IMG/VR virus record: IMGVR_UViG_3300027603_000001
Span: 1-64,000 of that record
Origin: a virus
Direction: 5' to 3' (one strand)
Length of the DNA stretch: 64,000 bases
Shown here one piece after another: positions 1-64,000 of this stretch; the first letter of the stretch is position 1; each line of letters opens with the position of its first letter. Under the pieces are notes generated by a model. That model saw nothing but the letters and a program-made list of their open reading frames with translations, was not told the origin of the DNA and did no database searches. A program made the position numbers and the translations under genes.

Positions 1-29
1 AAGGACTTATTACCCGCAGCAATCGTGAC

Positions 30-434
30 GTGTTGGCTGACACGACGACCTCAGACTGGTTGCCAAACTTGAAAGGTCGGGCCGATGTGCCGGAAGTGAT
101 TGTGGAAACTTTTCGCCGAGTAATGCTGGATTTACAAGCTACGCAAGCGAAGCTAGGCGATCATGCGGCGTCAATCCAATCACTTGACGCCACGGTCAAC
201 AACCCGCCTGCTCAATCGGTGTTGACGACGTTTACCGAGCTGTCTGTTGGTTCACCGGGAACGCCCGATGGAGCAGTGCGAATTCGAGTAGGTCGAGGGA
301 CGCCGGAAGCTATCGTCGAAGGTAGCGCGTTTCGGGATATTTGGCTTCGCACCGATGCGGTAGGCATTACTACTTGCCTGTATATTAAAACCAGTGGTGA
401 AGGGAAAACCGGCTGGACAGCAGCAGCGATATAA
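30..434 (+). CDS. structural-module protein, function unknown
   Basis: 134-aa ORF that opens just after an in-frame stop (GTG start). It ends 3 nt before the 1304-aa tail gene on the same strand. Confidence 0.7.
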   Translation: MLADTTTSDWLPNLKGRADVPEVIVETFRRVMLDLQATQAKLGDHAASIQSLDATVNNPPAQSVLTTFTELSVGSPGTPDGAVRIRVGRGTPEAIVEGSAFRDIWLRTDAVGITTCLYIKTSGEGKTGWTAAAI

Positions 435-436
435 TA

Positions 437-3400
437 ATGGCAAACATCGAACACAAGCCGCAGCAGTTTGTCTCGAAAGGCGTGCAAACGTCCAAACCTG
501 TAAATCGGTTGGATGCAGGTAAGTTTCTTCGACTGATCAACGTGCGGTCATACATCGACGGGTTAATCCAAACCCGCCCCGGCCAACAGCGTCTCACTAC
601 CTCAATGGCTGATACGCCGTTTCACTCTATGCGACGGCTAAATGTCTTGATACCATCGGCCTCGCAGGCTCAAGCGCTCATCATTGGCGCAGGCACCAAG
701 CTTTACGCCTCCGACTCCACCTTTAGTGCCTTAACCATCAAAGACTCAGGTTACTCAGGCGGCTACCTCTCAATGGTGCCCCATCGCCCCACGCAATCTC
801 CTGAACCCTGGATGTACGTGGCAGATGCCAACCGAATGCGCAAGGTGAAAGTGGATGGTACGAACTACCCAATAGGCATTGCACCGCCTAACACGGCCCC
901 AACTGCCGCCATTGGTGCGCCAATCCGTACCACAATCAGCGACTTTGAAGCGCTGGGCGCATGGACGGTAGGTGGGGACGCGGGCGCAATCGCAGTGGCG
1001 TCAAGGCTTACCGGCGCAACCACTATCACGCGGATATTGTACGACGTTGGCACCACTGGCTTAGCCAGCGTCCAGCCTTCCGTCATGGACAGTAACATTC
1101 AGCCCGGCATGTTTCTCATCGTGGATGTTGCTGGTACACCAGAAACCTTCGTGGTTGAGCAAGTGTTCCGTACTATTGTCTCCACCACTATCGCCGCCAT
1201 CACCTTTGACACTGGCGCAACCGGCCCTTGCACCATCCAGCTCACCGCATCGTCTGAAGGGTTGGAACGTGACGCGCTAATTCTAATCAACTCAGGTGGT
1301 GGCACGGCAGAAGCGGTGCGTATCGAGTCGGTCACTGTCGGCCCGGACGGTATTCCATCGTTTCGCTGCACCACGGTCAACACGCATGTTGCCACCGAGA
1401 CTATTGATGGTTTACCTTCATTCCGCGCTTACTTCACCGCTGCGCACGTGGCTACCAACACGCTGACTACCAACAAGTTTAACTCCACCATCACCTTCGT
1501 CACGGGCATTGGCTATCTCAATCTTGTTGGTGCGCTCTCATTGGTCACGTCCTCTAACCGTCCTATTGCCGACAGCGACGAAATTCACATCTCGCTACGG
1601 ATAGATAATCCCTCTCGACTGCTTGAAGCCCGTGTGATGTTCGACGTAGACGCCACGGTCAACGATTTCACCCATAACTACCTCTATAAATCCATCACGC
1701 AAAATGAACTCACCCAAGCACTGCAAAACACTATCACCACCACCACCGCTACCCAGCGCATTGCCCAGCAGCGGCAACTGAACGATTACTACAACCAGAA
1801 CCTAGCCCTGCGTCGTAAAGTTGATCAACTTGGTATTGATTCAGGAATACCGCTGAACTTCCCGCCAATTTTCACAGGCGGTGATACAGGTTCAGTCGAT
1901 ACCAGCGTGACGCAGACTACCTCTGGTAATAATCAGTGGACAGAATTAGTATTCAAGGTAAGCGATTTGAAGCGGATTGGTGCCGACACCAGCCGAACCC
2001 TCAAAAACGTTGCGGCTATCCGTATTCAGTTTCAAGTCTCTGCCGACATCGTGGTGGATGTGGATGCGTGGTGGATAGGCGGAACATATGGTGCGGATAT
2101 AGGCGATGTTGGCAGTCCCTATCTTTATGCTTACACTGCCCGTAGCAAGTCCACCGGCGCGGTTAGTAATCCTTCGCCTCCAATGCGTTCAGGGGTATCG
2201 CCGCACCGCCAACGGGTTGTCGGCACGGCCGCTCAGCACACCGACTCGCAGGTTGACGTACTGGACATCTACCGTATTGGTGGGTCGTTGAACGAATGGC
2301 ATTATGTGCAAACCATCGCTAATAGTGCCACACCAACCTTCACTGACGATTACCCTGATGATGTAGTAACACGCAATCCAGTGCTGGAGTTTGACAACTT
2401 CCAACCATTTCCATCAACTGATGTGCCTCGTGCGGGCGTGTGCAATGCCAGTGGCACGAAGGTTACTCGCGTGTCAGGCGATGTGTTCAATGTCGCGTGG
2501 GCACGGAACTCCACGATCTTAATCAACGGTATTACCTATACGTTGTACGCCTCGCCTACTTCTACCAATGTACTGGAAACCAACGAGAATGTTGGCAGCC
2601 TGACCAATGCCACCTTTGAGATTCCCGACGCTGTATTGCTCGGTCAACCACTGCCAGTTATCTGGGGGCCGTATGGTGGTGGGCTGGGTGGTGTGTTCAT
2701 GTTCGGCTGTGGCGATCCTCGACTTCCCGGCACATTATTCGTCACCAAGGGCAATAACCCCGACGCAGCGTTCTATCGACTTGAAATTACCAGCGGTAGT
2801 GAAGTCCTGATGAACGGTTGTATTTACGATGGCCGTTGCTACGTGATGTCCAACACGCGGATGTATTCGGTTGAGCCGGTCAACGGTGGGCAGGACTGGA
2901 TTGCGCGAGAAGTTGCTAACTCCATCGGTCTTTATGCTCGTTGGGGAATTTGCGTAGGCGACCAAATCTATTTCATTGGCAAAGACGGCATCTACTCATC
3001 GCTGGGTGGTCAACCTACCTCCATCACCGACGATACCCTTTACAATCTTTTCATGCACGATGCAGGCGTGACAACTATCCACACAGCCGATCTGTTTGGT
3101 ATCACTATCCCTGATTGGGGTACACCTAACTCCATGCGGTTGGATGCGCAAAAGAACACGCTGTCATGGGATTACAAGGCTGGTGGGTTGTGTTACACGC
3201 TTATTTATGACGTTCCTACAAAACGCTGGACACAGGACATATACAGCGATTCAACGGTAGCCGTGCATTACCAGAATGAAGCGCCCGGCGCGACTAATAT
3301 CCTACTGGGCGGCTCAAACGGTCGTCTATACAACCTGACCGGCGATTTCCTTACCGACGCAGGCACGAACTTCACTTCCCGCGTAACCACAGGTTTCGAG

Positions 3401-4351
3401 GATTGTGGCGAACCTCGCGCCGATAAGTTGTTTCAAGAGATATTTCTTGATGCGGATTTTGGCGGCGTAGTAGTTACCGTCACTGATAACATTAACAATA
3501 GTCTTGGTGTGCTGGATACTTTCTCACCTACCGCTGCCGCTGGCCGTACCACCACCATGCTCGACTTAAACGCTGGAGCAGGCCGTCTCGCCCGCAACAT
3601 TGGCATCGATCTGCAATGGTCAAACGGCGCAGTCAGGCTGTACGAATATCACTATTCCTACTACCCAAAGGTTGACCATTCCAACTTACGCGCAACCGAC
3701 TGGGATGACCTTGGGCGCTTTGGGCCAAAATGGATTCAAGGGTTATCAATTCATGCCAACACGTTCGGTGTATCAAAGTCGTTTTCAGTAATTACCGATG
3801 ACGGCCAAACGGTTGGCCCGTTTACTATCACTCACAATGACGAACGCATTACCGACATCTCGTTCGATACACCCATCATTGCTAACCTCGTGCGCGTCAC
3901 TACCGACGATCCCGATAGTTGGATGTTGTTGGGTATTGATTGGCAGTGGCAACCAGAGCCGCGGTTGGCAGAGGAGTGGATTGCGCAACCAACATCGTTT
4001 GGCTTCGACGGCTTCAAAACGTTGGATTCGATGGGTTACGTGGCCCATCGCAGCACGGCAGACTTAACGTTTGCCATCATGGTGGATAACACGATAAAAA
4101 CCTATTCAATCCCTTCCAGCGGTGGTATATTTGCAATCAGCAGAGTGGTGTTGGATGCGAACTTAAAAGGCAGGGTCTTTCAACTGTCGATTACCAGTGC
4201 TCAGCCATGTCGCGTTTATCAGGAAGCGTGCCGATTGGGTGTCAAGCGATGGGGTGCCAACGAACCTTATCAGTTACCTAAAGCCACATGGCAGATTACT
4301 GCATATAGACCGTTTGGCGAGATTGCCCCAAGCGGGGAAGCGAGGATTTAG
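437..4351 (+). CDS. large tail (nozzle/tubular-B-like) virion protein
   Basis: Uninterrupted 1304-aa ORF. Blade-like segments (e.g. IYFIGKDGIYSSLGGQPTSITDD) suggest a beta-propeller. It sits before the ejection-protein genes as in T7-like podoviruses, so the function is inferred from synteny only. Confidence 0.8.
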   Translation: MANIEHKPQQFVSKGVQTSKPVNRLDAGKFLRLINVRSYIDGLIQTRPGQQRLTTSMADTPFHSMRRLNVLIPSASQAQALIIGAGTKLYASDSTFSALTIKDSGYSGGYLSMVPHRPTQSPEPWMYVADANRMRKVKVDGTNYPIGIAPPNTAPTAAIGAPIRTTISDFEALGAWTVGGDAGAIAVASRLTGATTITRILYDVGTTGLASVQPSVMDSNIQPGMFLIVDVAGTPETFVVEQVFRTIVSTTIAAITFDTGATGPCTIQLTASSEGLERDALILINSGGGTAEAVRIESVTVGPDGIPSFRCTTVNTHVATETIDGLPSFRAYFTAAHVATNTLTTNKFNSTITFVTGIGYLNLVGALSLVTSSNRPIADSDEIHISLRIDNPSRLLEARVMFDVDATVNDFTHNYLYKSITQNELTQALQNTITTTTATQRIAQQRQLNDYYNQNLALRRKVDQLGIDSGIPLNFPPIFTGGDTGSVDTSVTQTTSGNNQWTELVFKVSDLKRIGADTSRTLKNVAAIRIQFQVSADIVVDVDAWWIGGTYGADIGDVGSPYLYAYTARSKSTGAVSNPSPPMRSGVSPHRQRVVGTAAQHTDSQVDVLDIYRIGGSLNEWHYVQTIANSATPTFTDDYPDDVVTRNPVLEFDNFQPFPSTDVPRAGVCNASGTKVTRVSGDVFNVAWARNSTILINGITYTLYASPTSTNVLETNENVGSLTNATFEIPDAVLLGQPLPVIWGPYGGGLGGVFMFGCGDPRLPGTLFVTKGNNPDAAFYRLEITSGSEVLMNGCIYDGRCYVMSNTRMYSVEPVNGGQDWIAREVANSIGLYARWGICVGDQIYFIGKDGIYSSLGGQPTSITDDTLYNLFMHDAGVTTIHTADLFGITIPDWGTPNSMRLDAQKNTLSWDYKAGGLCYTLIYDVPTKRWTQDIYSDSTVAVHYQNEAPGATNILLGGSNGRLYNLTGDFLTDAGTNFTSRVTTGFEDCGEPRADKLFQEIFLDADFGGVVVTVTDNINNSLGVLDTFSPTAAAGRTTTMLDLNAGAGRLARNIGIDLQWSNGAVRLYEYHYSYYPKVDHSNLRATDWDDLGRFGPKWIQGLSIHANTFGVSKSFSVITDDGQTVGPFTITHNDERITDISFDTPIIANLVRVTTDDPDSWMLLGIDWQWQPEPRLAEEWIAQPTSFGFDGFKTLDSMGYVAHRSTADLTFAIMVDNTIKTYSIPSSGGIFAISRVVLDANLKGRVFQLSITSAQPCRVYQEACRLGVKRWGANEPYQLPKATWQITAYRPFGEIAPSGEARI

Positions 4352-4354
4352 CTT

Positions 4355-4678
4355 ATGCCAAGAGTAGTGCTTACAAGTAATGCGGTGGCTTACAATGTGG
4401 TCACGCTCGCGCGGGCGAAGCGGGCAAACTTTCCACTGGCTCCAACCGACCTGTCAATTCAAGTGCCCGATAATAGCGTGGAGGCTGCTAATGCCGGGGC
4501 AACGCTTAAAGTTGGCACCCCTGACTCGCTTGTTACGCCTACTGACGTTACAGGTGGAGAAATTGCATTGTTGGAAGGCGATACGAAAGTGTGGCCGGGG
4601 CCAAACATCGACGCAATGAACAAGTACATGAAAGGCTCAGTGAATAATCAGGTCATCTACATCGGAGCAGAAGGATGA
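4355..4678 (+). CDS. hypothetical virion-module protein
   Basis: 107-aa ORF with ATG 4 nt after the upstream stop and a 4-nt overlap with the next gene. Confidence 0.75.
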   Translation: MPRVVLTSNAVAYNVVTLARAKRANFPLAPTDLSIQVPDNSVEAANAGATLKVGTPDSLVTPTDVTGGEIALLEGDTKVWPGPNIDAMNKYMKGSVNNQVIYIGAEG

Positions 4679-5025
4679 AAGCTCGGGTTTTACCAGTTAT
4701 GGAATGGGACAAGCTTCGTCCTCTTTACAACTCACTGGGCATACCTTTACCCAAGCCGTTAGAATGCGTGATTTATGTGGTCGAGGATGGCGATAAGGTC
4801 GTGGCATCGTGGCCCATCCACAGCATTCTTGTTGGCGGCTTGATGCATGTAGACAAAGCGCATCGAGGTAATGGAATTCCTGCGATGCTGACCGAAGCGG
4901 TGGGAGAGCATTTGAACTCAGGCGATGCGTTGTTCACCGTGATTACCAATCCTCATGCGGAGAAGTTGGCGATAGCAAATGGGTTGGTAGAAGTTAGCGG
5001 TAAGCTGTTTCGTAAAGATATCTGA
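4675..5025 (+). CDS. small GNAT-family N-acetyltransferase (putative)
   Basis: 116 aa. HVDKAHRGNGIPAMLTEAV matches the GNAT acetyl-CoA motif R-x-x-G-x-G/A. The downstream TNPHAEKLAIANGLVEV matches the N..A..L....GF segment. Confidence 0.6.
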   Translation: MKARVLPVMEWDKLRPLYNSLGIPLPKPLECVIYVVEDGDKVVASWPIHSILVGGLMHVDKAHRGNGIPAMLTEAVGEHLNSGDALFTVITNPHAEKLAIANGLVEVSGKLFRKDI

Positions 5026-5043
5026 GATAAGGAGGGCACGGCG

Positions 5044-5628
5044 ATTTCTGCGCTTTTTGGAGGAAAGACAGCTAGTGAGAAGGCCAACGAGCAGACCTTT
5101 AATACTGCCTTCCAGCCACTCATCACTCAACAAACCGGGGCCAGTAAGTCAGCGCTGGACTTTGCACTGCCATTGTTGAGTCAAGGCACGTCTACACTGC
5201 AAGGGCCGCTTAACTATTTCAAAACACTGGCAGGCGGCGACCGTACAGCTATCTCACAACTTCTTGGCCCGCAACTTGACACTATTGCGCAGGGCGATGC
5301 ACAGGCTCGGCAGAATTTCTCCCAGTTCGCACGGCGCGGTTCGATGATGGAGAATCGGTTAGGTGAGCAGAGTCAAGCGACTACTAGCGACATCAACCGC
5401 ATGTTTCTTTCGGCTCGACCAGAAGCAAATTCACAGCTAAGTGACATTGCACAGTTGCTATTTGGTACGGGGATATCAGGACTGAACGCATCTACAGGTG
5501 CAAGTGGCAATGCGTTGGGTGCTTTGCTTAATTATCGCAGTGGCAATCAACAGTCTCAAGCGCTTCGTCAACAGGGTAATAGTAATATCTTTCGATTGGC
5601 AAACTTTGCATGGAGTGGGGCGGGGTAA
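5044..5628 (+). CDS. internal virion/ejection protein candidate (start uncertain)
   Basis: The frame is open from 5026 with protein-like sequence (ISALFGGKTASEKANEQ...). A strong SD TAAGGAGGG lies at 5028-5036, but the only start 8 nt downstream is ATT at 5044. The first canonical start is TTG at 5173. Confidence 0.6.
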   Translation: MSALFGGKTASEKANEQTFNTAFQPLITQQTGASKSALDFALPLLSQGTSTLQGPLNYFKTLAGGDRTAISQLLGPQLDTIAQGDAQARQNFSQFARRGSMMENRLGEQSQATTSDINRMFLSARPEANSQLSDIAQLLFGTGISGLNASTGASGNALGALLNYRSGNQQSQALRQQGNSNIFRLANFAWSGAG

Positions 5629-5698
5629 TGCGCTTGGAACAATGTCATTATTCACTTTCTTGGCGTAAGATTCGTAAGCTATATAAGGTGTAAACTAG

Positions 5699-6823
5699 AT
5701 GCCTGACGGTGGCCCGCTACAAATGTTATTTGGGCAGAGTGCGCAGAGTGAAGCTGACCAGCAACAGGCTCGGCACCAACAAGTGTCAGAACTAAGCCAA
5801 CTGCTTGATCGGCCCGATGTGACGTTGGACGCTAAGCAGGCCATTGCTACCCATCTTGAAGACTTGATGAACGTGCCGTCCAAGAACAAGGGGCTGATAC
5901 CGATTATCACCAGTATTTTCCATCACCAGCAGCAAACTCAACAGCCGCCTGCTTGGCAAGTACCGGAACTCTATGGCAACCGTAATGCTCGCGTACCTGA
6001 CGTTGCCGCATCTCCCGATTTTGGCTACCAACCTGCTGCGAATCCCGTTGGCCCAAACATACTCACGGAAACTGGCACACCTCCCAGCCCTGAAGGCCAA
6101 CGGCGAGGCAGCATGACACCTGCGGACTTAGCGGCGCGACGGCAAGCAACCTTTGAAGCGCAGAAACAAAGTGATATGCAGGATCGGCAAGATTTTCTGG
6201 TTAAGTCACGGGGCGAGGAAGCACGAAAGTTGCAGCAGATGAAAGGTGATCAAGCATTTACCCGATTATCTACCCGTGATGATAGTCGGATGGCATTGCT
6301 CCATGAAGGTGAGAAATTGCGTGCTCAACGTCGTACAGCGGAACTTGCTGCCGCTTACCCTGATGCCACGCCTGATCAGATTGCGGAGAAGGTGCAGGGT
6401 GAAATTCAGGCGACCCAAGACCAGAAGGCTGCGCGTACCGCCTTTCTCACCGCGCAAACTCTAGCTATTCCACAGGCCACTGCAATCAAGTGGGCCAACC
6501 TCGACCAAACTGCTTTACGCAACGACATCTACCGTACGGCCACGGGCAACGCGGCAGACAAGGAAGCGCAACGGCAGGCAGTGGAACCAATGCTGGATGA
6601 GTTGAAGTCGGTGCAACGCAGCATTGAGTATCTGAGCAAGTTTCCTGCTGGTACGCCGCAGGCCGCGCAGCTCACCCAAGAGCAGGCCCACAAGGCTGGT
6701 GTACTAAATGAAATCTGGAAGGTAAATAGTCAGACTACACCGCAACAACCGACCAGCACTGTGCCGCAACGGAGTGGCGTGCCAGTAAAGCCGAAGAAAG
6801 ACCCGTTAGGGATATTTCAGTGA
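5699..6823 (+). CDS. internal virion/ejection protein candidate (Q-rich, coiled-coil)
   Basis: 374-aa ORF with ATG and SD AAGGTG. It lies between the small and giant ejection-protein candidates. Confidence 0.85.
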   Translation: MPDGGPLQMLFGQSAQSEADQQQARHQQVSELSQLLDRPDVTLDAKQAIATHLEDLMNVPSKNKGLIPIITSIFHHQQQTQQPPAWQVPELYGNRNARVPDVAASPDFGYQPAANPVGPNILTETGTPPSPEGQRRGSMTPADLAARRQATFEAQKQSDMQDRQDFLVKSRGEEARKLQQMKGDQAFTRLSTRDDSRMALLHEGEKLRAQRRTAELAAAYPDATPDQIAEKVQGEIQATQDQKAARTAFLTAQTLAIPQATAIKWANLDQTALRNDIYRTATGNAADKEAQRQAVEPMLDELKSVQRSIEYLSKFPAGTPQAAQLTQEQAHKAGVLNEIWKVNSQTTPQQPTSTVPQRSGVPVKPKKDPLGIFQ

Positions 6824-6824
6824 T

Positions 6825-9800
6825 ATGCCCCAGGAACCTCTCAGCATCAGTGACTTTGCCGCTAAGATTAAGGCGAAATACCCTGACTACGCTAGCATCG
6901 ATGATGAAACGCTGGCGCAGAAAATCATCACAAAATATCCAGAGTATGAATCTAATCTATCCAGCGACGATGTAACCCATCTTACCGAGAAGCGCGTGCA
7001 GGACGCGGCAGCAGCATTTGACGATATTAACGGTCGTTACTTGGCGGCGGGGCGTAGTCTTAGTTCCCGATTGCAAGGTGGGGCACAGTCAACGTTTGGT
7101 AGTGTTCCGGCTCGACAGCAACCGTCGCCTACTTCAACGCAGTCATCTAGCCTTAAAGGCGGTGCAGCAACGATCTTCGACCGCGTACCAACTGTCCCAT
7201 CACGTCAGCCTCAAGGCGGCGTACAGCAACTACGCAACAAGTTCGCCTCAACGTCTGCTGACCAGCAGGCGATAGAAACTAACCTTCGCAACTCGTCGCC
7301 TGTTACCCGTACGGTGTTGGAAACATTGTTGCAAGGCGCAGCGGGGATTACCGAAGCAGCGGCAGGTTCGCTTGACTTGCTTCGTTCCATCGCTCCCAGC
7401 GGCCCGTTGCCTGCGCAAATGCAAGCGGCAGTGCAGCAGATGCAGGGTGCTGCGGCGAATATGCGTGGCGGCGAGGAAACATCTAAGGCTGAACACCCTG
7501 AGATTAGTAAGCTGGTTCGTGCGGGGCAAAGCATTGCAGGCGGGGCGATTGAATTTGCACCGCTGGCACTGGCCCCCGAGCTGGAGATTCCTGCGGCATT
7601 GGCTGGGGCGGCAAGTTTCGGCGGCTACAGTGCATTGCAGGCCAGTGGACGTGGTGAGTCGGCAGGTCAAGTTGCGCGCACTGGGGCCACACAAGCAGTG
7701 CTGGGCGCGGCGATGGGTATGCCGTCCAAGTTGTTACCGTTCGAGAGTTCGCTGGCTCGTTCAGGTGCAAAGTTGTCCGTTGTCTCTCCTGCTGCTTACA
7801 CCATGACGCTAGCTAACGGTGGCTCACAGGAAGATGCGCTTCATGCTGCCGTGCTATTCCCACTCATGGCTGTACCAGGTGAAGTAGCGAGTTTCGTTAA
7901 AGCCCAGCGAGCGCCGAAGTATATCCATGATGATTTTGGCACCGTCACGGAAGCCGCTGACCAGTCCAGCGTACCAACCAATAAAGTGCGTGTTACCGAT
8001 GAGACTGGAGATACCCACGTCATCATCAAACCATCAACTGTCCGTAACCAGCGGGCCATTCCTTTGCGTGAAGGTTGGGAAGTGTTGAATCCTGACGAAG
8101 TAGCACAAGGAGCCAAGCCCAAGGTGGGATACCGACCGAAAGGAGTGCAAGCTAATGCCGAAGAAGTACGAAGCAATCAGGGACAAGCTGGAATCCAAGG
8201 GGGTGTCAGTGAAACAGGCCAAGACCTCAGCGGCCAAGATTTACAACAGCCAGCGGAAACCGGGGCAGGCTCCGGTAACGCGCAAGAGCAAGTAGGTACA
8301 GTTCCGCAGAGAGTTACGTCAACTACTGCTACGAGTGTCCCGTCTGAACAACCGCCAACAGCCGCTCAACCTGCTACCGCAGAGACAACGGCTCCCGCCC
8401 CGCCACAAGCCGTAGAGATACCAGCGGCGGTGGCTACTCACGTCCAGAAAATCCAGCAAGCCACCGAGACGGGTAACACTGAATCGCTCAACAAACTGCT
8501 CGATGAAGCTGGTATCACCAACGCCGACCTAGCCGTTGCCGCTGCGAAAGGACAATCTCATGCCGCCACCATCCCGCTCAGGGAAGAAGCCGCCCAAGTT
8601 CTCCCCAGCCGACAAGGCCAAGATGTTGCAAATGCTGTCACCATACCTGCTAGAGATAGCACGGTTGCGGGGACAAGTGCCACCGAACAGCCCGTCACAG
8701 CCACAGCCAGCACCACCGTCCCCGACCGCACCGGCATCGCCCAACGGGTAGAGGAAGCGAGACGGCAGGCGTTGGGTGCTGAGTCACCGACCACGGGTGC
8801 GGCACGAACACCCGAAGAACTGGTAAATCGTGGGCGGCAACTGTTAGCCAACGGTGTTGACCCTGCTGCCGCTATTACCAAGTTCAGCGAGACTGGTGCG
8901 GTTAGTGCTGACGATATGGCGTTAGTGAGAGCACAGCATGAGCAACTGACCCGTGTGGCTAATCAAGCGGCTGACGCGCATGGCACGGACAGCAAGCAGT
9001 TCAAGGACGCTGAGGCTGCTCGCACCGCGTTCTGGGATTCGGCCCAACCAATGCGTACCGCTTGGGGTGAAACAGGACGGGCACAGCAAGGTGAGACAGC
9101 GATAGATAGCGGCACGTTTTATGGACTGTACCGAGCGTTCAAGGATGTTAATGGTCGGGAGATGACGGCGGGTGAGGCTGCGCAGGCCAAAGACCTTGTG
9201 CAACGGGTAAGTAAGACCGACACAGGCAGTGAAGGTACTAGTCGCGCGCTAGCTGCGGAGTTGGACAAGGCACATGGTCTTAGCGATCTGTACCCTGACG
9301 TGCGAGCGGCTGTTCAGCGATTTGTAGACCAGTCAGCACGAGAGTCACGGGCAGCGGGGCGGCGACAGGTTAAGAAATCGTTAGATGACGAAGCAGCGGT
9401 GCTCAAATCCAATATCGCGGCTGAGTTTGCGAGGCTGCGTTCCCAGCAAGGTGGTGTGCTGTCGGCAGGCGGGTTAGGCAACCTCGATCCTGAAGGCGTT
9501 ATCACCAAGAACATTATTAACCTTGCTAAGAACCGGGTAAAGGCTGGCGTTACTGACATCGCTCAACTTGTCGATGAGGTACATGCAGCGGTTAAGGACT
9601 TTGCAGACATAAGCCGCCGTCAGGTAGCTGAAGTGATTGCAGGACTAAGTGGGCCAACTGTGCCGTTACGACCACAAAGCGATTGGATGGCAGCGAAGGG
9701 TGGAGTGCGGGAACAGTTGAAGGCGGAAGACGCTGCACAAGCCTTTGCCGACTTGAAGGCCCGTATTGCAGGTGGCACTATTACCCCTACCGATGCTAAA

Positions 9801-11348
9801 GCTATCTGGCAACATGCTCGTGAGAATTACGTGGACAAAGGGGTAAACGTAGCTGAGGCGTTTCAATCTACCGCACGAGACTTGGGCATTACGCCGCAGC
9901 AAGTGAGAGAAGCGGTTGTCAACCAACCCAAAACCCAACGGATGACCGACGAGATGTACCGCCAGATGAGCGCGCGACGTGAAGCACGAGGTGCCGCTGA
10001 ATCATGGATACGCAGCCGTGATATGTCGCCGGTGTTCAAAGTGCTCAAGGGTTATAACGATACGATGTTCAACGTTGCGGTGGCGGGGCATGGCACAGTT
10101 GCGCCGGGTACTCATGCTGCTGGAAACATCTTTCATCCAACCCGCTGGGCCATCTATATGAAGAACGTAGCACGTACATGGGACTTCGCGTTCAGCCCTG
10201 CCGACCACGAACAGGCCATGCAGGATTTAGTCAACGATCCTAACCACACCATGTGGCGACGAGCTGCGCTGGCTGTTGACCCTGCCAAAAACTACGATGA
10301 ATACCAGAACCCGCAGATTGCCAAGATATTTGGCACGCTAGGCAAGATGGGTAATCGAGGCTTCGATGCTCTCAAGACCATGCGGCAGGATTTTGCTAAT
10401 GCTCGCTGGAACAAGTTATCCGAAGACCAACGCACTCTTGAGACGGCCCAAGAGATTGCTCGCATAGTTAACCATTCTACTGGTGCGGCCCCGGAGCTTC
10501 GGCTACCTGACCCGTACAATAAAGTGGTACGGGCAATCGCCTTTGCCGCGCCGCTAGAAGCGTCTCGCTGGGCACGGATTGTTGGTGATCCAGTGCGCAC
10601 GGTTAGTATTTATAGCAGGATGGCGGCAGGGCAAACTGTTACCGCCAGTGAACGTTACTTTGCCAAAGAGACAGTCAAAAACGTAGCGGGATTTGCGGCG
10701 ACCTACACCGCTGCACTGGCCTTGAATCAAGGCGTCCTCAGCGCATCAGGCAGTAAGGACAAGGTGAACTTCACCGATCCATCGAAGCCTGACTGGTTGC
10801 GATTCAAAGTGGCAGGACGGCCACTGGAATTCACGGGTGGAATTATTGCAACCATTGATTTCCTAGGCAAGTTGGCGTCTGCTCAATGGAAGCCTGATCG
10901 CGGTGAAACCCCTTATCAAACAATGTGGAAAGCGGGAGGTCAATACGTGCGTGGCAAGTTCTCACCGGGCTTTGGCACAGCGGTAGACGTAGCCACGCGC
11001 ACTGACTATTCAGGCCGACCAATGCCATTTTCATCGAACGAGGGCACGGCAGCTAAGCCTCGTCTTGGTTACGCTGAGTACATCGCTCAACGTGGCCCAA
11101 TCCCGGCATCCGAGGGTATCCGTGACTTTTATGATGAAATGCGAAAACAGGGCGTCCCGATGAGCACGGTAAACGAATTGATTCAAGCAGTGCGGACTCA
11201 TGTCAGCACCGCCGCAACGTCCACGGGCATTGGAGCATTCAGCGGTGCAACGGGACTGCGGGTAGGTAAAGAGTGGCAGGACAGAAGCAGCACCGTTCCA
11301 CCACGTCCCACTACCGCCCCACAAACCGCTGTGCCACCGCGACCATGA
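6825..11348 (+). CDS. giant internal virion / DNA-ejection protein candidate
   Basis: 1507-aa uninterrupted ORF that starts 2 nt after the upstream stop. Its size and position resemble T7 gp16-class proteins. I recognised no catalytic motif. Confidence 0.85.
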   Translation: MPQEPLSISDFAAKIKAKYPDYASIDDETLAQKIITKYPEYESNLSSDDVTHLTEKRVQDAAAAFDDINGRYLAAGRSLSSRLQGGAQSTFGSVPARQQPSPTSTQSSSLKGGAATIFDRVPTVPSRQPQGGVQQLRNKFASTSADQQAIETNLRNSSPVTRTVLETLLQGAAGITEAAAGSLDLLRSIAPSGPLPAQMQAAVQQMQGAAANMRGGEETSKAEHPEISKLVRAGQSIAGGAIEFAPLALAPELEIPAALAGAASFGGYSALQASGRGESAGQVARTGATQAVLGAAMGMPSKLLPFESSLARSGAKLSVVSPAAYTMTLANGGSQEDALHAAVLFPLMAVPGEVASFVKAQRAPKYIHDDFGTVTEAADQSSVPTNKVRVTDETGDTHVIIKPSTVRNQRAIPLREGWEVLNPDEVAQGAKPKVGYRPKGVQANAEEVRSNQGQAGIQGGVSETGQDLSGQDLQQPAETGAGSGNAQEQVGTVPQRVTSTTATSVPSEQPPTAAQPATAETTAPAPPQAVEIPAAVATHVQKIQQATETGNTESLNKLLDEAGITNADLAVAAAKGQSHAATIPLREEAAQVLPSRQGQDVANAVTIPARDSTVAGTSATEQPVTATASTTVPDRTGIAQRVEEARRQALGAESPTTGAARTPEELVNRGRQLLANGVDPAAAITKFSETGAVSADDMALVRAQHEQLTRVANQAADAHGTDSKQFKDAEAARTAFWDSAQPMRTAWGETGRAQQGETAIDSGTFYGLYRAFKDVNGREMTAGEAAQAKDLVQRVSKTDTGSEGTSRALAAELDKAHGLSDLYPDVRAAVQRFVDQSARESRAAGRRQVKKSLDDEAAVLKSNIAAEFARLRSQQGGVLSAGGLGNLDPEGVITKNIINLAKNRVKAGVTDIAQLVDEVHAAVKDFADISRRQVAEVIAGLSGPTVPLRPQSDWMAAKGGVREQLKAEDAAQAFADLKARIAGGTITPTDAKAIWQHARENYVDKGVNVAEAFQSTARDLGITPQQVREAVVNQPKTQRMTDEMYRQMSARREARGAAESWIRSRDMSPVFKVLKGYNDTMFNVAVAGHGTVAPGTHAAGNIFHPTRWAIYMKNVARTWDFAFSPADHEQAMQDLVNDPNHTMWRRAALAVDPAKNYDEYQNPQIAKIFGTLGKMGNRGFDALKTMRQDFANARWNKLSEDQRTLETAQEIARIVNHSTGAAPELRLPDPYNKVVRAIAFAAPLEASRWARIVGDPVRTVSIYSRMAAGQTVTASERYFAKETVKNVAGFAATYTAALALNQGVLSASGSKDKVNFTDPSKPDWLRFKVAGRPLEFTGGIIATIDFLGKLASAQWKPDRGETPYQTMWKAGGQYVRGKFSPGFGTAVDVATRTDYSGRPMPFSSNEGTAAKPRLGYAEYIAQRGPIPASEGIRDFYDEMRKQGVPMSTVNELIQAVRTHVSTAATSTGIGAFSGATGLRVGKEWQDRSSTVPPRPTTAPQTAVPPRP

Positions 11349-13687
11349 GTGATAGATTGAGAACGTTTATGAAGCGATTGTTAATCATTGCTGTATTGCT
11401 GCTGATGGCTACGGTTGTTACCACTGCCCAGCATCGAGTTAAGGTACAGGGAATTGCGGAACGGGGCGGGGTGAAGGTTGTCACGCAGGGAATGTCATCG
11501 GTTACAAAGGTGACACAAACTTTTCCGGGAAGTACCGTTACTATTTATGACCACGGAACTACAAATCTTTCAAGCTTGTGCTCTGATAACGCTGTCCCAT
11601 GCGCTGTGCTTAGCAATCCTTTGACCGCGAACGTTACCGATGCAAGTTATAGTTTCTATGTTAACGCGGGATCGTATGACTTAAGGTTCAGCGGGCTAGG
11701 TATCGCTAACGCATTTACCCTTAGTGATGTCAATGCCAGCATGGCGTTTCACGTAATCATCGGCAGTCCCAACGCCCCATGCAACCCTGGTGATATGTTT
11801 TATGACCCCGCAGGCTCAGCCACCAACACCACCGCCTGCGCAAAGTATTACGGTTGCACTAGCACGAATAACCCCAGTGAGATACCAACTGCATGTTCTC
11901 AGTTCAGCCCTGCCAACATTGCACCGGGAGTCTTTAACCTACTCTCCTATGGAGCAAAGTGTGATGGAGTAACAGCAGATGATACTGCGTTGGCCCAAGC
12001 GTTGGCGGCGATTGGGTCAAATAAAGCTGCGATCCTGATGCCTTACACCGCTACCGGGAAATGTCTCTTAGCAAACACCGCCACCATCGGGACAAATATC
12101 ACGGTGGATCACTTGCAGGGGGCGGCGTGGTTGCTCACCGACACCAAGACATTGACTGAACCGAATATCCTTGCCACGTCTACCCAGCAGATTTGCTACA
12201 ACTGCACAGCAGGACATGGAACGCTGGTGACGAGCACTTCTCCAATTAGTCCGCTTTGGTGGGGTAGTGATACGCCTGCGTTTCAAGCAGCTATTACCGC
12301 TGCGATTTCCAGCGCAAGAGGCAGAACGATTCTTGTCCCTGCGGGAACTTACACTGTTACTGCGAGCATGTCAATTCAAGGGGTGATGGGGATTAAGTTT
12401 ATAGGCTCCGGCTACCAAACAATTTTCCAATGGGCTGGTAATAACTCGACGCCAATGTTCAATCTTGGCAGCGTGGCAAATTCCGAATTCTCAAACTTCA
12501 AGATTCTCGCTGCCGCCGCTACGCCACTTGCTGAAGCTTTCAGAATTGAGAATAGCGGGGTGGCCGTTGCTCCTACCCAGAACCATTTTCACGATTTATT
12601 CATTGAGGGATTTGATAGCGGAGTAGGTATTGGGTTCCGGGGAAAAGTTGGAGCAGGGGGCGATGCTAACAACGATTTTATGTTGTTTACCAATGTGCGC
12701 GTATCTAACTACTCCAACTCTGCATGGACAATGGAAGGCAGTCAGGAGCATGGCTGGAAGATGGTCAACTGCTCAGCTTTTGCAGCCAGTGGGATCGGAA
12801 AATACGCAGTAGCAGGCGGAGGGTCAAATGGAGCACTCGCTAACTTCTTTTGGGACGGGGGATTTGTCGGACAAAATACAGTGTCTGATTTCTTTCTTGG
12901 CACCTCACCTGTGCTTACCTTGCCGACTGAGATTGCCAACGTAAGCTCTGAATTGAGTAATCGGTTTTTGATCACAGCGGCATTAGGGATAGTAAATAGG
13001 GCCACTTTGCGAAATGTGAGGTTTGCCCCTAACGCTCTTAACGCTGATGGGCAGGCTGTACAACTACACGCCGCAGGGCCGTGGGTGTTCGTTAACTGTG
13101 GGTTTGGTGATGGGCTGGGCGTTACTGATGTAAAGATATTTTGGGAGAGCTACCAGAACACTCAGGAACCATCGCTTGCATTCATTGACTCAACGATTGA
13201 TGGAACTGAGACGACTCTAGCGGGAGCATTCCCCGGTCGCGTACCTACGTTTATGAGCGGGTCGATGCTGTCGGTTAGTCAGTTAGTTGTTCTCAGTTTG
13301 GATACGCTCGCGCTCAATGGTGGAAACGGATCGTCCGGTGCGTTTAAGTCGCTCACAGAGTTAACCACGATTGCCGCAGCAGCAACCACCGACACAGCGA
13401 TTCAAATTCCCGCCAATGCGATTGTTATGAGCGTCAGCGTCCGGGTCACGACCGCGATCCCGACAGCGGCAAGTTTCACAGTTACCGGGACGAGTAGTGC
13501 CACAGTCTTTAATACGGCAGCAGTGAATACGGGTTCACCAACTCTTGATGCGGGAACCAAGTCATGTCCGTTCTATAATGCCACAGCGCAAACGATTCGT
13601 TTCACGCCAAACGTTCAGCCTGCCGCTAATACAGGGAGAGTCCGAGTAGTTTTGGTATATTACCTTTCGGTTCCCCCGGCACAATAA
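11345..13687 (+). CDS. tailspike/depolymerase with pectate-lyase-like beta-helix, N-terminal signal-peptide-like segment
   Basis: ATG at 11345 overlaps the upstream TGA (ATGA). NLLSYGAKCDGVTADDTALAQALAA is the classic Pectate_lyase_3 tailspike motif. The N-terminus is MKRLLIIAVLLLMATVVTTAQ. Confidence 0.85.
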   Translation: MSDRLRTFMKRLLIIAVLLLMATVVTTAQHRVKVQGIAERGGVKVVTQGMSSVTKVTQTFPGSTVTIYDHGTTNLSSLCSDNAVPCAVLSNPLTANVTDASYSFYVNAGSYDLRFSGLGIANAFTLSDVNASMAFHVIIGSPNAPCNPGDMFYDPAGSATNTTACAKYYGCTSTNNPSEIPTACSQFSPANIAPGVFNLLSYGAKCDGVTADDTALAQALAAIGSNKAAILMPYTATGKCLLANTATIGTNITVDHLQGAAWLLTDTKTLTEPNILATSTQQICYNCTAGHGTLVTSTSPISPLWWGSDTPAFQAAITAAISSARGRTILVPAGTYTVTASMSIQGVMGIKFIGSGYQTIFQWAGNNSTPMFNLGSVANSEFSNFKILAAAATPLAEAFRIENSGVAVAPTQNHFHDLFIEGFDSGVGIGFRGKVGAGGDANNDFMLFTNVRVSNYSNSAWTMEGSQEHGWKMVNCSAFAASGIGKYAVAGGGSNGALANFFWDGGFVGQNTVSDFFLGTSPVLTLPTEIANVSSELSNRFLITAALGIVNRATLRNVRFAPNALNADGQAVQLHAAGPWVFVNCGFGDGLGVTDVKIFWESYQNTQEPSLAFIDSTIDGTETTLAGAFPGRVPTFMSGSMLSVSQLVVLSLDTLALNGGNGSSGAFKSLTELTTIAAAATTDTAIQIPANAIVMSVSVRVTTAIPTAASFTVTGTSSATVFNTAAVNTGSPTLDAGTKSCPFYNATAQTIRFTPNVQPAANTGRVRVVLVYYLSVPPAQ

Positions 13688-16600
13688 TGAAACGCTTCGC
13701 AACCATCACGGCGCTAATACTCGCTCTTGTGGCGGCGGCTCACGCACAGAGCGCTCAGTGCAACTGGTATGTATCGCCTACAGCCTCGGCGTCAGGTGAC
13801 GGAAGTTTTGGAAATCCTTGGCAGCTCATTACGATTTGGCATGGCGACCCAAACTTTGGTGGAGTTGCGCCGCCAGCTTCTATTCATGCAGGTGACACCG
13901 TTTGCTTGCGCGGGGGAACTTATCTAGGCAGCTATCAGTCAATTCTCTTAGGCACGTCTTCCGCTCAGATCACCGTCAAGTCCTATCCGAGCGAGCGCGC
14001 GGTTATCGACCCTGGCAGCATCTCGATCAATGGTGGCTACATGACGGTGCGGGACATTGAACTCTTCAATTCCAACACCTTCCGCACTGACTACCGGACA
14101 GGAGGATTTTTTGATTCTGCGCTGGGCACCCAACTCATTAACAACATTATTCATGATGGTGGAGTAGGCATCGCTTCATCGGCCTCAGGGTCTAACGCCT
14201 TATATTATGGCAACATCATCTACAACGTCGGCTGGGATGACCGATTAACAGGCCACATGCAAGGAGGCACCGGCCCGTGTACCTACTTACAAAACCAGAC
14301 CGGTTACAAGCGGTTCTATAACAATATCTGTGCAACAGGGTTTGGGTTGGGTTTCTCTGCTTACACGGCAGGCAACGCCGCAGTGACGGGATTCGATGTT
14401 CAAAACAATATCAGTTATAACTTCGGCTACTGGACTCGCTATCACGATTCTTCTTACGCCACAGAAGGACGCGCTCAAGACAATCTCTTGTTTGGTTCGT
14501 CCAGCGGCGCTCAGTTAGCGAGCTTGATCGTCTCCGGCAACATCAGCTATCATCGTGAACAACGTGGGGCGGATAACCTGACGATTGGTTATGGTGGCGC
14601 AGAGAACATCAGCGCAACGGTTACAAACAACACTTCCATCGGTGGAGACGTGGTGTTGTCAAAGTTCGAGACGCTGAACGCTTCGAGCAACAAGATCATT
14701 TCAAACTTTGAGCCCATGACCCATCGGCCTCCGGTCACGCCAGTTTCGGAGGTGATAAACAACAACACCTACTACTATTATGGAAATAATGGGAATTGCA
14801 ACGCGAACTACCTCTCAAACGATTTGGGCCAGACTTACCTCACGGTGGCTCAGTGGAAGGCGTTGGGTTACGACGCTAGTTCAACTTTCAATCCGTGCAA
14901 CACTCGACCTCCACTAACAGTCACGATAACTCCTAATGCCTATGACACAAACCGTGCGCATGTAGCCGTTCAGAATTCATCCAGCGCTCCTACGGTGAGT
15001 CTCAACCTTAGTTCATTCCTGAGCAATGGCGACACCTTTCAGTTGATGAATGCTCAAGACCCAAAAGGGCCACCAGCAGCGAGCGGAACGTACAACGGCC
15101 CGGTCTCGGTTAACATGATGGCCTGCACGGTAGCAACTCCCATAGGCTACGACGCGACCTCAATGACTCCGATGAGTCTCATGACGAGCTGCCCACAGTT
15201 CGCGGCTTTTCTATTGCTGCGTAATAGTGGTGCGCCGGTCACTCAGCCGCTGACTATGCCGCCTACGGGCGTCACAGTGCTGGCAAGTAATAATCAAGTC
15301 CAACTGAACTGGAATACGCTGACCGGAGCCACCAGCTATAAGGTGAAGCGAGGCACGGCGACAGGGGTGTACACCACCACTTTCACCACGACCTCAACCA
15401 GCTATCTTGATGTCTCAGCGGTCAATGGGACGCCGTACTTCTACGTCATCGCAGGAACGAACTCCGTTGGCGATTCGCCTAACTCAAGTGAGGTCACGGC
15501 AACGCCAACAAGCGGGGTTCCGGCTGCGCCAACGAATCTGGTTATCACGAATACGAGTAACCCAGCGGCGATCACGACCACGGACAGCTTCACCGCAACC
15601 GATGGCACTGACTTGAGAAATCATGTCGGGGAATTGGGAGCGATTTGGACTCAGCCAAGTTACTCAAACAGTCCACAGAACTTTATCTACGGCAACAAGG
15701 TCACGCACGGAACAGCCATCTTCAGAAACGGCTACTACTCGTCAGGCTCACCCGCGACGAACAGTTACGTCAAAGCCACCTTCACAGTGTTGAGCGCGGT
15801 AGGGGCGGCCAATTTAGCCGGCCGGCTCGATCCCGTCACAGAGAATTATTACTACGGTGGGTATGACTTCTCCACGGGGAGTTGGAGTATCTACTCTAAC
15901 CTGAACGGTGTGACTTCCCAACTTACTTCGTGCTCTGAAACTCTCGTAGCGGGCAACACCCGTGCAGTAGAACTGGACACTGTTGGCAACACTATAACGT
16001 TGAAGGTGGCTGGGGCGATATGCGGGCAACCAGTGACGAATGCTGACCATCCCGCTGCAGGTAAAGCTGGGATCATAATGAGTGGTGCGACCTCCTCGAC
16101 CACGGGGATCGCTATCTCGAACTTTGAAGCGGGATCGTTGGCATCGTCTTCCACTACCGCGACCTATCAGGACAACAGTAATAACGAATCGGGCTTTTCG
16201 TTGCTTCGTGGAGTCGGAGCGTCGCCATCGTCTTACGTCCAGGTAGCTAGTGGAGCGGCAAACGTCACGAGTCTAGTTGACTCAACAGCGAATTCAGGGA
16301 CTACCTATTCGTACTATGTGGTTGCATTTAACGCATCAGGAAATTCTCAGCAGTCTAACGTTGTGGTGGTAAATCCCACGCTACCGCCGACACCAACAAA
16401 TCTGAGCACAGCGGTCATCAGCACGACGCAGATTAACCTGTCGTGGACAAGTAGTGTAGGTAGCTATAGCGTGGAGCAGTGTCAGGGTGTGTCATGCGTC
16501 AACTTCGTGGTCATTGGTACGCCAGCGGTAGCCTCGCTGAACGTCACAGGGTTGACGCCTAACACTCCTTACTCGTTTCGGGTGCGGGCGGTGAATGGGA

Positions 16601-18357
16601 GCGGTTTTAGTTCGTACTCGAATGTTGCGTCGAACACCACCAGTGCCACGCCTACGCCCTCAGCACCTACCACTCCCGTAGCTACTGCCGGTGACGCACG
16701 GGTAAGTCTCACTTGGGACGCGATGGCGAATACCGTCAACTACAAGGTGTTTCGGCGTGTGGTAGCGGGGAGCTACAACTTCAATGCGCCATTAGCCTCA
16801 CCAGCAACCAACTCTTACCTTGACCTGACCGCAGCAAACGGCACGCAATACTTCTATGTGATTCGCGGGACTAATGCTTCTGGTGATTCAGCGAGTTCCA
16901 GTGAGGTCAATGCTACCCCTGTGGCCCCAATCGTCGTTCCTGCGGCCCCTGTGCTCTCAGACACCTTTGGGGATACCCAGGCCGTGCTGAACTGGCCAGT
17001 GGTCGCCACAGCGACGGGTTATAAGGTCTACAAATCAGTCACCAGCGGGGTCTATGGGGTACCACTGGCGACTCCAACTTCAAATACCTACACGGCGGTA
17101 GGTCTAACCAACGGCACACCATATTTCTTTATCGTGAAGGCCACCAACACGGCGGGGGATAGTGTAGCGTCGAATGAGATCACCGGCACCTCCGCGACTG
17201 TGCCCATTGCACCTACTGGAGTTGCCACCGTTTCAATCAGCGGGCAGGTGACAGTGAGTTGGAACGCCTCTGCCGGGGCAACGTCATATAAACTGTTTCG
17301 CGCCACTACATCAGGTGGGTATAACTTTGCTGCGCCACTCGTCACTCAAGCGGGCTTAACTTACCCTGACGCCACCGCAGCCAATGGCACGATTTACTTC
17401 TACGTCGTGAGGGCGGTAAATGCACAGGGCGATTCGTTGTCATCACTGGAAGTCACCGGCAACCCTCCCGGCACGGTGACTGCACCCTCAAGTTTAGCAA
17501 CGGGAGCCGTCACCGAAAACTCTATCGTCCTAAATTGGGCCAACGGAGTTTCGTATGACGAGGTGCATGTTGAGGCTTGCAGTGGAGCGGGATGCACTGT
17601 GTTTGCGGAGATTTATAACCTTGGACTGGTAACGACCAAAACGGATACGGGCCTAACTTCCTCAACCTCACGGTCATATCGTGTGCGGGGAAAGCTGGGC
17701 GGCGTGTTCAGCAACTACTCCAACACGGTCACAGCGGTAACAACCGTTAGCACGCCTACCACTTTGGTAGCAACGGCGAATGGGCCAAATGAAATCCTTC
17801 TTACTTGGCTACCAAATGGCCCTGCGCAACCAATACAAACCACAACCTGCATAGAGAGGCGCTTAACCATTGGCGGCACCTTTGCCCAACTGGTTTGCAG
17901 TGGCAGCATATTAAGCACGTTTGCGGATGACAGTGTTCTTGCCTCTACGGACTATACTTATAGAATTCAAAACCTTGATGCCAACGGGCCAGGAGCCTAT
18001 AGCAACACAGCCAACGCCGTTACTACATCACTGGGAGTTACCATACCAGGAACGCCATTCAATCTAAGCTGTGCGCGTAACTCGTCAACGTCAATTACCT
18101 GTGGCTGGACGTTGGCAAATCCCCGCAGCGAGACTTCCGTGGTACTGGAAAAGAGTACTGACGGAACAACGTGGACAAACGTGGTGAACACGTCGGCGGG
18201 AGTGCAGAGCTACGTCATTATAAACATGCAAATTAAGACCTTGTTTTATTTCCGAGTTCGGGCTGTGAACGGAACAGGGCCAAGCGGAAACTCAAACATC
18301 GGCTCTGCCGTAACCACGCTGATCTGCGACTGGGCCACTCCGGGGCGGTGTCGCTGA
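13687..18357 (+). CDS. giant beta-helix + FN3-array tail fibre/depolymerase-like protein
   Basis: 1556 aa. N-terminus MKRFATITALILALVAAAHAQ. Right-handed beta-helix signature (GDGSFGNPW..IHAGDTVCLRGGTY, IHDGGVGIAS). About nine FN3-like modules occupy nt ~15260-18320, e.g. four units of the type SYKV.R...G.Y...YFYV..A.N..GDS..S.EV. Confidence 0.9.
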   Translation: MKRFATITALILALVAAAHAQSAQCNWYVSPTASASGDGSFGNPWQLITIWHGDPNFGGVAPPASIHAGDTVCLRGGTYLGSYQSILLGTSSAQITVKSYPSERAVIDPGSISINGGYMTVRDIELFNSNTFRTDYRTGGFFDSALGTQLINNIIHDGGVGIASSASGSNALYYGNIIYNVGWDDRLTGHMQGGTGPCTYLQNQTGYKRFYNNICATGFGLGFSAYTAGNAAVTGFDVQNNISYNFGYWTRYHDSSYATEGRAQDNLLFGSSSGAQLASLIVSGNISYHREQRGADNLTIGYGGAENISATVTNNTSIGGDVVLSKFETLNASSNKIISNFEPMTHRPPVTPVSEVINNNTYYYYGNNGNCNANYLSNDLGQTYLTVAQWKALGYDASSTFNPCNTRPPLTVTITPNAYDTNRAHVAVQNSSSAPTVSLNLSSFLSNGDTFQLMNAQDPKGPPAASGTYNGPVSVNMMACTVATPIGYDATSMTPMSLMTSCPQFAAFLLLRNSGAPVTQPLTMPPTGVTVLASNNQVQLNWNTLTGATSYKVKRGTATGVYTTTFTTTSTSYLDVSAVNGTPYFYVIAGTNSVGDSPNSSEVTATPTSGVPAAPTNLVITNTSNPAAITTTDSFTATDGTDLRNHVGELGAIWTQPSYSNSPQNFIYGNKVTHGTAIFRNGYYSSGSPATNSYVKATFTVLSAVGAANLAGRLDPVTENYYYGGYDFSTGSWSIYSNLNGVTSQLTSCSETLVAGNTRAVELDTVGNTITLKVAGAICGQPVTNADHPAAGKAGIIMSGATSSTTGIAISNFEAGSLASSSTTATYQDNSNNESGFSLLRGVGASPSSYVQVASGAANVTSLVDSTANSGTTYSYYVVAFNASGNSQQSNVVVVNPTLPPTPTNLSTAVISTTQINLSWTSSVGSYSVEQCQGVSCVNFVVIGTPAVASLNVTGLTPNTPYSFRVRAVNGSGFSSYSNVASNTTSATPTPSAPTTPVATAGDARVSLTWDAMANTVNYKVFRRVVAGSYNFNAPLASPATNSYLDLTAANGTQYFYVIRGTNASGDSASSSEVNATPVAPIVVPAAPVLSDTFGDTQAVLNWPVVATATGYKVYKSVTSGVYGVPLATPTSNTYTAVGLTNGTPYFFIVKATNTAGDSVASNEITGTSATVPIAPTGVATVSISGQVTVSWNASAGATSYKLFRATTSGGYNFAAPLVTQAGLTYPDATAANGTIYFYVVRAVNAQGDSLSSLEVTGNPPGTVTAPSSLATGAVTENSIVLNWANGVSYDEVHVEACSGAGCTVFAEIYNLGLVTTKTDTGLTSSTSRSYRVRGKLGGVFSNYSNTVTAVTTVSTPTTLVATANGPNEILLTWLPNGPAQPIQTTTCIERRLTIGGTFAQLVCSGSILSTFADDSVLASTDYTYRIQNLDANGPGAYSNTANAVTTSLGVTIPGTPFNLSCARNSSTSITCGWTLANPRSETSVVLEKSTDGTTWTNVVNTSAGVQSYVIINMQIKTLFYFRVRAVNGTGPSGNSNIGSAVTTLICDWATPGRCR

Positions 18358-18366
18358 GGTTAAACT

Positions 18367-20646
18367 ATGAAACGAACATTAATCCTAATCTTCTTTCTTT
18401 TCTCGCTTAGCGTGAGGGTGACTGCTCAGGTTACACTTGCGAAGCCTATCAAATTCGTGACAAGCAATCCGACAGTTTGCTCGGGTAATTTTCAGTACAA
18501 CAACACAACGACAGGTGACATCTTTGAGCGGTTAGGATCGTCTGGCACGGCGTGTACGAAAATAGTCAATGCTTCAGCAACAAGCATCGTCAACAACGCC
18601 CCCTCTGGCAACCTTCCTGTCTCAGCCGGCCCCCCTACACTTAATGATAGTGGAATAGCAGCGGTCAAGGGCGCTGCGAATAATCTCTCGATCACAGGGG
18701 GCTCCACAGGCAATCCCGTCATTCTTTCGGCAACAGGAAGTAACGACAACGTGGCCTTGCGAGTAAATCTAAAAGGCTATGATGCCATTACCGATACAGG
18801 GTTGAGTTATTTGCTGATTAGTCCTAACGCATCAGTGCCAGCGGGGACGATTGGGGATGTGTTAGGAGGCGCGCTTTGGATCGAAGCGGAGCAGACTAAA
18901 AATGCGAATATATACATACGACAGGCAGGGAGCAGCGCGGGCTTTAACCCAAATTATAACCTAATGATGTCCCGTGGCACTCTTGCGGTTCCAACTGCCT
19001 CGCAGAGCGGAGATAATAACGGACAGGTTATGTGGTACGCTTACGATGGCGCTAATTGGGGACAATTAGCAGCAGTGGAAGGCTTTGTCGATGCCGCTGT
19101 TGGTGCAGGCAGTACACCGGGGCGCTTGTGGTTCACAACATCTAACGGGGCAGGCTTGCAGTTAGGTTTAGAGATAAATTCAGCGCAGAAAGTTACCGTT
19201 CCCCAAACACTAAATGTTGGTTCTCTCTCCGTCTCTCAAGCCGTCTTCACTGATGCAAGCAAGAATCTAGTGAGCAAGGCGGTAACCGGTTCTGGAAGCG
19301 TAGTCCTTGGCACTTCACCGAATATCACGACACCAACTGGAATTGTTAAGGGTGATGTGGGATTAGGCAACGTAGCGAATGTTGATACTACGAGCGCCGC
19401 CAACATCTCCAGCGGCACACTGCCCAACGCTCGCATCGTAGCGCTGCCACTGACCGCGCTGGCTACTCAAGCTGCTGATACCGCCGTAGTCAACGCAACT
19501 GGAGGGGTTGCCGCACCAACAACGGTGGCGATCGGCTCCTGCTCAGCGGGAACAAGCGCACTGACTTATAACACAACTACTCATGCCTTTGGTTGCAATT
19601 CGATCAGCGGTAGCCCTTTCGCGGACAATGCCGCCCTAGTCAAAAACAACGGCGACAACACGAAGCTTGGCATCTTTGATGTCTCACTGGTTACGAGTGG
19701 CACAACCCGCACTTATAAATTCCTTGATGCGAACGGGTCGATACCGATTGCGCCCACGGCTGGGCCGATCACGTTTGCAGGGCCAACAGCGGCACGAACG
19801 GTCACACTACCTGACGCGAACTTCACTGCGGCTCGGACAGATGCCTCAAACACTTTCACCGGCGCTCAAGGAATAAATGGCCCCATAATTGGCGGAGTAA
19901 CCACGATCCATACCGGAACCAATCAGAACATTATCGTTCAATCTCACGTGACACCGACTACTGGCATCACAATTCAGTCCGTCAATGATGACAACAACGC
20001 TGGGCAGGGATTGGAATTTCGCGGTAGCGATCTCGTGTTTGCGGCTAGTGGAGTAGCCGCGATAACAGTGAACTCAAGTCAGGCGATAACCTTGCCTGGT
20101 ATTATCTCTATTACTAACGCGACTGACTCGTCCTCGTCGTCAACCGGGGCATTAGTAGTTAGTGGTGGCGCGGCGATCAACAAGCGCGTTTTCATTCCGG
20201 GCATCTCTGCATCGGCAGGATTGCAAACTGCGGTTCTCTGTCAGTCATCAGGCGGCGAGATGATCGCCGATTCGGTTGCTTGTTTAGCGTCGTCGTTGCG
20301 ATACAAAGATGGCGTTCACGACTTAGCGGGTGGCTTGATCGAGGTAATGAAGTTGCGTCCAGTCAGTTTCACCTACAAGCCCGAAGGGATCTTTGCTACA
20401 AACCCGACCTTCCAGAGAGAACGTCCCGGTTTAATCGCGGAAGAAGTCAACCTAATCGATCCGCGACTGGTGGGCTTTGAGAAGGATGGCGTTACGCCGC
20501 GCACAGTTGGTTACGACTTAACAGTTCCTATCCTGATCAAAGCAGTTCAGGAACTCAACATAAAGTTCGAGTCTTACAAGCGAGCCTCTGAAACCAAAGC
20601 GGTGGCCCAGCAGAAAGAGATTGATGCTTTGAAAGGACGGCCATGA
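18367..20646 (+). CDS. tail fibre with C-terminal intramolecular chaperone (peptidase S74) domain
   Basis: 759 aa. C-terminus SSLRYKDGVHDL..LRPVSFTYK..GLIAEEV..VGYDLTVPILIKAVQELN matches the S74 auto-cleaving chaperone domain. The N-terminus MKRTLILIFFLFSLSVRVTAQ is signal-like. Confidence 0.9.
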   Translation: MKRTLILIFFLFSLSVRVTAQVTLAKPIKFVTSNPTVCSGNFQYNNTTTGDIFERLGSSGTACTKIVNASATSIVNNAPSGNLPVSAGPPTLNDSGIAAVKGAANNLSITGGSTGNPVILSATGSNDNVALRVNLKGYDAITDTGLSYLLISPNASVPAGTIGDVLGGALWIEAEQTKNANIYIRQAGSSAGFNPNYNLMMSRGTLAVPTASQSGDNNGQVMWYAYDGANWGQLAAVEGFVDAAVGAGSTPGRLWFTTSNGAGLQLGLEINSAQKVTVPQTLNVGSLSVSQAVFTDASKNLVSKAVTGSGSVVLGTSPNITTPTGIVKGDVGLGNVANVDTTSAANISSGTLPNARIVALPLTALATQAADTAVVNATGGVAAPTTVAIGSCSAGTSALTYNTTTHAFGCNSISGSPFADNAALVKNNGDNTKLGIFDVSLVTSGTTRTYKFLDANGSIPIAPTAGPITFAGPTAARTVTLPDANFTAARTDASNTFTGAQGINGPIIGGVTTIHTGTNQNIIVQSHVTPTTGITIQSVNDDNNAGQGLEFRGSDLVFAASGVAAITVNSSQAITLPGIISITNATDSSSSSTGALVVSGGAAINKRVFIPGISASAGLQTAVLCQSSGGEMIADSVACLASSLRYKDGVHDLAGGLIEVMKLRPVSFTYKPEGIFATNPTFQRERPGLIAEEVNLIDPRLVGFEKDGVTPRTVGYDLTVPILIKAVQELNIKFESYKRASETKAVAQQKEIDALKGRP

Positions 20647-21041
20647 AAACAATACTATTGATTCTATCTTTCTCGTTCGCGGTGAGTGCGCAGGCTCTTC
20701 AGAAGTCTGACTTCCTAAAACCGCAGCTACTCAAATCTGAGTCAACTTGGCGATCTATGGGGCCGATGACCGCCATCTCAGGCGCGGTCTGTTTTAGTGG
20801 TACAGCCGCAGACATTGGAACCTCTGGAGGCTTCAACGAGCGCACAGGTTTCTATCGCAACCCGGACGGCTCACCGAACAAGGGACGAGCTGCCCTGGTG
20901 GAATTTGGTAGCTGTGGAGGTACATTGCTAGTGGAGCACTTTTACCCAAAGGCGGCGAAGGTCATGAGCGTCTTGCGCTTTGCGATGGGCGGAATTAGAT
21001 TTGGTGTCGCCGTGCATAATCGCTGGGGAGTGAGACAATGA
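20643..21041 (+). CDS. small secreted protein (signal peptide), unknown function
   Basis: 132 aa with ATGA overlap to the fibre gene. N-terminus MKTILLILSFSFAVSAQ. Confidence 0.8.
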   Translation: MKTILLILSFSFAVSAQALQKSDFLKPQLLKSESTWRSMGPMTAISGAVCFSGTAADIGTSGGFNERTGFYRNPDGSPNKGRAALVEFGSCGGTLLVEHFYPKAAKVMSVLRFAMGGIRFGVAVHNRWGVRQ

Positions 21042-21286
21042 CAGCTACACGAAAGAGCATCAAAGAGAAAGGAACGATGGGTTATTCACGCCCGCAGGAA
21101 TTAACACTCAAAGGCGATGCTATCACTGAAATCGAAGTAAGCACTGGAGATTCTGTGCGCATCACGAAAAAGGACGGCACGTTCATTTTAATTTCGCCGG
21201 GAAATCGAGATATGCGTAAGCCAGATGAGGATTTGCTGATCGAAGTCTTTCCCTGCGGCATTCAGAGTATGGGCGGAGGGCAATAA
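21038..21286 (+). CDS. hypothetical protein
   Basis: 82-aa ORF coupled by ATGA overlap. Confidence 0.7.
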   Translation: MTATRKSIKEKGTMGYSRPQELTLKGDAITEIEVSTGDSVRITKKDGTFILISPGNRDMRKPDEDLLIEVFPCGIQSMGGGQ

Positions 21287-21288
21287 AG

Positions 21289-21603
21289 GTGACACCTAAA
21301 TCAAAGAACATCTCAACCGCAGTGCTGGCTTTGTTCGCGCTGGTTTTAATAGTCAGGGCGCAACAGCCCGTCACTTACAAGCTGAATCCCGAAGCCTCGC
21401 AACGTTGGCAACAACTCGACAAGGCACAGGAAGACGTCATCAAAGAAGCGAACCGGCAATTAGGCGAGATAGCAGCACAGAAGACGGCGTTATTGATAGG
21501 TGCGGGCATCCCAGCGAGCGAGCGGGATAGACCCTGGGAGGCGAAGGCTGGTATTGTGGAATTCGCGCCGAAGGCAGTTACGAAGGCGAGTCCGACGCCG
21601 TAG
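21289..21603 (+). CDS. signal-peptide/N-anchored protein, unknown function
   Basis: 104 aa with GTG start 3 nt after the upstream stop. N-terminus ISTAVLALFALVLIVRAQ. Confidence 0.7.
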   Translation: MTPKSKNISTAVLALFALVLIVRAQQPVTYKLNPEASQRWQQLDKAQEDVIKEANRQLGEIAAQKTALLIGAGIPASERDRPWEAKAGIVEFAPKAVTKASPTP

Positions 21604-21631
21604 TGCGATACTGAAATCAGGCGGATTGTGA

Positions 21632-22060
21632 ATGTTAGCTATCGATTTCAATTCATGGGCTACTTACCTCCAAGGCGGCCTTGCTTTAATTCTTGGGTGG
21701 ATAGTCAAGACGTTAATCCAAGCGGGAAAGGATATCGTTGCGCTTCAGACTACAATTCAGTATTACGTTGAACGACAAACAAATGACGCAGCAGTGAGAC
21801 TAGACGTATCGAATCCGGCTCCGCCAGAAATTCGAGACTTATTGCAAAAGCATTTAGCTGGAGAGTTGGCCGAAGTGGAGCGTCGGGCATTAACCTCATG
21901 GCTGAGACAGGTTGGCACAAATCCAAAAGCTGACTCCTCTGAAAGAAGCGCTGCGCTTCAGTTACTAACAGGGCTTCAGACAGTAAGATTGTTTAAGCGG
22001 CGGAAGAAATGGTGGCAGTTTTTCAAAACAGAAGAAGAGTCAGAAACCACACTGAGATGA
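21632..22060 (+). CDS. membrane protein (one N-terminal TM)
   Basis: 142 aa with TM segment YLQGGLALILGWIVKTLI. Confidence 0.75.
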   Translation: MLAIDFNSWATYLQGGLALILGWIVKTLIQAGKDIVALQTTIQYYVERQTNDAAVRLDVSNPAPPEIRDLLQKHLAGELAEVERRALTSWLRQVGTNPKADSSERSAALQLLTGLQTVRLFKRRKKWWQFFKTEEESETTLR

Positions 22061-22395
22061 ACGTTGTTACGCTACTGATCATTATCCTTTTAGGGATCAC
22101 GGTTATCTACGGGTTGACCATTGTGCAGTCTATCTTGCTGTGGAGGTTCTACAGATCGTATTCGTGGCTCATTGGGGCCGTTACGTTTTTGTTGCTTGGG
22201 GCGCGGCAAGTATGGGCGTTGCTACAATTACCCGCAGCAATTATTCAAGCCCAGATGCAAGGGACGATGATTACACACCTGACCGCGCAACAATGGATTG
22301 GCGTGGTATGGGCTTATGTTATAGGTATGGGGTTCATTGCCTTTCTAGATCGGCAACGACGGGACTTGAAGAAACTGGGAGTGGCGGTTATATGA
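22057..22395 (+). CDS. multi-pass membrane protein, holin candidate
   Basis: Start moved to ATG 22057 (ATGA overlap with the upstream stop). There are 3-4 hydrophobic segments, and the gene lies upstream of the endolysin. Confidence 0.7.
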   Translation: MNVVTLLIIILLGITVIYGLTIVQSILLWRFYRSYSWLIGAVTFLLLGARQVWALLQLPAAIIQAQMQGTMITHLTAQQWIGVVWAYVIGMGFIAFLDRQRRDLKKLGVAVI

Positions 22396-22440
22396 TTCGA
22401 ACATTAGAGGAAAAGTCGAAAGGGTAAAGGAGAGACTAAT

Positions 22441-22641
22441 ATGGGGTTATTACTAGCAACAACTGGAACGCTTTCAATCGGCGTGGTGTTCTGGATACTG
22501 ATGATCATTTGGTTGGTCTTTGGGTTCTGGATCTACTGGCCGATCAACGCGAACGGCAGGCCGTTTGGAGGCCATCTTTTCATCTGGTTCATGTTGTTTC
22601 TTTTGGGATGGGCCGTATTTGGGTTTCCGATATCCGGCTGA
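22441..22641 (+). CDS. small two-TM membrane protein, holin candidate
   Basis: 66 aa with SD AAGGAGAG upstream and two hydrophobic helices. Confidence 0.75.
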   Translation: MGLLLATTGTLSIGVVFWILMIIWLVFGFWIYWPINANGRPFGGHLFIWFMLFLLGWAVFGFPISG

Positions 22642-22713
22642 GTCCGTGAAATCGCAACCACAAAATATTCTGTTTGAAACCTTATGAGTAGGGTATAGTG
22701 CCACCGTGATTCC

Positions 22714-23133
22714 ATGTTAGCTAATGTGCGAAAAGTCCCAGACATCTCACGCAATGGGCAAGGTGTGGCGCAAACAGCGTTGCCAGCTTCGTTGCCGTCC
22801 CTTTTATCTCGAATTAAATCAAAGTTCCAGTGGGAGGATTTGGTAGTGGCGGGACGCGAGGTCAGAGGGTTAGTAGTGCCACCGTGGGCCGCTGCGGTGT
22901 TTCTAACTGCGATCCTTGGCGGCGGTGGATATGCGTGGAAAACGGTGTCGGATGGACAACGCGAGAACCACGACGCCCTAATCATCCTCAAGACCCAGAA
23001 GGAAGACGCGGAGAAGTTGGCCTTACAAGAACACAACGACCGAGCATTGCAAGAGAGCGCAGACAAAGCTTGGCGTGAGAAGATGTCCAACCAGATGGCC
23101 GAGCTAAAAATGCAAATCAAGCCTCAGAACTAA
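22714..23133 (+). CDS. TM + coiled-coil protein (spanin-like, speculative)
   Basis: 139 aa. TM segment VVPPWAAAVFLTAILGGGGYAW followed by a charged helical C-terminus. Confidence 0.65.
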   Translation: MLANVRKVPDISRNGQGVAQTALPASLPSLLSRIKSKFQWEDLVVAGREVRGLVVPPWAAAVFLTAILGGGGYAWKTVSDGQRENHDALIILKTQKEDAEKLALQEHNDRALQESADKAWREKMSNQMAELKMQIKPQN

Positions 23134-23148
23134 CAAAGGAGAATCGTC

Positions 23149-23403
23149 ATGGGTGGTGGTGCGTGTGTAGTAATCATCGAAGGGAACACCGTGCAGGGTG
23201 ATTCTCAGTTGCTAATATCAACGGCGTCAGCCTCGTGTCAGTTGGTGGACTATCTGCGCACCGAGGATAATTGGAATGAGGATGACGCGAAGCCGATTGA
23301 GGACTTTCACGTTCGCGCTAAAGCGGTTGTGTCACGGCTGAATGCCGACCTTGATGCGATTAACCGAGCGCTGGCGGCAAAGTACAAGCGGGCCGTTTCC
23401 TGA
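23149..23403 (+). CDS. hypothetical protein
   Basis: 84-aa ORF with SD AAGGAG upstream. Confidence 0.7.
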   Translation: MGGGACVVIIEGNTVQGDSQLLISTASASCQLVDYLRTEDNWNEDDAKPIEDFHVRAKAVVSRLNADLDAINRALAAKYKRAVS

Positions 23404-23475
23404 GTGGCGTGGGCCGTGGCCGCATTCGCTTTCTTAAAAGCTCTTGCGGAAACCCGCATCTCAAGAGTAGAGTAG

Positions 23476-24051
23476 GTGGTAATGGTTGATGCTGCGAAGT
23501 TCTTTGCGGGCTATCGTCAAGCCTTTGGTGCTTTGTCCCAAGACCAAGTAGATGGTCTTAACTTTTTGCTCACGTCATTTAACGCCGATCCGACGTGGGG
23601 TGATGTCCGCAACATTTCGTATAGCTTAGCAACGATTTTGTTAGAGACAGCGCACACCTTTCAGCCAATTCACGAACTTGGCAGCGACCAGTATCTCAGC
23701 AAGTATTGGACTAATCCCCGGCTCCGAGTAATGCTAGGAAACACTGAGCCGGCAGATGCTCAACGATTCAAAGGCAGGGGTTACGTGCAGATTACCGGGC
23801 GCGCTAACTATGCAAAGTTTGGTCTTGTTAACGATCCTGAATCGGCTCTCCAGCCCGCGACTGCGTTCCAAGTTATGACGAAAGGAATGTTTGAAGGAAT
23901 ATTTACAGGTCGCAAGTTGGGTGATTTCATTAACGAGCTTGAGACGGATTACGTGTCAGCGCGTCGAGTTATTAATGGTCAGGATAGGGCTAGTCAAATT
24001 GCTCACGACGCGGTAATGTTTGAGCAAATTTTAACTGAACCGCAAGTTTGA
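23476..24051 (+). CDS. endolysin, GH19/COG3179 chitinase-like
   Basis: LLETAHTFQPIHE (Glu pair) followed by FKGRGYVQITGRANY matches the RGxIQLTGxxNY signature of GH19-type phage lysins. Confidence 0.8.
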   Translation: MVMVDAAKFFAGYRQAFGALSQDQVDGLNFLLTSFNADPTWGDVRNISYSLATILLETAHTFQPIHELGSDQYLSKYWTNPRLRVMLGNTEPADAQRFKGRGYVQITGRANYAKFGLVNDPESALQPATAFQVMTKGMFEGIFTGRKLGDFINELETDYVSARRVINGQDRASQIAHDAVMFEQILTEPQV

Positions 24052-24068
24052 GAGGGGAAACGAATCCA

Positions 24069-24314
24069 ATGAAAACGCTACTTCTAAATATGTTGACTTC
24101 TATGATGTCGGTAGCAGGGCAGATGGTGGAAACGGCCAGTACCACTGAACCCAACCCTGCGACGGCGAAAGAGGAAGCGGTAATCGGCAAGGTGCTGACA
24201 TCGGGCGGTAAGGCCATTGCATCGTTGCTGGCAGGGAATGTACAGGACGTTGGCGCGGATTTAAAGGTGCTGGCGGACGGGATTTACGACTACCTTGGCC
24301 TAACCCATGCCTAA
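24069..24314 (+). CDS. hypothetical protein
   Basis: Start moved to ATG 24069, preceded by GAGAGGGGA. Confidence 0.65.
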   Translation: MKTLLLNMLTSMMSVAGQMVETASTTEPNPATAKEEAVIGKVLTSGGKAIASLLAGNVQDVGADLKVLADGIYDYLGLTHA

Positions 24315-24741
24315 TCCGCTCTCTATCGCATGGGACACCTTTGCGGGTCTGCCAGACGCAATAAAGAGCGGTGGCCCGGTAGCTGTCATTCTTGCCTTTG
24401 TGCTGTTCGCTGGATTTCAAGGCTGGTGGGTGTTTGGAGCGACTTACAAAGAAGTGGAGAGCCAGCGAGACGAATTTAAGGCTATTGCATTTAATTGCAC
24501 AGGGATCGTCACGACTGCCGCTCAGAAGTCCGCGAAGATAAACGATCAGGCAGTGGAGTCGGGAAAACCCACGGTGGCCGCGGTGAAGGTTGTCGCGCCG
24601 CTGACTGATACCGAGAAGAAAGCCATTGAGAAGCCCAAGTCGGCGGAAGCTCCGGACTTGGCGCAGAAGATTGAAGCGGCACAAAAGGTTTTGCAGAAAA
24701 CTGATGTTGTGCCAGTGCCGTCCCCGGCAAAGAAACCATGA
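24307..24741 (+). CDS. N-terminally anchored membrane protein
   Basis: 144 aa. TM segment GGPVAVILAFVLFAGFQGWWVF with a Pro/Lys-rich C-terminus. Confidence 0.7.
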   Translation: MPNPLSIAWDTFAGLPDAIKSGGPVAVILAFVLFAGFQGWWVFGATYKEVESQRDEFKAIAFNCTGIVTTAAQKSAKINDQAVESGKPTVAAVKVVAPLTDTEKKAIEKPKSAEAPDLAQKIEAAQKVLQKTDVVPVPSPAKKP

Positions 24742-25448
24742 TCACCGTCACTGTTATCAACGAATCAACCCTCCTAACGGATGCTCAAGTAGCTCCAGTT
24801 GTAGCGGCTTTGCAGCGGCAGGTGAGTGAACACTTCTTTCCAGCATGGGGAATTGATGCGCGGTTGGAGTTTCTTTCAAAAGGGGCGCAGTCCTCATCGG
24901 CTTATAGCTGGCAACTCATTTTACTGGACACGTCTGACGACGCGGGAGCTTTGGGTTATCACGACATAACTCCAAGGGGGCTACCTCTCGGTAAAGTCTT
25001 CGTGAAATCAGACCTTGACAGCGGATCGTCTTGGACAGTCACGCTCAGCCATGAACTGCTTGAAATGTTGGGAGATCCAAACATTAACCTCACCGTGTTG
25101 GTGGATAATATACTTTATGCTTATGAAGCCTGCGATGCGTGTGAGGCGGATGAGTTAGGCTACGACATTGGTGGCGTAAAGGTCAGTGATTTTGTGTATC
25201 CAGCCTACTTTGAATCGTTTTGGGGAGAGGGGGAGACGCAGTTCGACTATGGTAAACACATCAGCGCGCCTTTGCAACTGCTTCCCGGTGGGTATGCCAG
25301 CTACCTCGACATCACGAACGGGCAAGGGTGGCAACAGAAGTATGCGGACGCAACGCCGAGCTTCGCCAATCGTCCGAGGGTAGGATCAAGGCGAGAACGA
25401 CGACGACTTCCACGTGAACAGTGGGTTAAATCGAAAGGAACCATATGA
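24738..25448 (+). CDS. hypothetical protein with SHELLEMLGDP motif
   Basis: 236 aa with ATGA coupling. The motif resembles a zincin site but is not HExxH. Confidence 0.75.
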   Translation: MITVTVINESTLLTDAQVAPVVAALQRQVSEHFFPAWGIDARLEFLSKGAQSSSAYSWQLILLDTSDDAGALGYHDITPRGLPLGKVFVKSDLDSGSSWTVTLSHELLEMLGDPNINLTVLVDNILYAYEACDACEADELGYDIGGVKVSDFVYPAYFESFWGEGETQFDYGKHISAPLQLLPGGYASYLDITNGQGWQQKYADATPSFANRPRVGSRRERRRLPREQWVKSKGTI

Positions 25449-25996
25449 ATACATCTCCATCGGGCGCACCATTAATGACGCGCCGTCAGTTAATGCAGGG
25501 CGGTGTCAAGCTCGCTCTGCTGGCTTTCGTCGGTAGAATCCTTGCCGTGTTGGGACTCACGGGCGGCGTAATCGCTACCCAGGTCGGATGCTCGGTAAAG
25601 AATATCGCTTTCTACGTCTCCACAGTCGTAGGAGCGTTGCAATCGCTATCACCGTTACTGCCGGGCGCTGCGGGCATTATCGCCAAGGCCGTTACCGCAG
25701 CCAACGATTTTCTCAAGGCGTATCAAGCAGGTAAGTTCGACAACGCGAAGACGCTGCTGGCCAATCTCGTAGACTTCATGACGCAGATTGCCAACGATGT
25801 AGGAATTAACAATCCCACGGTCAAGGGTATCTTCGCTATCGCCTCGGTTGCTATCCACGTGATTGCGACGTTGCTAATTGGACAGATACCGCCAGCAACA
25901 ATGGCGGCTCGTGCGAGTGACCCGGCTGCGGCAACGTTGCACCGACTGGCGAACCCAGCGACCATTGATGCGATATTCACAGCGACTAGACCATGA
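25445..25996 (+). CDS. exported protein with twin-arginine (Tat)-like signal
   Basis: N-terminus MTRRQLMQGGVKLALLAFVG fits T-R-R-x-hydrophobic followed by an h-region. ATGA coupling. Confidence 0.7.
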   Translation: MNTSPSGAPLMTRRQLMQGGVKLALLAFVGRILAVLGLTGGVIATQVGCSVKNIAFYVSTVVGALQSLSPLLPGAAGIIAKAVTAANDFLKAYQAGKFDNAKTLLANLVDFMTQIANDVGINNPTVKGIFAIASVAIHVIATLLIGQIPPATMAARASDPAAATLHRLANPATIDAIFTATRP

Positions 25997-26106
25997 CCAT
26001 CACCGTTGAAAGCGTCTCAGTGGGAGTAATCCTCGCTGGCATTGGTGTAGGGTTGGCAACGGCGCTGCGGTGGTTCGTACGATGGAAGCAGGACAAAGGG
26101 TTGTAA
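25993..26106 (+). CDS. 37-aa single-TM peptide
   Basis: Not in the ORF track because it is under 60 aa. ATG 25993 overlaps the upstream TGA (ATGA). Sequence MTITVESVSVGVILAGIGVGLATALRWFVRWKQDKGL. Confidence 0.5.
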   Translation: MTITVESVSVGVILAGIGVGLATALRWFVRWKQDKGL

Positions 26107-26195
26107 CGAGCATGCGGGCGGTCAATTCTAGAACTTAGCTTGGGGGCAGTGTTGAGGCTGGAAGGGATCGCCCGCAGAGTAATGGAGATTGAGCC

Positions 26196-26390
26196 ATGGA
26201 TGAAGATGACAACAGGGTGTTTGTTGAGATTGACAGGGATGGGGCGCTGTTCTATATTCTTGATGCCTTTATCGGTGCTTATAACAGGAGAACGGACGTC
26301 CTAGCGCAAAATGGAGGTAGTCAGGAGTCCACCGACCTCGACAAAATCAAGGCTTCAATTGACGCAGCAGATGCGGAACTGAAGGGATAA
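26196..26390 (+). CDS. small acidic protein, paralog of 27025..27219
   Basis: 64 aa. The C-terminus GGSQESTDLDKIKASIDAADAELKG aligns with GGAVEAADLSTLKTAIDAADAGLNP of the ORF on the other side of the GIY-YIG gene. Confidence 0.7.
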   Translation: MDEDDNRVFVEIDRDGALFYILDAFIGAYNRRTDVLAQNGGSQESTDLDKIKASIDAADAELKG

Positions 26391-27005
26391 ATGATTCAAG
26401 GGATTTACAGAATTCGGCACTTGGGCACTGACGCCGCTTATGTAGGACAAGCCAGTAATATTCATAAAAGGTGGGTAGCTCATAGGTATAAATTGCGGCT
26501 GAATCGCCATACCAGTCCGAAGCTACAAATGTTCTGGAATACATATGGTGCGGTGTTCTTTGTCTTTGAGGTTTTGGAAAGAATTGAGAAATGGGAGGAT
26601 TTACAGTCTGCGGAGCAACGATACATAGACGCTGAAAAGATACTGCTTAATCAAGTCCCTCGCGCGGGCGGTGGCCCTATTATTGGGCACAAAGTTTCAG
26701 AATCGACTAGACAGAAAATAAGTGCCATTAACAAAGGACGGAAGCATAGCGCCGAATTTAGAGCAGCGCAATCAGCACAACGATTAGGTAAACCCAGAAA
26801 GTTATCCCCAGAAGGACGTGCGAAAATGTCGGCCTTTATGAGTGGCAATAAGTACAATGGTAAAAGCAATCAAATTCATTGTATCTATGGACATCTTCTG
26901 CCTACTCGGTTGCGAAGCGACGGTAGACGGAAAAATTGCTTTCTTTGCAGCAAGCGCCGTTGCCAAGAGCATGTACGACGAAAGGCGCAGAACTTAAACT
27001 GTTAG
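26391..27005 (+). CDS. GIY-YIG homing endonuclease (I-TevI/Seg-like) with NUMOD3-type repeats
   Basis: GIYRIRH..AYVGQASNIHKRW..AEQRYI covers GIY, YVG, and the conserved R and E. NUMOD3-like repeats follow (SESTRQKISAINKGRKHS, SPEGRAKMSAFMSG). The gene is visibly AT-richer than its flanks. Confidence 0.85.
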   Translation: MIQGIYRIRHLGTDAAYVGQASNIHKRWVAHRYKLRLNRHTSPKLQMFWNTYGAVFFVFEVLERIEKWEDLQSAEQRYIDAEKILLNQVPRAGGGPIIGHKVSESTRQKISAINKGRKHSAEFRAAQSAQRLGKPRKLSPEGRAKMSAFMSGNKYNGKSNQIHCIYGHLLPTRLRSDGRRKNCFLCSKRRCQEHVRRKAQNLNC

Positions 27006-27024
27006 TAAACAAAGGAGAAAGATT

Positions 27025-27219
27025 TTGGCAACAATTACTGAGGTAACAGATGATTTCACGAAATTCGTGGCAGACGTGAAAACAAAGGTTGATGCGCTGC
27101 AAGCCAAGATCGACGCGGGCGGGGCAGTGGAAGCGGCTGACCTTAGCACGCTGAAGACCGCGATTGACGCGGCAGATGCGGGGTTGAACCCGGCACCACC
27201 TGTGCCTGTAGTCCCATAA
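27025..27219 (+). CDS. small protein, paralog of 26196..26390
   Basis: 64 aa with SD AAGGAGAAAG. It is the last plus-strand gene before the convergent minus-strand block. Confidence 0.7.
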   Translation: MATITEVTDDFTKFVADVKTKVDALQAKIDAGGAVEAADLSTLKTAIDAADAGLNPAPPVPVVP

Positions 27220-27310
27220 CCAGCGTGTTGCAGGTCGTTATTACTTGGCCGCAACGGTGGGTGGGCGCTTCGTGACTCATTCCGAGCAAGGATATTAGCG
27301 GAGCGCCTGC

Positions 27311-27547
27311 TTAACTTTGCACCGCAGACTCTTCAACGTCAATCGACACCTTACGTCGGATATTCGCAGCATCAGCGACAGATGGATCGCCTAACGCATC
27401 AAAGCACGTAGCTTTGAGCGTCTGCATGTGGGCAGCAATACGCGGACTTATCGAGTCGATGTTTCCAAATCGCAGTTCGTCTCGAAAGAACTCGCCACAC
27501 GCAAGTGCGGCATATTGAAGCTTGGCATACTTACTTGGCCGTTTCAT
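27311..27547 (-). CDS. hypothetical protein
   Basis: 78-aa ORF, last gene of the minus operon, with ATGA overlap to the upstream ORF. Confidence 0.7.
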   Translation of the reverse strand: MKRPSKYAKLQYAALACGEFFRDELRFGNIDSISPRIAAHMQTLKATCFDALGDPSVADAANIRRKVSIDVEESAVQS

Positions 27548-27738
27548 CCCCGCCCACCATTCTTCTGAATCGCATTGGCGTAAGCAAGCGCAACGATAGC
27601 CGCAAGGTCAGCGTTCCAGTTATCGTAATCCAGTTCAACCATCTTGATTAGATGGGCCAACATTCCGTCAACAGGAGCGCGTTCCCATTCTGCTTTAGCT
27701 TTCACCATTGAATCCGCTAGCGCCTCACGTGTTAACAT
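27544..27738 (-). CDS. hypothetical protein
   Basis: 64-aa ORF in the coupled gene chain. Confidence 0.7.
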   Translation of the reverse strand: MLTREALADSMVKAKAEWERAPVDGMLAHLIKMVELDYDNWNADLAAIVALAYANAIQKNGGRG

Positions 27739-27747
27739 ACTGTCCTT

Positions 27748-27966
27748 TCAGTAAGCATACTTAGCCACCAAGTCCCTGAGCCACGCAAGTTGCCGTTCAG
27801 AAACTCCCCAACGACTGATATTGTCGTTCATGTTCTCTATGAACTCCGCTTCACGGCTACCCATGCTGTCTTCATGTCCAGCAAGTAGGCTTAGACACTT
27901 CTCAGCAGCGACTTTACGTTCATCGTTGTCGAGAATGTTGTCTCTATCGAATGCGGCTTTGCTCAT
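27748..27966 (-). CDS. hypothetical protein
   Basis: 72-aa ORF with ATGA overlap to the methyltransferase stop. Confidence 0.7.
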   Translation of the reverse strand: MSKAAFDRDNILDNDERKVAAEKCLSLLAGHEDSMGSREAEFIENMNDNISRWGVSERQLAWLRDLVAKYAY

Positions 27967-28880
27967 GCTGTGTGTCCTTCTCCGCTGAACAGTGACTCCA
28001 CCACCACGGGTTCAGGTTTGGGTTGAGGGAGGTCGTCGAACAGGGATTGCACTGACCGTTGTGACGCCCTATCAATTCTTTCCTCAGCCATTGCGCACGA
28101 TTCCATTGACTGCTCAATGCCGATAAAGTTTAACCCTAACCCCACCGCCGCCTTTCCCGTACTTCCCGCGCCGCAAAAAGGGTCTAACACCTTTCCACCT
28201 GCGGGAACAAGGTAACGCATCCACCAATCAGCTACGGCGTCAGGGGTGCCCGCTCCGTGGCCTGAAGCACCTGAGCTGCCTGAACTATCAGCGTTGGCTA
28301 TCGGTAGAAGGTTGAAAGGCGTGGAACCTCCGCGTTCGCCCGTCGTATCCGCTATCCGTCCCGTTCGGATTGAATAGCCGGAGGGTCGATATTGCAGAGC
28401 GCGATCCCCGCCACGCTTTGCCGCGTTAGACAAACTTTCCGACCATAGGACGGCATCTTGGTTGCGATAACAGTTTGCGGGGCCAAGCCAAACACACGCC
28501 TTGAGACTTGGGCGCATTAAACCGATATCTCGATGGGCGTGAACATTTGGCGGGGTCGTGAAATTCCACCACCACGCATCTTGTACCATATTCCATTCTT
28601 TACATGCCCACGCCTGAAACTCAAATAGCCATCCTCGCATTGACCCCACATGCTTACTATTCGGCTGAAGGATGAACATTGCCGAGCCTTCCGGCTTCAG
28701 TACGCGACGGGATTGCGCACAGACGATCATCATCAAATCCCACCATTCGGCCTCTGTCAGCTTTCCGTAGTGACGGTCAATCTCGGGGTATGGCGGGTCA
28801 GTGATAATCGCGTCTATCGACTCAGGTAATAGATTAGGCATCACGTCTCGGCAGTCACCGTGCATTACTTGAAACATCAT
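27963..28880 (-). CDS. DNA methyltransferase, beta-class N6A/N4C (N6_N4_Mtase family)
   Basis: Motif IV IITDPPY is N-terminal and motif I VLDPFCGAGSTG is C-terminal, the beta-class order. Start set at ATG 28880 (TGATG coupling). Confidence 0.85.
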   Translation of the reverse strand: MMFQVMHGDCRDVMPNLLPESIDAIITDPPYPEIDRHYGKLTEAEWWDLMMIVCAQSRRVLKPEGSAMFILQPNSKHVGSMRGWLFEFQAWACKEWNMVQDAWWWNFTTPPNVHAHRDIGLMRPSLKACVWLGPANCYRNQDAVLWSESLSNAAKRGGDRALQYRPSGYSIRTGRIADTTGERGGSTPFNLLPIANADSSGSSGASGHGAGTPDAVADWWMRYLVPAGGKVLDPFCGAGSTGKAAVGLGLNFIGIEQSMESCAMAEERIDRASQRSVQSLFDDLPQPKPEPVVVESLFSGEGHTA

Positions 28881-29195
28881 CACTTTCTCAGCGTACTCTG
28901 CACATACTGCCAATCAAACGCCTGCTCACCTGATTGCGTGAAGCGGAGCGCTGGCTGCCCCTCGTTTACCTGCCACGTGGCGGGGGACTTGCAGAGTCTC
29001 AGGTAAGCTGCTAGCTGCCCACCCATCAGGCGTAACTGGTACTTGCTACCGTTGAGGGTAGGGCAGTGGATCAGCACCGTCAGCAGCACCAGAACGAAGC
29101 AGGTGGCCTTGGTGGGCCATGTAACTACCGATGGCAATCATCTTGTCGATTATTTCCACTGGAGTAGAGCGTGAGCCAATGCCAGCGTAAATCAT
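28880..29195 (-). pseudogene. DprA/SLOG-like gene remnant (frame-disrupted)
   Basis: ATG 29195 (ATGA-coupled) opens MIYAGIGSRSTPVEIIDKMIAIGSYMAHQGHLLRSGAADGAD, matching the DprA/SLOG pattern GSR..G..LA..G..L.SG.A.GAD. It stops 7 codons later at 29046. Only another frame stays open down to 28880. Confidence 0.4.
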
Positions 29196-29422
29196 GTTGT
29201 TGCATCTACCCCGTCCCCGCCGTTAGCCTTAGTAAGCATCGTATCTCGTGTTACGCCTTTATCAGCCCGCACCTTACGGGGTTTGGAGGGTTTGCTGGGT
29301 ACCTTTGGGAACAGCCTCGCCTGCAACCCTTTCAGCGTGGAGATTGCGTTGGCCAACCCTGCCTCATCCGTTGAGTACGCGAAGTCGATTAGTTTCTCGA
29401 TGTTGGATTTACGTTTTGCCAT
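29192..29422 (-). CDS. hypothetical protein
   Basis: Start set to MAKRKSNIEK after SD AAGGAG. Confidence 0.65.
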   Translation of the reverse strand: MAKRKSNIEKLIDFAYSTDEAGLANAISTLKGLQARLFPKVPSKPSKPRKVRADKGVTRDTMLTKANGGDGVDATT

Positions 29423-29585
29423 CATTCTCCTTTTCGTCAAATTCAAAGTGTACATCTACCGTCGTTGGCCGCTCACCCTTAGGTACTTGCACCTCAAAGT
29501 GCCAATCGCCTTCTTGAGCATAGAAGCGATCCATGTATTCGCCTCGCGCTGCCGGTTCAAGCGCTAGGTTTACTTTTAGTGCCAT
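29409..29585 (-). CDS. hypothetical protein
   Basis: Start set to MALKVNL after SD AAGGAG. Confidence 0.65.
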   Translation of the reverse strand: MALKVNLALEPAARGEYMDRFYAQEGDWHFEVQVPKGERPTTVDVHFEFDEKENDGKT

Positions 29586-29742
29586 TACTACTCCTTTGTT
29601 CCGCAATGAATTCCACCCCGCAATACGAGCAGAAGTTAGGTGATGGGTAGTCATAAGCCTCATAAGTATCCTCGTGGCACTCTGAACACGTCCACGCCGT
29701 TACCATCATTGAATCACTGTAGTGTTCGATTGTTGCGGCCAT
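29557..29742 (-). CDS. zinc-ribbon protein
   Basis: 61 aa with CSEC...CSYC. Confidence 0.65.
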   Translation of the reverse strand: MAATIEHYSDSMMVTAWTCSECHEDTYEAYDYPSPNFCSYCGVEFIAEQRSSNGTKSKPSA

Positions 29743-29836
29743 AGGTTGTTATCATCACGGGCGGCAAGAGTGCTTATGGCTCACCTTGTCGCTAATCCTG
29801 CCACCCGCCGTCATGCGCCCCTCTGCGCTGACATTG

Positions 29837-30109
29837 CTATTTACCCACCCGTTCCTTTACGCGACCAAGCATTGCATCTGCGAGTTTAGATTTAGAGCCG
29901 TGGTAGCTTGAATCAGCCAATATGATTTGTGACATCACCCGCAGCAACCATGCACTATCCGTGGTGACATCTATTTCAGGAAGTGGCTCTAATACGCGCA
30001 CAGAACCAAGTTGATCTTCAGCTAGAAGAATATAGCCATCGGCTTCAAGTGCTTTCCGCGTCTTAGTTGGCACTTTTAGTTCTACGGGATAAATTAAAAG
30101 CTTTGCCAT
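29837..30109 (-). CDS. hypothetical protein (90 aa)
   Basis: The globular part of track ORF 29837..30433 starts at MAKLLIYPVEL. The 108-codon upstream extension is Arg/Gly/Pro-rich and not protein-like. Confidence 0.6.
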   Translation of the reverse strand: MAKLLIYPVELKVPTKTRKALEADGYILLAEDQLGSVRVLEPLPEIDVTTDSAWLLRVMSQIILADSSYHGSKSKLADAMLGRVKERVGK

Positions 30110-30779
30110 TAGATTCTCTTTTTCACCAACCATCCCCCAGCACCCCGCACTGATTTCACGCGCTCGATACGGGGTACTGGAGGGGTGGTTGCACCTGAAC
30201 GCTCCCTCACGTCCAAGTTTATTTACGGGACAGAGAGCAGGACGCTTGCTCAATAACCAACTCCCTACCCCGTGTCGCCCCTTCACCCACGTCTGGTGCT
30301 GATACCGACCGCTGGTGGAGGGTACGAATTGTTTCAAGTTGGTAGTCAGGGAGACGTGCAACGATACGCTCCTGACGATCCCCGGCTGAGGTTGCCGTTT
30401 CCGTTGCTCAACCCGTGCTTTCACACGTACCAACCTGAATTGCGCGGGCTAGTTTTCTTCACGGTAGCACCACGAGGTTCATCCACTAGCAAGCTACAAG
30501 GAACCCCCAAAGCTTATGGTAAAGCGCACCCGTTCTCTATTGACCGCGCAAATTGACTATCAAACATCACATCAGGCTGGCCCGGCGCGCGTGTCGTTTC
30601 TAAGCTAGCGCGTTGGCGGCGATTGCTTGTACAGGGCAACGGCCTTTCTGCCAACCTGAACCTGTCAAATAATCGCGCACTCATTGGAGGCAGGAAGATG
30701 TTAGGCGGCGATACTCTAGCTCCTTACCCTTTCACCGTCATGTCCTTCTAGAGCGTTCTGCCTCTATCAGTGCACGATG
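30110..30779 (-). ncRNA. candidate large structured RNA / untranslated region (unclassified)
   Basis: 670 nt lack a convincing CDS in an otherwise overlapping gene chain. Nested perfect helices: 30440-47/30544-51, 30448-53/30485-90, 30491-95/30511-15, 30714-19/30748-53. CCAACCTGAA is repeated at 30430 and 30651. Confidence 0.3.
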
Positions 30780-31193
30780 TCAAATATCAACCGCTACAGG
30801 CTGTATCTGCTCAGCCACCCAACGCCTCACCCGTGACCATCGTTGTTGTGGGGTCTCTTGCCAATTCCCAGCTTCGTCGTTGATATAGACAATCTCCGCT
30901 GCGAGTTGATGCGCAATACCGAACGCTTCGGCTACCTGTTCAGGATCTTCAGGGTCAAGTTCACTGATTGGAAGACCGCGTTTGTTCCCTAGAACACCCA
31001 AGACACAATGGTCGCCATCCGTGTTAACCAACGCTTCGGCAATCAATATCTTCTCAGGCATCTCGTCGAGGGCTTCAAGCAGATCGAGCAACAAAGACTG
31101 TCCGCGCTTCCCACGAATCGCTGAAACTACCTGTCCGCGCCACTTGATTAAGACCCAAGAGTCTAAATCATCACTATAGTTACTTCTACTCAT
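30780..31193 (-). CDS. hypothetical protein (137 aa)
   Basis: Clean ORF with a GGGAG SD. It is isolated by untranslated gaps on both sides. Confidence 0.8.
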   Translation of the reverse strand: MSRSNYSDDLDSWVLIKWRGQVVSAIRGKRGQSLLLDLLEALDEMPEKILIAEALVNTDGDHCVLGVLGNKRGLPISELDPEDPEQVAEAFGIAHQLAAEIVYINDEAGNWQETPQQRWSRVRRWVAEQIQPVAVDI

Positions 31194-31214
31194 TTACATA
31201 CGCTCCCGAATTCG

Positions 31215-31272
31215 CCGCAGAAAGGAGCCTTAGCCGCGTTGCGAGCGTTAGGCAGGAAGCTCCTCCCTGCGG
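31215..31272 (-). promoter_or_regulatory. 5' UTR hairpin (14-bp stem)
   Basis: 31215-28 pairs with 31259-72. The two non-Watson-Crick positions are G-U on the minus-sense RNA but A-C on the plus sense, which favours a minus-strand RNA structure. Confidence 0.4.
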
Positions 31273-31411
31273 GTATCCCGGCCCCATAGAACTTGGAGTA
31301 AAGTGGAGCGGGAAGATGGTTAGAGGGCTTACACCAGCGTCTTACCGCCGATATGCTGCTTGCGCAGGTTCTTATCGGGCTGACGCCTCGGCACTTACTG
31401 CACTGGATGCC

Positions 31412-31855
31412 TCAAATTGTCAATGAACTTCGGTGCTTAAACCACGATGCTAGAAACCTCAGCGTAATCCGTTCGGCAAACAATCGGCTATCACAAAAGA
31501 ACACTGGTATCGCGTGCTGTGCGCTGTAGCTCACCAGCCCGCCAACCACCGACGCGGCATTGGTTCGTTGGATTCTAGCAGGTTGTACGGTCAACGCGGT
31601 TAGTGAACACTCGATAACGATAGCCGCTCGGTCGAGTTTAGCAAGCCGCTCGACACAGCGTTGGAAGCGCGCACGCCCTAAGCTCATACTACCCCAACAA
31701 TCATTGTAACTCTTGCGCTCCACGGCTACCTTATCCTCGAACCCGACCAAACTGTAATCTCCCTGCTTCAGCGTACCACGAACCGTTACGAAGCCGTCGA
31801 AGATGAATGGAGCTTGTTCGCGCGTATCAACCACAATCGCCGGAAACTCAGCCAT
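31412..31855 (-). CDS. ERCC4-type structure-specific nuclease (resolvase-like)
   Basis: VVDTREQ...GDYSL...VAVERKSYNDCWGS matches the ERCC4 D.RE / GDY / ERK..D motifs. Start at 31855 (TAATG coupling). Confidence 0.7.
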   Translation of the reverse strand: MAEFPAIVVDTREQAPFIFDGFVTVRGTLKQGDYSLVGFEDKVAVERKSYNDCWGSMSLGRARFQRCVERLAKLDRAAIVIECSLTALTVQPARIQRTNAASVVGGLVSYSAQHAIPVFFCDSRLFAERITLRFLASWFKHRSSLTI

Positions 31856-32727
31856 TAAAATGGCGCGCCGTCGCTTTCTGTCCAGCAAGTATCCCGCACC
31901 GCGCAGTAATCACACCCTGACTTCGTGCCAAATTGGATCGACTTACCGACCAACGGCAGGTCGCTCCACTTCACCGCACCGGTAGCAACCATGTTGGCCT
32001 GGTGGAGCAGTTGCTCGACGCTGTATCCACAGTCGTACGGTTGGTGGGCTAGCGCGGCTTCGACCGACATGATAGCGACTGGCTCCGACCACATTGCGTC
32101 GCTGAACGCCCACCAGATTGCCGCAGCGTCCCATGCGTGACCGAATTGTTGGCGGTATAGTTCGGCGTAGAGTGATAGCTGAACCTTGTACTCGGTTGGT
32201 GCACCCTGCGCTTCGATTACCCGCTTGCCAAACCTCCCGCCACGGATATACACCGCTCGACTGTCCTTACCAGTCTTGTGGTCTTCACCAACCAACTTGC
32301 CGTCGATGTAGCGCACTCGGTCGATCTTGCCGGTAACGCGAATGCCAGCCAGCTCACCCGCTACGTCAATCTCCGCACCAACACCTTGAGGCATTTCTAC
32401 CGCCCCAGCCAACTCGTCAGGCAGTACCGCCAAGGTCTGCTTAAAGCAAGCCACCTCCATCAAGCTATGCCACGCTGTACCTTTCAACGGTGTGAGCATG
32501 CCCAGCGGGTCAACCGCTACGTCCTCAGCGGTCATAATCGCGGCCTTGCGCACACACCCTAAACCCATCGACACCCTGACGCCGCCGCGCTCGCTCTGTA
32601 AGTCACGGTCAGCGAGCACCGCAGCAGCATAGTCAGGGTGCACCACTGCCCCGCACGAAGTAGTAGCAAAGTGGTCAAGCGGTACGGCCTGCTTGCATGA
32701 CGGACAGAGCCATTGAGTGATAGGCAT
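31855..32727 (-). CDS. PD-(D/E)XK exonuclease with Cas4-like 4Fe-4S cluster
   Basis: GKIDRV..GEDHKTGK (D..D/E-x-K) plus C-terminal CDYCAVRDTC (C-x2-C-x5-C) and an N-terminal Cys pair. Start set at ATG 32727 after AAGGA. Confidence 0.75.
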   Translation of the reverse strand: MPITQWLCPSCKQAVPLDHFATTSCGAVVHPDYAAAVLADRDLQSERGGVRVSMGLGCVRKAAIMTAEDVAVDPLGMLTPLKGTAWHSLMEVACFKQTLAVLPDELAGAVEMPQGVGAEIDVAGELAGIRVTGKIDRVRYIDGKLVGEDHKTGKDSRAVYIRGGRFGKRVIEAQGAPTEYKVQLSLYAELYRQQFGHAWDAAAIWWAFSDAMWSEPVAIMSVEAALAHQPYDCGYSVEQLLHQANMVATGAVKWSDLPLVGKSIQFGTKSGCDYCAVRDTCWTESDGAPF

Positions 32728-32775
32728 GGTGTTCCTTACAGTTAACTTAGGTTTACCATAGTTAACCATGGTTAA

Positions 32776-33243
32776 CTAAAAGGGGACTTTCTCTTTACCG
32801 TTCTCTGCGGCCACTCCTGCGGTTTTTGGTAGAAAGGCGGCAATTCGGATGAAACCACCAGACCCTGTAGCTTGGTCAACCTTGGTCTTGATGGTTTCCA
32901 CGCGGTAAACCGTGCCAGCCGCGATGTCGTCGGGCTCCTGTGCGTAGTGCTCTTTAAGCTGGCGGTGGATGCTGATTGAATTGGCGATGGCGCGCTTCTT
33001 GGCGGTGGGCCAGCTTGCTTTCTCAGCCGTGATGACCTCTGGCGAAGGTACAGGACTGATGGTCAAATCCGCTCTGGCGCTGTTCGCAGTCAGGAGCACC
33101 CCATCCACCTTCTTGCGAGGATCGCCGGACGGCCACGTGTCGTCGGTGACAGTGTTTACCATCCAGTCATGCTTGCCAACCCGGTCGTCTTTCGCGGCGT
33201 CGGCTAACAAATCGTCGTATGCTTTGTCTGTGTAATCGCTCAT
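32776..33243 (-). CDS. hypothetical protein (possible ssDNA-binding partner of the ATPase, by synteny only)
   Basis: 155 aa with ATGA overlap to the upstream ATPase gene. Confidence 0.7.
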   Translation of the reverse strand: MSDYTDKAYDDLLADAAKDDRVGKHDWMVNTVTDDTWPSGDPRKKVDGVLLTANSARADLTISPVPSPEVITAEKASWPTAKKRAIANSISIHRQLKEHYAQEPDDIAAGTVYRVETIKTKVDQATGSGGFIRIAAFLPKTAGVAAENGKEKVPF

Positions 33244-34103
33244 TCGCTTCGTTTCTCCTTATCGTTGGTTGTTGGTCGTACTAGCCGCACGAAGTCGGCC
33301 AAGTTAAAGTTGGTTATTGAATCGGGAACCTTAATGCCATCGTCCCAATCGTCTCGCACCTTGCCGGTGATAACATTAGAGTTCGGCGGGTTGCGGAAGT
33401 AGGCGTTGACCTGCTCGCCCTCGCTCACCAGTCGAAACACATAGTCGAACGCCCGCTTGAGCGCTTCGCCTGCTCCGGTACCAGGTGCGTCGGGTTTCCA
33501 CGGCATCCCCTTAACGTACTGGCTGATAGATGTCTGTTTCTCCCAGAACGTCCAGTACATGTTGGTGCCCAGCTTGATAAACCCGTCGAACAAACGTTCA
33601 GTCTCTTGCCCAGTCTTCCACCACATTTGCTGGCTATTCATGTCGAGGTCTTTGGAGATGTACGCTGCGTAGGGCCGTATCGACCCGTCGAGCGCTTGGC
33701 GAGCCGAGCCATTGATCATAGCTTCGAGCGCAGCTTGCGCACCACCAAATATCTCTTGCTGAATCCAGTTGAGCGCACGAGTACCACCATCAACACAAAC
33801 CCACTGCTCCGGTTTGGTAAACTGCTCCTTGGCCCACGCATACGCGCTCCGTAGATCGGCGCGACTGTCTACAACCTTAACAAAGCGCTCATCAATCTTG
33901 CCGCGAATGGTAGACAGCCCGTGCTCGCAGCTTATGATGCCTACATTCTCAACGCCGAACGCGTCGATCAGGTGGCCGATCTGTAGCGTCTTACGTCCGC
34001 CCGTGGCCCCGTAGCCAGCGAGCTTGAGCGATTCATCAAACGGCTTGCCCACTTCGGCTACCGACACCTCTGCCACCACTTCGATTTGCGGTTTAGTTGC
34101 CAC
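33240..34103 (-). CDS. RecA/Sak4-like ATPase with atypical P-loop
   Basis: 287 aa with GYGATGGRKT in place of GxxxxGK[ST]. It neighbours the nuclease genes as in phage recombination modules. Confidence 0.5.
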   Translation of the reverse strand: MATKPQIEVVAEVSVAEVGKPFDESLKLAGYGATGGRKTLQIGHLIDAFGVENVGIISCEHGLSTIRGKIDERFVKVVDSRADLRSAYAWAKEQFTKPEQWVCVDGGTRALNWIQQEIFGGAQAALEAMINGSARQALDGSIRPYAAYISKDLDMNSQQMWWKTGQETERLFDGFIKLGTNMYWTFWEKQTSISQYVKGMPWKPDAPGTGAGEALKRAFDYVFRLVSEGEQVNAYFRNPPNSNVITGKVRDDWDDGIKVPDSITNFNLADFVRLVRPTTNDKEKRSE

Positions 34104-34106
34104 GGA

Positions 34107-34301
34107 CTACTTGCTCGCTTTCTTGGCCGCGTCCAATAGTAACGTCGGCTTGCTCAGGGCTAAATGGGCCTCAACCGCGATGACCACTTCCGCGCTAATG
34201 CTGCGACGGTTAATCTTGGCTAGTTGTTTCAACTTTTTACCCATGTCATTGGAAAAGTAGATATGCGCTTGGTATCCCTTCATGGGATAGCAGACTACCA
34301 T
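34107..34301 (-). CDS. ribbon-helix-helix DNA-binding protein
   Basis: AHIYFSNDMGKKLKQLAKINRRSISAEVVIAVEAHL fits strand-helix-helix (Arc/CopG type). Confidence 0.6.
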   Translation of the reverse strand: MVVCYPMKGYQAHIYFSNDMGKKLKQLAKINRRSISAEVVIAVEAHLALSKPTLLLDAAKKASK

Positions 34302-34317
34302 GACTATCCTATCTGAG

Positions 34318-34506
34318 TCAAGTTAAATCTTCGTTCATCGACCATTCCACATTGCACCCCGCATGACACACCGTCTCCATCGTCGGCACCAGGTAGAGCA
34401 TGTCGTCAATCTCATCTTCCTGGCCGTCGATTGGTAGCCAGCCGTCAATGCAGTGCGCCTCACAGGGTGGCACGTAGCGGCGCAGGTGGTCGTTGGTGGT
34501 GGTCAT
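34318..34506 (-). CDS. Cys/His-rich small protein
   Basis: Start set to ATG 34506, which overlaps the TGA of the upstream small ORF. Confidence 0.65.
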   Translation of the reverse strand: MTTTNDHLRRYVPPCEAHCIDGWLPIDGQEDEIDDMLYLVPTMETVCHAGCNVEWSMNEDLT

Positions 34507-34658
34507 TTGCATACGTACCCTTTCTTGCCCTCAACTGTATCTGAGACGCCCATGTAATAGCCTAAGTACCAACTGCCCGTGAAGATTAGAAGGGTGAAAA
34601 CAGCCAGAGCTACAACCACTATTTGCCATGCCGGTGTTGCCTTATCGCTGGTGGTCAT
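34503..34658 (-). CDS. 51-aa single-TM protein
   Basis: Not in the track. TAATG coupling at 34658 and ATGA at 34503. TM segment WQIVVVALAVFTLLIFTGSWYL. Confidence 0.6.
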   Translation of the reverse strand: MTTSDKATPAWQIVVVALAVFTLLIFTGSWYLGYYMGVSDTVEGKKGYVCK

Positions 34659-35053
34659 TATCGGTACTCCATCTCCCTTTGCAACCCATCCGTCACCGCC
34701 GCCAGCGAACTTTGCAGCCTCAATATCTCACCTTCATGCCCTGCCTTTTGGGCGCAGCGCAGTTCTAAGGCTTCGCGGACAACGTTCTCTTTCATTATCT
34801 GGAGGTTGGTTGGCAGTGGCGGGAGATGCGGAGCGATGATGATGGCAGCGGCATCCGCTACAGCCTGCTTGCACCATCCGCTCAGATACCGCGTCCTTCC
34901 GCTAGCAAAACTCTCTTCGTGTTTGTGGAGTTGAAGTTGATCAGCCTCTTCGCCGTCGCCATTACGAAATAGTTGATCCGCTATCTCTTGCGCGATTCGC
35001 TGTGCCTCTGTTTTCGTGTTAGCCATTCTCTTTCTCCTTTGCAGCCCAGTCAC
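34658..35053 (-). CDS. hypothetical protein
   Basis: 131-aa ORF in the coupled chain. Confidence 0.75.
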   Translation of the reverse strand: MTGLQRRKRMANTKTEAQRIAQEIADQLFRNGDGEEADQLQLHKHEESFASGRTRYLSGWCKQAVADAAAIIIAPHLPPLPTNLQIMKENVVREALELRCAQKAGHEGEILRLQSSLAAVTDGLQREMEYR

Positions 35054-35301
35054 GGGCGCCGCTTACGTGGTGACGGCTTCGGCACTATGCAATTTGGATC
35101 ACCGCAACCATGAAGCAACGGCTCACTCCAATAGCCTTTGCCATCTCCGAAATCGTCAATACCGAATCCGCAGTGGTCACAATGCTCGCCGTTCCTATGC
35201 CAAGATTCCATATCAACATCAACGCACTTGCCCGCCAGCGGATAACGCCGTGAATGCCCATGTTCTAACTCAGCCGCAACCTCGATTAGTTTTAGAGTCA
35301 T
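35050..35301 (-). CDS. Cys/His-rich protein
   Basis: 83 aa with HCDHCG...HGCGDPNC. Confidence 0.7.
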   Translation of the reverse strand: MTLKLIEVAAELEHGHSRRYPLAGKCVDVDMESWHRNGEHCDHCGFGIDDFGDGKGYWSEPLLHGCGDPNCIVPKPSPRKRRP

Positions 35302-35906
35302 TTCTCGTCATCCTTTGGGGCCGGGGTGGTCTTGAGAGATCGAATAACGGCTGCCGCACACGCCGCTTTCTGCAAAGTTGAGTAAGGCCGATCAGCCGTT
35401 GCTATTACACTATCAAGCGCGACCTTTGCCGCTTCTTCCAACCCTGCATCTCTCCCAGTGGATGCGGATTGTAGAACCGAAGCGATGCGACGTTTCAGCC
35501 ATTCAAGTTCGTTATCGTTATCAACATCTTCAGGGTCTAAACAGCCTTCCTCATCTCCAGTGAGGACCGCTAACACGTCGCTTTTGACTTCCTCGACGAG
35601 TTCTTTGAACGCTTCCACACCTTCCTCCACATCGGGGTATTCTGTGTCTTCGTAGTCGGAGGTCGTTAGCGAGTGGCGCACGAAAGCTAATTCAATGGCA
35701 GCGTCAGAAATCTTCTTAACAATCTCTCGCGCCCGCTCATCGGGTGCAGCCTGCTCGCTGACTTCTCTGGGAGTGAATAAACTCAGGACACGCTCAGGTG
35801 TGCAGAGCCTTTGAAAGTCTGCTCGGTAGGATTCGTAGCCGTCAGCCAACATCATTGCGGCTTGCTTGAGTTGTAAAGTCTCTTTCGCTTCAGCCATTTT
35901 GTTCAT
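35298..35906 (-). CDS. acidic hypothetical protein
   Basis: 202-aa ORF with SD GAGGAG. Confidence 0.8.
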   Translation of the reverse strand: MNKMAEAKETLQLKQAAMMLADGYESYRADFQRLCTPERVLSLFTPREVSEQAAPDERAREIVKKISDAAIELAFVRHSLTTSDYEDTEYPDVEEGVEAFKELVEEVKSDVLAVLTGDEEGCLDPEDVDNDNELEWLKRRIASVLQSASTGRDAGLEEAAKVALDSVIATADRPYSTLQKAACAAAVIRSLKTTPAPKDDEK

Positions 35907-35920
35907 TTCTCCTCACAGGG

Positions 35921-36157
35921 TTACTTGGCATGAGTAGTGCTCTGAGGCTTGGATAATTTCACGTAATTGTTAGTGGCTTTTAGTAGTCGCTTAATTGCAT
36001 TTTCCATAAGATTGTGGCGACTAGACATCTGTACGCTCCAATCAGGCGGATCGTCTCCAGTGTTGTGAAAGAGCGCGTCGGCTTTAGCAAACGCTTTGGC
36101 ATAAGCCACCGCGGCCTTGACCACCTTCCGACGCGCTACCTCAACCCTTATCGCCAT
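35921..36157 (-). CDS. hypothetical protein
   Basis: 78-aa ORF. Confidence 0.7.
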   Translation of the reverse strand: MAIRVEVARRKVVKAAVAYAKAFAKADALFHNTGDDPPDWSVQMSSRHNLMENAIKRLLKATNNYVKLSKPQSTTHAK

Positions 36158-36339
36158 TATTGAACATACTCGCGCAAAAATGATTCTAGCTCTACAATTC
36201 GCGCTTCCATTTGTTGAAGCTTGCGCTCGTAGCCTTTTTCGCTAAACGGAAACCACGCCTCAGACTTGTTGCCCTTGAAGTCCTTGGCTTCCGTGTCACG
36301 CAGGCACCAATGACCATTGATTCGTTTTTCTTCTATCAT
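36157..36339 (-). CDS. hypothetical protein
   Basis: 60-aa ORF, coupled. Confidence 0.65.
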   Translation of the reverse strand: MIEEKRINGHWCLRDTEAKDFKGNKSEAWFPFSEKGYERKLQQMEARIVELESFLREYVQ

Positions 36340-36440
36340 GTGAGTAGTCCCTTTTCCCCTGCCAGTGTGCGGACTAACTGAAGCAGAGTGGAGATGTCTT
36401 CGAGCAAAGATTCGACTCTGTTCAGTCCTGTGTCAGTCAC
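36336..36440 (-). CDS. possible 34-aa ORF
   Basis: GTG 36440. Its TGA overlaps ATG 36339 (ATGA). It would fill an otherwise empty gap. Confidence 0.3.
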   Translation of the reverse strand: MTDTGLNRVESLLEDISTLLQLVRTLAGEKGLLT

Positions 36441-36475
36441 TAGATAAGACGCCTTTAGCCACGCTTCTATAGGCT

Positions 36476-36826
36476 CTAAGACTGCGCTTCTACTATTCCC
36501 GTGTGATAAATATTCTCCCGACCTTCAGGGTCAATCTGCATCACTCGCGCACCAACAATCCCGATCCCCGACTGACGTGCATGAGTGATAATCGCTTCCA
36601 TGAATCTCACTGCCTCATCCGCATCTAAGATATAGAATCTATTGCGCCAATTACGATAAAACAAAGCTTTGTCTTGGCGTGGAGCTGGCGCGCAGCAACT
36701 CCAGCCGCCGTCACGTGCCTGCGTCTCTACCCAGTAGCGTTGGGGCTGTTTCTCAGGTCTGCCTAATGCGCCGATCCAAATTGAGCCATCATCCGAGTTC
36801 GTCACGTAACACCCCCACGCCTGCAA
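36476..36826 (-). CDS. hypothetical protein
   Basis: 116-aa ORF with TTG start as listed in the track. Confidence 0.7.
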   Translation of the reverse strand: MQAWGCYVTNSDDGSIWIGALGRPEKQPQRYWVETQARDGGWSCCAPAPRQDKALFYRNWRNRFYILDADEAVRFMEAIITHARQSGIGIVGARVMQIDPEGRENIYHTGIVEAQS

Positions 36827-36869
36827 CGTTATACTGATTGCCGCACTTCTTACAAGTACCGGGTTGCGC

Positions 36870-37043
36870 CTTATCTGTCACGATTCATCCTCCGTAGTTC
36901 GTCGCGGATTTCACCTAATCGAGCGGCTATAAATACAAGCACGATAGAGACGCCACTGATGGCAATCACGATACCTATTGGCGCGATCTTTATCGCCTCT
37001 ACAATCTTATTCGCCGCTTCCCATGCGTCGGTTACTTGAATCA
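36870..37043 (-). CDS. possible 57-aa single-TM protein
   Basis: Not in the track. MIQVTDAWEAANKIVEAIKIAPIGIVIAISGVSIVLVFIAARLGE... It overlaps the 3' end of 37007..37243. Confidence 0.4.
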
Positions 37044-37243
37044 TTGCTATGGTGACTCCGTTTCTCCCCGCTGGCTTTCACGCATGATGGGCATGGAAAA
37101 TCAGGCCGTACTCGACAAGTAGAATCCTCGCAAACATAGTAACGCCCGCACGTAGTGCAACGATGGGTAGTTACATCTGTCGCCATGTCAGCGATCTTAT
37201 GCGGTAAATCTGGATCAGAATAAGCTACCATCGCTTCACTCAT
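37007..37243 (-). CDS. zinc-finger protein
   Basis: 78 aa with CTTCGRYYVCEDSTC..CPSC. Confidence 0.7.
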   Translation of the reverse strand: MSEAMVAYSDPDLPHKIADMATDVTTHRCTTCGRYYVCEDSTCRVRPDFPCPSCVKASGEKRSHHSNDSSNRRMGSGE

Positions 37244-37300
37244 ACCCTTTCACTCCGTTTCTCGCTGGTCGGTCGTTGAGGTTGTTCATATCGGTTCCTC

Positions 37301-37657
37301 TCAAGGAGCAAGCTGGCGACATTTCGATATAGGTACTTCAATCACATCAGCGTATTCAGCCCAATCGTAAGTGCTGTCACTTACCTCGCACCAATAGAAC
37401 CGGCCACGAGTAGCGTCACTGTACCCGTTTACAAACAGCATCTTATGTGCCGTTCCGGCGCTATCCATAACGGTTCTTTTGATGTCCTCAGAACGGAAAG
37501 TTACGTAAAAGAGACTTGGAGAATGCCGCTTATCCCATGAGCTTCGTATCCAACTTGCTGTCAAAATCGCTGCAACGATAACCATGAACCCAAGCACGTA
37601 AAAAAGAACAGCGGTTCTAAGCTTCCCTTTCATGGCTCCTGGTTGGGCGGTGATCAT
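37301..37657 (-). CDS. N-terminally anchored membrane protein
   Basis: 118 aa with TM segment AVLFYVLGFMVIVAAILTASWI. Confidence 0.75.
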   Translation of the reverse strand: MITAQPGAMKGKLRTAVLFYVLGFMVIVAAILTASWIRSSWDKRHSPSLFYVTFRSEDIKRTVMDSAGTAHKMLFVNGYSDATRGRFYWCEVSDSTYDWAEYADVIEVPISKCRQLAP

Positions 37658-37917
37658 ACCTTCCTTCGGTTCAAATACCTACGCAGTCTCACAGTAAATA
37701 CCCAGAGCAGAATGACAGCAATAACGTTCCAAACATTTACCTCATAAACAATCTCGTTGCTTTCATAGGGCGGCGTGCCATATCTGCGAAACCTGACGCC
37801 GTTGCAATTGAGATAGGCGTAGATTCCTGTGTGACGATATGTAGCTTCGTCGTCCGTTACCAGCCGCCAACCATCACGGTCATGGAGCATGTGGATGATT
37901 TCGGATAGGCTTAACAT
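37654..37917 (-). CDS. C-terminal-TM protein
   Basis: 87 aa with TM segment VWNVIAVILLWVFTV. Confidence 0.7.
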   Translation of the reverse strand: MLSLSEIIHMLHDRDGWRLVTDDEATYRHTGIYAYLNCNGVRFRRYGTPPYESNEIVYEVNVWNVIAVILLWVFTVRLRRYLNRRKV

Positions 37918-37965
37918 TCCTTTTCACTCTTCCTGCTGGTCATAGGGTTGATGATGGCAATCGAC

Positions 37966-38163
37966 TCAGCCGACGTAAATTTCTCGGTCATGCATCATTT
38001 CCAGAAAGTTATCCTCAGCCATGACCGCCGCCTTTGCTGCATCGCTGAACTTAACGTCATCTTTTACAAACTGAGCACTGTAAGCAATCTCCATAACAGA
38101 GAATCCCTTGTCGCTGTACCTTTGCTTAAATTCAGCTAGCGTAATTATCCTTCTGTCCGCCAT
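37966..38163 (-). CDS. hypothetical protein
   Basis: 65-aa ORF. Confidence 0.65.
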   Translation of the reverse strand: MADRRIITLAEFKQRYSDKGFSVMEIAYSAQFVKDDVKFSDAAKAAVMAEDNFLEMMHDREIYVG

Positions 38164-38202
38164 AATCCTGTCTCTCTACCGCAACGGTGCGGGTGCTATC
38201 GA

Positions 38203-38541
38203 CTATTTCTTTTCCGTGACAAGTTGCTCGATTGCCGCCGCCGCTTCCTGAGGAGTCTTGATATTATTCCAAAGAAATAAGTCCTCAGCTTCGTCTTTTG
38301 TCAGCCCTAACAGCCGCCGCGCCGTATTTGCCGGATCAATCTTTCTACCGTTAGGCGAGACAAACGTATCCCACCCTCGAACCTTATAGCCTGATAAAAG
38401 CAACGCATAGCCCGCGATGCAGGCAGACGTGCCGTAAGCGGTCTTGTCGCCCCAAACCAACATATCAAAGTGCTCAGGGTGTCGCATCCTCAGAAACCGA
38501 GTCCGCAACCGTTTCAGCAATGTAATGTTTTTCTTTGGCAT
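38203..38541 (-). CDS. hypothetical protein, first gene of the lower minus-strand operon
   Basis: ATG 38541, 7 nt after SD GGGAGG. Confidence 0.75.
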   Translation of the reverse strand: MPKKNITLLKRLRTRFLRMRHPEHFDMLVWGDKTAYGTSACIAGYALLLSGYKVRGWDTFVSPNGRKIDPANTARRLLGLTKDEAEDLFLWNNIKTPQEAAAAIEQLVTEKK

Positions 38542-38628
38542 CTCAATCCTCCCTTTCAACCGTGCCGCATCCTACACCCAACGGCGGGGAGGCCCCAACC
38601 TTGCGTGTTTCTTTCTACTCCGCCGCGT

Positions 38629-38657
38629 AGACTAGCACGATGCTTGAGACTTGTCAA
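38629..38657 (-). promoter_or_regulatory. sigma70-type promoter (minus strand)
   Basis: On the minus strand: TTGACA (38657-52), 17-nt spacer, TGcTAGTCT extended -10 (-10 at 38634-29). It lies upstream of 38541. Confidence 0.6.
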
Positions 38658-38673
38658 GCACCAAGATTGACTA

Positions 38674-38702
38674 TTGACTTGAAATCGTTCTAGTGGTAGT
38701 CT
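38674..38702 (+). promoter_or_regulatory. sigma70-type promoter (plus strand), probably giving a leaderless mRNA
   Basis: TTGACT, 17 nt, TGgTAGTCT. The -10 ends 7 nt before ATG 38710, and there is no SD. Confidence 0.55.
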
Positions 38703-38709
38703 CCGCACC

Positions 38710-38907
38710 ATGTCTGACTTGCTCACCATTGCAGAGGCCGCTGATTTCATAGGCGTGTCCGACAAGGCTCTCTATTTAGCTATCGAAAAAGACCGCATCA
38801 AGCCCATTCGACTTCTCGGTAAGTTAGGCATTGATCTGGACGAGGCCAAGCGATACAAAAAGGAACGTAACAAGTCTAATGGCAACGGAAAACGAAAAGC
38901 CACATAG
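38710..38907 (+). CDS. AlpA/excisionase-type (HTH_17) DNA-binding protein
   Basis: LLTIAEAADFIGVSDKALYLAIEKDRIKPIR fits the MerR/AlpA-like HTH pattern. Confidence 0.6.
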   Translation: MSDLLTIAEAADFIGVSDKALYLAIEKDRIKPIRLLGKLGIDLDEAKRYKKERNKSNGNGKRKAT

Positions 38908-39196
38908 CGGCCCGTTTTTAGTGGGCGCAAAATACAGCAAAGATAAAAAGCGGGCGTTGCGAGCCATGGGTTTTAAGCCGCATGAAATAATTTTTCGTCA
39001 ATGTGCTCACTGTAATTGCAAGGTAATGATTCACCCTAACTCAATCGAAGAATGGAAAGATATTCAAGTAACGCTTATCTGTGGGGTTTGTGCTAAGGCA
39101 CTAGAGACAACTCAACCTCAGCCTTTATTCAAGGTTATAACACCCGCCGCTCAAGCTATTTATGAGCGAGCAATGCGACACCTGCAATCCAACTAA
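38879..39196 (+). CDS. zinc-finger protein
   Basis: CAHCNC...CGVC. Start set at ATG 38879. Confidence 0.6.
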   Translation: MATENEKPHSGPFLVGAKYSKDKKRALRAMGFKPHEIIFRQCAHCNCKVMIHPNSIEEWKDIQVTLICGVCAKALETTQPQPLFKVITPAAQAIYERAMRHLQSN

Positions 39197-39208
39197 GGAA
39201 CCCGTTCT

Positions 39209-40447
39209 ATGGCGTCACAGACCGCGTTGCGTGATGTTTTTCTAGGTAAGCACCCTTATATAAAATTCGGGCTAGGTCAATGGCGCGAGTACAAAGACGG
39301 CATCTGGGAAGAAGTGCCGGAACTTTCAGTTAAGAACAATGTTCAAACGATTGTCCAAGCAAGCCCTACGACACGAATGTCAAGTGGGGTGGTCACGTCG
39401 ATTACTGAACTACTGAAACAACGAACAGCTCTTCCTGACCGTATCTTTGATTTCAACCCAAACATTTTAGTATTCAATAATTGCTGTCTCGACCTGACCA
39501 CCTATTTATCCGTCCCTCACGCTCCGTCGTATTACGCCACCCAAAAGCTTAAATTTGATTACGATCCCGAAGCGCAATCAGTCGCATGGGACAAGGCAGT
39601 TACGTCGTTTCCGTGTGTTGACGTGCTTCAGCGGTTCGCAGGACTCGCACTAACGACCGAGACCAAGTATGAGGTTGCCTTATGGCTCCACGGGCCACCG
39701 GGCGGCGGTAAGTCTACCTTTATCATCGGCCTTGAGACAATGCTGGGGCATCGGGCTTGCGTACTAGGTCTTGACGACCTATCGCGGTCAAACTTTGCCC
39801 TCTCACAAATTCCCGGTAAAACATTGGCCGTCTCGACCGAACAGCCTGCAATTTTCGTCAAGTGCGCCCACAAACTTAACTCCTTGATTTCCGGCGAGTC
39901 TATCACCATTGAAGAGAAATTCATGCCGCGTTACACAATCCAGCCAAAGCTAAAAATCCTTTGGGCCATGAATGAACTACCCGTAATACCAAGTGGAGCT
40001 GGGGCTGGACTGTTTCGCCGTGTGTATCCAATTTATTGGCCCGCCATCCCGGAACTTGAACGCAAGCCTGAGATGAAGGATGAAATTGCGCATAGTGGGA
40101 TGGCGATTGTTAATTGGGCGCTAGAAGGACTGAAACGGTTGCAAGCTGCCAACCGATTTGAGATACCCGTCGAACTGTCTCAAGCCCGCGACACTTACCG
40201 CGAAATGGGTGACGTGACTCTGACCTTTATCACTGAATGTTGCGACCACGACGGGGAAACAGGCAGCGACGATCTTTACCGCCGTTACTCCGATTGGTGT
40301 GACCAAAATGGGCACCACGCACTCGCCAGCAACCGCTTTTCTGTCGATTTGGAGCGCTTGGGCTTTACCCGAAGGCGCAAAAACACTGGTCAATACTGGC
40401 CCGGCCTAACCCTAAAAGTGACCCTCGACAACGCTGTCGTCCATTAA
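39209..40447 (+). CDS. SF3 replicative helicase, P4/D5 primase C-terminal family
   Basis: 412 aa with Walker A WLHGPPGGGKSTFI. The overall layout resembles the phage/plasmid primase P4-family C-terminal domain. No AEP or Toprim primase domain is visible. Confidence 0.75.
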   Translation: MASQTALRDVFLGKHPYIKFGLGQWREYKDGIWEEVPELSVKNNVQTIVQASPTTRMSSGVVTSITELLKQRTALPDRIFDFNPNILVFNNCCLDLTTYLSVPHAPSYYATQKLKFDYDPEAQSVAWDKAVTSFPCVDVLQRFAGLALTTETKYEVALWLHGPPGGGKSTFIIGLETMLGHRACVLGLDDLSRSNFALSQIPGKTLAVSTEQPAIFVKCAHKLNSLISGESITIEEKFMPRYTIQPKLKILWAMNELPVIPSGAGAGLFRRVYPIYWPAIPELERKPEMKDEIAHSGMAIVNWALEGLKRLQAANRFEIPVELSQARDTYREMGDVTLTFITECCDHDGETGSDDLYRRYSDWCDQNGHHALASNRFSVDLERLGFTRRRKNTGQYWPGLTLKVTLDNAVVH

Positions 40448-40491
40448 ACCCGATTTAACACATATTGATAATGAACGACTTAGCCTTACGC

Positions 40492-40579
40492 GTGTAGGGT
40501 GTGTAGGGTCACGTATTTAAGATTATATTCTTTTCATGCACGCGTATGCCTTAAATGCTGAACCCTACACGGCTACACC
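40492..40579. repeat. inverted repeat array around an AT-rich core (candidate origin / bidirectional terminator)
   Basis: GTGTAGGGT occurs twice in tandem (40492-40509). After a 52-nt AT-rich spacer come ACCCTACAC and GGCTACACC (40562-40579). The array sits between convergent genes, right after the helicase. Confidence 0.5.
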
Positions 40580-40594
40580 AACACGGTTAAACGG

Positions 40595-41128
40595 TCACTC
40601 CACCCTTGGGGATGGTGGGTGTTCAAATTCCTCGAAGACGAAAAAGTGTTTATAGGTTTCAAGGTCAAATGGAACAGGTTCGTCTTTCTTTTCGTCCCAA
40701 TCGCACCATAAATTCTCAGCCACAGAGGTTAGCCAGAAGCACATGCCGACACATGGGGTTTGCTCTCGATGGTGGTGAAGCAATAGGCGCGATATATCTC
40801 CAGCATGGCAAACTTTATTAACTTCCCGATACGTTCCCTCGAAATCAGACCAATAAGCTGCGGCATCCTCAAACTTTGCGGCCTCGATGATTGCATAATC
40901 GAAAGTTGAAGCCAGCACGATCCGTTCAAAGGTCAGTAGGCGGGGATCGTTGACTAAGGCCCAAACCTTCTCAGCGCCTTCCGGGTTGCAAAGCCAAATG
41001 AAATTGTCACCTAGGTATTTCTTAGCTAGCGCCGACCAAGCGAACGCACCGCTACCCCACGCATTGCGCAACGATGCGATTTCTTCAACTCTGTCGGGGT
41101 ACGCGAGAAATACAGTTGTTGTGCTCAT
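40595..41128 (-). CDS. hypothetical protein
   Basis: 177-aa ORF. Confidence 0.8.
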   Translation of the reverse strand: MSTTTVFLAYPDRVEEIASLRNAWGSGAFAWSALAKKYLGDNFIWLCNPEGAEKVWALVNDPRLLTFERIVLASTFDYAIIEAAKFEDAAAYWSDFEGTYREVNKVCHAGDISRLLLHHHREQTPCVGMCFWLTSVAENLWCDWDEKKDEPVPFDLETYKHFFVFEEFEHPPSPRVE

Positions 41129-41428
41129 TTACTCCACCTCCCTCAGCAACCTATCCCGTTTCGCCCGCTCACTCGGCTCGCTATACGCATCACGGATGTC
41201 GTCGGCTAAGTAGCGCATCTCGTGCCGACCGCTACGTTCCCACTCCCTGCGCCACTCGGCCTCAGTAGCGTGACACTCTGCGCATGGCCCACCATCACTG
41301 CTGGCGGGGTTGTCACATTCGTAGGTAGGGCATCGGTTGTCGTCATCGCCATCATCATCGAGACACGGATCGTCGATCCGCTCATCCCGTTCATTCGTAC
41401 TCAGGTCGTACCAGTCCGTTGTTCTCAT
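41129..41428 (-). CDS. acidic Cys-containing protein
   Basis: Start set to ATG 41428, 2 nt after the upstream TAG. Confidence 0.7.
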   Translation of the reverse strand: MRTTDWYDLSTNERDERIDDPCLDDDGDDDNRCPTYECDNPASSDGGPCAECHATEAEWRREWERSGRHEMRYLADDIRDAYSEPSERAKRDRLLREVE

Positions 41429-41430
41429 AG

Positions 41431-42090
41431 CTATTCCAGCTCGCCCCACTGGGACGCGAAAGCCTCTGCAATACCTTGATAGGTCAACGATCTCAGTTTC
41501 CACCGAGTAGGGCTCGGCGAGAGATAATGATTTTTCTGAGCTAAAGCGGGGTCTTTTGGTAGTTCTACGATATTTGTTGGTTTCAGCTTTGGTAGTCCTT
41601 TGAGCCACAGACAGGTGGCTTTACTTTCAGGATGGCCGAATTGATAAGGCTGGATCTTTTGGTCGTACTTATGACTCGCGTTGTATCCTTCGATTCTCTC
41701 TATTGCGTACTTATGGGGAATTGGATTCTCGACAGCGATGCGCGTTATGGGTGCTTGTAGCAGGGCATTGAAAAACCCAGCGGCTTTGTCCAGTGCAATC
41801 CACCGCTCTTTACCGTAGAGCACTCCGGTTTTGGGCTTCTTCGGTGTATTCCACAACCAGGTTACTGCCGAGTTGGTAAAGTACGTGCAGGGCGGATGCG
41901 CGATCATTAGATCGAACTCGTAAGACGGGTCGCTTAACAGTTCCAGTACATCGCCCTGATAGTGGCCGTCCCAGCTATCGGTACGCGGAGACTCGCAAGG
42001 TAGAAGGTCGCACGACATCGCATCGTGCCCACGCGCAACAAACGCATCTCGCACAATCCCCGAAAATTCACACGCGACTAACACTCTCAT
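41431..42090 (-). CDS. short C5-cytosine methyltransferase-like protein
   Basis: ACEFSGIVRDAF (motif I-like), IAHPPCTYF (PC motif IV) and IAVENPIP (ENV motif VI). At only 219 aa there is no obvious target-recognition domain. Confidence 0.55.
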   Translation of the reverse strand: MRVLVACEFSGIVRDAFVARGHDAMSCDLLPCESPRTDSWDGHYQGDVLELLSDPSYEFDLMIAHPPCTYFTNSAVTWLWNTPKKPKTGVLYGKERWIALDKAAGFFNALLQAPITRIAVENPIPHKYAIERIEGYNASHKYDQKIQPYQFGHPESKATCLWLKGLPKLKPTNIVELPKDPALAQKNHYLSPSPTRWKLRSLTYQGIAEAFASQWGELE

Positions 42091-42257
42091 AGCTCCTCCA
42101 GTTCACTGACATCGCTCTCATCAAACACTCTTCCACAATGAGCACAGTAAAACCCTTCCTCATACCGTGACTCCTGGTAGCCGTCAGGTGCGGTGACGCC
42201 GGTAGGGTAATCGCCTGAGACGAATTCAAGGGCGTAGCCGTCACGGGGACAGTTCAT
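42087..42257 (-). CDS. 56-aa zinc-ribbon protein
   Basis: Not in the track. Hand translation gives MNCPRDGY...YCAHCGRVF... ATGA overlaps at both ends. Confidence 0.65.
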   Translation of the reverse strand: MNCPRDGYALEFVSGDYPTGVTAPDGYQESRYEEGFYCAHCGRVFDESDVSELEEL

Positions 42258-42460
42258 TGTTGACCACCTTCGATGATAGCTACCTGCCGCTCGTGAGACT
42301 CGTTGTACATCCTCTGCGCCGCGCTCAACCCAAACTCACTACCGGCGAAAAAGAAATAGCGGTGTTGGCGAGTGTCGAAGTCTACGTTTGGGTTAGCTCT
42401 CAACCATTGTAACTGTGCTTCGTCAAACTCTTTCTCAATTGCTTCATTGGTCATAATCAA
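42254..42460 (-). CDS. hypothetical protein
   Basis: 68-aa ORF, coupled. Confidence 0.7.
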   Translation of the reverse strand: MIMTNEAIEKEFDEAQLQWLRANPNVDFDTRQHRYFFFAGSEFGLSAAQRMYNESHERQVAIIEGGQQ

Positions 42461-42675
42461 TCTCCTTGTGTTTGCCGCATCTCAATCTCTGCGATCCGTC
42501 TCGCCGTAATCCGCATCTCAGCTTTCAACACTTCAATTTGTTGCGCCAGCTCCAACCACTGGGCTTGCAGTTGCACATGTTCACGTTCCAGGGCAATGTT
42601 GGCCCAGCGACACATGCCGCAGGGCTGTCCGTTGGCTTCGGTGCAGGTGGTACTATCGTGGATAGTGGTCATCAT
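42457..42675 (-). CDS. Cys-containing coiled-coil protein
   Basis: Start set at ATG 42675 after SD AAGGAGG. Confidence 0.7.
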   Translation of the reverse strand: MMTTIHDSTTCTEANGQPCGMCRWANIALEREHVQLQAQWLELAQQIEVLKAEMRITARRIAEIEMRQTQGD

Positions 42676-42682
42676 TCCTCCT

Positions 42683-42955
42683 TCAAACTTCTTCCGTAAT
42701 AGCTGCAAATTGTTTAGCGATACGAAAGTTGGCCCTACGTTGTAACCGTGACTGACGGGCCTTGGCTTTCACTTCGCACATAGGTTGTGGGTAGCCGACG
42801 ATTTGCCCACTTGGTAGCCGTCGATACGGTACGTTGCGGGAGTCAGTAAAGTTGGTGCGCTTGTAGCTATAGTCACCCGCAACACGGCTGCCGATTTTCA
42901 CAAAGCTCAACGGCTTACCATTAATTTGCGGATTAGTTGTAGGTTTACGTTTCAT
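42683..42955 (-). CDS. basic hypothetical protein
   Basis: 90-aa ORF. Confidence 0.7.
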   Translation of the reverse strand: MKRKPTTNPQINGKPLSFVKIGSRVAGDYSYKRTNFTDSRNVPYRRLPSGQIVGYPQPMCEVKAKARQSRLQRRANFRIAKQFAAITEEV

Positions 42956-42978
42956 TGCCGTCCCTTTCGTTGTATTAT

Positions 42979-43215
42979 CTAATCGCGTGGATCAATCCAG
43001 CGCCGCACGGGATAAGGAACCTCACATAGCATCTCCACGTAGAGATTCCCGCCCTCGGTAGGTTGATAGACATCTGCAATATCCATTGGTTCAAGTAGTC
43101 CCTTCTCAATAAATTCAGCAACAGCCTGCCTTACCGCAGGCGCATCGATTCGAGGGTGGACTACCCGTGAGCCGTAGTAGTGAATCATCACTTCAATATT
43201 GTTTGGAGTATTCAT
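42979..43215 (-). CDS. hypothetical protein
   Basis: 78-aa ORF. Confidence 0.7.
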   Translation of the reverse strand: MNTPNNIEVMIHYYGSRVVHPRIDAPAVRQAVAEFIEKGLLEPMDIADVYQPTEGGNLYVEMLCEVPYPVRRWIDPRD

Positions 43216-43251
43216 GGTTAATCCCTCTCACTGTCCCTTCCGTTTCGCCCA

Positions 43252-43482
43252 TCACAGTAAGTTCTTGCTCAACCACTCCGTGACGCATGAAGCCCCGCAC
43301 AAATGAGTCTCAGCGGTGAACTCTACCTCTGGCGTGGTCTGTGGATTCTTTCGCCGTCGTGGGTTGCTATCCCAAGCTGTCACCAGAACGCCACCAAGGC
43401 TGCATTGGTAGACCTTCCACCAGTGATTCGTTTCCTTTTTCTGTGCTTTGCAGTTGTCACAGGCGTGAGTCTCGATTTTCAT
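43252..43482 (-). CDS. zinc-finger protein
   Basis: CDNC...CGASC. Confidence 0.7.
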   Translation of the reverse strand: MKIETHACDNCKAQKKETNHWWKVYQCSLGGVLVTAWDSNPRRRKNPQTTPEVEFTAETHLCGASCVTEWLSKNLL

Positions 43483-43751
43483 GGTTGGCCTCCTCGTAGA
43501 ATGCCCTTTGCTGGCCCGTAAACGGCCCTAGAACCGATTTGCCTGTTCTGATAAGCCAATTCCTTTGACGCTAGCTCAGCCGCCAAGGGCCATAGACGGT
43601 CAAAAGTGGCTACAGCGCTGTTGTAATCGTCTAAATCCCAAGCTTTTCGGCCTGATTTGCGCATTCTGGCGTTGGCGGCGTCCATTGCAGCGGCCCACGC
43701 GAGATTTCGGGTCAGTTTTATCATGTTATTTCTGTCCGTAATACTTTCCAA
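43479..43751 (-). CDS. hypothetical protein
   Basis: 90-aa ORF with ATGA coupling. Confidence 0.7.
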   Translation of the reverse strand: MESITDRNNMIKLTRNLAWAAAMDAANARMRKSGRKAWDLDDYNSAVATFDRLWPLAAELASKELAYQNRQIGSRAVYGPAKGILRGGQP

Positions 43752-44007
43752 AATAAGGCTCGCCGGGAACGCCGTTGCGAATAACGTACACGGGAACGGT
43801 GACGGAATCGCAACCTGAGCAGCGAATCAGATGTTCATCGCTTGCGTCAGGGCCGAAGTCGCCGTCCATGTATCTAACACCTGCGCCCTGATTGCGTCCA
43901 TAGTAGTGTACGATGCACCACCAATCCTTTGCAGGCTTGTCATAGACAAACCTTACTGGGCGTCTGACAAGTTCGTATCTGTGAGTGTAGCCTTTTGGTT
44001 TGCTCAT
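43726..44007 (-). CDS. hypothetical protein
   Basis: 93-aa ORF. Confidence 0.7.
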   Translation of the reverse strand: MSKPKGYTHRYELVRRPVRFVYDKPAKDWWCIVHYYGRNQGAGVRYMDGDFGPDASDEHLIRCSGCDSVTVPVYVIRNGVPGEPYFGKYYGQK

Positions 44008-44031
44008 GGTTACTCGCCCTCCTCACCATTA

Positions 44032-44202
44032 TCACGGTAATAAGCTTTCCAATGGATAGTTCTGGATAAACACTGTCGGGGAACCGTCAAGCTTAGTGCC
44101 GTATTGGTTGAATTGATACAGCACAGTATGTGCCTGTTTGTTAGCGTCATCGTCTCGCGCGTCGCAGACAATTCGCAACCCTTCAATAACTAACTCTTTC
44201 AT
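44032..44202 (-). CDS. 56-aa hypothetical protein
   Basis: Not in the track. SD GGAGGA, 4 nt upstream of ATG 44202. Confidence 0.6.
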   Translation of the reverse strand: MKELVIEGLRIVCDARDDDANKQAHTVLYQFNQYGTKLDGSPTVFIQNYPLESLLP

Positions 44203-44305
44203 CGCATCCTCCTATGGTGACTGGTTAGTAACGATTATCTACCCGCAGCCCCACCCACACGTTGTAGACAAATATTGCCGCGGCGAATTAGTTCGAGCAT
44301 GGTGG

Positions 44306-44479
44306 TTAACTCTTCCCCGCCCACCGCGTTTTCCTTGCCTTAGCCAGTGACTTACGCGCAGCGTCACCCTTAGCTTTCGACTTGGACTTGCCGCCACGTT
44401 TACCGAGTTCCTGCATTACTTTCTTAATGGTGGATTGGTTCATAAGTTTTAATGCGCGTCTCTCCGCGCTGTCACGCAT
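44306..44479 (-). CDS. 57-aa highly basic protein (KGG-repeat type)
   Basis: Not in the track. SD AAGGAG. Sequence LGKRGGKSKSKAKGDAARKSLAKARKTRW. Confidence 0.6.
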   Translation of the reverse strand: MRDSAERRALKLMNQSTIKKVMQELGKRGGKSKSKAKGDAARKSLAKARKTRWAGKS

Positions 44480-44509
44480 CGTTGCTCCTTAGCTGGCCGC
44501 GTTCCCACA

Positions 44510-44851
44510 TTAAAGTTCTCTCTGATCATTCTGGATCAAGTCTTTAGCCCTCGCGTGTGGGCATTTAGGTTCTGTCTCAAAATATCCGTGAGCCTGACAG
44601 TAGCCGTGATGATCGAGCGAACACGGATCGGGATCGGTTAGCTCCCTGAGCAATGCTTGGATCGTTTTCAGTTTGGCTTGATAGTCAGCCAATGATTGCC
44701 ATTCGCATTCTCGCGCTTCTCGTAGTAATGGTTTATCCGCTAGATTCACAAGTGCATCTCTGACAATCCCTTCGCAGCTACCGTCAGATCGAAACCGTTG
44801 CATGATTTCAAAGACTGATAAATCATCTATCTTTAGATCAATCTCGCTCAT
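44510..44851 (-). CDS. hypothetical protein
   Basis: Start set at ATG 44851 (TAATG coupling). Confidence 0.7.
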   Translation of the reverse strand: MSEIDLKIDDLSVFEIMQRFRSDGSCEGIVRDALVNLADKPLLREARECEWQSLADYQAKLKTIQALLRELTDPDPCSLDHHGYCQAHGYFETEPKCPHARAKDLIQNDQREL

Positions 44852-45123
44852 TATCCTTTGTACGCCTTCTCCAAATGCTCTTGTAACTCCGCTACCCATC
44901 CGACCGGATCAACCGAAGCGGTAAACCGTCCAAGCGTGGTCACATCCTTGCAGGAATTAATCGCTATCTCAATTCCTGTTTCCAGTTCACCTACTCGGTC
45001 TAAAAGCATCTCTAAGTCTTTGTCTTTTACCACGGCCAATGCCCCCACGCGAGTCTTATCCCGACACAATACATAGCCGGAAACCAACCAAAGAACCAGA
45101 CCAGCAACGACGGCCAATACCAT
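44851..45123 (-). CDS. N-terminal-TM + coiled-coil protein
   Basis: Start set at MVLAVVAGLVLWLVS. The upstream part of the track ORF overlaps another frame. Confidence 0.55.
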   Translation of the reverse strand: MVLAVVAGLVLWLVSGYVLCRDKTRVGALAVVKDKDLEMLLDRVGELETGIEIAINSCKDVTTLGRFTASVDPVGWVAELQEHLEKAYKG

Positions 45124-45205
45124 CGCGTCAAAACTGTGTATTTCAACAGAATCGGCATTGGCGCTACCGCTACAATCGCCGTGGTTAGAATGGTTAGTAT
45201 GAACA

Positions 45206-45556
45206 TCACGAATCGTTCTCTGCTTCCAGTTCCCGATACCTGCGCCAGTCCTCACCGAATCGTCCCGTAGGTACGAACTTCGCCTTGCACGCCTCACCTT
45301 TCGCCTTCCCACACCGCGTCAAGCAAATCTCGCAGGTCTGGTTTAGTTCCCGACAAATCCACTCCGCTACGGGTCGCGCAGCAAGGAATAACTCCCCACC
45401 CTCCGCGTCGGTGACGTAGACTAAATCAGTGCCAGCATTACGCGCTTTGTCCGCAAGGTCTACAGAAATGCTGCGCCCACGTATCTCAGCCGCTACCTCA
45501 GTGTAGACTTCGTTAATCCCGAGATTGAAGTCGATTTTATCAGGGTCGGTAATCAT
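45206..45556 (-). CDS. Cys-containing protein
   Basis: Start at ATG 45556 (ATGA coupling). Confidence 0.7.
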   Translation of the reverse strand: MITDPDKIDFNLGINEVYTEVAAEIRGRSISVDLADKARNAGTDLVYVTDAEGGELFLAARPVAEWICRELNQTCEICLTRCGKAKGEACKAKFVPTGRFGEDWRRYRELEAENDS

Positions 45557-45897
45557 CTTCGCTCCATCGCTGGTGTCTCCGCACAATCAAGGCATCCGGC
45601 CATTCCGTATCCTTTGTGTGTTTCGTCAAAGCATACTTTTCGCCCCGTCCCCGGTGTCCCCGGCGCGGTGGTCATATAAGATTCAACCTTGCGCATCTCG
45701 CCCTCGTTCAGGTGCCGCAGTCGCTTTAAGACTGCGCTGACAAAGTAAAGCCGTTGCTTGTTGGCTAACCCGTCCTCGGCATCGTCGATTAGCCACGGTG
45801 CGCGTGTAAAGCCGTCTGCACCTCGTCGGCTTGGGTCTCCCTCGTCTATCACGTCAAAGAGAGCGCATCGAAGGTTTGATAGTTCTGTTGGTGTCAT
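45553..45897 (-). CDS. hypothetical protein
   Basis: 114-aa ORF with SD GGGAG. Confidence 0.7.
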   Translation of the reverse strand: MTPTELSNLRCALFDVIDEGDPSRRGADGFTRAPWLIDDAEDGLANKQRLYFVSAVLKRLRHLNEGEMRKVESYMTTAPGTPGTGRKVCFDETHKGYGMAGCLDCAETPAMERR

Positions 45898-46252
45898 TGT
45901 TCAATCTCCCGCGTTTGTTCACTTTCTTTATGAAGCTATCCGCTTCCACCCTCGCCAAGCCTACCAACATAGCAACATCCAGGTTGCCGATCTTGAGTGT
46001 GTCTATAGGCTCAAGATGGTTAAGAATCGTTTGCGCTGCATATGCCGCCCCACGCTTCCACGCTTCATTTGCAAGCCCCTCTTGAGAGTGGTTGTCAAGT
46101 TGAGAATCGGTTAACGTGTCGAGCCATTGTGTACAGGCAGTCTTATTCATTTCGGCCTCCCGTTTGGCCTGAAGTATCCGATCACATTGCTCACAGTTCG
46201 CAAAGTATACATAACGATGGACTGGACAAAATCTCATAAACGCTTCCCTCAA
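45854..46252 (-). CDS. hypothetical protein (N-terminal Cys cluster)
   Basis: 132-aa ORF. Confidence 0.7.
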   Translation of the reverse strand: MREAFMRFCPVHRYVYFANCEQCDRILQAKREAEMNKTACTQWLDTLTDSQLDNHSQEGLANEAWKRGAAYAAQTILNHLEPIDTLKIGNLDVAMLVGLARVEADSFIKKVNKRGRLNNDTNRTIKPSMRSL

Positions 46253-46479
46253 TCCATGTACTTATTCGCAATCGGCTGCGCGACTTTTGCAAACCGCTGG
46301 GCTGCGTTGATTAACTGCTCACGCTCGCCTTTGGTGTACTCCCATTCGTTGACGTAGAACAGCCACTCAATCAGACGTTTGGTTTCAGCGAGCGAGCTTT
46401 CAACGGTTTCAAAAGTATCGTTTGCGACCGGCGCGGGATGCCTTGTCTTGACGTGTTGCTTGACTGCTAGAAGTGTCAT
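46249..46479 (-). CDS. hypothetical protein
   Basis: Start moved to ATG 46479, overlapping the upstream TGA. Confidence 0.65.
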   Translation of the reverse strand: MTLLAVKQHVKTRHPAPVANDTFETVESSLAETKRLIEWLFYVNEWEYTKGEREQLINAAQRFAKVAQPIANKYMD

Positions 46480-46730
46480 GCCGCCCCCTTGCGACATATT
46501 GCCGCGTATTTCCGAATGCGATCTGCAATGATGATCTCCGCGTCGCCGTGGCTGTTCTCGCGGGCAATGTCCATCACGGCTTGCGTCAAACTTTCCACGC
46601 TCTCGGCTGCGATACAATCGCCGTGACCATCATCCGCGCACACCGGGCAGACTTGCAGGTTACATCGCGGGCACTTGGTGAAGCGTTCGGTATCTTCGCC
46701 GCATTCTTGACAGGCATCAAAGTCAATCAT
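46476..46730 (-). CDS. zinc-ribbon protein
   Basis: CQECG..CPRC..CPVC. Start at ATG 46730 after GGAAGGAAA. Confidence 0.7.
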   Translation of the reverse strand: MIDFDACQECGEDTERFTKCPRCNLQVCPVCADDGHGDCIAAESVESLTQAVMDIARENSHGDAEIIIADRIRKYAAICRKGAA

Positions 46731-46834
46731 GTTCGTTTCCTTCCAGTCCACCAAAGCGCAAGGATAAAGATCACGCCAAACAGAATGATTCCTAGGCGGT
46801 CAAGCCATGTAGCAACTTCAGGTGGACACTGCAT
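46727..46834 (-). CDS. possible 35-aa TM peptide
   Basis: Not in the track. GAGGGG SD. TGA overlaps ATG 46730. It overlaps the 3' end of the upstream gene by 43 nt. Confidence 0.35.
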   Translation of the reverse strand: MQCPPEVATWLDRLGIILFGVIFILALWWTGRKRT

Positions 46835-47103
46835 TTTACAATCCCCTCGTCTATCAGTTCGCCCTTGCGATTGAACCGCATGATCTCGAAGTATTTTATG
46901 CCAGCGGGCGATGTAATTGGACGGCGTAAACGGATACCAGCTCGCACGTTAGCGGGACAAAAGACTTCAACTTGAGCGATGCGCCCGTTTTGCACTAATT
47001 GGACATTGCGCCATTGATTCACAGTCAAACCACCTTCAGGTGTTCTCAGTGCCGCTTGCGCCTGCTCTAAAAGGCTTTTGGGTTCGTAGTAGTGGCTTAT
47101 CAT
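46792..47103 (-). CDS. hypothetical protein
   Basis: Start set to ATG 47103, 2 nt after the upstream TGA. Confidence 0.7.
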   Translation of the reverse strand: MISHYYEPKSLLEQAQAALRTPEGGLTVNQWRNVQLVQNGRIAQVEVFCPANVRAGIRLRRPITSPAGIKYFEIMRFNRKGELIDEGIVKCSVHLKLLHGLTA

Positions 47104-47105
47104 AA

Positions 47106-47276
47106 TCAAACGTCAATCTGTCGCCGGAATACACGAATGAAAGCCTTGCGGCGAACGACCGCCAATCGGGCGATATATTCAGGTGTTGCATGGTTGCGCT
47201 TAGCTTGAAACCATCGCAGGAACAATGCATTTTCAAGGTTGATTGCTTGACGCGCTAATCTTTCCTCTGTTTTCAT
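47106..47276 (-). CDS. 56-aa basic protein
   Basis: Not in the track. Hand-translated, with ATGA overlap to the stop of 47273..47539. It replaces the alternative-frame track ORF 47036..47236. Confidence 0.6.
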   Translation of the reverse strand: MKTEERLARQAINLENALFLRWFQAKRNHATPEYIARLAVVRRKAFIRVFRRQIDV

Positions 47277-47539
47277 ACTAACACCGCTTTCAAGTGAGAT
47301 TTGACCGCCATCCGATACCTTTTAGCTTCCGGGCGATTATGCCAGTCGTTTGACGCGCTGATCGGTGTAAGATGGCCGGTGTGAAAGTTATCAATGCATC
47401 CCGCGACGATTCTGCCGCACTCATCGTAGCTGCGAAATGGCGAGCATTGGTTCTGCGTGCAAGTGGGGCAATAGGTCTTTTCAATGCCAGCGGGAATATC
47501 AAGATTTCCGCCTAAGTATCGTCCGGTGTGTTCGCTCAT
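47273..47539 (-). CDS. Cys/His-rich protein
   Basis: 88-aa ORF with CPTC..C..C..H..H. Confidence 0.7.
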   Translation of the reverse strand: MSEHTGRYLGGNLDIPAGIEKTYCPTCTQNQCSPFRSYDECGRIVAGCIDNFHTGHLTPISASNDWHNRPEAKRYRMAVKSHLKAVLV

Positions 47540-47585
47540 GTTATTTTCTCCTCTACTCTCTAGTGTGATACGAGAATCGAATTGT

Positions 47586-47810
47586 TCAGAGTGTCTTCGC
47601 GGCCCGTTCGATTAGGCGGACACCGCGCTCGTATTCCGGTATCTGAATCTCTGGATGGTAGCCACGATATTTGACAGATTCCAAGTTAGCCCGCTGCTCA
47701 ATTGCGGCCTCGCGGATAAACCGCTTGGCACGTTCGCTACCGTTATCAGCCAGCACTTGCCACGAGTTAAGCCATGATTGCGCATCGTTGAAATTTGGGA
47801 TGAAGCTCAT
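47586..47810 (-). CDS. hypothetical protein
   Basis: 74 aa with SD AGGAGAAAA. Confidence 0.75.
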   Translation of the reverse strand: MSFIPNFNDAQSWLNSWQVLADNGSERAKRFIREAAIEQRANLESVKYRGYHPEIQIPEYERGVRLIERAAKTL

Positions 47811-48131
47811 TGTTTTCTCCTATTTAATTGTGAAGCGTGGTTCGCCGAATTGACCCTCAATGGCAACAATCTTGCCAGCATCGCGCAATCGCACTAAGGC
47901 TTGATTTAAGGGACTCCTCCTGAATTAGTAAAGCATTGAACAAGTGTTACTAGCAGGGTGAAGGGACGAAGCTTGCGCTTTTACAATCAAAACCCCTCAT
48001 GCCGCCAATTGGCCTATATTGTCAACCCTGCTAATAACTCGCTCAGGGATCTAAAGGGCTTTCACCTTACTCCTGAGCGATTCAAAGAACACTGGCCCCT
48101 TGATAACTTAGTAAGACATCGCGGTTAGAAG

Positions 48132-48308
48132 TTAGAGCCATTCGTTTGACTCGAAATAGAGCCAGTCGAGCACGTCTGAAGCGGTGGCCGAATCAACGGC
48201 CCTATTGACCTCGCGGGCGATTAAAGACCGCATGCGCGGTGAGTTTTCTACAGACAAAAGAGTCAGAGCAATGTCCGTCCAGTAGCGATTGAGCGCAGTT
48301 CTTAACAT
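48132..48308 (-). CDS. 58-aa hypothetical protein, first ORF after the minus-strand promoter
   Basis: Not in the track. Hand-translated MLRTALNRYWTDIALTLLSVENSPRMRSLIAREV... with a GAAAGG SD. Confidence 0.5.
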   Translation of the reverse strand: MLRTALNRYWTDIALTLLSVENSPRMRSLIAREVNRAVDSATASDVLDWLYFESNEWL

Positions 48309-48358
48309 AACACCGGCCTTTCTGCGATGCCTTATTCAGTTATCAAAGAACTAGGTGC

Positions 48359-48387
48359 ACAGTACACCTAACAATTACCCCTGTCAA
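48359..48387 (-). promoter_or_regulatory. sigma70-type promoter (minus strand) overlapped by an operator-like palindrome
   Basis: On the minus strand: TTGACA (48387-82), 17 nt, TACTGT (48364-59). GTGCAC-A-GTACAC at 48355-48367 overlaps the -10. Confidence 0.5.
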
Positions 48388-48486
48388 GATAAATCGCCAC
48401 TGTATCTACTGATAGCTTACGGTGTACTTATAAGCTAATCGTATATAGACAAACCACTGAGATTAGTGTACAGTGTACGGCTAATT

Positions 48487-48663
48487 ATGGAGTATCCGTT
48501 AAAGACTTATCGGTTTGATGTGGAGGTACATGCGGCCCTGGCGGAGCTGGCAAAGCGACATGGATCGCCTAACAAGGCTATGCGCAAGGTGCTGAAACTG
48601 AAGACGGCTACTAATGGCGATAGCAACAAAAAGCGTCAACCTAATCCTCGGATGACACCCTGA
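48487..48663 (+). CDS. ribbon-helix-helix regulator
   Basis: MEYPLKTYRFDVEVHAALAELAKRHGSPNKAMRKVL fits strand-helix-helix. It sits among the GTGTAC sites. Confidence 0.6.
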   Translation: MEYPLKTYRFDVEVHAALAELAKRHGSPNKAMRKVLKLKTATNGDSNKKRQPNPRMTP

Positions 48664-48673
48664 CTTTCCCCTA

Positions 48674-48856
48674 CTATTTCACCGGCCAGGTAGCTGCCCG
48701 CTTGTCCCTCGGTCCTTGTATTGCATCCTTGGCCCAACGGGGCCTATCCCAGTTTGGTGCTTGACAAAACGGACACTCTACCGGCCTTGGCAACTCTGAC
48801 CGCCACGATCTTCCGCATCGTAAACATAATCGCCATGTGCCGTTAGGACAGTGCAT
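48674..48856 (-). CDS. zinc-ribbon protein (paralog family C-x2-C..W..P..CP-x-C)
   Basis: LCLRCGRSWRSELPRPVECPFC. The same motif occurs in 49283..49405 and at the C-terminus of 49402..49836. Confidence 0.6.
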   Translation of the reverse strand: MHCPNGTWRLCLRCGRSWRSELPRPVECPFCQAPNWDRPRWAKDAIQGPRDKRAATWPVK

Positions 48857-49023
48857 TGGTTAAGATTACTGCGATTACCCGTACAATTACTAGCCCTTGG
48901 CACGAGAGAGGTAGTAATCCGTAAAGTATCGCCAAAGTGACATTGGGTCATTGCCGCTATAATTAGCCAAAGTAGCGCGAATGCGCCACAGGTAGTCAAC
49001 GTTATAATCATCATCATTATCAT
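48778..49023 (-). CDS. possible N-terminal-TM protein
   Basis: 81-aa track ORF. It overlaps the zinc-ribbon ORF by 79 nt in another frame, so its 3' end is doubtful. Confidence 0.35.
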   Translation of the reverse strand: MIMMMIITLTTCGAFALLWLIIAAMTQCHFGDTLRITTSLVPRASNCTGNRSNLNQCTVLTAHGDYVYDAEDRGGQSCQGR

Positions 49024-49061
49024 AACCTTAACCCACTAGCATGGGCAGCATATAGTGCACA

Positions 49062-49093
49062 CACGATACACACCGTACACGATACACACCGTA
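49062..49093. repeat. perfect tandem duplication, 2 x 16 nt (CACGATACACACCGTA)
   Basis: Read directly from the sequence. It is flanked by GTGCAC (49055-60) and followed by an ATAGCGGTC direct repeat (49102, 49126). Confidence 0.9.
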
Positions 49094-49243
49094 CATGCAG
49101 CATAGCGGTCGCGCCTCACCGCGCTATAGCGGTCAACAGGCACCCTGGCCGCGTGAGTTGTCAGGGCGATCTGGGTAGGCTGGCGGCGTGGGCGGGGGTA
49201 ATACCCCACAGATTAAAATTTTAGGGGTTTTAGAAATTTAGGG

Positions 49244-49272
49244 TTGACGTTGAACGGCGCAAGTGCTATGAT
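49244..49272 (+). promoter_or_regulatory. strong sigma70-type promoter with A/T-rich upstream element
   Basis: TTGACG, 17 nt, TGcTATGAT. An AAAATTTTAGGGGTTTTAGAAATTTAGGG tract lies upstream. ATG 49283 is only about 4 nt from the expected transcription start. Confidence 0.65.
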
Positions 49273-49282
49273 GCTGATGAAT

Positions 49283-49405
49283 ATGACACAAGTGAAACCA
49301 CGTTGGCAACAAAAATGTAAGCGGTGCGGATATCAGTGGGAATCACGGGTTAGGGAGCCGAAGGAGTGTCCTGATTGCAAAGGAAGGATGCGAAAGATTA
49401 AGTGA
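49283..49405 (+). CDS. 40-aa zinc-ribbon protein
   Basis: Not in the track. KCKRCGYQWESRVREPKECPDC. Its TGA overlaps the GTG start of the GIY-YIG gene. Confidence 0.6.
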   Translation: MTQVKPRWQQKCKRCGYQWESRVREPKECPDCKGRMRKIK

Positions 49406-49836
49406 TAGATAAATTACCATTCATAGCCTTAAGCCAGATAAAAAGCTTACCAACTTGTAGTGCGATTTATTTTGTAAGAGATCGCAATGGACAGGTTCTG
49501 TATATCGGAAGAACGGCTAATCTAGCCAACCGTTGGCGAAATCATGCTATTAAAAATCAACTACCAACACCTGACATGGTAGTAATCGCGTGGTTGGAAA
49601 CACCCTTACATAGTTTAAAATCAGACGAGGGTTGGTTTATTCGAGAAATGTGTCCACCTTTAAATATTCAGCGCGGAAATGGCGCTTCTGTTCCAGTGTT
49701 ATCGATTGAAACGGTAAACGGAATAGATATTGCTACGTGTCGATTCTGTCAACTTCGCTGGCAACCACGAGTAGTAACACCGAGGAAGTGCCCAGAGTGT
49801 CAGGGGCGGTGGCCGCTGGGGAGGCCGAAGCAATGA
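49402..49836 (+). CDS. GIY-YIG nuclease fused to a C-terminal zinc ribbon
   Basis: AIYFVRDRNGQVLYIGRTANLANRWRNH...EGWFIREMCPPLN (GIY, YIG, R, E, N), then CRFCQLRWQPRVVTPRKCPEC. AT-rich. Confidence 0.75.
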   Translation: MIDKLPFIALSQIKSLPTCSAIYFVRDRNGQVLYIGRTANLANRWRNHAIKNQLPTPDMVVIAWLETPLHSLKSDEGWFIREMCPPLNIQRGNGASVPVLSIETVNGIDIATCRFCQLRWQPRVVTPRKCPECQGRWPLGRPKQ

Positions 49837-50135
49837 GTATCCAACGAGAGCTTATTAAACGCTTCTTCCCGCAGACCCGTGAGGAATTTAACAAGCATTA
49901 TCCTCGCGCTGAAAGCGGTGGAATGTCTCGGCAGGAGCATATCGACCACGCTATGATTTTGGTTAACGGGGTGCCGGTTGGTAGGCGTCTATGGACTAGG
50001 CTCTATCCCGATGGTGAAACTTGGGACGACTTGATCGGACGACTCAAGCCGTGGCTGAAGGACGACGACGTATTTGCCGAATGGAAGAAGATGGACGCCT
50101 TTGATCGGTTTAACTACTTAACACGTAAAGCATAG
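49833..50135 (+). CDS. hypothetical protein
   Basis: Start moved to ATG 49833 (ATGA coupling). Confidence 0.7.
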   Translation: MSIQRELIKRFFPQTREEFNKHYPRAESGGMSRQEHIDHAMILVNGVPVGRRLWTRLYPDGETWDDLIGRLKPWLKDDDVFAEWKKMDAFDRFNYLTRKA

Positions 50136-50145
50136 AATCGAAGCG

Positions 50146-50364
50146 ATGAAAAAGAAACTAATCAGTTCCCGCGACGACTCACGGGGCAAGAAGGTTGCCG
50201 CCACGGTGACGATCATCCGTGGTGGCGAGATGACGGTGCGGGGACGGAAGCAGATTGCCGGATGGTTGCGGCGGCAGGCCAACTTTCTTGAACGCAACGG
50301 TGAGCGGATGACGGAAGGGTTTACCGCTCGCTGGACGTATGGCGATAAGTTGAAGGGGCGATAA
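50146..50364 (+). CDS. basic hypothetical protein
   Basis: 72-aa ORF. Confidence 0.65.
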   Translation: MKKKLISSRDDSRGKKVAATVTIIRGGEMTVRGRKQIAGWLRRQANFLERNGERMTEGFTARWTYGDKLKGR

Positions 50365-50645
50365 TGAGTAACGTGGTAAGCTTCCAAGACGCCAAAAAGG
50401 CGTTGAGCCCGCATTCCTATGGGCGTGCTTTCTGTCTTGATTGTAAACATGAGTGGATTACGGTGGTGTTATTAGGAACAATTTGGCTGGAATGTCCAGC
50501 CTGTGGATTAACTCGTGGCCGTTTACGTTATCAACACGAGTACGAGGGGCCGCATTGGAATTGCGCATGTGGTAATGATTTGTTTTATGTGATGGAAAGT
50601 AAGGTTTACTGTCCCAACTGCGGAGTGGTGCAATACGGATTATGA
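50364..50645 (+). CDS. double zinc-ribbon protein
   Basis: CLDC..CPAC and CACG..CPNC. Confidence 0.7.
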   Translation: MSNVVSFQDAKKALSPHSYGRAFCLDCKHEWITVVLLGTIWLECPACGLTRGRLRYQHEYEGPHWNCACGNDLFYVMESKVYCPNCGVVQYGL

Positions 50646-50740
50646 TGTGCTCTGGCCTGCGTCATTACTTCGACATCATCGACGGTAAGGTGGTATTGGT
50701 GTGTAGGTGTGGGCGGTACCGTAGAAAGCTAATGGAATAG
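50642..50740 (+). CDS. possible 32-aa Cys-containing peptide
   Basis: ATGA overlap with the upstream stop. Not in the track. Confidence 0.3.
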   Translation: MMCSGLRHYFDIIDGKVVLVCRCGRYRRKLME

Positions 50741-50753
50741 AGGGAGGATAACG

Positions 50754-51035
50754 ATGGGCCGCTATGAATTATTTGTAGCCTTCTTGATAGCCGCGAGCCC
50801 GCTCATCGAATGGTTGACTCCCGATGAGGTCGTTACTTCTATCATGGAGTTGATTAACGCTGGATTTGATGACAATGATCCGGCGAAGGCAGAGCTTTAT
50901 CAAAAACTCCTAAGAAGACTGACGGATCACATAGAGGACGAAGCCGATCTTATGGTTAGGATCAGCGAGCCAGTAGACCGAGAAACATTGGAATTCATGG
51001 ATAGTGTTATGAGCGGCGGACGAGAAGCTGCATAA
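50754..51035 (+). CDS. hypothetical acidic protein
   Basis: 93 aa with SD GGGAGGA. Confidence 0.75.
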   Translation: MGRYELFVAFLIAASPLIEWLTPDEVVTSIMELINAGFDDNDPAKAELYQKLLRRLTDHIEDEADLMVRISEPVDRETLEFMDSVMSGGREAA

Positions 51036-51608
51036 ATGTACGAGCCCTCACCCGATACTACCGAGCTTTGGCAAGGTGATGTAATCAGCCGGATTCACTT
51101 ACCTAGTTACACTTTTACTAGCACAACTTTTTCACATGCTTTCCGCGAAGATGGTACGCCTGAATATAAAGGGCAGTCCACTTCAGGAGCGAAAATATCT
51201 AAAGCGATTGTCCTATCGCAGTGCTGCGAATTCACCGAAGAGAAAAGGCACTGGTTTTCTGTTGCGGAGCTAATCGAGTTTAGAGACTTCACCGAGCAAG
51301 TAACGGCGTTTAATTTAGCCCCGCTCATACCTCTTGATAAGACTGGCGTCAAGTTTCCCTCTTATGAAGAATTGCTGCAATCAAACGTAGTTGCGCCAGA
51401 TCGACATAATGACCTTGTGAATGGCTATGTTTATGACCGGGATGGAAATCATTTAGCACAACCTCATATTGTGGACTTCACGCGCGTGACTTCCCTAAGC
51501 ATGAAGGACAAGGGATATGTGTTGAAACGGAAAATCTTACAACTCGATGAAGCCCACAGAAAAGAGTTTAAGAGAAAGTTGGCGTTCTTCTATTTACGTC
51601 CCGCCTGA
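51036..51608 (+). CDS. hypothetical protein (190 aa), low-GC accessory gene
   Basis: ATG lies directly after the upstream TAA. It is visibly AT-richer than the surrounding genome. I recognised no domain. Confidence 0.8.
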   Translation: MYEPSPDTTELWQGDVISRIHLPSYTFTSTTFSHAFREDGTPEYKGQSTSGAKISKAIVLSQCCEFTEEKRHWFSVAELIEFRDFTEQVTAFNLAPLIPLDKTGVKFPSYEELLQSNVVAPDRHNDLVNGYVYDRDGNHLAQPHIVDFTRVTSLSMKDKGYVLKRKILQLDEAHRKEFKRKLAFFYLRPA

Positions 51609-51657
51609 CACCAGGTTTATAAGGGAGAACTGGGGATTCTCAGTCTCGCCGCTTTTT

Positions 51658-51686
51658 TTGCTCGGAGTCGAGATCGGTGATATAAG
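51658..51686 (+). promoter_or_regulatory. sigma70-type promoter P1 (duplicated module)
   Basis: TTGCTC, 17 nt, TGaTATAAG, preceded by a T7 run. Confidence 0.6.
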
Positions 51687-51798
51687 CCGCTAGTAAGTGG
51701 AGCGGCGCACCACCTACCGATAGCTGTGGGGAGCGTCGCTTTCCAGGGGGGGAAGCCTCTAGGAGCGTCGCAGGCTCGCCGACTTCCTCGCCTTTGTT

Positions 51799-51827
51799 TT
51801 GCTCACCGTTCGGTTTGATGATATAAG
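51799..51827 (+). promoter_or_regulatory. sigma70-type promoter P2 (duplicated module)
   Basis: TTGCTC, 17 nt, TGaTATAAG. This is the same architecture as P1, 141 nt downstream. Confidence 0.6.
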
Positions 51828-51884
51828 CCTGCCGTTCTCCACTTTGCCAGTCAAGGAAACAACCAAAGGGTTGTTTAGGACCTC

Positions 51885-52319
51885 ATGTTTGCTGAGAGAA
51901 GAAGACGCCGCGATTTATTGAATGGAATTGAGGAGGAAAAAGAAAGACTGTCTAAACTCCGAATTCGTGAAGGCGTAGACCTTTCTGATACTCGCAAGGA
52001 ACTACAAGGACGGATCGATGCTTTAACATACTATTTAGCATATTTCGACACACGAGTGCTTCTGGAAAAGGCGACGCGCTACGGCATAGAGGTCCCAGCA
52101 AATCCTGCTTGGTGGAATGATGATGCTTATGCACAATTGCAGGGAGACCTTGTTGAGCGTGCCCTTACGGAATTCGGTCATGCTACCCTTACGAAACTCG
52201 TTCGAGAGGAGCGCCGGAAGAATATTGAGTGGTGGGTCAAGATTATCACCCCAGTGCTTGCGGCTTTAATAAGCGTACTTGGTCTTATAGTCGCTCTAGT
52301 CGCAGTAAGCAGAAAATAG
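51885..52319 (+). CDS. tail-anchored membrane protein with coiled-coil N-domain (moron-like)
   Basis: 144 aa with C-terminal TM WWVKIITPVLAALISVLGLIVALVAV. It has its own promoters and a downstream hairpin plus T-run. Confidence 0.8.
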   Translation: MFAERRRRRDLLNGIEEEKERLSKLRIREGVDLSDTRKELQGRIDALTYYLAYFDTRVLLEKATRYGIEVPANPAWWNDDAYAQLQGDLVERALTEFGHATLTKLVREERRKNIEWWVKIITPVLAALISVLGLIVALVAVSRK

Positions 52320-52352
52320 CCGACAAATCTACCCAAAAAAGTAGCCGCCCAA

Positions 52353-52371
52353 GAGTCCGGTCGGACTTTTT
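52353..52371 (+). terminator. weak intrinsic terminator candidate
   Basis: AGTCC-GGTC-GGACT hairpin (5 bp) followed by TTTTT. Confidence 0.35.
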
Positions 52372-52414
52372 GTGCAGTCTACCGCCTTTTTGTGCAACCG
52401 GGCCTTTCTGTGCA
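52367..52414 (+). repeat. three direct repeats TTT(T/C)TGTGCA
   Basis: Copies at 52367, 52387 and 52405 (spacing 20 and 18 nt), just upstream of ATG 52423. Confidence 0.8.
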
Positions 52415-52422
52415 AAGCCACG

Positions 52423-52893
52423 ATGGGCAGTCCCAATGAACGTGAAATTTACGAAGGTCTGCTGAGGCCGGGGGATGTTGGCCTCACAAAAGAAGAGGCT
52501 GACCGATTTAAGGAGCTAAGCCTAGATAGCCGCATGGATGAATTTCAAAAGAGATTTCAGGAGCAGGGTGCGATAGCTCCTGCCAATGACGCCCCGCAAC
52601 GCGAGATGCCGCGTTACAAGTGCCACAAGGAAGTGTGGGCGCTGAAAATTGACGCCATCCATCTGGATGTTGACGTGGCGAAAGTAGAAAACCGCGAGAC
52701 AAATGGCGGTGCGTTTATCTATCCGGCAGACGAAGGATTCGCACCGTTCCAAGTGGACGAAGCCTACGTCCGAAAGCACAAGCCAGAGGCGGGCGGCTAC
52801 TATGTAGTCTGCAAAGACGGTTACAAATCCTACTCACCTGCGCAAGCGTTTGAGGAGGGGTATACACGAATGACCCGCAAACTGATGCAATGA
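52423..52893 (+). CDS. hypothetical protein
   Basis: Start set to ATG 52423. The track's GTG 52372 lies inside the repeat/terminator region. Confidence 0.7.
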   Translation: MGSPNEREIYEGLLRPGDVGLTKEEADRFKELSLDSRMDEFQKRFQEQGAIAPANDAPQREMPRYKCHKEVWALKIDAIHLDVDVAKVENRETNGGAFIYPADEGFAPFQVDEAYVRKHKPEAGGYYVVCKDGYKSYSPAQAFEEGYTRMTRKLMQ

Positions 52894-53165
52894 ACGAGTG
52901 GCTACCTCAACAACAATGTCGTCTGGTATCATCCGGTGAGCTTGTCACGGTGGTTAGCCGTCATCATCACACTGACGGCAGTGTGGTCTATATCGTGGAG
53001 TGTGGCGGTGTGTTCCGGCCCGTGAAGCCCGATGAACTGCGCCATGTGGAGGTGGAGATGACGATAAGCGAGGTTGATCGCAGCGTTAGCCATCTGTTAA
53101 GTAGGTTTACCAGACAACCAAAGGAGAAAAGCTATGGCAAAGTCACGTCAGGACGAGATAGATGA
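52890..53165 (+). CDS. hypothetical protein
   Basis: 91-aa ORF with ATGA coupling. Confidence 0.7.
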   Translation: MNEWLPQQQCRLVSSGELVTVVSRHHHTDGSVVYIVECGGVFRPVKPDELRHVEVEMTISEVDRSVSHLLSRFTRQPKEKSYGKVTSGRDR

Positions 53166-53698
53166 TATTTCCCGTCTTTGCCAAAGTGAATTATCCCTAA
53201 CTTGTAAAGAGTAAAGGCACATCGTTCCAAGCTCTTATGTGCTTGCGTGTGAGCTTGCGCATCTGGGAAGACATGGATATTGTCAGCATCGTTGTTTGTG
53301 ATATCGCCATCTTTATGGTGAACTTGCTCGTACGGTCTAAGCGGACGTTTTACTTTCTGGATAGCGGCTCGTCTATATTGAGTGCGAACGCTGGCGGTTC
53401 TCTTGAATTTTTCCCATTTGTCAGTTCTGGCCCACCACAAAATTACAGAGCGAGAAATATTCAACGTGCTTGCAATTTGATCGATAGTAACGTTCGTGCG
53501 TGTGTAAGCTTTTTGGGCTCGCGTTTTAATCTTTTCAGGCTTGGCGTTCCATGGTTTATACCCAAGTGCTTTTAACATTCTGCGAGCACACGCCATACTA
53601 CAACATGGAGGGTTTTTACCTTTTAGCCGATAGCTACTAACAGAAAATGTTTTAAGGCACGTTGGACAGTTGACAGCGATCACGTTAATAGCATACAC
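53132..53698 (-). CDS. HNH homing endonuclease (free-standing, antisense to neighbours)
   Basis: VHHKDGDITNNDADNIHVFPDAQAHTQAH is the HNH core. N-terminal CPTC..CCSMAC zinc motif. AT-rich. Confidence 0.8.
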   Translation of the reverse strand: MYAINVIAVNCPTCLKTFSVSSYRLKGKNPPCCSMACARRMLKALGYKPWNAKPEKIKTRAQKAYTRTNVTIDQIASTLNISRSVILWWARTDKWEKFKRTASVRTQYRRAAIQKVKRPLRPYEQVHHKDGDITNNDADNIHVFPDAQAHTQAHKSLERCAFTLYKLGIIHFGKDGKYHLSRPDVTLP

Positions 53699-53742
53699 TG
53701 TTTTAAGCTGTAAATCAAGTTAGTAGAAAGGTAGGTAGAATC

Positions 53743-53907
53743 ATGGCAAAAGGTATGGGATTCAAGGCGGCGGCATCCAGCGTGCAGCGCAAAGAGGGCG
53801 TGAGTAAGAAGTCGGCTGATGCAATCATTGCAGCAGGAGCACGAAACGCGAGCAAAGGTGCAAAGGCGGCGAATCCGAATCTGCGCAAGGTTAAAGGCGG
53901 CAAGTGA
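53743..53907 (+). CDS. 54-aa basic protein
   Basis: Not in the track. AAAGGTAGG SD. Sequence MAKGMGFKAAASSVQRKEGVSKKSADAIIAAGARNASKGAKAANPNLRKVKGGK. Confidence 0.6.
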   Translation: MAKGMGFKAAASSVQRKEGVSKKSADAIIAAGARNASKGAKAANPNLRKVKGGK

Positions 53908-54092
53908 GACATCGCACTGAGATAGAAGATGACGCAGCAGCCATTGCCGACAAGCCGGTAGTGACGCAATGGGAACTGGCCCAACTAGCTCGATTGCAGT
54001 TGGAGACGCTGCTAGACATTCGTGGGCAATTGGAGTTGCCACAGTTCAATAGTGCAGCGGAGACAGGCGATGCCAGCAAAACGTCCCAGTGA
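53904..54092 (+). CDS. hypothetical protein
   Basis: 62-aa ORF. GTG overlaps the upstream TGA. Confidence 0.55.
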   Translation: MRHRTEIEDDAAAIADKPVVTQWELAQLARLQLETLLDIRGQLELPQFNSAAETGDASKTSQ

Positions 54093-54444
54093 GGGGCCGG
54101 TCTTCCGCGAACTTAACGGCCCTGAAGCCCGTGCCATCTTCATCGCTGACATCACGGTAGAATTCCGCAAAGCACTGGAACAAGCCTTCGATGAAACCAA
54201 CCAGTTCTATATCGGCAACAGCTATCCGGTGACTCGCATCACTGGTGAAATCAGCATCAAAGTATTTCCCAGTCAGAAATTACCACTACCAATTCCTATC
54301 TACATTAAGTTACACTACGGCACGTCGATGGAAACTGCGCTGGACAAAATCCGTGAGCAGCATGGCGTGCCGGTATTGCAGGGTGTGAAGACAAAGAGTG
54401 GACTGATAGTTAATCAGGAGGTGAAGCACGATGAAGAAACCTAA
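54070..54444 (+). CDS. hypothetical protein
   Basis: Start set at ATG 54070 after GGAGACAGG. Confidence 0.7.
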   Translation: MPAKRPSEGPVFRELNGPEARAIFIADITVEFRKALEQAFDETNQFYIGNSYPVTRITGEISIKVFPSQKLPLPIPIYIKLHYGTSMETALDKIREQHGVPVLQGVKTKSGLIVNQEVKHDEET

Positions 54445-54628
54445 GACAACTGTGCCGCAACGGGCGGCTGAGCCTGATGCCGACGATTATCGCGCCAAGG
54501 GTGATGCGCAGACGTTGATGGAAGCACAGCAAATCCACCTTAATCCCGCACGCCGCCGTGCTGCCATGCCGCATGTACGGATGCACGCCAAGGCCGCGCA
54601 GGCGGTCATAGGAAAGAAAACGAAATAA
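54431..54628 (+). CDS. hypothetical protein
   Basis: 65-aa ORF. Confidence 0.65.
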   Translation: MKKPKTTVPQRAAEPDADDYRAKGDAQTLMEAQQIHLNPARRRAAMPHVRMHAKAAQAVIGKKTK

Positions 54629-54640
54629 TGGAGGGTAAAC

Positions 54641-54844
54641 ATGGCAACGGAAACTAGAGTAGGAACCAAAGATGCACGACCCCAGAGTGAGATTCTACTG
54701 ATTGCGCTATTACTCAAAGTTGGTGGACACTCACTCACTGACGCCGAAATTGAACGAGCCGCAGCAACTCATGTGTTGGTAGTTGGCAAGGACGCAGACG
54801 GGTTGACTGTGCTGGGTGCCGAGTCTAAGCCTGTTACGGTATAG
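54641..54844 (+). CDS. hypothetical protein
   Basis: 67-aa ORF with SD GGAGGG. Confidence 0.7.
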   Translation: MATETRVGTKDARPQSEILLIALLLKVGGHSLTDAEIERAAATHVLVVGKDADGLTVLGAESKPVTV

Positions 54845-54849
54845 CTGCC

Positions 54850-55587
54850 ATGCGCCCTGAACGCCGCAAACCATCATCTTTTCCACCCACTACCCGTCGC
54901 CGCAAAAAGCGCAAGCCAATGGGTGCGCCACCCAACGCGCCGATCATTATTCCCAGCTTCCATAACGTTGGTCACAAGCCGGTCGGTTCGATAGCCGAAG
55001 CCCTTGCCCCGTACAAGAAATTCTATGGCAAGAAACGCGCTCAAGACATTGCCATCGAAGCGGCGATGTTTGTTGGTAAGCAGTATCCTATCATCGGTAA
55101 GATTGTGGAGTGCTGGTTCCTGCTCCCGAAACATGATCGTGAGAAAGTATTGGCCTTGGACTACACCGTCGAAGCGTTCAACATGCCGGTACGGGAGTTT
55201 GTCGGCATTGTTCGTCCGCTTATCCAGATGCAACTGCTCGACCGCGCTCAGGACATTCAGTTTGCCAATATGCCTGCATTGGTAGAGAAATCGATGAAGC
55301 GGGCAATGAACCCAAGGGCCACAACTCCAGTGGTCAAGGAAGCAATGGCCCACATGCAGCAACACCGGTTGATGCCTGCGCCACCCAATGCACCTTCTGT
55401 CACTGTGAACACTACTGTCGGTGGCCCTACTACCCAAGTCGCCGTGTTACCCAGTGCTGAGGACTTTGCCAAGCGGCTGGATGAAGCGACGAGGGCTGGA
55501 CGGGAGGCGTTGCCACCTGCGAATATGGAAGGGGTGATTGATGTGGAGGCGGTAACAAGCAAAACGAAAGATGAGGTAGCGGCGTGA
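54850..55587 (+). CDS. hypothetical protein (small-terminase candidate by position only)
   Basis: 245-aa ORF with a basic N-terminus, two genes upstream of the large terminase. Confidence 0.6.
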   Translation: MRPERRKPSSFPPTTRRRKKRKPMGAPPNAPIIIPSFHNVGHKPVGSIAEALAPYKKFYGKKRAQDIAIEAAMFVGKQYPIIGKIVECWFLLPKHDREKVLALDYTVEAFNMPVREFVGIVRPLIQMQLLDRAQDIQFANMPALVEKSMKRAMNPRATTPVVKEAMAHMQQHRLMPAPPNAPSVTVNTTVGGPTTQVAVLPSAEDFAKRLDEATRAGREALPPANMEGVIDVEAVTSKTKDEVAA

Positions 55588-55856
55588 CTGAAATTAACAC
55601 TGGTGAATCCATAGCCTGTCCCGACTGTAAGCAGCCGCTATCAGTTGTGACCCCAGAGTTGCGGGTGGTTAACGATGAGAACCTGTCACTCATCTACGGC
55701 CTTCATCCGTTGGGCTATACTTGCAACTCGTGCGGTAGCTATTTCAAACCTGCCATCGTTGGTGCGCAAAATATCCAGTGGGCGTGGATGAAAGTTGAGC
55801 CGCCTGCTATTGTCCAGTTGATGAAACCGAATGGTCGTATTCACTTAGCGAATTAA
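55584..55856 (+). CDS. zinc-ribbon protein
   Basis: CPDC...CNSC, with ATGA coupling. Confidence 0.7.
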   Translation: MTEINTGESIACPDCKQPLSVVTPELRVVNDENLSLIYGLHPLGYTCNSCGSYFKPAIVGAQNIQWAWMKVEPPAIVQLMKPNGRIHLAN

Positions 55857-55915
55857 AGTGTGCAGGCATTTACGCGAAAAGGATAATTAAGGATCGCATC
55901 ACCGCCTCGCTCCCC

Positions 55916-58030
55916 ATGCTGGAGCAGATGTTTGGCAAACACTTCGTCCCCACCCCTCACGCCATCTCCACAATTGAACGTAACGTAGCCGACCTCGACG
56001 AAATCTCCGAGTGCGACGATGCCGAGAAAAAGGTCTACCACTTCACCCGTGAGCTAACACCCGACGAAACCAAGTTCATCCTCAACGAACGCACCCTTGC
56101 CTCGTGCAACTATATGTACTGGGCCACGCGTTTCGGTTGGCTCAAAGATTGGACAGGTAAAATTGCCCGCTACAAACCCAATGTTGCGCAACAGATTGTC
56201 GATGACGTGCTGGCCGAGATGGAAGAAGAGGGCGTGGAACTTATCCTCCAGTTTCTCAAGGCCCGGCGACTGGGAGTGTCCACAGAATTCCAACTCCGTC
56301 TCTGCCACCGCCTCCTTTTCATCCCTGACACCCAAATCATCATGGCGTCGGACAACCCTGAAGACAGTGACAAGTTGAGCAAGATGCTGTTCCTTGCATG
56401 GGAGCGGCAATCACACTGGTTACGTTCGCCGCTTACCCGGTTTAAGCGCGGCCTGTTCTACGAATTCAAAAACGGCAACCGCATCGACCTTGAACACGGT
56501 ACCCAGGTCAGCGATTATGGCCGAGGCGAAAACCCGAACGCTTTTCACGTTACTGAAGCGGCTAAAATCCAAAACCCTGAATCCCTTATCGACTCCGGTC
56601 TAATGCGTGCGGTCATCCCGTCCCCTTACGTGTTTGGCTGTTTTGAGGGCACCGCAGAAGGTGATGAAGGCTGGTGGTATGACAAGTATTGGTTCAATAA
56701 GCATAACTATGGCAAGCCCGGCAGCGGCGCGCGAATGCGACCCACCTTCCTGCCGTGGGTAGTGGGAGTGGAAATCTATCCCACTGACACATGGTTGCGC
56801 ACAAATCACTGGAACTTAGTTTCTGAAAGTTGGCAACCCACCAAAGACACGCTCGATCAGGCCCGTAACACCGAGAACTACATCCGCGCCTCACCACACA
56901 TTTCCCACCGTCTTGGCCGCAACTGGAAAATGACCCGTGAACAGATGTTCTACTACGAATCCAGCGTCAAGGAATATCGTGAAAATAATACGCTGCATGT
57001 TTGGTCAAGTGAGATGGCAAGTGACGACCTCAGCGCATGGGCCAGCCGTGAGCAGTCAGTGTTTGACCCTGAACTCCGTCTCAAGTACCGACAAGCTTGT
57101 GCCGATCCCGTTGCCGTCTACGGCATTCGCAAAGGCGGTATCCCGGAAAAGTTCTGGCCGTCACGCAAGGAGATGAAACTGGGTGAGGATGGCAAACCAA
57201 TCATTAAGACCATTGTTGCCGATTGGAACCACAACCTGCCGCCACTGGAATTTGAATTCGTGGAGTTGAAGTTTAACGGCTACAGTGAAACCGACCCCTT
57301 TGGCAAGCTATTCATCTGGGAAGAACCCGACGACGGCCAAACCTACGGCTTCGGTGCAGACGTAAGCGACGGACTGGGCGCGAAACGTAGCGACAATTCT
57401 ACGCTGGAAATGTTTCGCAAAGGTTCACGATGGAAGCTGGACGCTCAGTGTGCGGAGTTTGCCTCACCTGACATGTCGGGTGCTGACCTGTGGCTCATCG
57501 GCCTTGCTCTCGGCACTTACTTCTCCGTCTATGTCAATAGTAAACGCAAACAACCCCGCTGTGTCCCTGAGATGAACCGTGAGGGTGGGCAAACCTTTCA
57601 CCGGGAGATGAAACGCCGTGGCTGGAAAAACTTTCATGAGGACGTTAAAGCCTCCTCTACCCGTCGTGGCGCACCAACCATCACCGAAGGCTGGCGCATG
57701 AACCCAGTCAACCGGGAAGACCTCGTGCAGAAAGGCGTGCAATCCATTCGTGAAGAGTACATTGAAATCAATTCACCGTGGCTGGTGAGCGAGATGGATT
57801 CGCTAATCAAGTGGCCGGATGGGAAGATAGCCGCAGCGAAAGGGCGGCACGATGATCGCCTTATTTGTCTGTGGTTGCCATTCGCTTCACTCTACTATGA
57901 CGATGTACGTAGCACAGGCCGTAACCCCTTCATGGAAAGAGAACTCAAGGTACAGCCAGAGCAAAAGTATCTGGTATTCAAGAATGCGCAATTGTTCGAG
58001 GATGCGCCAAAGATGATGACGCGAGATTGA
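55916..58030 (+). CDS. terminase large subunit
   Basis: 704 aa. FLKARRLGVST is the terminase-type P-loop variant (K-A-R-x-x-G-x-S-T). C-terminal nuclease-like GFGADVSDGLG and GRHDDRL. It lies directly upstream of the portal gene. Confidence 0.85.
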   Translation: MLEQMFGKHFVPTPHAISTIERNVADLDEISECDDAEKKVYHFTRELTPDETKFILNERTLASCNYMYWATRFGWLKDWTGKIARYKPNVAQQIVDDVLAEMEEEGVELILQFLKARRLGVSTEFQLRLCHRLLFIPDTQIIMASDNPEDSDKLSKMLFLAWERQSHWLRSPLTRFKRGLFYEFKNGNRIDLEHGTQVSDYGRGENPNAFHVTEAAKIQNPESLIDSGLMRAVIPSPYVFGCFEGTAEGDEGWWYDKYWFNKHNYGKPGSGARMRPTFLPWVVGVEIYPTDTWLRTNHWNLVSESWQPTKDTLDQARNTENYIRASPHISHRLGRNWKMTREQMFYYESSVKEYRENNTLHVWSSEMASDDLSAWASREQSVFDPELRLKYRQACADPVAVYGIRKGGIPEKFWPSRKEMKLGEDGKPIIKTIVADWNHNLPPLEFEFVELKFNGYSETDPFGKLFIWEEPDDGQTYGFGADVSDGLGAKRSDNSTLEMFRKGSRWKLDAQCAEFASPDMSGADLWLIGLALGTYFSVYVNSKRKQPRCVPEMNREGGQTFHREMKRRGWKNFHEDVKASSTRRGAPTITEGWRMNPVNREDLVQKGVQSIREEYIEINSPWLVSEMDSLIKWPDGKIAAAKGRHDDRLICLWLPFASLYYDDVRSTGRNPFMERELKVQPEQKYLVFKNAQLFEDAPKMMTRD

Positions 58031-58053
58031 TTGCTATGCTAGGATAGCGCCCA

Positions 58054-58527
58054 ATGGCCCGCAAGGTATTCAAACATTGTGACATCTGCAATGATATCGT
58101 GCTGGTGCATGGTGAGCCAAAGCGAGACGACAAACTTTGTCCGCACAAGTCTCGTGGGCGTGAACCGATTGAGCCGACTGTCTACTATGTTAACAAGGAA
58201 GGGCGCAGACTTTACCCGTGGGATTCTCGTAAGTTACCCAAAGCGTACATTGATCAAGGCTACCAGCGCGTAGAACTTAACGGCCTCGGTGAAATACGGC
58301 GATTTGAGCGCGATACAGCTCGACAACTGGAAGCCGAAGCCCAAAAAAGCGACGAGCAACTTGCCCATGAGGAACATGAACGCGACCAACGGCAAGCGTC
58401 GCTCCGTGATGATATGCGTCGCATGGGTGAGTTTGAGCGAGAGGTAGCGAGGTTGGCAATCGAGGATGAGAACCGTGGGTACAGCGAGCGCTACGATTCT
58501 CAGTTTCGTATTGAGGGCTGGAATTGA
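58054..58527 (+). CDS. hypothetical protein (N-terminal Cys motif, charged C-terminus)
   Basis: 157-aa ORF between terminase and portal. Confidence 0.75.
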   Translation: MARKVFKHCDICNDIVLVHGEPKRDDKLCPHKSRGREPIEPTVYYVNKEGRRLYPWDSRKLPKAYIDQGYQRVELNGLGEIRRFERDTARQLEAEAQKSDEQLAHEEHERDQRQASLRDDMRRMGEFEREVARLAIEDENRGYSERYDSQFRIEGWN

Positions 58528-60743
58528 AACTCAGCAACTACATTGCCCCGCTCGAATCTGAACGCGAGTCCACCAAGCTGGGTTGGTTGCGTGAAGCATT
58601 GAGCGAATCCCGCTCTACGCACGAAAAGCTACCCGGCTGGTCTGAACTTGACGCTGACCTTGAACTCATCTCCCGTAGCCGTCCCAGCTTCGATCCATCC
58701 AACCTGTCATGGCTAAACATCGGCAACACGAAGGCCCGTATTGGTGATGTGGTATCCACTCTTAGCAACCTGCGCCCGCTATGGGAAATCACTACTGGGG
58801 TAAAGGAACTGCAACCTACCGCCAAGGTGCTCAACAAGTGTTCATGGGGATGGTGGTCGAAGACTGATGCCGACTTGAAAATCCTTGCTGCCCTTCAGTG
58901 GAGTGCAGTGAACCGTACCGGCTACCTCTGGGTACGCTGGGACAAGCACTATCATGGGCTAAACCAGGGCGACATTGATTGCATTCCCCTTGGCCCAAAG
59001 TCGGTCTACTTTCTCTACCTGCCCGAAGACCACAACTACCAGAAAGCCTATGCCACAATTATCTGTGAGTCAGTGCCAATTACTCAAGCGATGGCTGAGA
59101 ACCCGTTGTATGCCAGTCAACTCAAACCCAGCGCCGAAGCTGACGGCATTGTGCGCCGATTCACTGCCCCAATCGTCAAAGGTGCCCAAGCGCTCTGGGA
59201 CGGCGATATGGGTAAGTCCGCCGCCAGCCAATCTACTCCCCACGTAAACATCTACCACGCCTATGTCCGTGACCTGACCCTCAACCATACCAACCACATG
59301 GTCAGCATTGGTGATCCTTCAACTAAATGGTTCTACGAAGTACCCTACATTGGCCAATCCGTACCATCCGGCTTCGTCAGCCCTGCCACCGCGCAGGACG
59401 TAATGCGCAAGGCGCGTGAGGAAGACTGCTACCTTTATCCTAATCGGCGGTTAGTCAGCTTCACCGATACCTGCGTGCTCTACGATGGCCCCAGCCGTGA
59501 GTATCACGGACTTGCTCCTGTTATAAAGTTTACCCTTGACCCGTGGCCGTGGGATTTTCTCGGCGGTTCAATGGTGCGGGATGTAAGGTCGATTGACGAG
59601 ACAATCAACGAGCGGCTGCGTGGCATTAACAAGTCCGCAGAGATGCGCCGCAATCCGCCCAAGATGGTGGATGAGGACTTAATTGCAGACAGTGAACAAC
59701 CCGACATTTCCAAGATTGTAGACACGAACATTGGCGAACCGGGTCAGACTGTTAAATGCGACTTCAAGAAAGGCGATCCCATCCGTGCCATCCTCCCTTA
59801 TCAAAACTACGATGTGCAAAGTTGGGAATTCGAGTACCTGAAGTTTCTTGACTTCAAGGCTGACTTCATTCTTGGTCGTGCGCAAATGGAAGCGCTCGCT
59901 CTCGCCCGTCAGATGCCTGCTGGTGATACGCAGGAGAAATGGTTACAAGCCACTGGCTCCCGCACTACCGCCAAGTCCCGCAACATGGAACGGTCGCTCA
60001 AGTCGCTTGGATTCATGGTCGCATGTAACATGCTGCAATGGTATGACGCTCCGCTACGATTCAGTCTCTATGGTTTTCAAGGCGTCGTGCAGCAAGACTT
60101 CGATTACGATCCCAACAGCATGATTCCCGACAATCTTAGCTTCCGCAGCGGCACATTCGCCATTGACGCGCGTAGTGAAATCTACAAGTACCGTTACCAA
60201 CGTGCCCGCGCTATCACCCGCATGATCGCCCTCGACATCGAACCCATGAGCGTCCACGAAATGACCTCCATGACTCGTGGGCTGTTGCAAACCCGTCTCT
60301 ATGAAGGTGGCAAGTTCCCGATTGATTCATGGACACTGGCTGACACGCTTAAGATATCCAACATGGGCGATCCACCTGAGACGCCTGACGACACCATGCC
60401 GGAACGGTTTGTGGTGGAGCAAGAGGCACGTGGTAAGGTTGGTGCGATGATTCAAGCGCAGGCTCAGGCAATTCTCATGCAAGCCAACCCTCAAGCCGTC
60501 ATCCAACAGGCGATCCAGGAAAATCCGCAGGGTGTATTGCAGATGGTGTTGGCAGCAATACAGGCCAAGGGTGGTGTGGCGGGAAATCCGACGAACGGCG
60601 GGTCAAGTGGCGGGGGTAGTAATGGGGCGACGGGAAATCCTGAGGGTAGGCCACCGAGCTATCAGGAACCGCCTCAGCTTTTCCAGCGCAGTGATGGTCA
60701 AGGTGGACAGCGTGACGTGTTGAGTACCAGTGATAGAGGCTGA
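58524..60743 (+). CDS. portal protein (putative)
   Basis: 739 aa. TTG start overlaps the upstream TGA. Supported by its position after the large terminase, its size, and a Gly/Ser/Gln-rich C-terminal tail. Confidence 0.75.
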   Translation: MKLSNYIAPLESERESTKLGWLREALSESRSTHEKLPGWSELDADLELISRSRPSFDPSNLSWLNIGNTKARIGDVVSTLSNLRPLWEITTGVKELQPTAKVLNKCSWGWWSKTDADLKILAALQWSAVNRTGYLWVRWDKHYHGLNQGDIDCIPLGPKSVYFLYLPEDHNYQKAYATIICESVPITQAMAENPLYASQLKPSAEADGIVRRFTAPIVKGAQALWDGDMGKSAASQSTPHVNIYHAYVRDLTLNHTNHMVSIGDPSTKWFYEVPYIGQSVPSGFVSPATAQDVMRKAREEDCYLYPNRRLVSFTDTCVLYDGPSREYHGLAPVIKFTLDPWPWDFLGGSMVRDVRSIDETINERLRGINKSAEMRRNPPKMVDEDLIADSEQPDISKIVDTNIGEPGQTVKCDFKKGDPIRAILPYQNYDVQSWEFEYLKFLDFKADFILGRAQMEALALARQMPAGDTQEKWLQATGSRTTAKSRNMERSLKSLGFMVACNMLQWYDAPLRFSLYGFQGVVQQDFDYDPNSMIPDNLSFRSGTFAIDARSEIYKYRYQRARAITRMIALDIEPMSVHEMTSMTRGLLQTRLYEGGKFPIDSWTLADTLKISNMGDPPETPDDTMPERFVVEQEARGKVGAMIQAQAQAILMQANPQAVIQQAIQENPQGVLQMVLAAIQAKGGVAGNPTNGGSSGGGSNGATGNPEGRPPSYQEPPQLFQRSDGQGGQRDVLSTSDRG

Positions 60744-60745
60744 TT

Positions 60746-60901
60746 ATGACAGTATTTGAGGGGGTAAAGTTTACTGAGCGTTACTTATGCGTGTTCTGTT
60801 TTAAGTCTTACCGTCGAATTAAATGGTTGGCTAAGCATGAAAAGAACCATAAGCAAATCTTTACGGTTAAGCCGTTAATGGCGTACTTGCGAAAAGGCTA
60901 G
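60746..60901 (+). CDS. 51-aa C2H2-type zinc-finger peptide
   Basis: Not in the track. CVFCFKSYRRIKWLAKHEKNH fits C-x2-C-x12-H-x3-H. Confidence 0.5.
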   Translation: MTVFEGVKFTERYLCVFCFKSYRRIKWLAKHEKNHKQIFTVKPLMAYLRKG

Positions 60902-60903
60902 CA

Positions 60904-61116
60904 ATGGATGCAAACTGGCTGAAACTAGAGACAGGGAAAACAATTGTCACGCTTCGTTTTCTCTCCACCAACCTCGACCTCGTGGAAGCTGAACGTCTCT
61001 ATAAACGTCTCTACGAGGAGGCGCGATTTCTTGACCGTCGCATTCAGGAGCGCAAAAAAGACTTGCAATCGCCAAACGCTTGTCCTACTATCACGACTGA
61101 AGCGCAGGCTTCCTGA
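60904..61116 (+). CDS. hypothetical coiled-coil protein
   Basis: 70-aa ORF. Confidence 0.65.
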   Translation: MDANWLKLETGKTIVTLRFLSTNLDLVEAERLYKRLYEEARFLDRRIQERKKDLQSPNACPTITTEAQAS

Positions 61117-61352
61117 GTTGCAACAGAGCGGAAGGACGCCTATTGTACAGCGAGTTATATCTATTCACGGGACTGCGTAAGTACACGTGGCGCTGTTATC
61201 ATGGCAGCGGGGTAGATATGAGAGTTGGTTTCGAGTCCAACTTGTAACTCTATAACAACTGAAGGCCGTTTCAGCGGGCAACCGCTAATCGCCGTCTCAA
61301 GGTTATCGACGACAAAGTTCGTTGTTAATCGTGAGGCGGTTTTCGCTTTCTT

Positions 61353-61643
61353 ATGACGCCACAATCCCAGTTCCAATCGGCTGATTCGCAGCAGGGTTCA
61401 CCACTCGCCTCGCTCATGGGCGATAACGGTATGGCCCAAGCTGGCGGTGCGCCCAACGCGCAACAGCAAGCTGAGGGCGTGAAAGATACACTCAAAGGCA
61501 TTATGGCGGCAGCGGTAAGTGTAGCGGCATCTGTACCATCGTTGGGCGACAAGATGAAAGAGATTCGCCAAAGCGCGATGGAAGGCATTTTGGTTGTGCA
61601 GAACATGGCGGCTGGCAGTGGGAGCGACAGCGGCGGCTACTAA
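61353..61643 (+). CDS. hypothetical head-module protein
   Basis: 96-aa ORF, Gln/Ala/Gly-rich. Confidence 0.65.
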   Translation: MTPQSQFQSADSQQGSPLASLMGDNGMAQAGGAPNAQQQAEGVKDTLKGIMAAAVSVAASVPSLGDKMKEIRQSAMEGILVVQNMAAGSGSDSGGY

Positions 61644-61721
61644 GCCTACCCGTTAAAGCGACCCCGCAACAGCCTGCAACTGACCCCGTTCAAAGCTGAC
61701 GGGAAGTGAAGGGAGAAGACG

Positions 61722-62621
61722 ATGGCTAAAACAGTGGAAACCGACAAACTGCTTGAGGGGTTGACCCTCAATGACGAACAAAGAGCGGCTATGACCGCGA
61801 TTCTCGGTGACGAGAAAAATCTGGAAGCATTCTCGCGGCGTTACTTGAGACGGGATGAAGGTACGCGGTTAGCGCAGGAAGCCGCCGAGGCCAAGCGAGT
61901 AGCGGAAGCTGCTCAAGCTAAAGCTGAAAAAGAATTCAACGAGAGTGAAGCGTATCGCTTGACTCTCACTGATTGGGAAGCGAAAAAGTTGGCAGAACTG
62001 AAAACCAAAGAGGATGCAATAGAGGCTGAGCGCGTGCGATTCAAAGCGGCGTTGTTGGGCGGTGGCATCGATCCTGAAAGCGATGAAGGCCGTCGTCTCG
62101 CCGCGCAACACGCCGACCAACCTCCAGCCTTCGATCCCAAGTCTCTCAAGGGCCAGTACATCGATATGGACATGGGTCGAGAGATTGCCAAACAAGCGAT
62201 TGAGTTGCCACTGCAAATGCCCGCCATTATGGCCCGTCACCAGAAACTTTACGGTACAACCGAAGCGGACTGGGCAGGATTCCAACAGGCAGCGAAAACC
62301 GACTTGCTCACCAAAGGTATCTCAGTCGAAGCTACCGCCGAAACCTTTTTCAAGTTCAAGGACAAGGAAACTGAACTTGCCACGCAGGCGATTGAAGACC
62401 GTATTGCCCGCGAAGTTGAGGACAAGGTAAACGCAGCTCTGTCCGCTGCGAAACTACCCGGTGGTTCGTACAACCCCAATGCCCCAACCGATAAATTATT
62501 TACCGAGGAGTTTGCGGCTCAGACCAAAGACTCTGAATCGGTGCAAGACAAACGCGCGCTTGACCACTTCCTTGTAGCAAATGAGGAATTGCGCAAGGCG
62601 GGCGTGACGATGGAGTATTAG
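61722..62621 (+). CDS. scaffolding protein (putative)
   Basis: 299 aa, Glu/Lys/Ala-rich and helical, directly upstream of the capsid gene. SD GGGAGAAG. Confidence 0.7.
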   Translation: MAKTVETDKLLEGLTLNDEQRAAMTAILGDEKNLEAFSRRYLRRDEGTRLAQEAAEAKRVAEAAQAKAEKEFNESEAYRLTLTDWEAKKLAELKTKEDAIEAERVRFKAALLGGGIDPESDEGRRLAAQHADQPPAFDPKSLKGQYIDMDMGREIAKQAIELPLQMPAIMARHQKLYGTTEADWAGFQQAAKTDLLTKGISVEATAETFFKFKDKETELATQAIEDRIAREVEDKVNAALSAAKLPGGSYNPNAPTDKLFTEEFAAQTKDSESVQDKRALDHFLVANEELRKAGVTMEY

Positions 62622-62688
62622 TGAACACTGCGACCTACACGCCTAGTGCAAGCGTCTCGTGTTCAAACCCTGAACCAAGGAGACGCTT

Positions 62689-63828
62689 ATGTCCATTAAT
62701 ATCAATTGGTTAAACGCGATAACCTACAGAAGTATCAATCCTATCTCAATCGAAGACCTCGTGTTCCGCAAAGGCGCACTGCTTGCCAACCTGCGCAAGA
62801 ACGGGTTTGAGCCGTACACGGGTGGTGTCTCAATGGACACGGCCATGATTTACGACTCGATGATTGGCGGGTTCTATGACACAGGTAGCCCGTTATCCAC
62901 CGAGGTAGTGCAGCCCATCGCCGGTCAGACCTTCACGCCGCGCAAGTCGTACACCACGGTCAGCGAATATCTGGAGAATCTGGCAGTCAACCGTGGGCCA
63001 GCGGCAGTGTTTAGTGCGTTGCGCGTGAAACATCGCGTTGCTATGAACACGCTGAACACCATCTGGAACATTGGGCTATGGTTGCATGGCCAGAACCTCT
63101 CTGGTGACAATCGTTTGCTTTTTACCAATGGTCTTGAGGAAGCGTTGAACGATGGCGTGACCCAAAGCTGGCGTGGCAACATCTTCACATCTTACGGTGG
63201 TCAAACCCGCAACGCGGAAGTTGGCGTCGGCTACAACAGCGTTCCCTACTTTGGCGGCGACTCCACCACTGGCGCGGCTGGTCAGCTTACTTACGACAAG
63301 ATGGTTGACATGCACTTGCGCGGTACAGAAGGCGACCGGATGCCTAACCTCTACATTTCCAATAAGGCAATGTGGGGTTTCGCGCTCAAGCGGGTTCAGG
63401 CCCAGCAACACTTCCGGTTTGACCGTGATATTGGCACTGACGCGGTGTATGGCGCTCGTTCTATCAAGTTTATGAACGGCGATTGGGTAATTGATAATTA
63501 CGCGCCATCGTCCAGCACGCAGTTTGGCTTGAATGAAGCAAAGTTAGGCAACTATCAAACCAGCGCGACGATCACCATTTCTGGCACACCAGCCGCAGGC
63601 AGCAATCTACCGGCTTCGGGCACCTTTGTACCCGGTGAAGTGGTTGCCATGCTCAATACTGACACGTGGAAGTATCGGCTCAGCGACCACCCGTTATTCA
63701 AATTCGGGTTCCGTGACTACGTGCCTAACCAAGTGGACAACTTGATCGTTGGCCGTATTCACGCAATGGGCACGGCATATTGCACTGCGCCTTGGTTGAA
63801 TGTCCTTGGCATGGGCTTTAATTCGTAA
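62689..63828 (+). CDS. major capsid protein (putative)
   Basis: 379 aa with strong SD AAGGAG. Called from its position after the scaffold gene. Confidence 0.7.
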   Translation: MSININWLNAITYRSINPISIEDLVFRKGALLANLRKNGFEPYTGGVSMDTAMIYDSMIGGFYDTGSPLSTEVVQPIAGQTFTPRKSYTTVSEYLENLAVNRGPAAVFSALRVKHRVAMNTLNTIWNIGLWLHGQNLSGDNRLLFTNGLEEALNDGVTQSWRGNIFTSYGGQTRNAEVGVGYNSVPYFGGDSTTGAAGQLTYDKMVDMHLRGTEGDRMPNLYISNKAMWGFALKRVQAQQHFRFDRDIGTDAVYGARSIKFMNGDWVIDNYAPSSSTQFGLNEAKLGNYQTSATITISGTPAAGSNLPASGTFVPGEVVAMLNTDTWKYRLSDHPLFKFGFRDYVPNQVDNLIVGRIHAMGTAYCTAPWLNVLGMGFNS

Positions 63829-63840
63829 GGGAGGCTATCA

Positions 63841-64000
63841 ATGGCAATCGGACTGGCACCTAATGGTGCATATCTCGTAAGCGGCACGCTCAACAACGAG
63901 GATGTTGCCTCAGCTACGTTCAATAGCTTGGCCTACCCAACGGGCCAACTCGGCAAACTCATCACGCTCAGTGACGCGATGGCTGCACGGTTTAGCTATA
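63841..64000 (+). CDS. head-module protein, 3'-truncated by window end
   Basis: ATG after GGGAGG. The frame stays open to the end of the window. Confidence 0.6.
   Translation, partial: MAIGLAPNGAYLVSGTLNNEDVASATFNSLAYPTGQLGKLITLSDAMAARFSY

Follow-up and report, generated by a model that had tools for sequence, protein, structure and literature searches.

A predicted structured RNA module in the largest intergenic gap of an early operon of a metagenomic phage

The gap and its operon

The stretch of DNA analysed here, called the window throughout (64,000 nt), comprises most of the ~68-kb genome of a phage that comes from metagenomes only and whose lineage is known from soil metagenomes only. 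The public copies, namely ENA ERZ27256056 k141_1167122, a Logan contig of ERR1700738 and two JGI 3300001081 contigs from one sample, are 100% identical. This holds likewise for the gap described below in all four contigs, and the search for strain variants among them gave none. A blastn search against INPHARED (50,697 deposited phages) gave no nucleotide match to either the window or the gap, and ARAGORN detected neither tRNA nor tmRNA.

From ~27.9 to 48 kb the genes lie on the minus strand and form a leftward early/recombination operon. The genes around the gap encode a Sak4-like annealing protein, a PD-(D/E)XK exonuclease, an ERCC4-type nuclease and a DNA methyltransferase; ORF 39209-40447 encodes a D5-type primase-helicase. 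The original prediction had pointed to a gene-free interval at 30110-30779 among tightly coupled neighbours. Its borders were confirmed, with the stop codon of the upstream gene at 30780-30782 and the ATG of the downstream gene at 30109, and most neighbouring genes of the operon do overlap or abut, although gaps of 218, 173 and 168 nt occur in it as well. No other intergenic gap of the operon is as large as this interval, and 646 nt of it (5415-6060 of locus L084) carry no public gene call.

Two genes of unknown function border the gap, one encoding a 137-aa protein upstream and one a 90-aa protein downstream (Table 1). The start of the 90-aa gene was fixed at ATG 30109 because both orthologues of its product begin MAKLL. 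An AlphaFold model of the 90-aa protein, considered for the question of RNA binding, had a mean pLDDT of 62 and a pTM of 0.31, values too low to support a fold search.

The 137-aa gene is bracketed by a direct repeat of ~50 nt, copy A of which lies inside the gap. Its core occurs twice in the 64 kb, against 0.03 occurrences expected, and the two copies were recovered by nhmmer with E-values of 1.5e-13 and 2.9e-12, the next best match having an E-value of 0.94. Both copies are on the minus strand and share the consensus GGTAAG..GCT.G.GTA...CC.C..TAAC(C)ATCTTCCYGC. The motif gave no matches in viral contigs and none in related loci. Neither a sigma-70-like promoter nor a terminator stem-loop was recognised in it, the best candidate being a TAACAT hexamer with no -35 partner. 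The repeat may be a cassette or recombination boundary, or a regulatory site, and copy A accounts for part of the unstructured half of the gap.

Table 1. Features of the gap and its surroundings (window coordinates).
Feature	Position	Strand	Details	Basis
ORF-poor gap between two minus-strand genes	30110..30779	-		ORF list, gene calls, codon scores, Pfam/PHROG
5' half of the gap	30440..30779	-	No excess structure, no coding signal; contains the helices of the original prediction	Shuffles, pair probabilities
Structured RNA module (predicted)	30127..30439	-	Four-way junction, then four hairpins; ends 18 nt before ATG 30109	Shuffle z, pair probabilities
Four-way junction (predicted)	30333..30439	-	12-bp closing helix 30439-30428 / 30344-30333	z -3.89
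Junction arms (predicted)	30414-30427; 30384-30413; 30345-30376		GAAA-tetraloop hairpin; hairpin; hairpin C, burying AGGAG	
Imperfect hairpin (predicted)	30275..30327	-	4+4+4 bp plus inner pairs	Predicted fold
14-bp hairpin (predicted)	30225..30273	-	4 G-U pairs; lost under DNA parameters	P 0.95
10-bp hairpin (predicted)	30193..30218	-	6-nt loop	P 0.99
23-bp hairpin (predicted)	30127..30191	-	6+3+14 bp, without U tract	P at least 0.94
137-aa gene	30780..31193	-	phrog_25637, unknown function; widespread, non-syntenic	Homologue/locus comparison
90-aa gene	29837..30109	-	Unknown function; start ATG 30109	Orthologues begin MAKLL
13-bp hairpin (predicted)	29757..29808	-	Without U tract; next intergenic region, just before next gene (ATG 29742)	z -2.77
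Repeat copy A	30682..30731	-	Core CTAACATCTTCCTGC; 49 nt after 137-aa stop, inside gap	Core count, nhmmer
Repeat copy B	31304..31359	-	Core CTAACCATCTTCCCGC; 110 nt upstream of 137-aa ATG	Core count, nhmmer

Predicted structure on the transcribed strand

Judged by the thermodynamics of this single sequence, the real excess of structure in the gap lies at 30127-30439. Compared with dinucleotide shuffles, the minus strand of the whole gap gave z = -3.5, with the signal unevenly distributed: z was -6.19 for 30120-30442 (exact boundaries) and -5.17 for 30120-30345, and arbitrary 300-nt windows across the module gave values of -4.0 to -5.1. The controls, 13 other intergenic stretches and five coding ones, ranged from +2.0 to -3.8. 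The original prediction of a large structured RNA of ~670 nt survives in part: a portion of the gap is indeed predicted to be strongly structured on the transcribed strand, but its extent is ~313 nt and its junction is not the one that had been proposed.

The fold predicted for this segment is well defined. Its helices have pair probabilities of about 0.95 or more in three sequence contexts, with the exception of junction hairpin C (mean 0.73), and the MFE structure of the junction is identical to its centroid, at an ensemble frequency of 0.11. No 80-nt window of the 64 kb, on whichever strand, is more stable than that of the terminal hairpin, 30127-30191 (rank 1 of 6394, GC-corrected z -4.89). 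One element singled out in the original prediction, a hairpin with a GAAA loop at 30414-27, is present and forms part of this module.

The top two of the 1276 300-nt windows (64 kb, both strands) fall within the module on the minus strand. After regression on GC content the module lies at only -3.2 SD, about the chance extreme of 1276 windows, and an unrelated antisense window (63501-63800) reaches z -4.4, natural sequence being heavy-tailed. With the module at this chance extreme, its significance rests on the coincidence with the sense strand of a gap that had been selected beforehand. For such a coincidence of the structure extreme with the sense strand of a separately chosen gap we estimate p at ~0.01-0.02. 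The sequence of the module is not repeated elsewhere in the window.

The 5' half of the gap folded like its dinucleotide shuffles (z -0.35 and -0.27). It is here that the original prediction had placed a three-way junction built of perfect helices, whose strands are all present: TTGCGCGG (30440-47) opposite CCGCGCAA (30544-51), GCTAGT (30448-53) opposite ACTAGC (30485-90), and AAGCT (30491-95) opposite AGCTT (30511-15). A perfect 8-bp helix within 150 nt, however, was found in 35% of shuffles, and the pair probabilities of the proposed helices were 0 to 0.57, varying with the flank included, so that the three-way junction is at chance level. A further helix proposed between CTCTAG (30714-19) and CTAGAG (30748-53) exists as letters, with a pair probability of 0. 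The repeated CCAACCTGAA is likewise present, at 30430 and 30651; by our estimate ~0.2 exact 10-nt repeats are expected by chance in 670 nt. A long-range helix of 30481-30495 with the start-codon region (30099-30114) was rejected as too context-dependent, its pair probability ranging from 0.05 to 0.8.

Each of the four main helices of the module contains one to four G-U pairs. On the opposite strand, or in a cruciform, such pairs would turn into A-C mismatches, and the stems therefore fit minus-strand RNA better. The plus strand of 30120-30442 gave z -2.96; with DNA parameters z was only -2.7 and -2.0, and the 14-bp hairpin vanished. The strand asymmetry in MFE is unexceptional for this genome (rank 13-75 of 638), and the folding calculations favour RNA of the sense strand over DNA or the other strand, short of proof. 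An element acting at the DNA level through hairpins or cruciforms, be it a replication origin, a packaging site or a recombination site, could draw on the folding of the inverted repeats on the plus strand too (z -3.0) and on the adjoining recombination genes (Sak4-like, PD-(D/E)XK exonuclease, ERCC4 nuclease), but we consider it highly improbable given the DNA-parameter scores, the conversion of G-U pairs to A-C mismatches, and a search for iterons, an AT-rich stretch or a GC-skew inflection that found none. Origin, attP and iteron were rejected as specific candidates: the repeats do not exceed chance, the skew shows no inflection, and the window contains no integrase.

No promoter, terminator or processing site was identified on the minus strand of the gap. 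The sequences 3' of the module hairpins (AAAUAAAC, GCAACCAC and GUGAAAAAG) contain no U tract. Since the phage does possess a textbook U-tract terminator elsewhere, at 61291-61345, the module hairpins were rejected as intrinsic (Rho-independent) terminators. A further intercistronic hairpin, of the same style as those of the module, is predicted in the intergenic region that follows (13 bp, 29757-29808).

Coding potential, RNA families and relatives

By codon score, periodicity and homology searches the gap is non-coding. In a frame-wide scan no frame of the gap gave a positive score for codon usage like that of the phage's own genes, and comparison of every stop-to-stop piece in all frames with Pfam and PHROGs gave no match. 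The two weak coding options named in the original prediction, a 108-codon 5' extension of the 90-aa gene and a 56-aa ORF (30514..30684), are present as it described them. A coding reading would take the gap for an N-terminal extension of the 90-aa gene (174 aa from TTG 30361 or 198 aa from TTG 30433), or for a small ORF at 30514..30684 (-) or 30623..30751 (+), and we regard it as very unlikely.

The extension has in its favour that the 108 in-frame codons upstream of ATG 30109 are open (P = 0.011 in 5000 dinucleotide shuffles) and that an AGGAG lies 7 nt ahead of an in-frame TTG at 30361, where the JGI pipeline called a 174-aa gene (P0006). Its codon score, however, is -2.6, which places it at the 4.5th percentile of real genes; the score was 8.4 ± 5.8 for held-out real genes and -5.2 ± 8.4 for open windows in a wrong frame. 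GC1 is about equal to GC2 in the extension, unlike real genes, in which GC1 exceeds GC2, and GC3 changes from 0.61 to 0.36 exactly at ATG 30109. The extension is also missing from the orthologues of the 90-aa protein, and a HMMER search with its 108 residues against 1.84 billion representative proteins returned a single spurious tandem-repeat match. Both the AGGAG and the TTG are predicted to be sequestered in a helix of the four-way junction.

The 56-aa ORF has a codon score of -4, and its ATG is preceded by CCUCC, which is not a Shine-Dalgarno sequence, in agreement with the original prediction that it has none. On the plus strand, a 42-aa ORF (30623..30751) does have a positive codon score, of 6.0, which speaks for the coding reading; a 94-aa ORF on the same strand gave no homologue.

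The original prediction had also raised the large phage RNAs GOLLD, ROOL and HEARO and the group I introns as possible classes, and had suggested a search of Rfam. This search, run with cmscan and Rfam 15 on the whole window, gave no matches at gathering thresholds, and at E-values up to 10 the regions 29600-31300 and 30100-30460 gave chance miRNA and lncRNA matches only (14-22 bits); none of the named classes was matched even at this limit. Group I and group II introns were further rejected because in other genomes each of the two flanking genes (137 aa and 90 aa) stands complete and on its own, so the gap does not interrupt a single gene as an intron would. To the extent that the models cover them, ribozymes, riboswitches and the known families of cis-regulatory leaders likewise gave no Rfam match.

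Homologues of the gap were sought in ~110 related loci (~470 kb) by blastn, nhmmer, tblastx and a covariance model of the junction, and none was found. The module is absent from 83 loci with the 137-aa gene (3 viral and 80 metagenome loci, compared together with the closest Logan relatives at 73-76% identity), from 3 loci with the 90-aa gene, from 7 syntenic relatives and from the 4 closest relatives. Use of the exonuclease as an anchor yielded no related loci. An exact-pattern scan for the arms of the big hairpin gave no matches in IMG/VR viral contigs, and the 10 matches among 185,579 genomes, which belong to unrelated taxa and show no extended similarity, were dismissed as chance.

Homologues of the 137-aa gene are very common, with over 300 metagenome loci and, at E <= 1e-30, 240 protein clusters, and its neighbours are never alike between loci. 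The next ORF follows it at a median distance of 0 in the 56 loci with enough flank, and its closest relatives (73-76% identity) are succeeded by small ORFs or by an HNH endonuclease (L110/L111). A structured gap beside a homologue was seen in one locus only (L027, z -3.97), where it adjoins xis/int and shows no sequence relationship. Only two orthologues of the 90-aa gene exist, with upstream regions that are unrelated and unstructured (z +1.9 and +1.2); the module is thus not a conserved leader of this gene. A block of Sak4, a 155-aa protein, exonuclease and ERCC4 nuclease is common to 7 phages, retrieved with the ERCC4 nuclease as anchor, and synteny stops right after ERCC4. On these sequence comparisons the gap is an orphan in a hypervariable (hyperplastic) accessory region.

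Possible roles and comparison with known elements

Transcription of the module, selection on it and its function are inferred. The role that we tentatively prefer, at somewhat less than an even chance, is that of a cis-acting intercistronic RNA element within the hypervariable accessory region, controlling processing, stability or translation. The gap would then be read in two parts, 30779-30440 serving as an unstructured spacer with one copy of the repeat and 30439-30127 folding as minus-strand RNA within the polycistronic early mRNA and acting in cis. From its position and anatomy, the module would be a processing and stability element between cistrons. RNase III-type sites are looked for as helices of about two turns (20 bp or more) between cistrons, and the predicted hairpin at 30191-30127, with 23 bp, is long enough to be a substrate of a double-strand-specific RNase of this type; it might equally act as a 5' stabiliser. 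In addition, the module might determine how strongly the 90-aa gene downstream is translated.

A less probable reading, though one to be taken seriously, is that the gap is a functionless spacer, debris of accessory-gene turnover in which the hairpins are incidental (leftover palindromes or decayed mobile DNA). The sequence is an orphan with no conservation at all, and the synteny of the relatives breaks exactly here. Elsewhere other cargo follows the 137-aa gene, the HNH endonuclease of L110/L111 being an example; direct repeats bracket that gene, and other windows reach z of about -4 with no obvious function. Decay, however, is unlikely to leave five adjacent, independent and well-defined helical domains, nor does it readily explain why the top structure score of the 64 kb falls on the sense strand of the largest gap of the operon. 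No trace of protein similarity was found in any frame, and phage genomes are under pressure against carrying junk.

Closer to the original prediction, and rather unlikely in our view, is a discrete, trans-acting novel ncRNA of ~310 to 570 nt, either cut out of the operon transcript or expressed from a separate promoter near the repeat. Structurally, this reading draws on the same evidence as the cis-acting element, and the well-defined predicted fold, which includes a GNRA tetraloop and whose four-way junction has no spacers, would suit such an RNA; repeat copy A, lying upstream, could be the promoter. The orthologues of the 90-aa gene are not accompanied by the module, which so could be an independent element. 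Against this, neither an Rfam family nor a homologue or covariation came to light, no recognisable promoter or terminator marks the ends, only half of the gap is structured, and the distance of 18 nt from the end of the structure to a start codon fits a leader better.

Finally, the module, perhaps together with the sequence upstream from ~30682, might be the first known member of a new class of structured phage RNA that has its own function, for example as a trans-acting decoy, anti-defence RNA, protein scaffold or ribozyme. We consider this improbable; the single occurrence would then reflect the scant sampling of the lineage.

If the preferred cis-acting element is functional, it would be an unusually elaborate one for an intercistronic RNA, with a four-way junction and four hairpins predicted within 313 nt, and would offer a candidate means by which such phages divide up or stabilise their long early transcripts; less likely, it would represent a new phage RNA class. 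As a single sequence with thermodynamic support only, it opens or settles no long-standing question. The value of the analysis is corrective: the helices first proposed are explained by chance, the gap holds neither GOLLD, ROOL, HEARO nor an intron, and the signal comes from a different and smaller segment.

GOLLD, ROOL and HEARO are large ornate RNAs often found in phages and prophages. Structures of GOLLD and ROOL have been described (PMC12286853). With these three classes the locus shares a large gene-free stretch of phage DNA and a multi-domain RNA fold, the latter predicted here. It differs from them in that ~313 nt are structured, in being a lone sequence with neither family nor covariation, and in its leader position 18 nt before a start codon.

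The repeat around the 137-aa gene recalls the PeSL cassettes (promoter-early stem-loops) of T4-type phages, short repeated non-coding motifs on either side of small accessory genes of hyperplastic regions, to which a part in modular shuffling is attributed (PMC2839356). Here too a repeat of ~50 nt brackets a mobile-looking gene in a hyperplastic region. PeSLs, however, contain a strong sigma-70-like promoter and a terminator stem-loop, whereas the present motif has only two copies in 64 kb and neither of these elements, and the structured module is unrepeated.

Among elements that act in cis, the put RNA of phage HK022 directs processive antitermination; it is ~70 nt long, forms two stem-loops and lies just downstream of promoters. 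The likeness is that of a cis-acting stem-loop RNA in a phage early operon, cis action being proposed here. In contrast to put, no promoter was found at the present locus, and there are no nearby terminators to override.

The early mRNA of phage T7 is processed at intercistronic RNase III hairpins, and hairpins that act as 5' stabilisers are also known. The module resembles these in its predicted long (~20 bp or more) hairpins on the sense strand, with no U tracts, between early cistrons and just before the next ribosome-binding site. There is no sequence similarity between them, and whereas each T7 site is a single hairpin of ~60 nt, the module is predicted to comprise five domains, including a four-way junction, over 313 nt.

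Start of the 90-aa gene and a small antisense ORF

In the frame of the 90-aa gene, the minus strand is free of stop codons for 108 codons across 30110-30433 (P = 0.011), and an AGGAG motif lies 7 nt upstream of a TTG at 30361. The JGI pipeline annotates a 174-aa protein at this gene, and other gene callers a protein of 98 aa starting at ATG 30133. The orthologues place the true start at ATG 30109. On the opposite strand, the codon score of the 42-aa ORF is positive, at 6.0 over its 42 codons, but the ORF matches PHROGs very weakly (E = 0.09) and is probably noise.

Features in and around the operon of leftward early and recombination genes and elsewhere in the window
Feature	Position	Strand	Location
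GIY-YIG / NUMOD3 homing-endonuclease gene	26391-27005	plus	
13-bp GC-rich hairpin without U tract	29757-29808	minus	95-nt intergenic region, 90-aa gene to next gene (ATG 29742)
42-aa ORF, TTG start	30623-30751	plus	antisense to operon
Direct repeat of ~50 nt, two copies	31304-31359 and 30682-30731	minus	one each side of 137-aa gene
Very stable hairpin region	32561-32640	minus	5' part of PD-(D/E)XK exonuclease gene 31855-32769
Terminator-like hairpin	~36040-36110	minus	
Canonical hairpin and U-tract terminator	61291-61345	plus	
Structured 300-nt window	63501-63800	minus	antisense to ORF 62689..63828

Other structured regions and terminators

The hairpin region in the exonuclease gene ranks third in stability among 6394 80-nt windows. 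Its equivalents in three syntenic relatives (L092:5201-5500, L093:5101-5400 and L089:5201-5500) are the most structured among 1144 windows, and the region may be a conserved RNA structure inside coding sequence. The sole other place in the window that approaches the score of the module, the predicted structured RNA in the non-coding gap, is the antisense 300-nt stretch, with a z of -4.36 for folding energy against dinucleotide shuffles. For the intergenic region downstream of the 90-aa gene z is -2.5 to -2.8.

The canonical terminator and the terminator-like hairpin show that phage and host use ordinary intrinsic terminators. The homing-endonuclease gene closes the rightward structural gene block, adjoining its convergent junction with the leftward operon.

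The 137-aa gene and its surroundings

The two repeat copies that flank the 137-aa gene are ~75% identical to each other, and their core, CTAAC(C)ATCTTCCYGC, occurs twice in 64 kb where 0.03 occurrences are expected. The repeat was not found in 93 related loci, nor in IMG/VR; it could mark a cassette boundary or act as a regulatory motif.

The family of the 137-aa protein (30780-31193 in the window; loci L004-L083 and L108-L111) corresponds to phrog_25637, contains no Pfam domain, and is very common in soil, freshwater and groundwater viromes, with more than 300 loci and 240 clusters. Because its neighbours are not conserved across loci, the gene shows the behaviour of a mobile accessory gene. 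Two loci (L110 and L111) carry an HNH endonuclease gene directly after the 137-aa homologue. In another, a 327-nt ORF-poor stretch (L027:4406-4732), unrelated in sequence to the module, separates the homologue from an excisionase/integrase pair and is itself strongly structured (z = -3.97).
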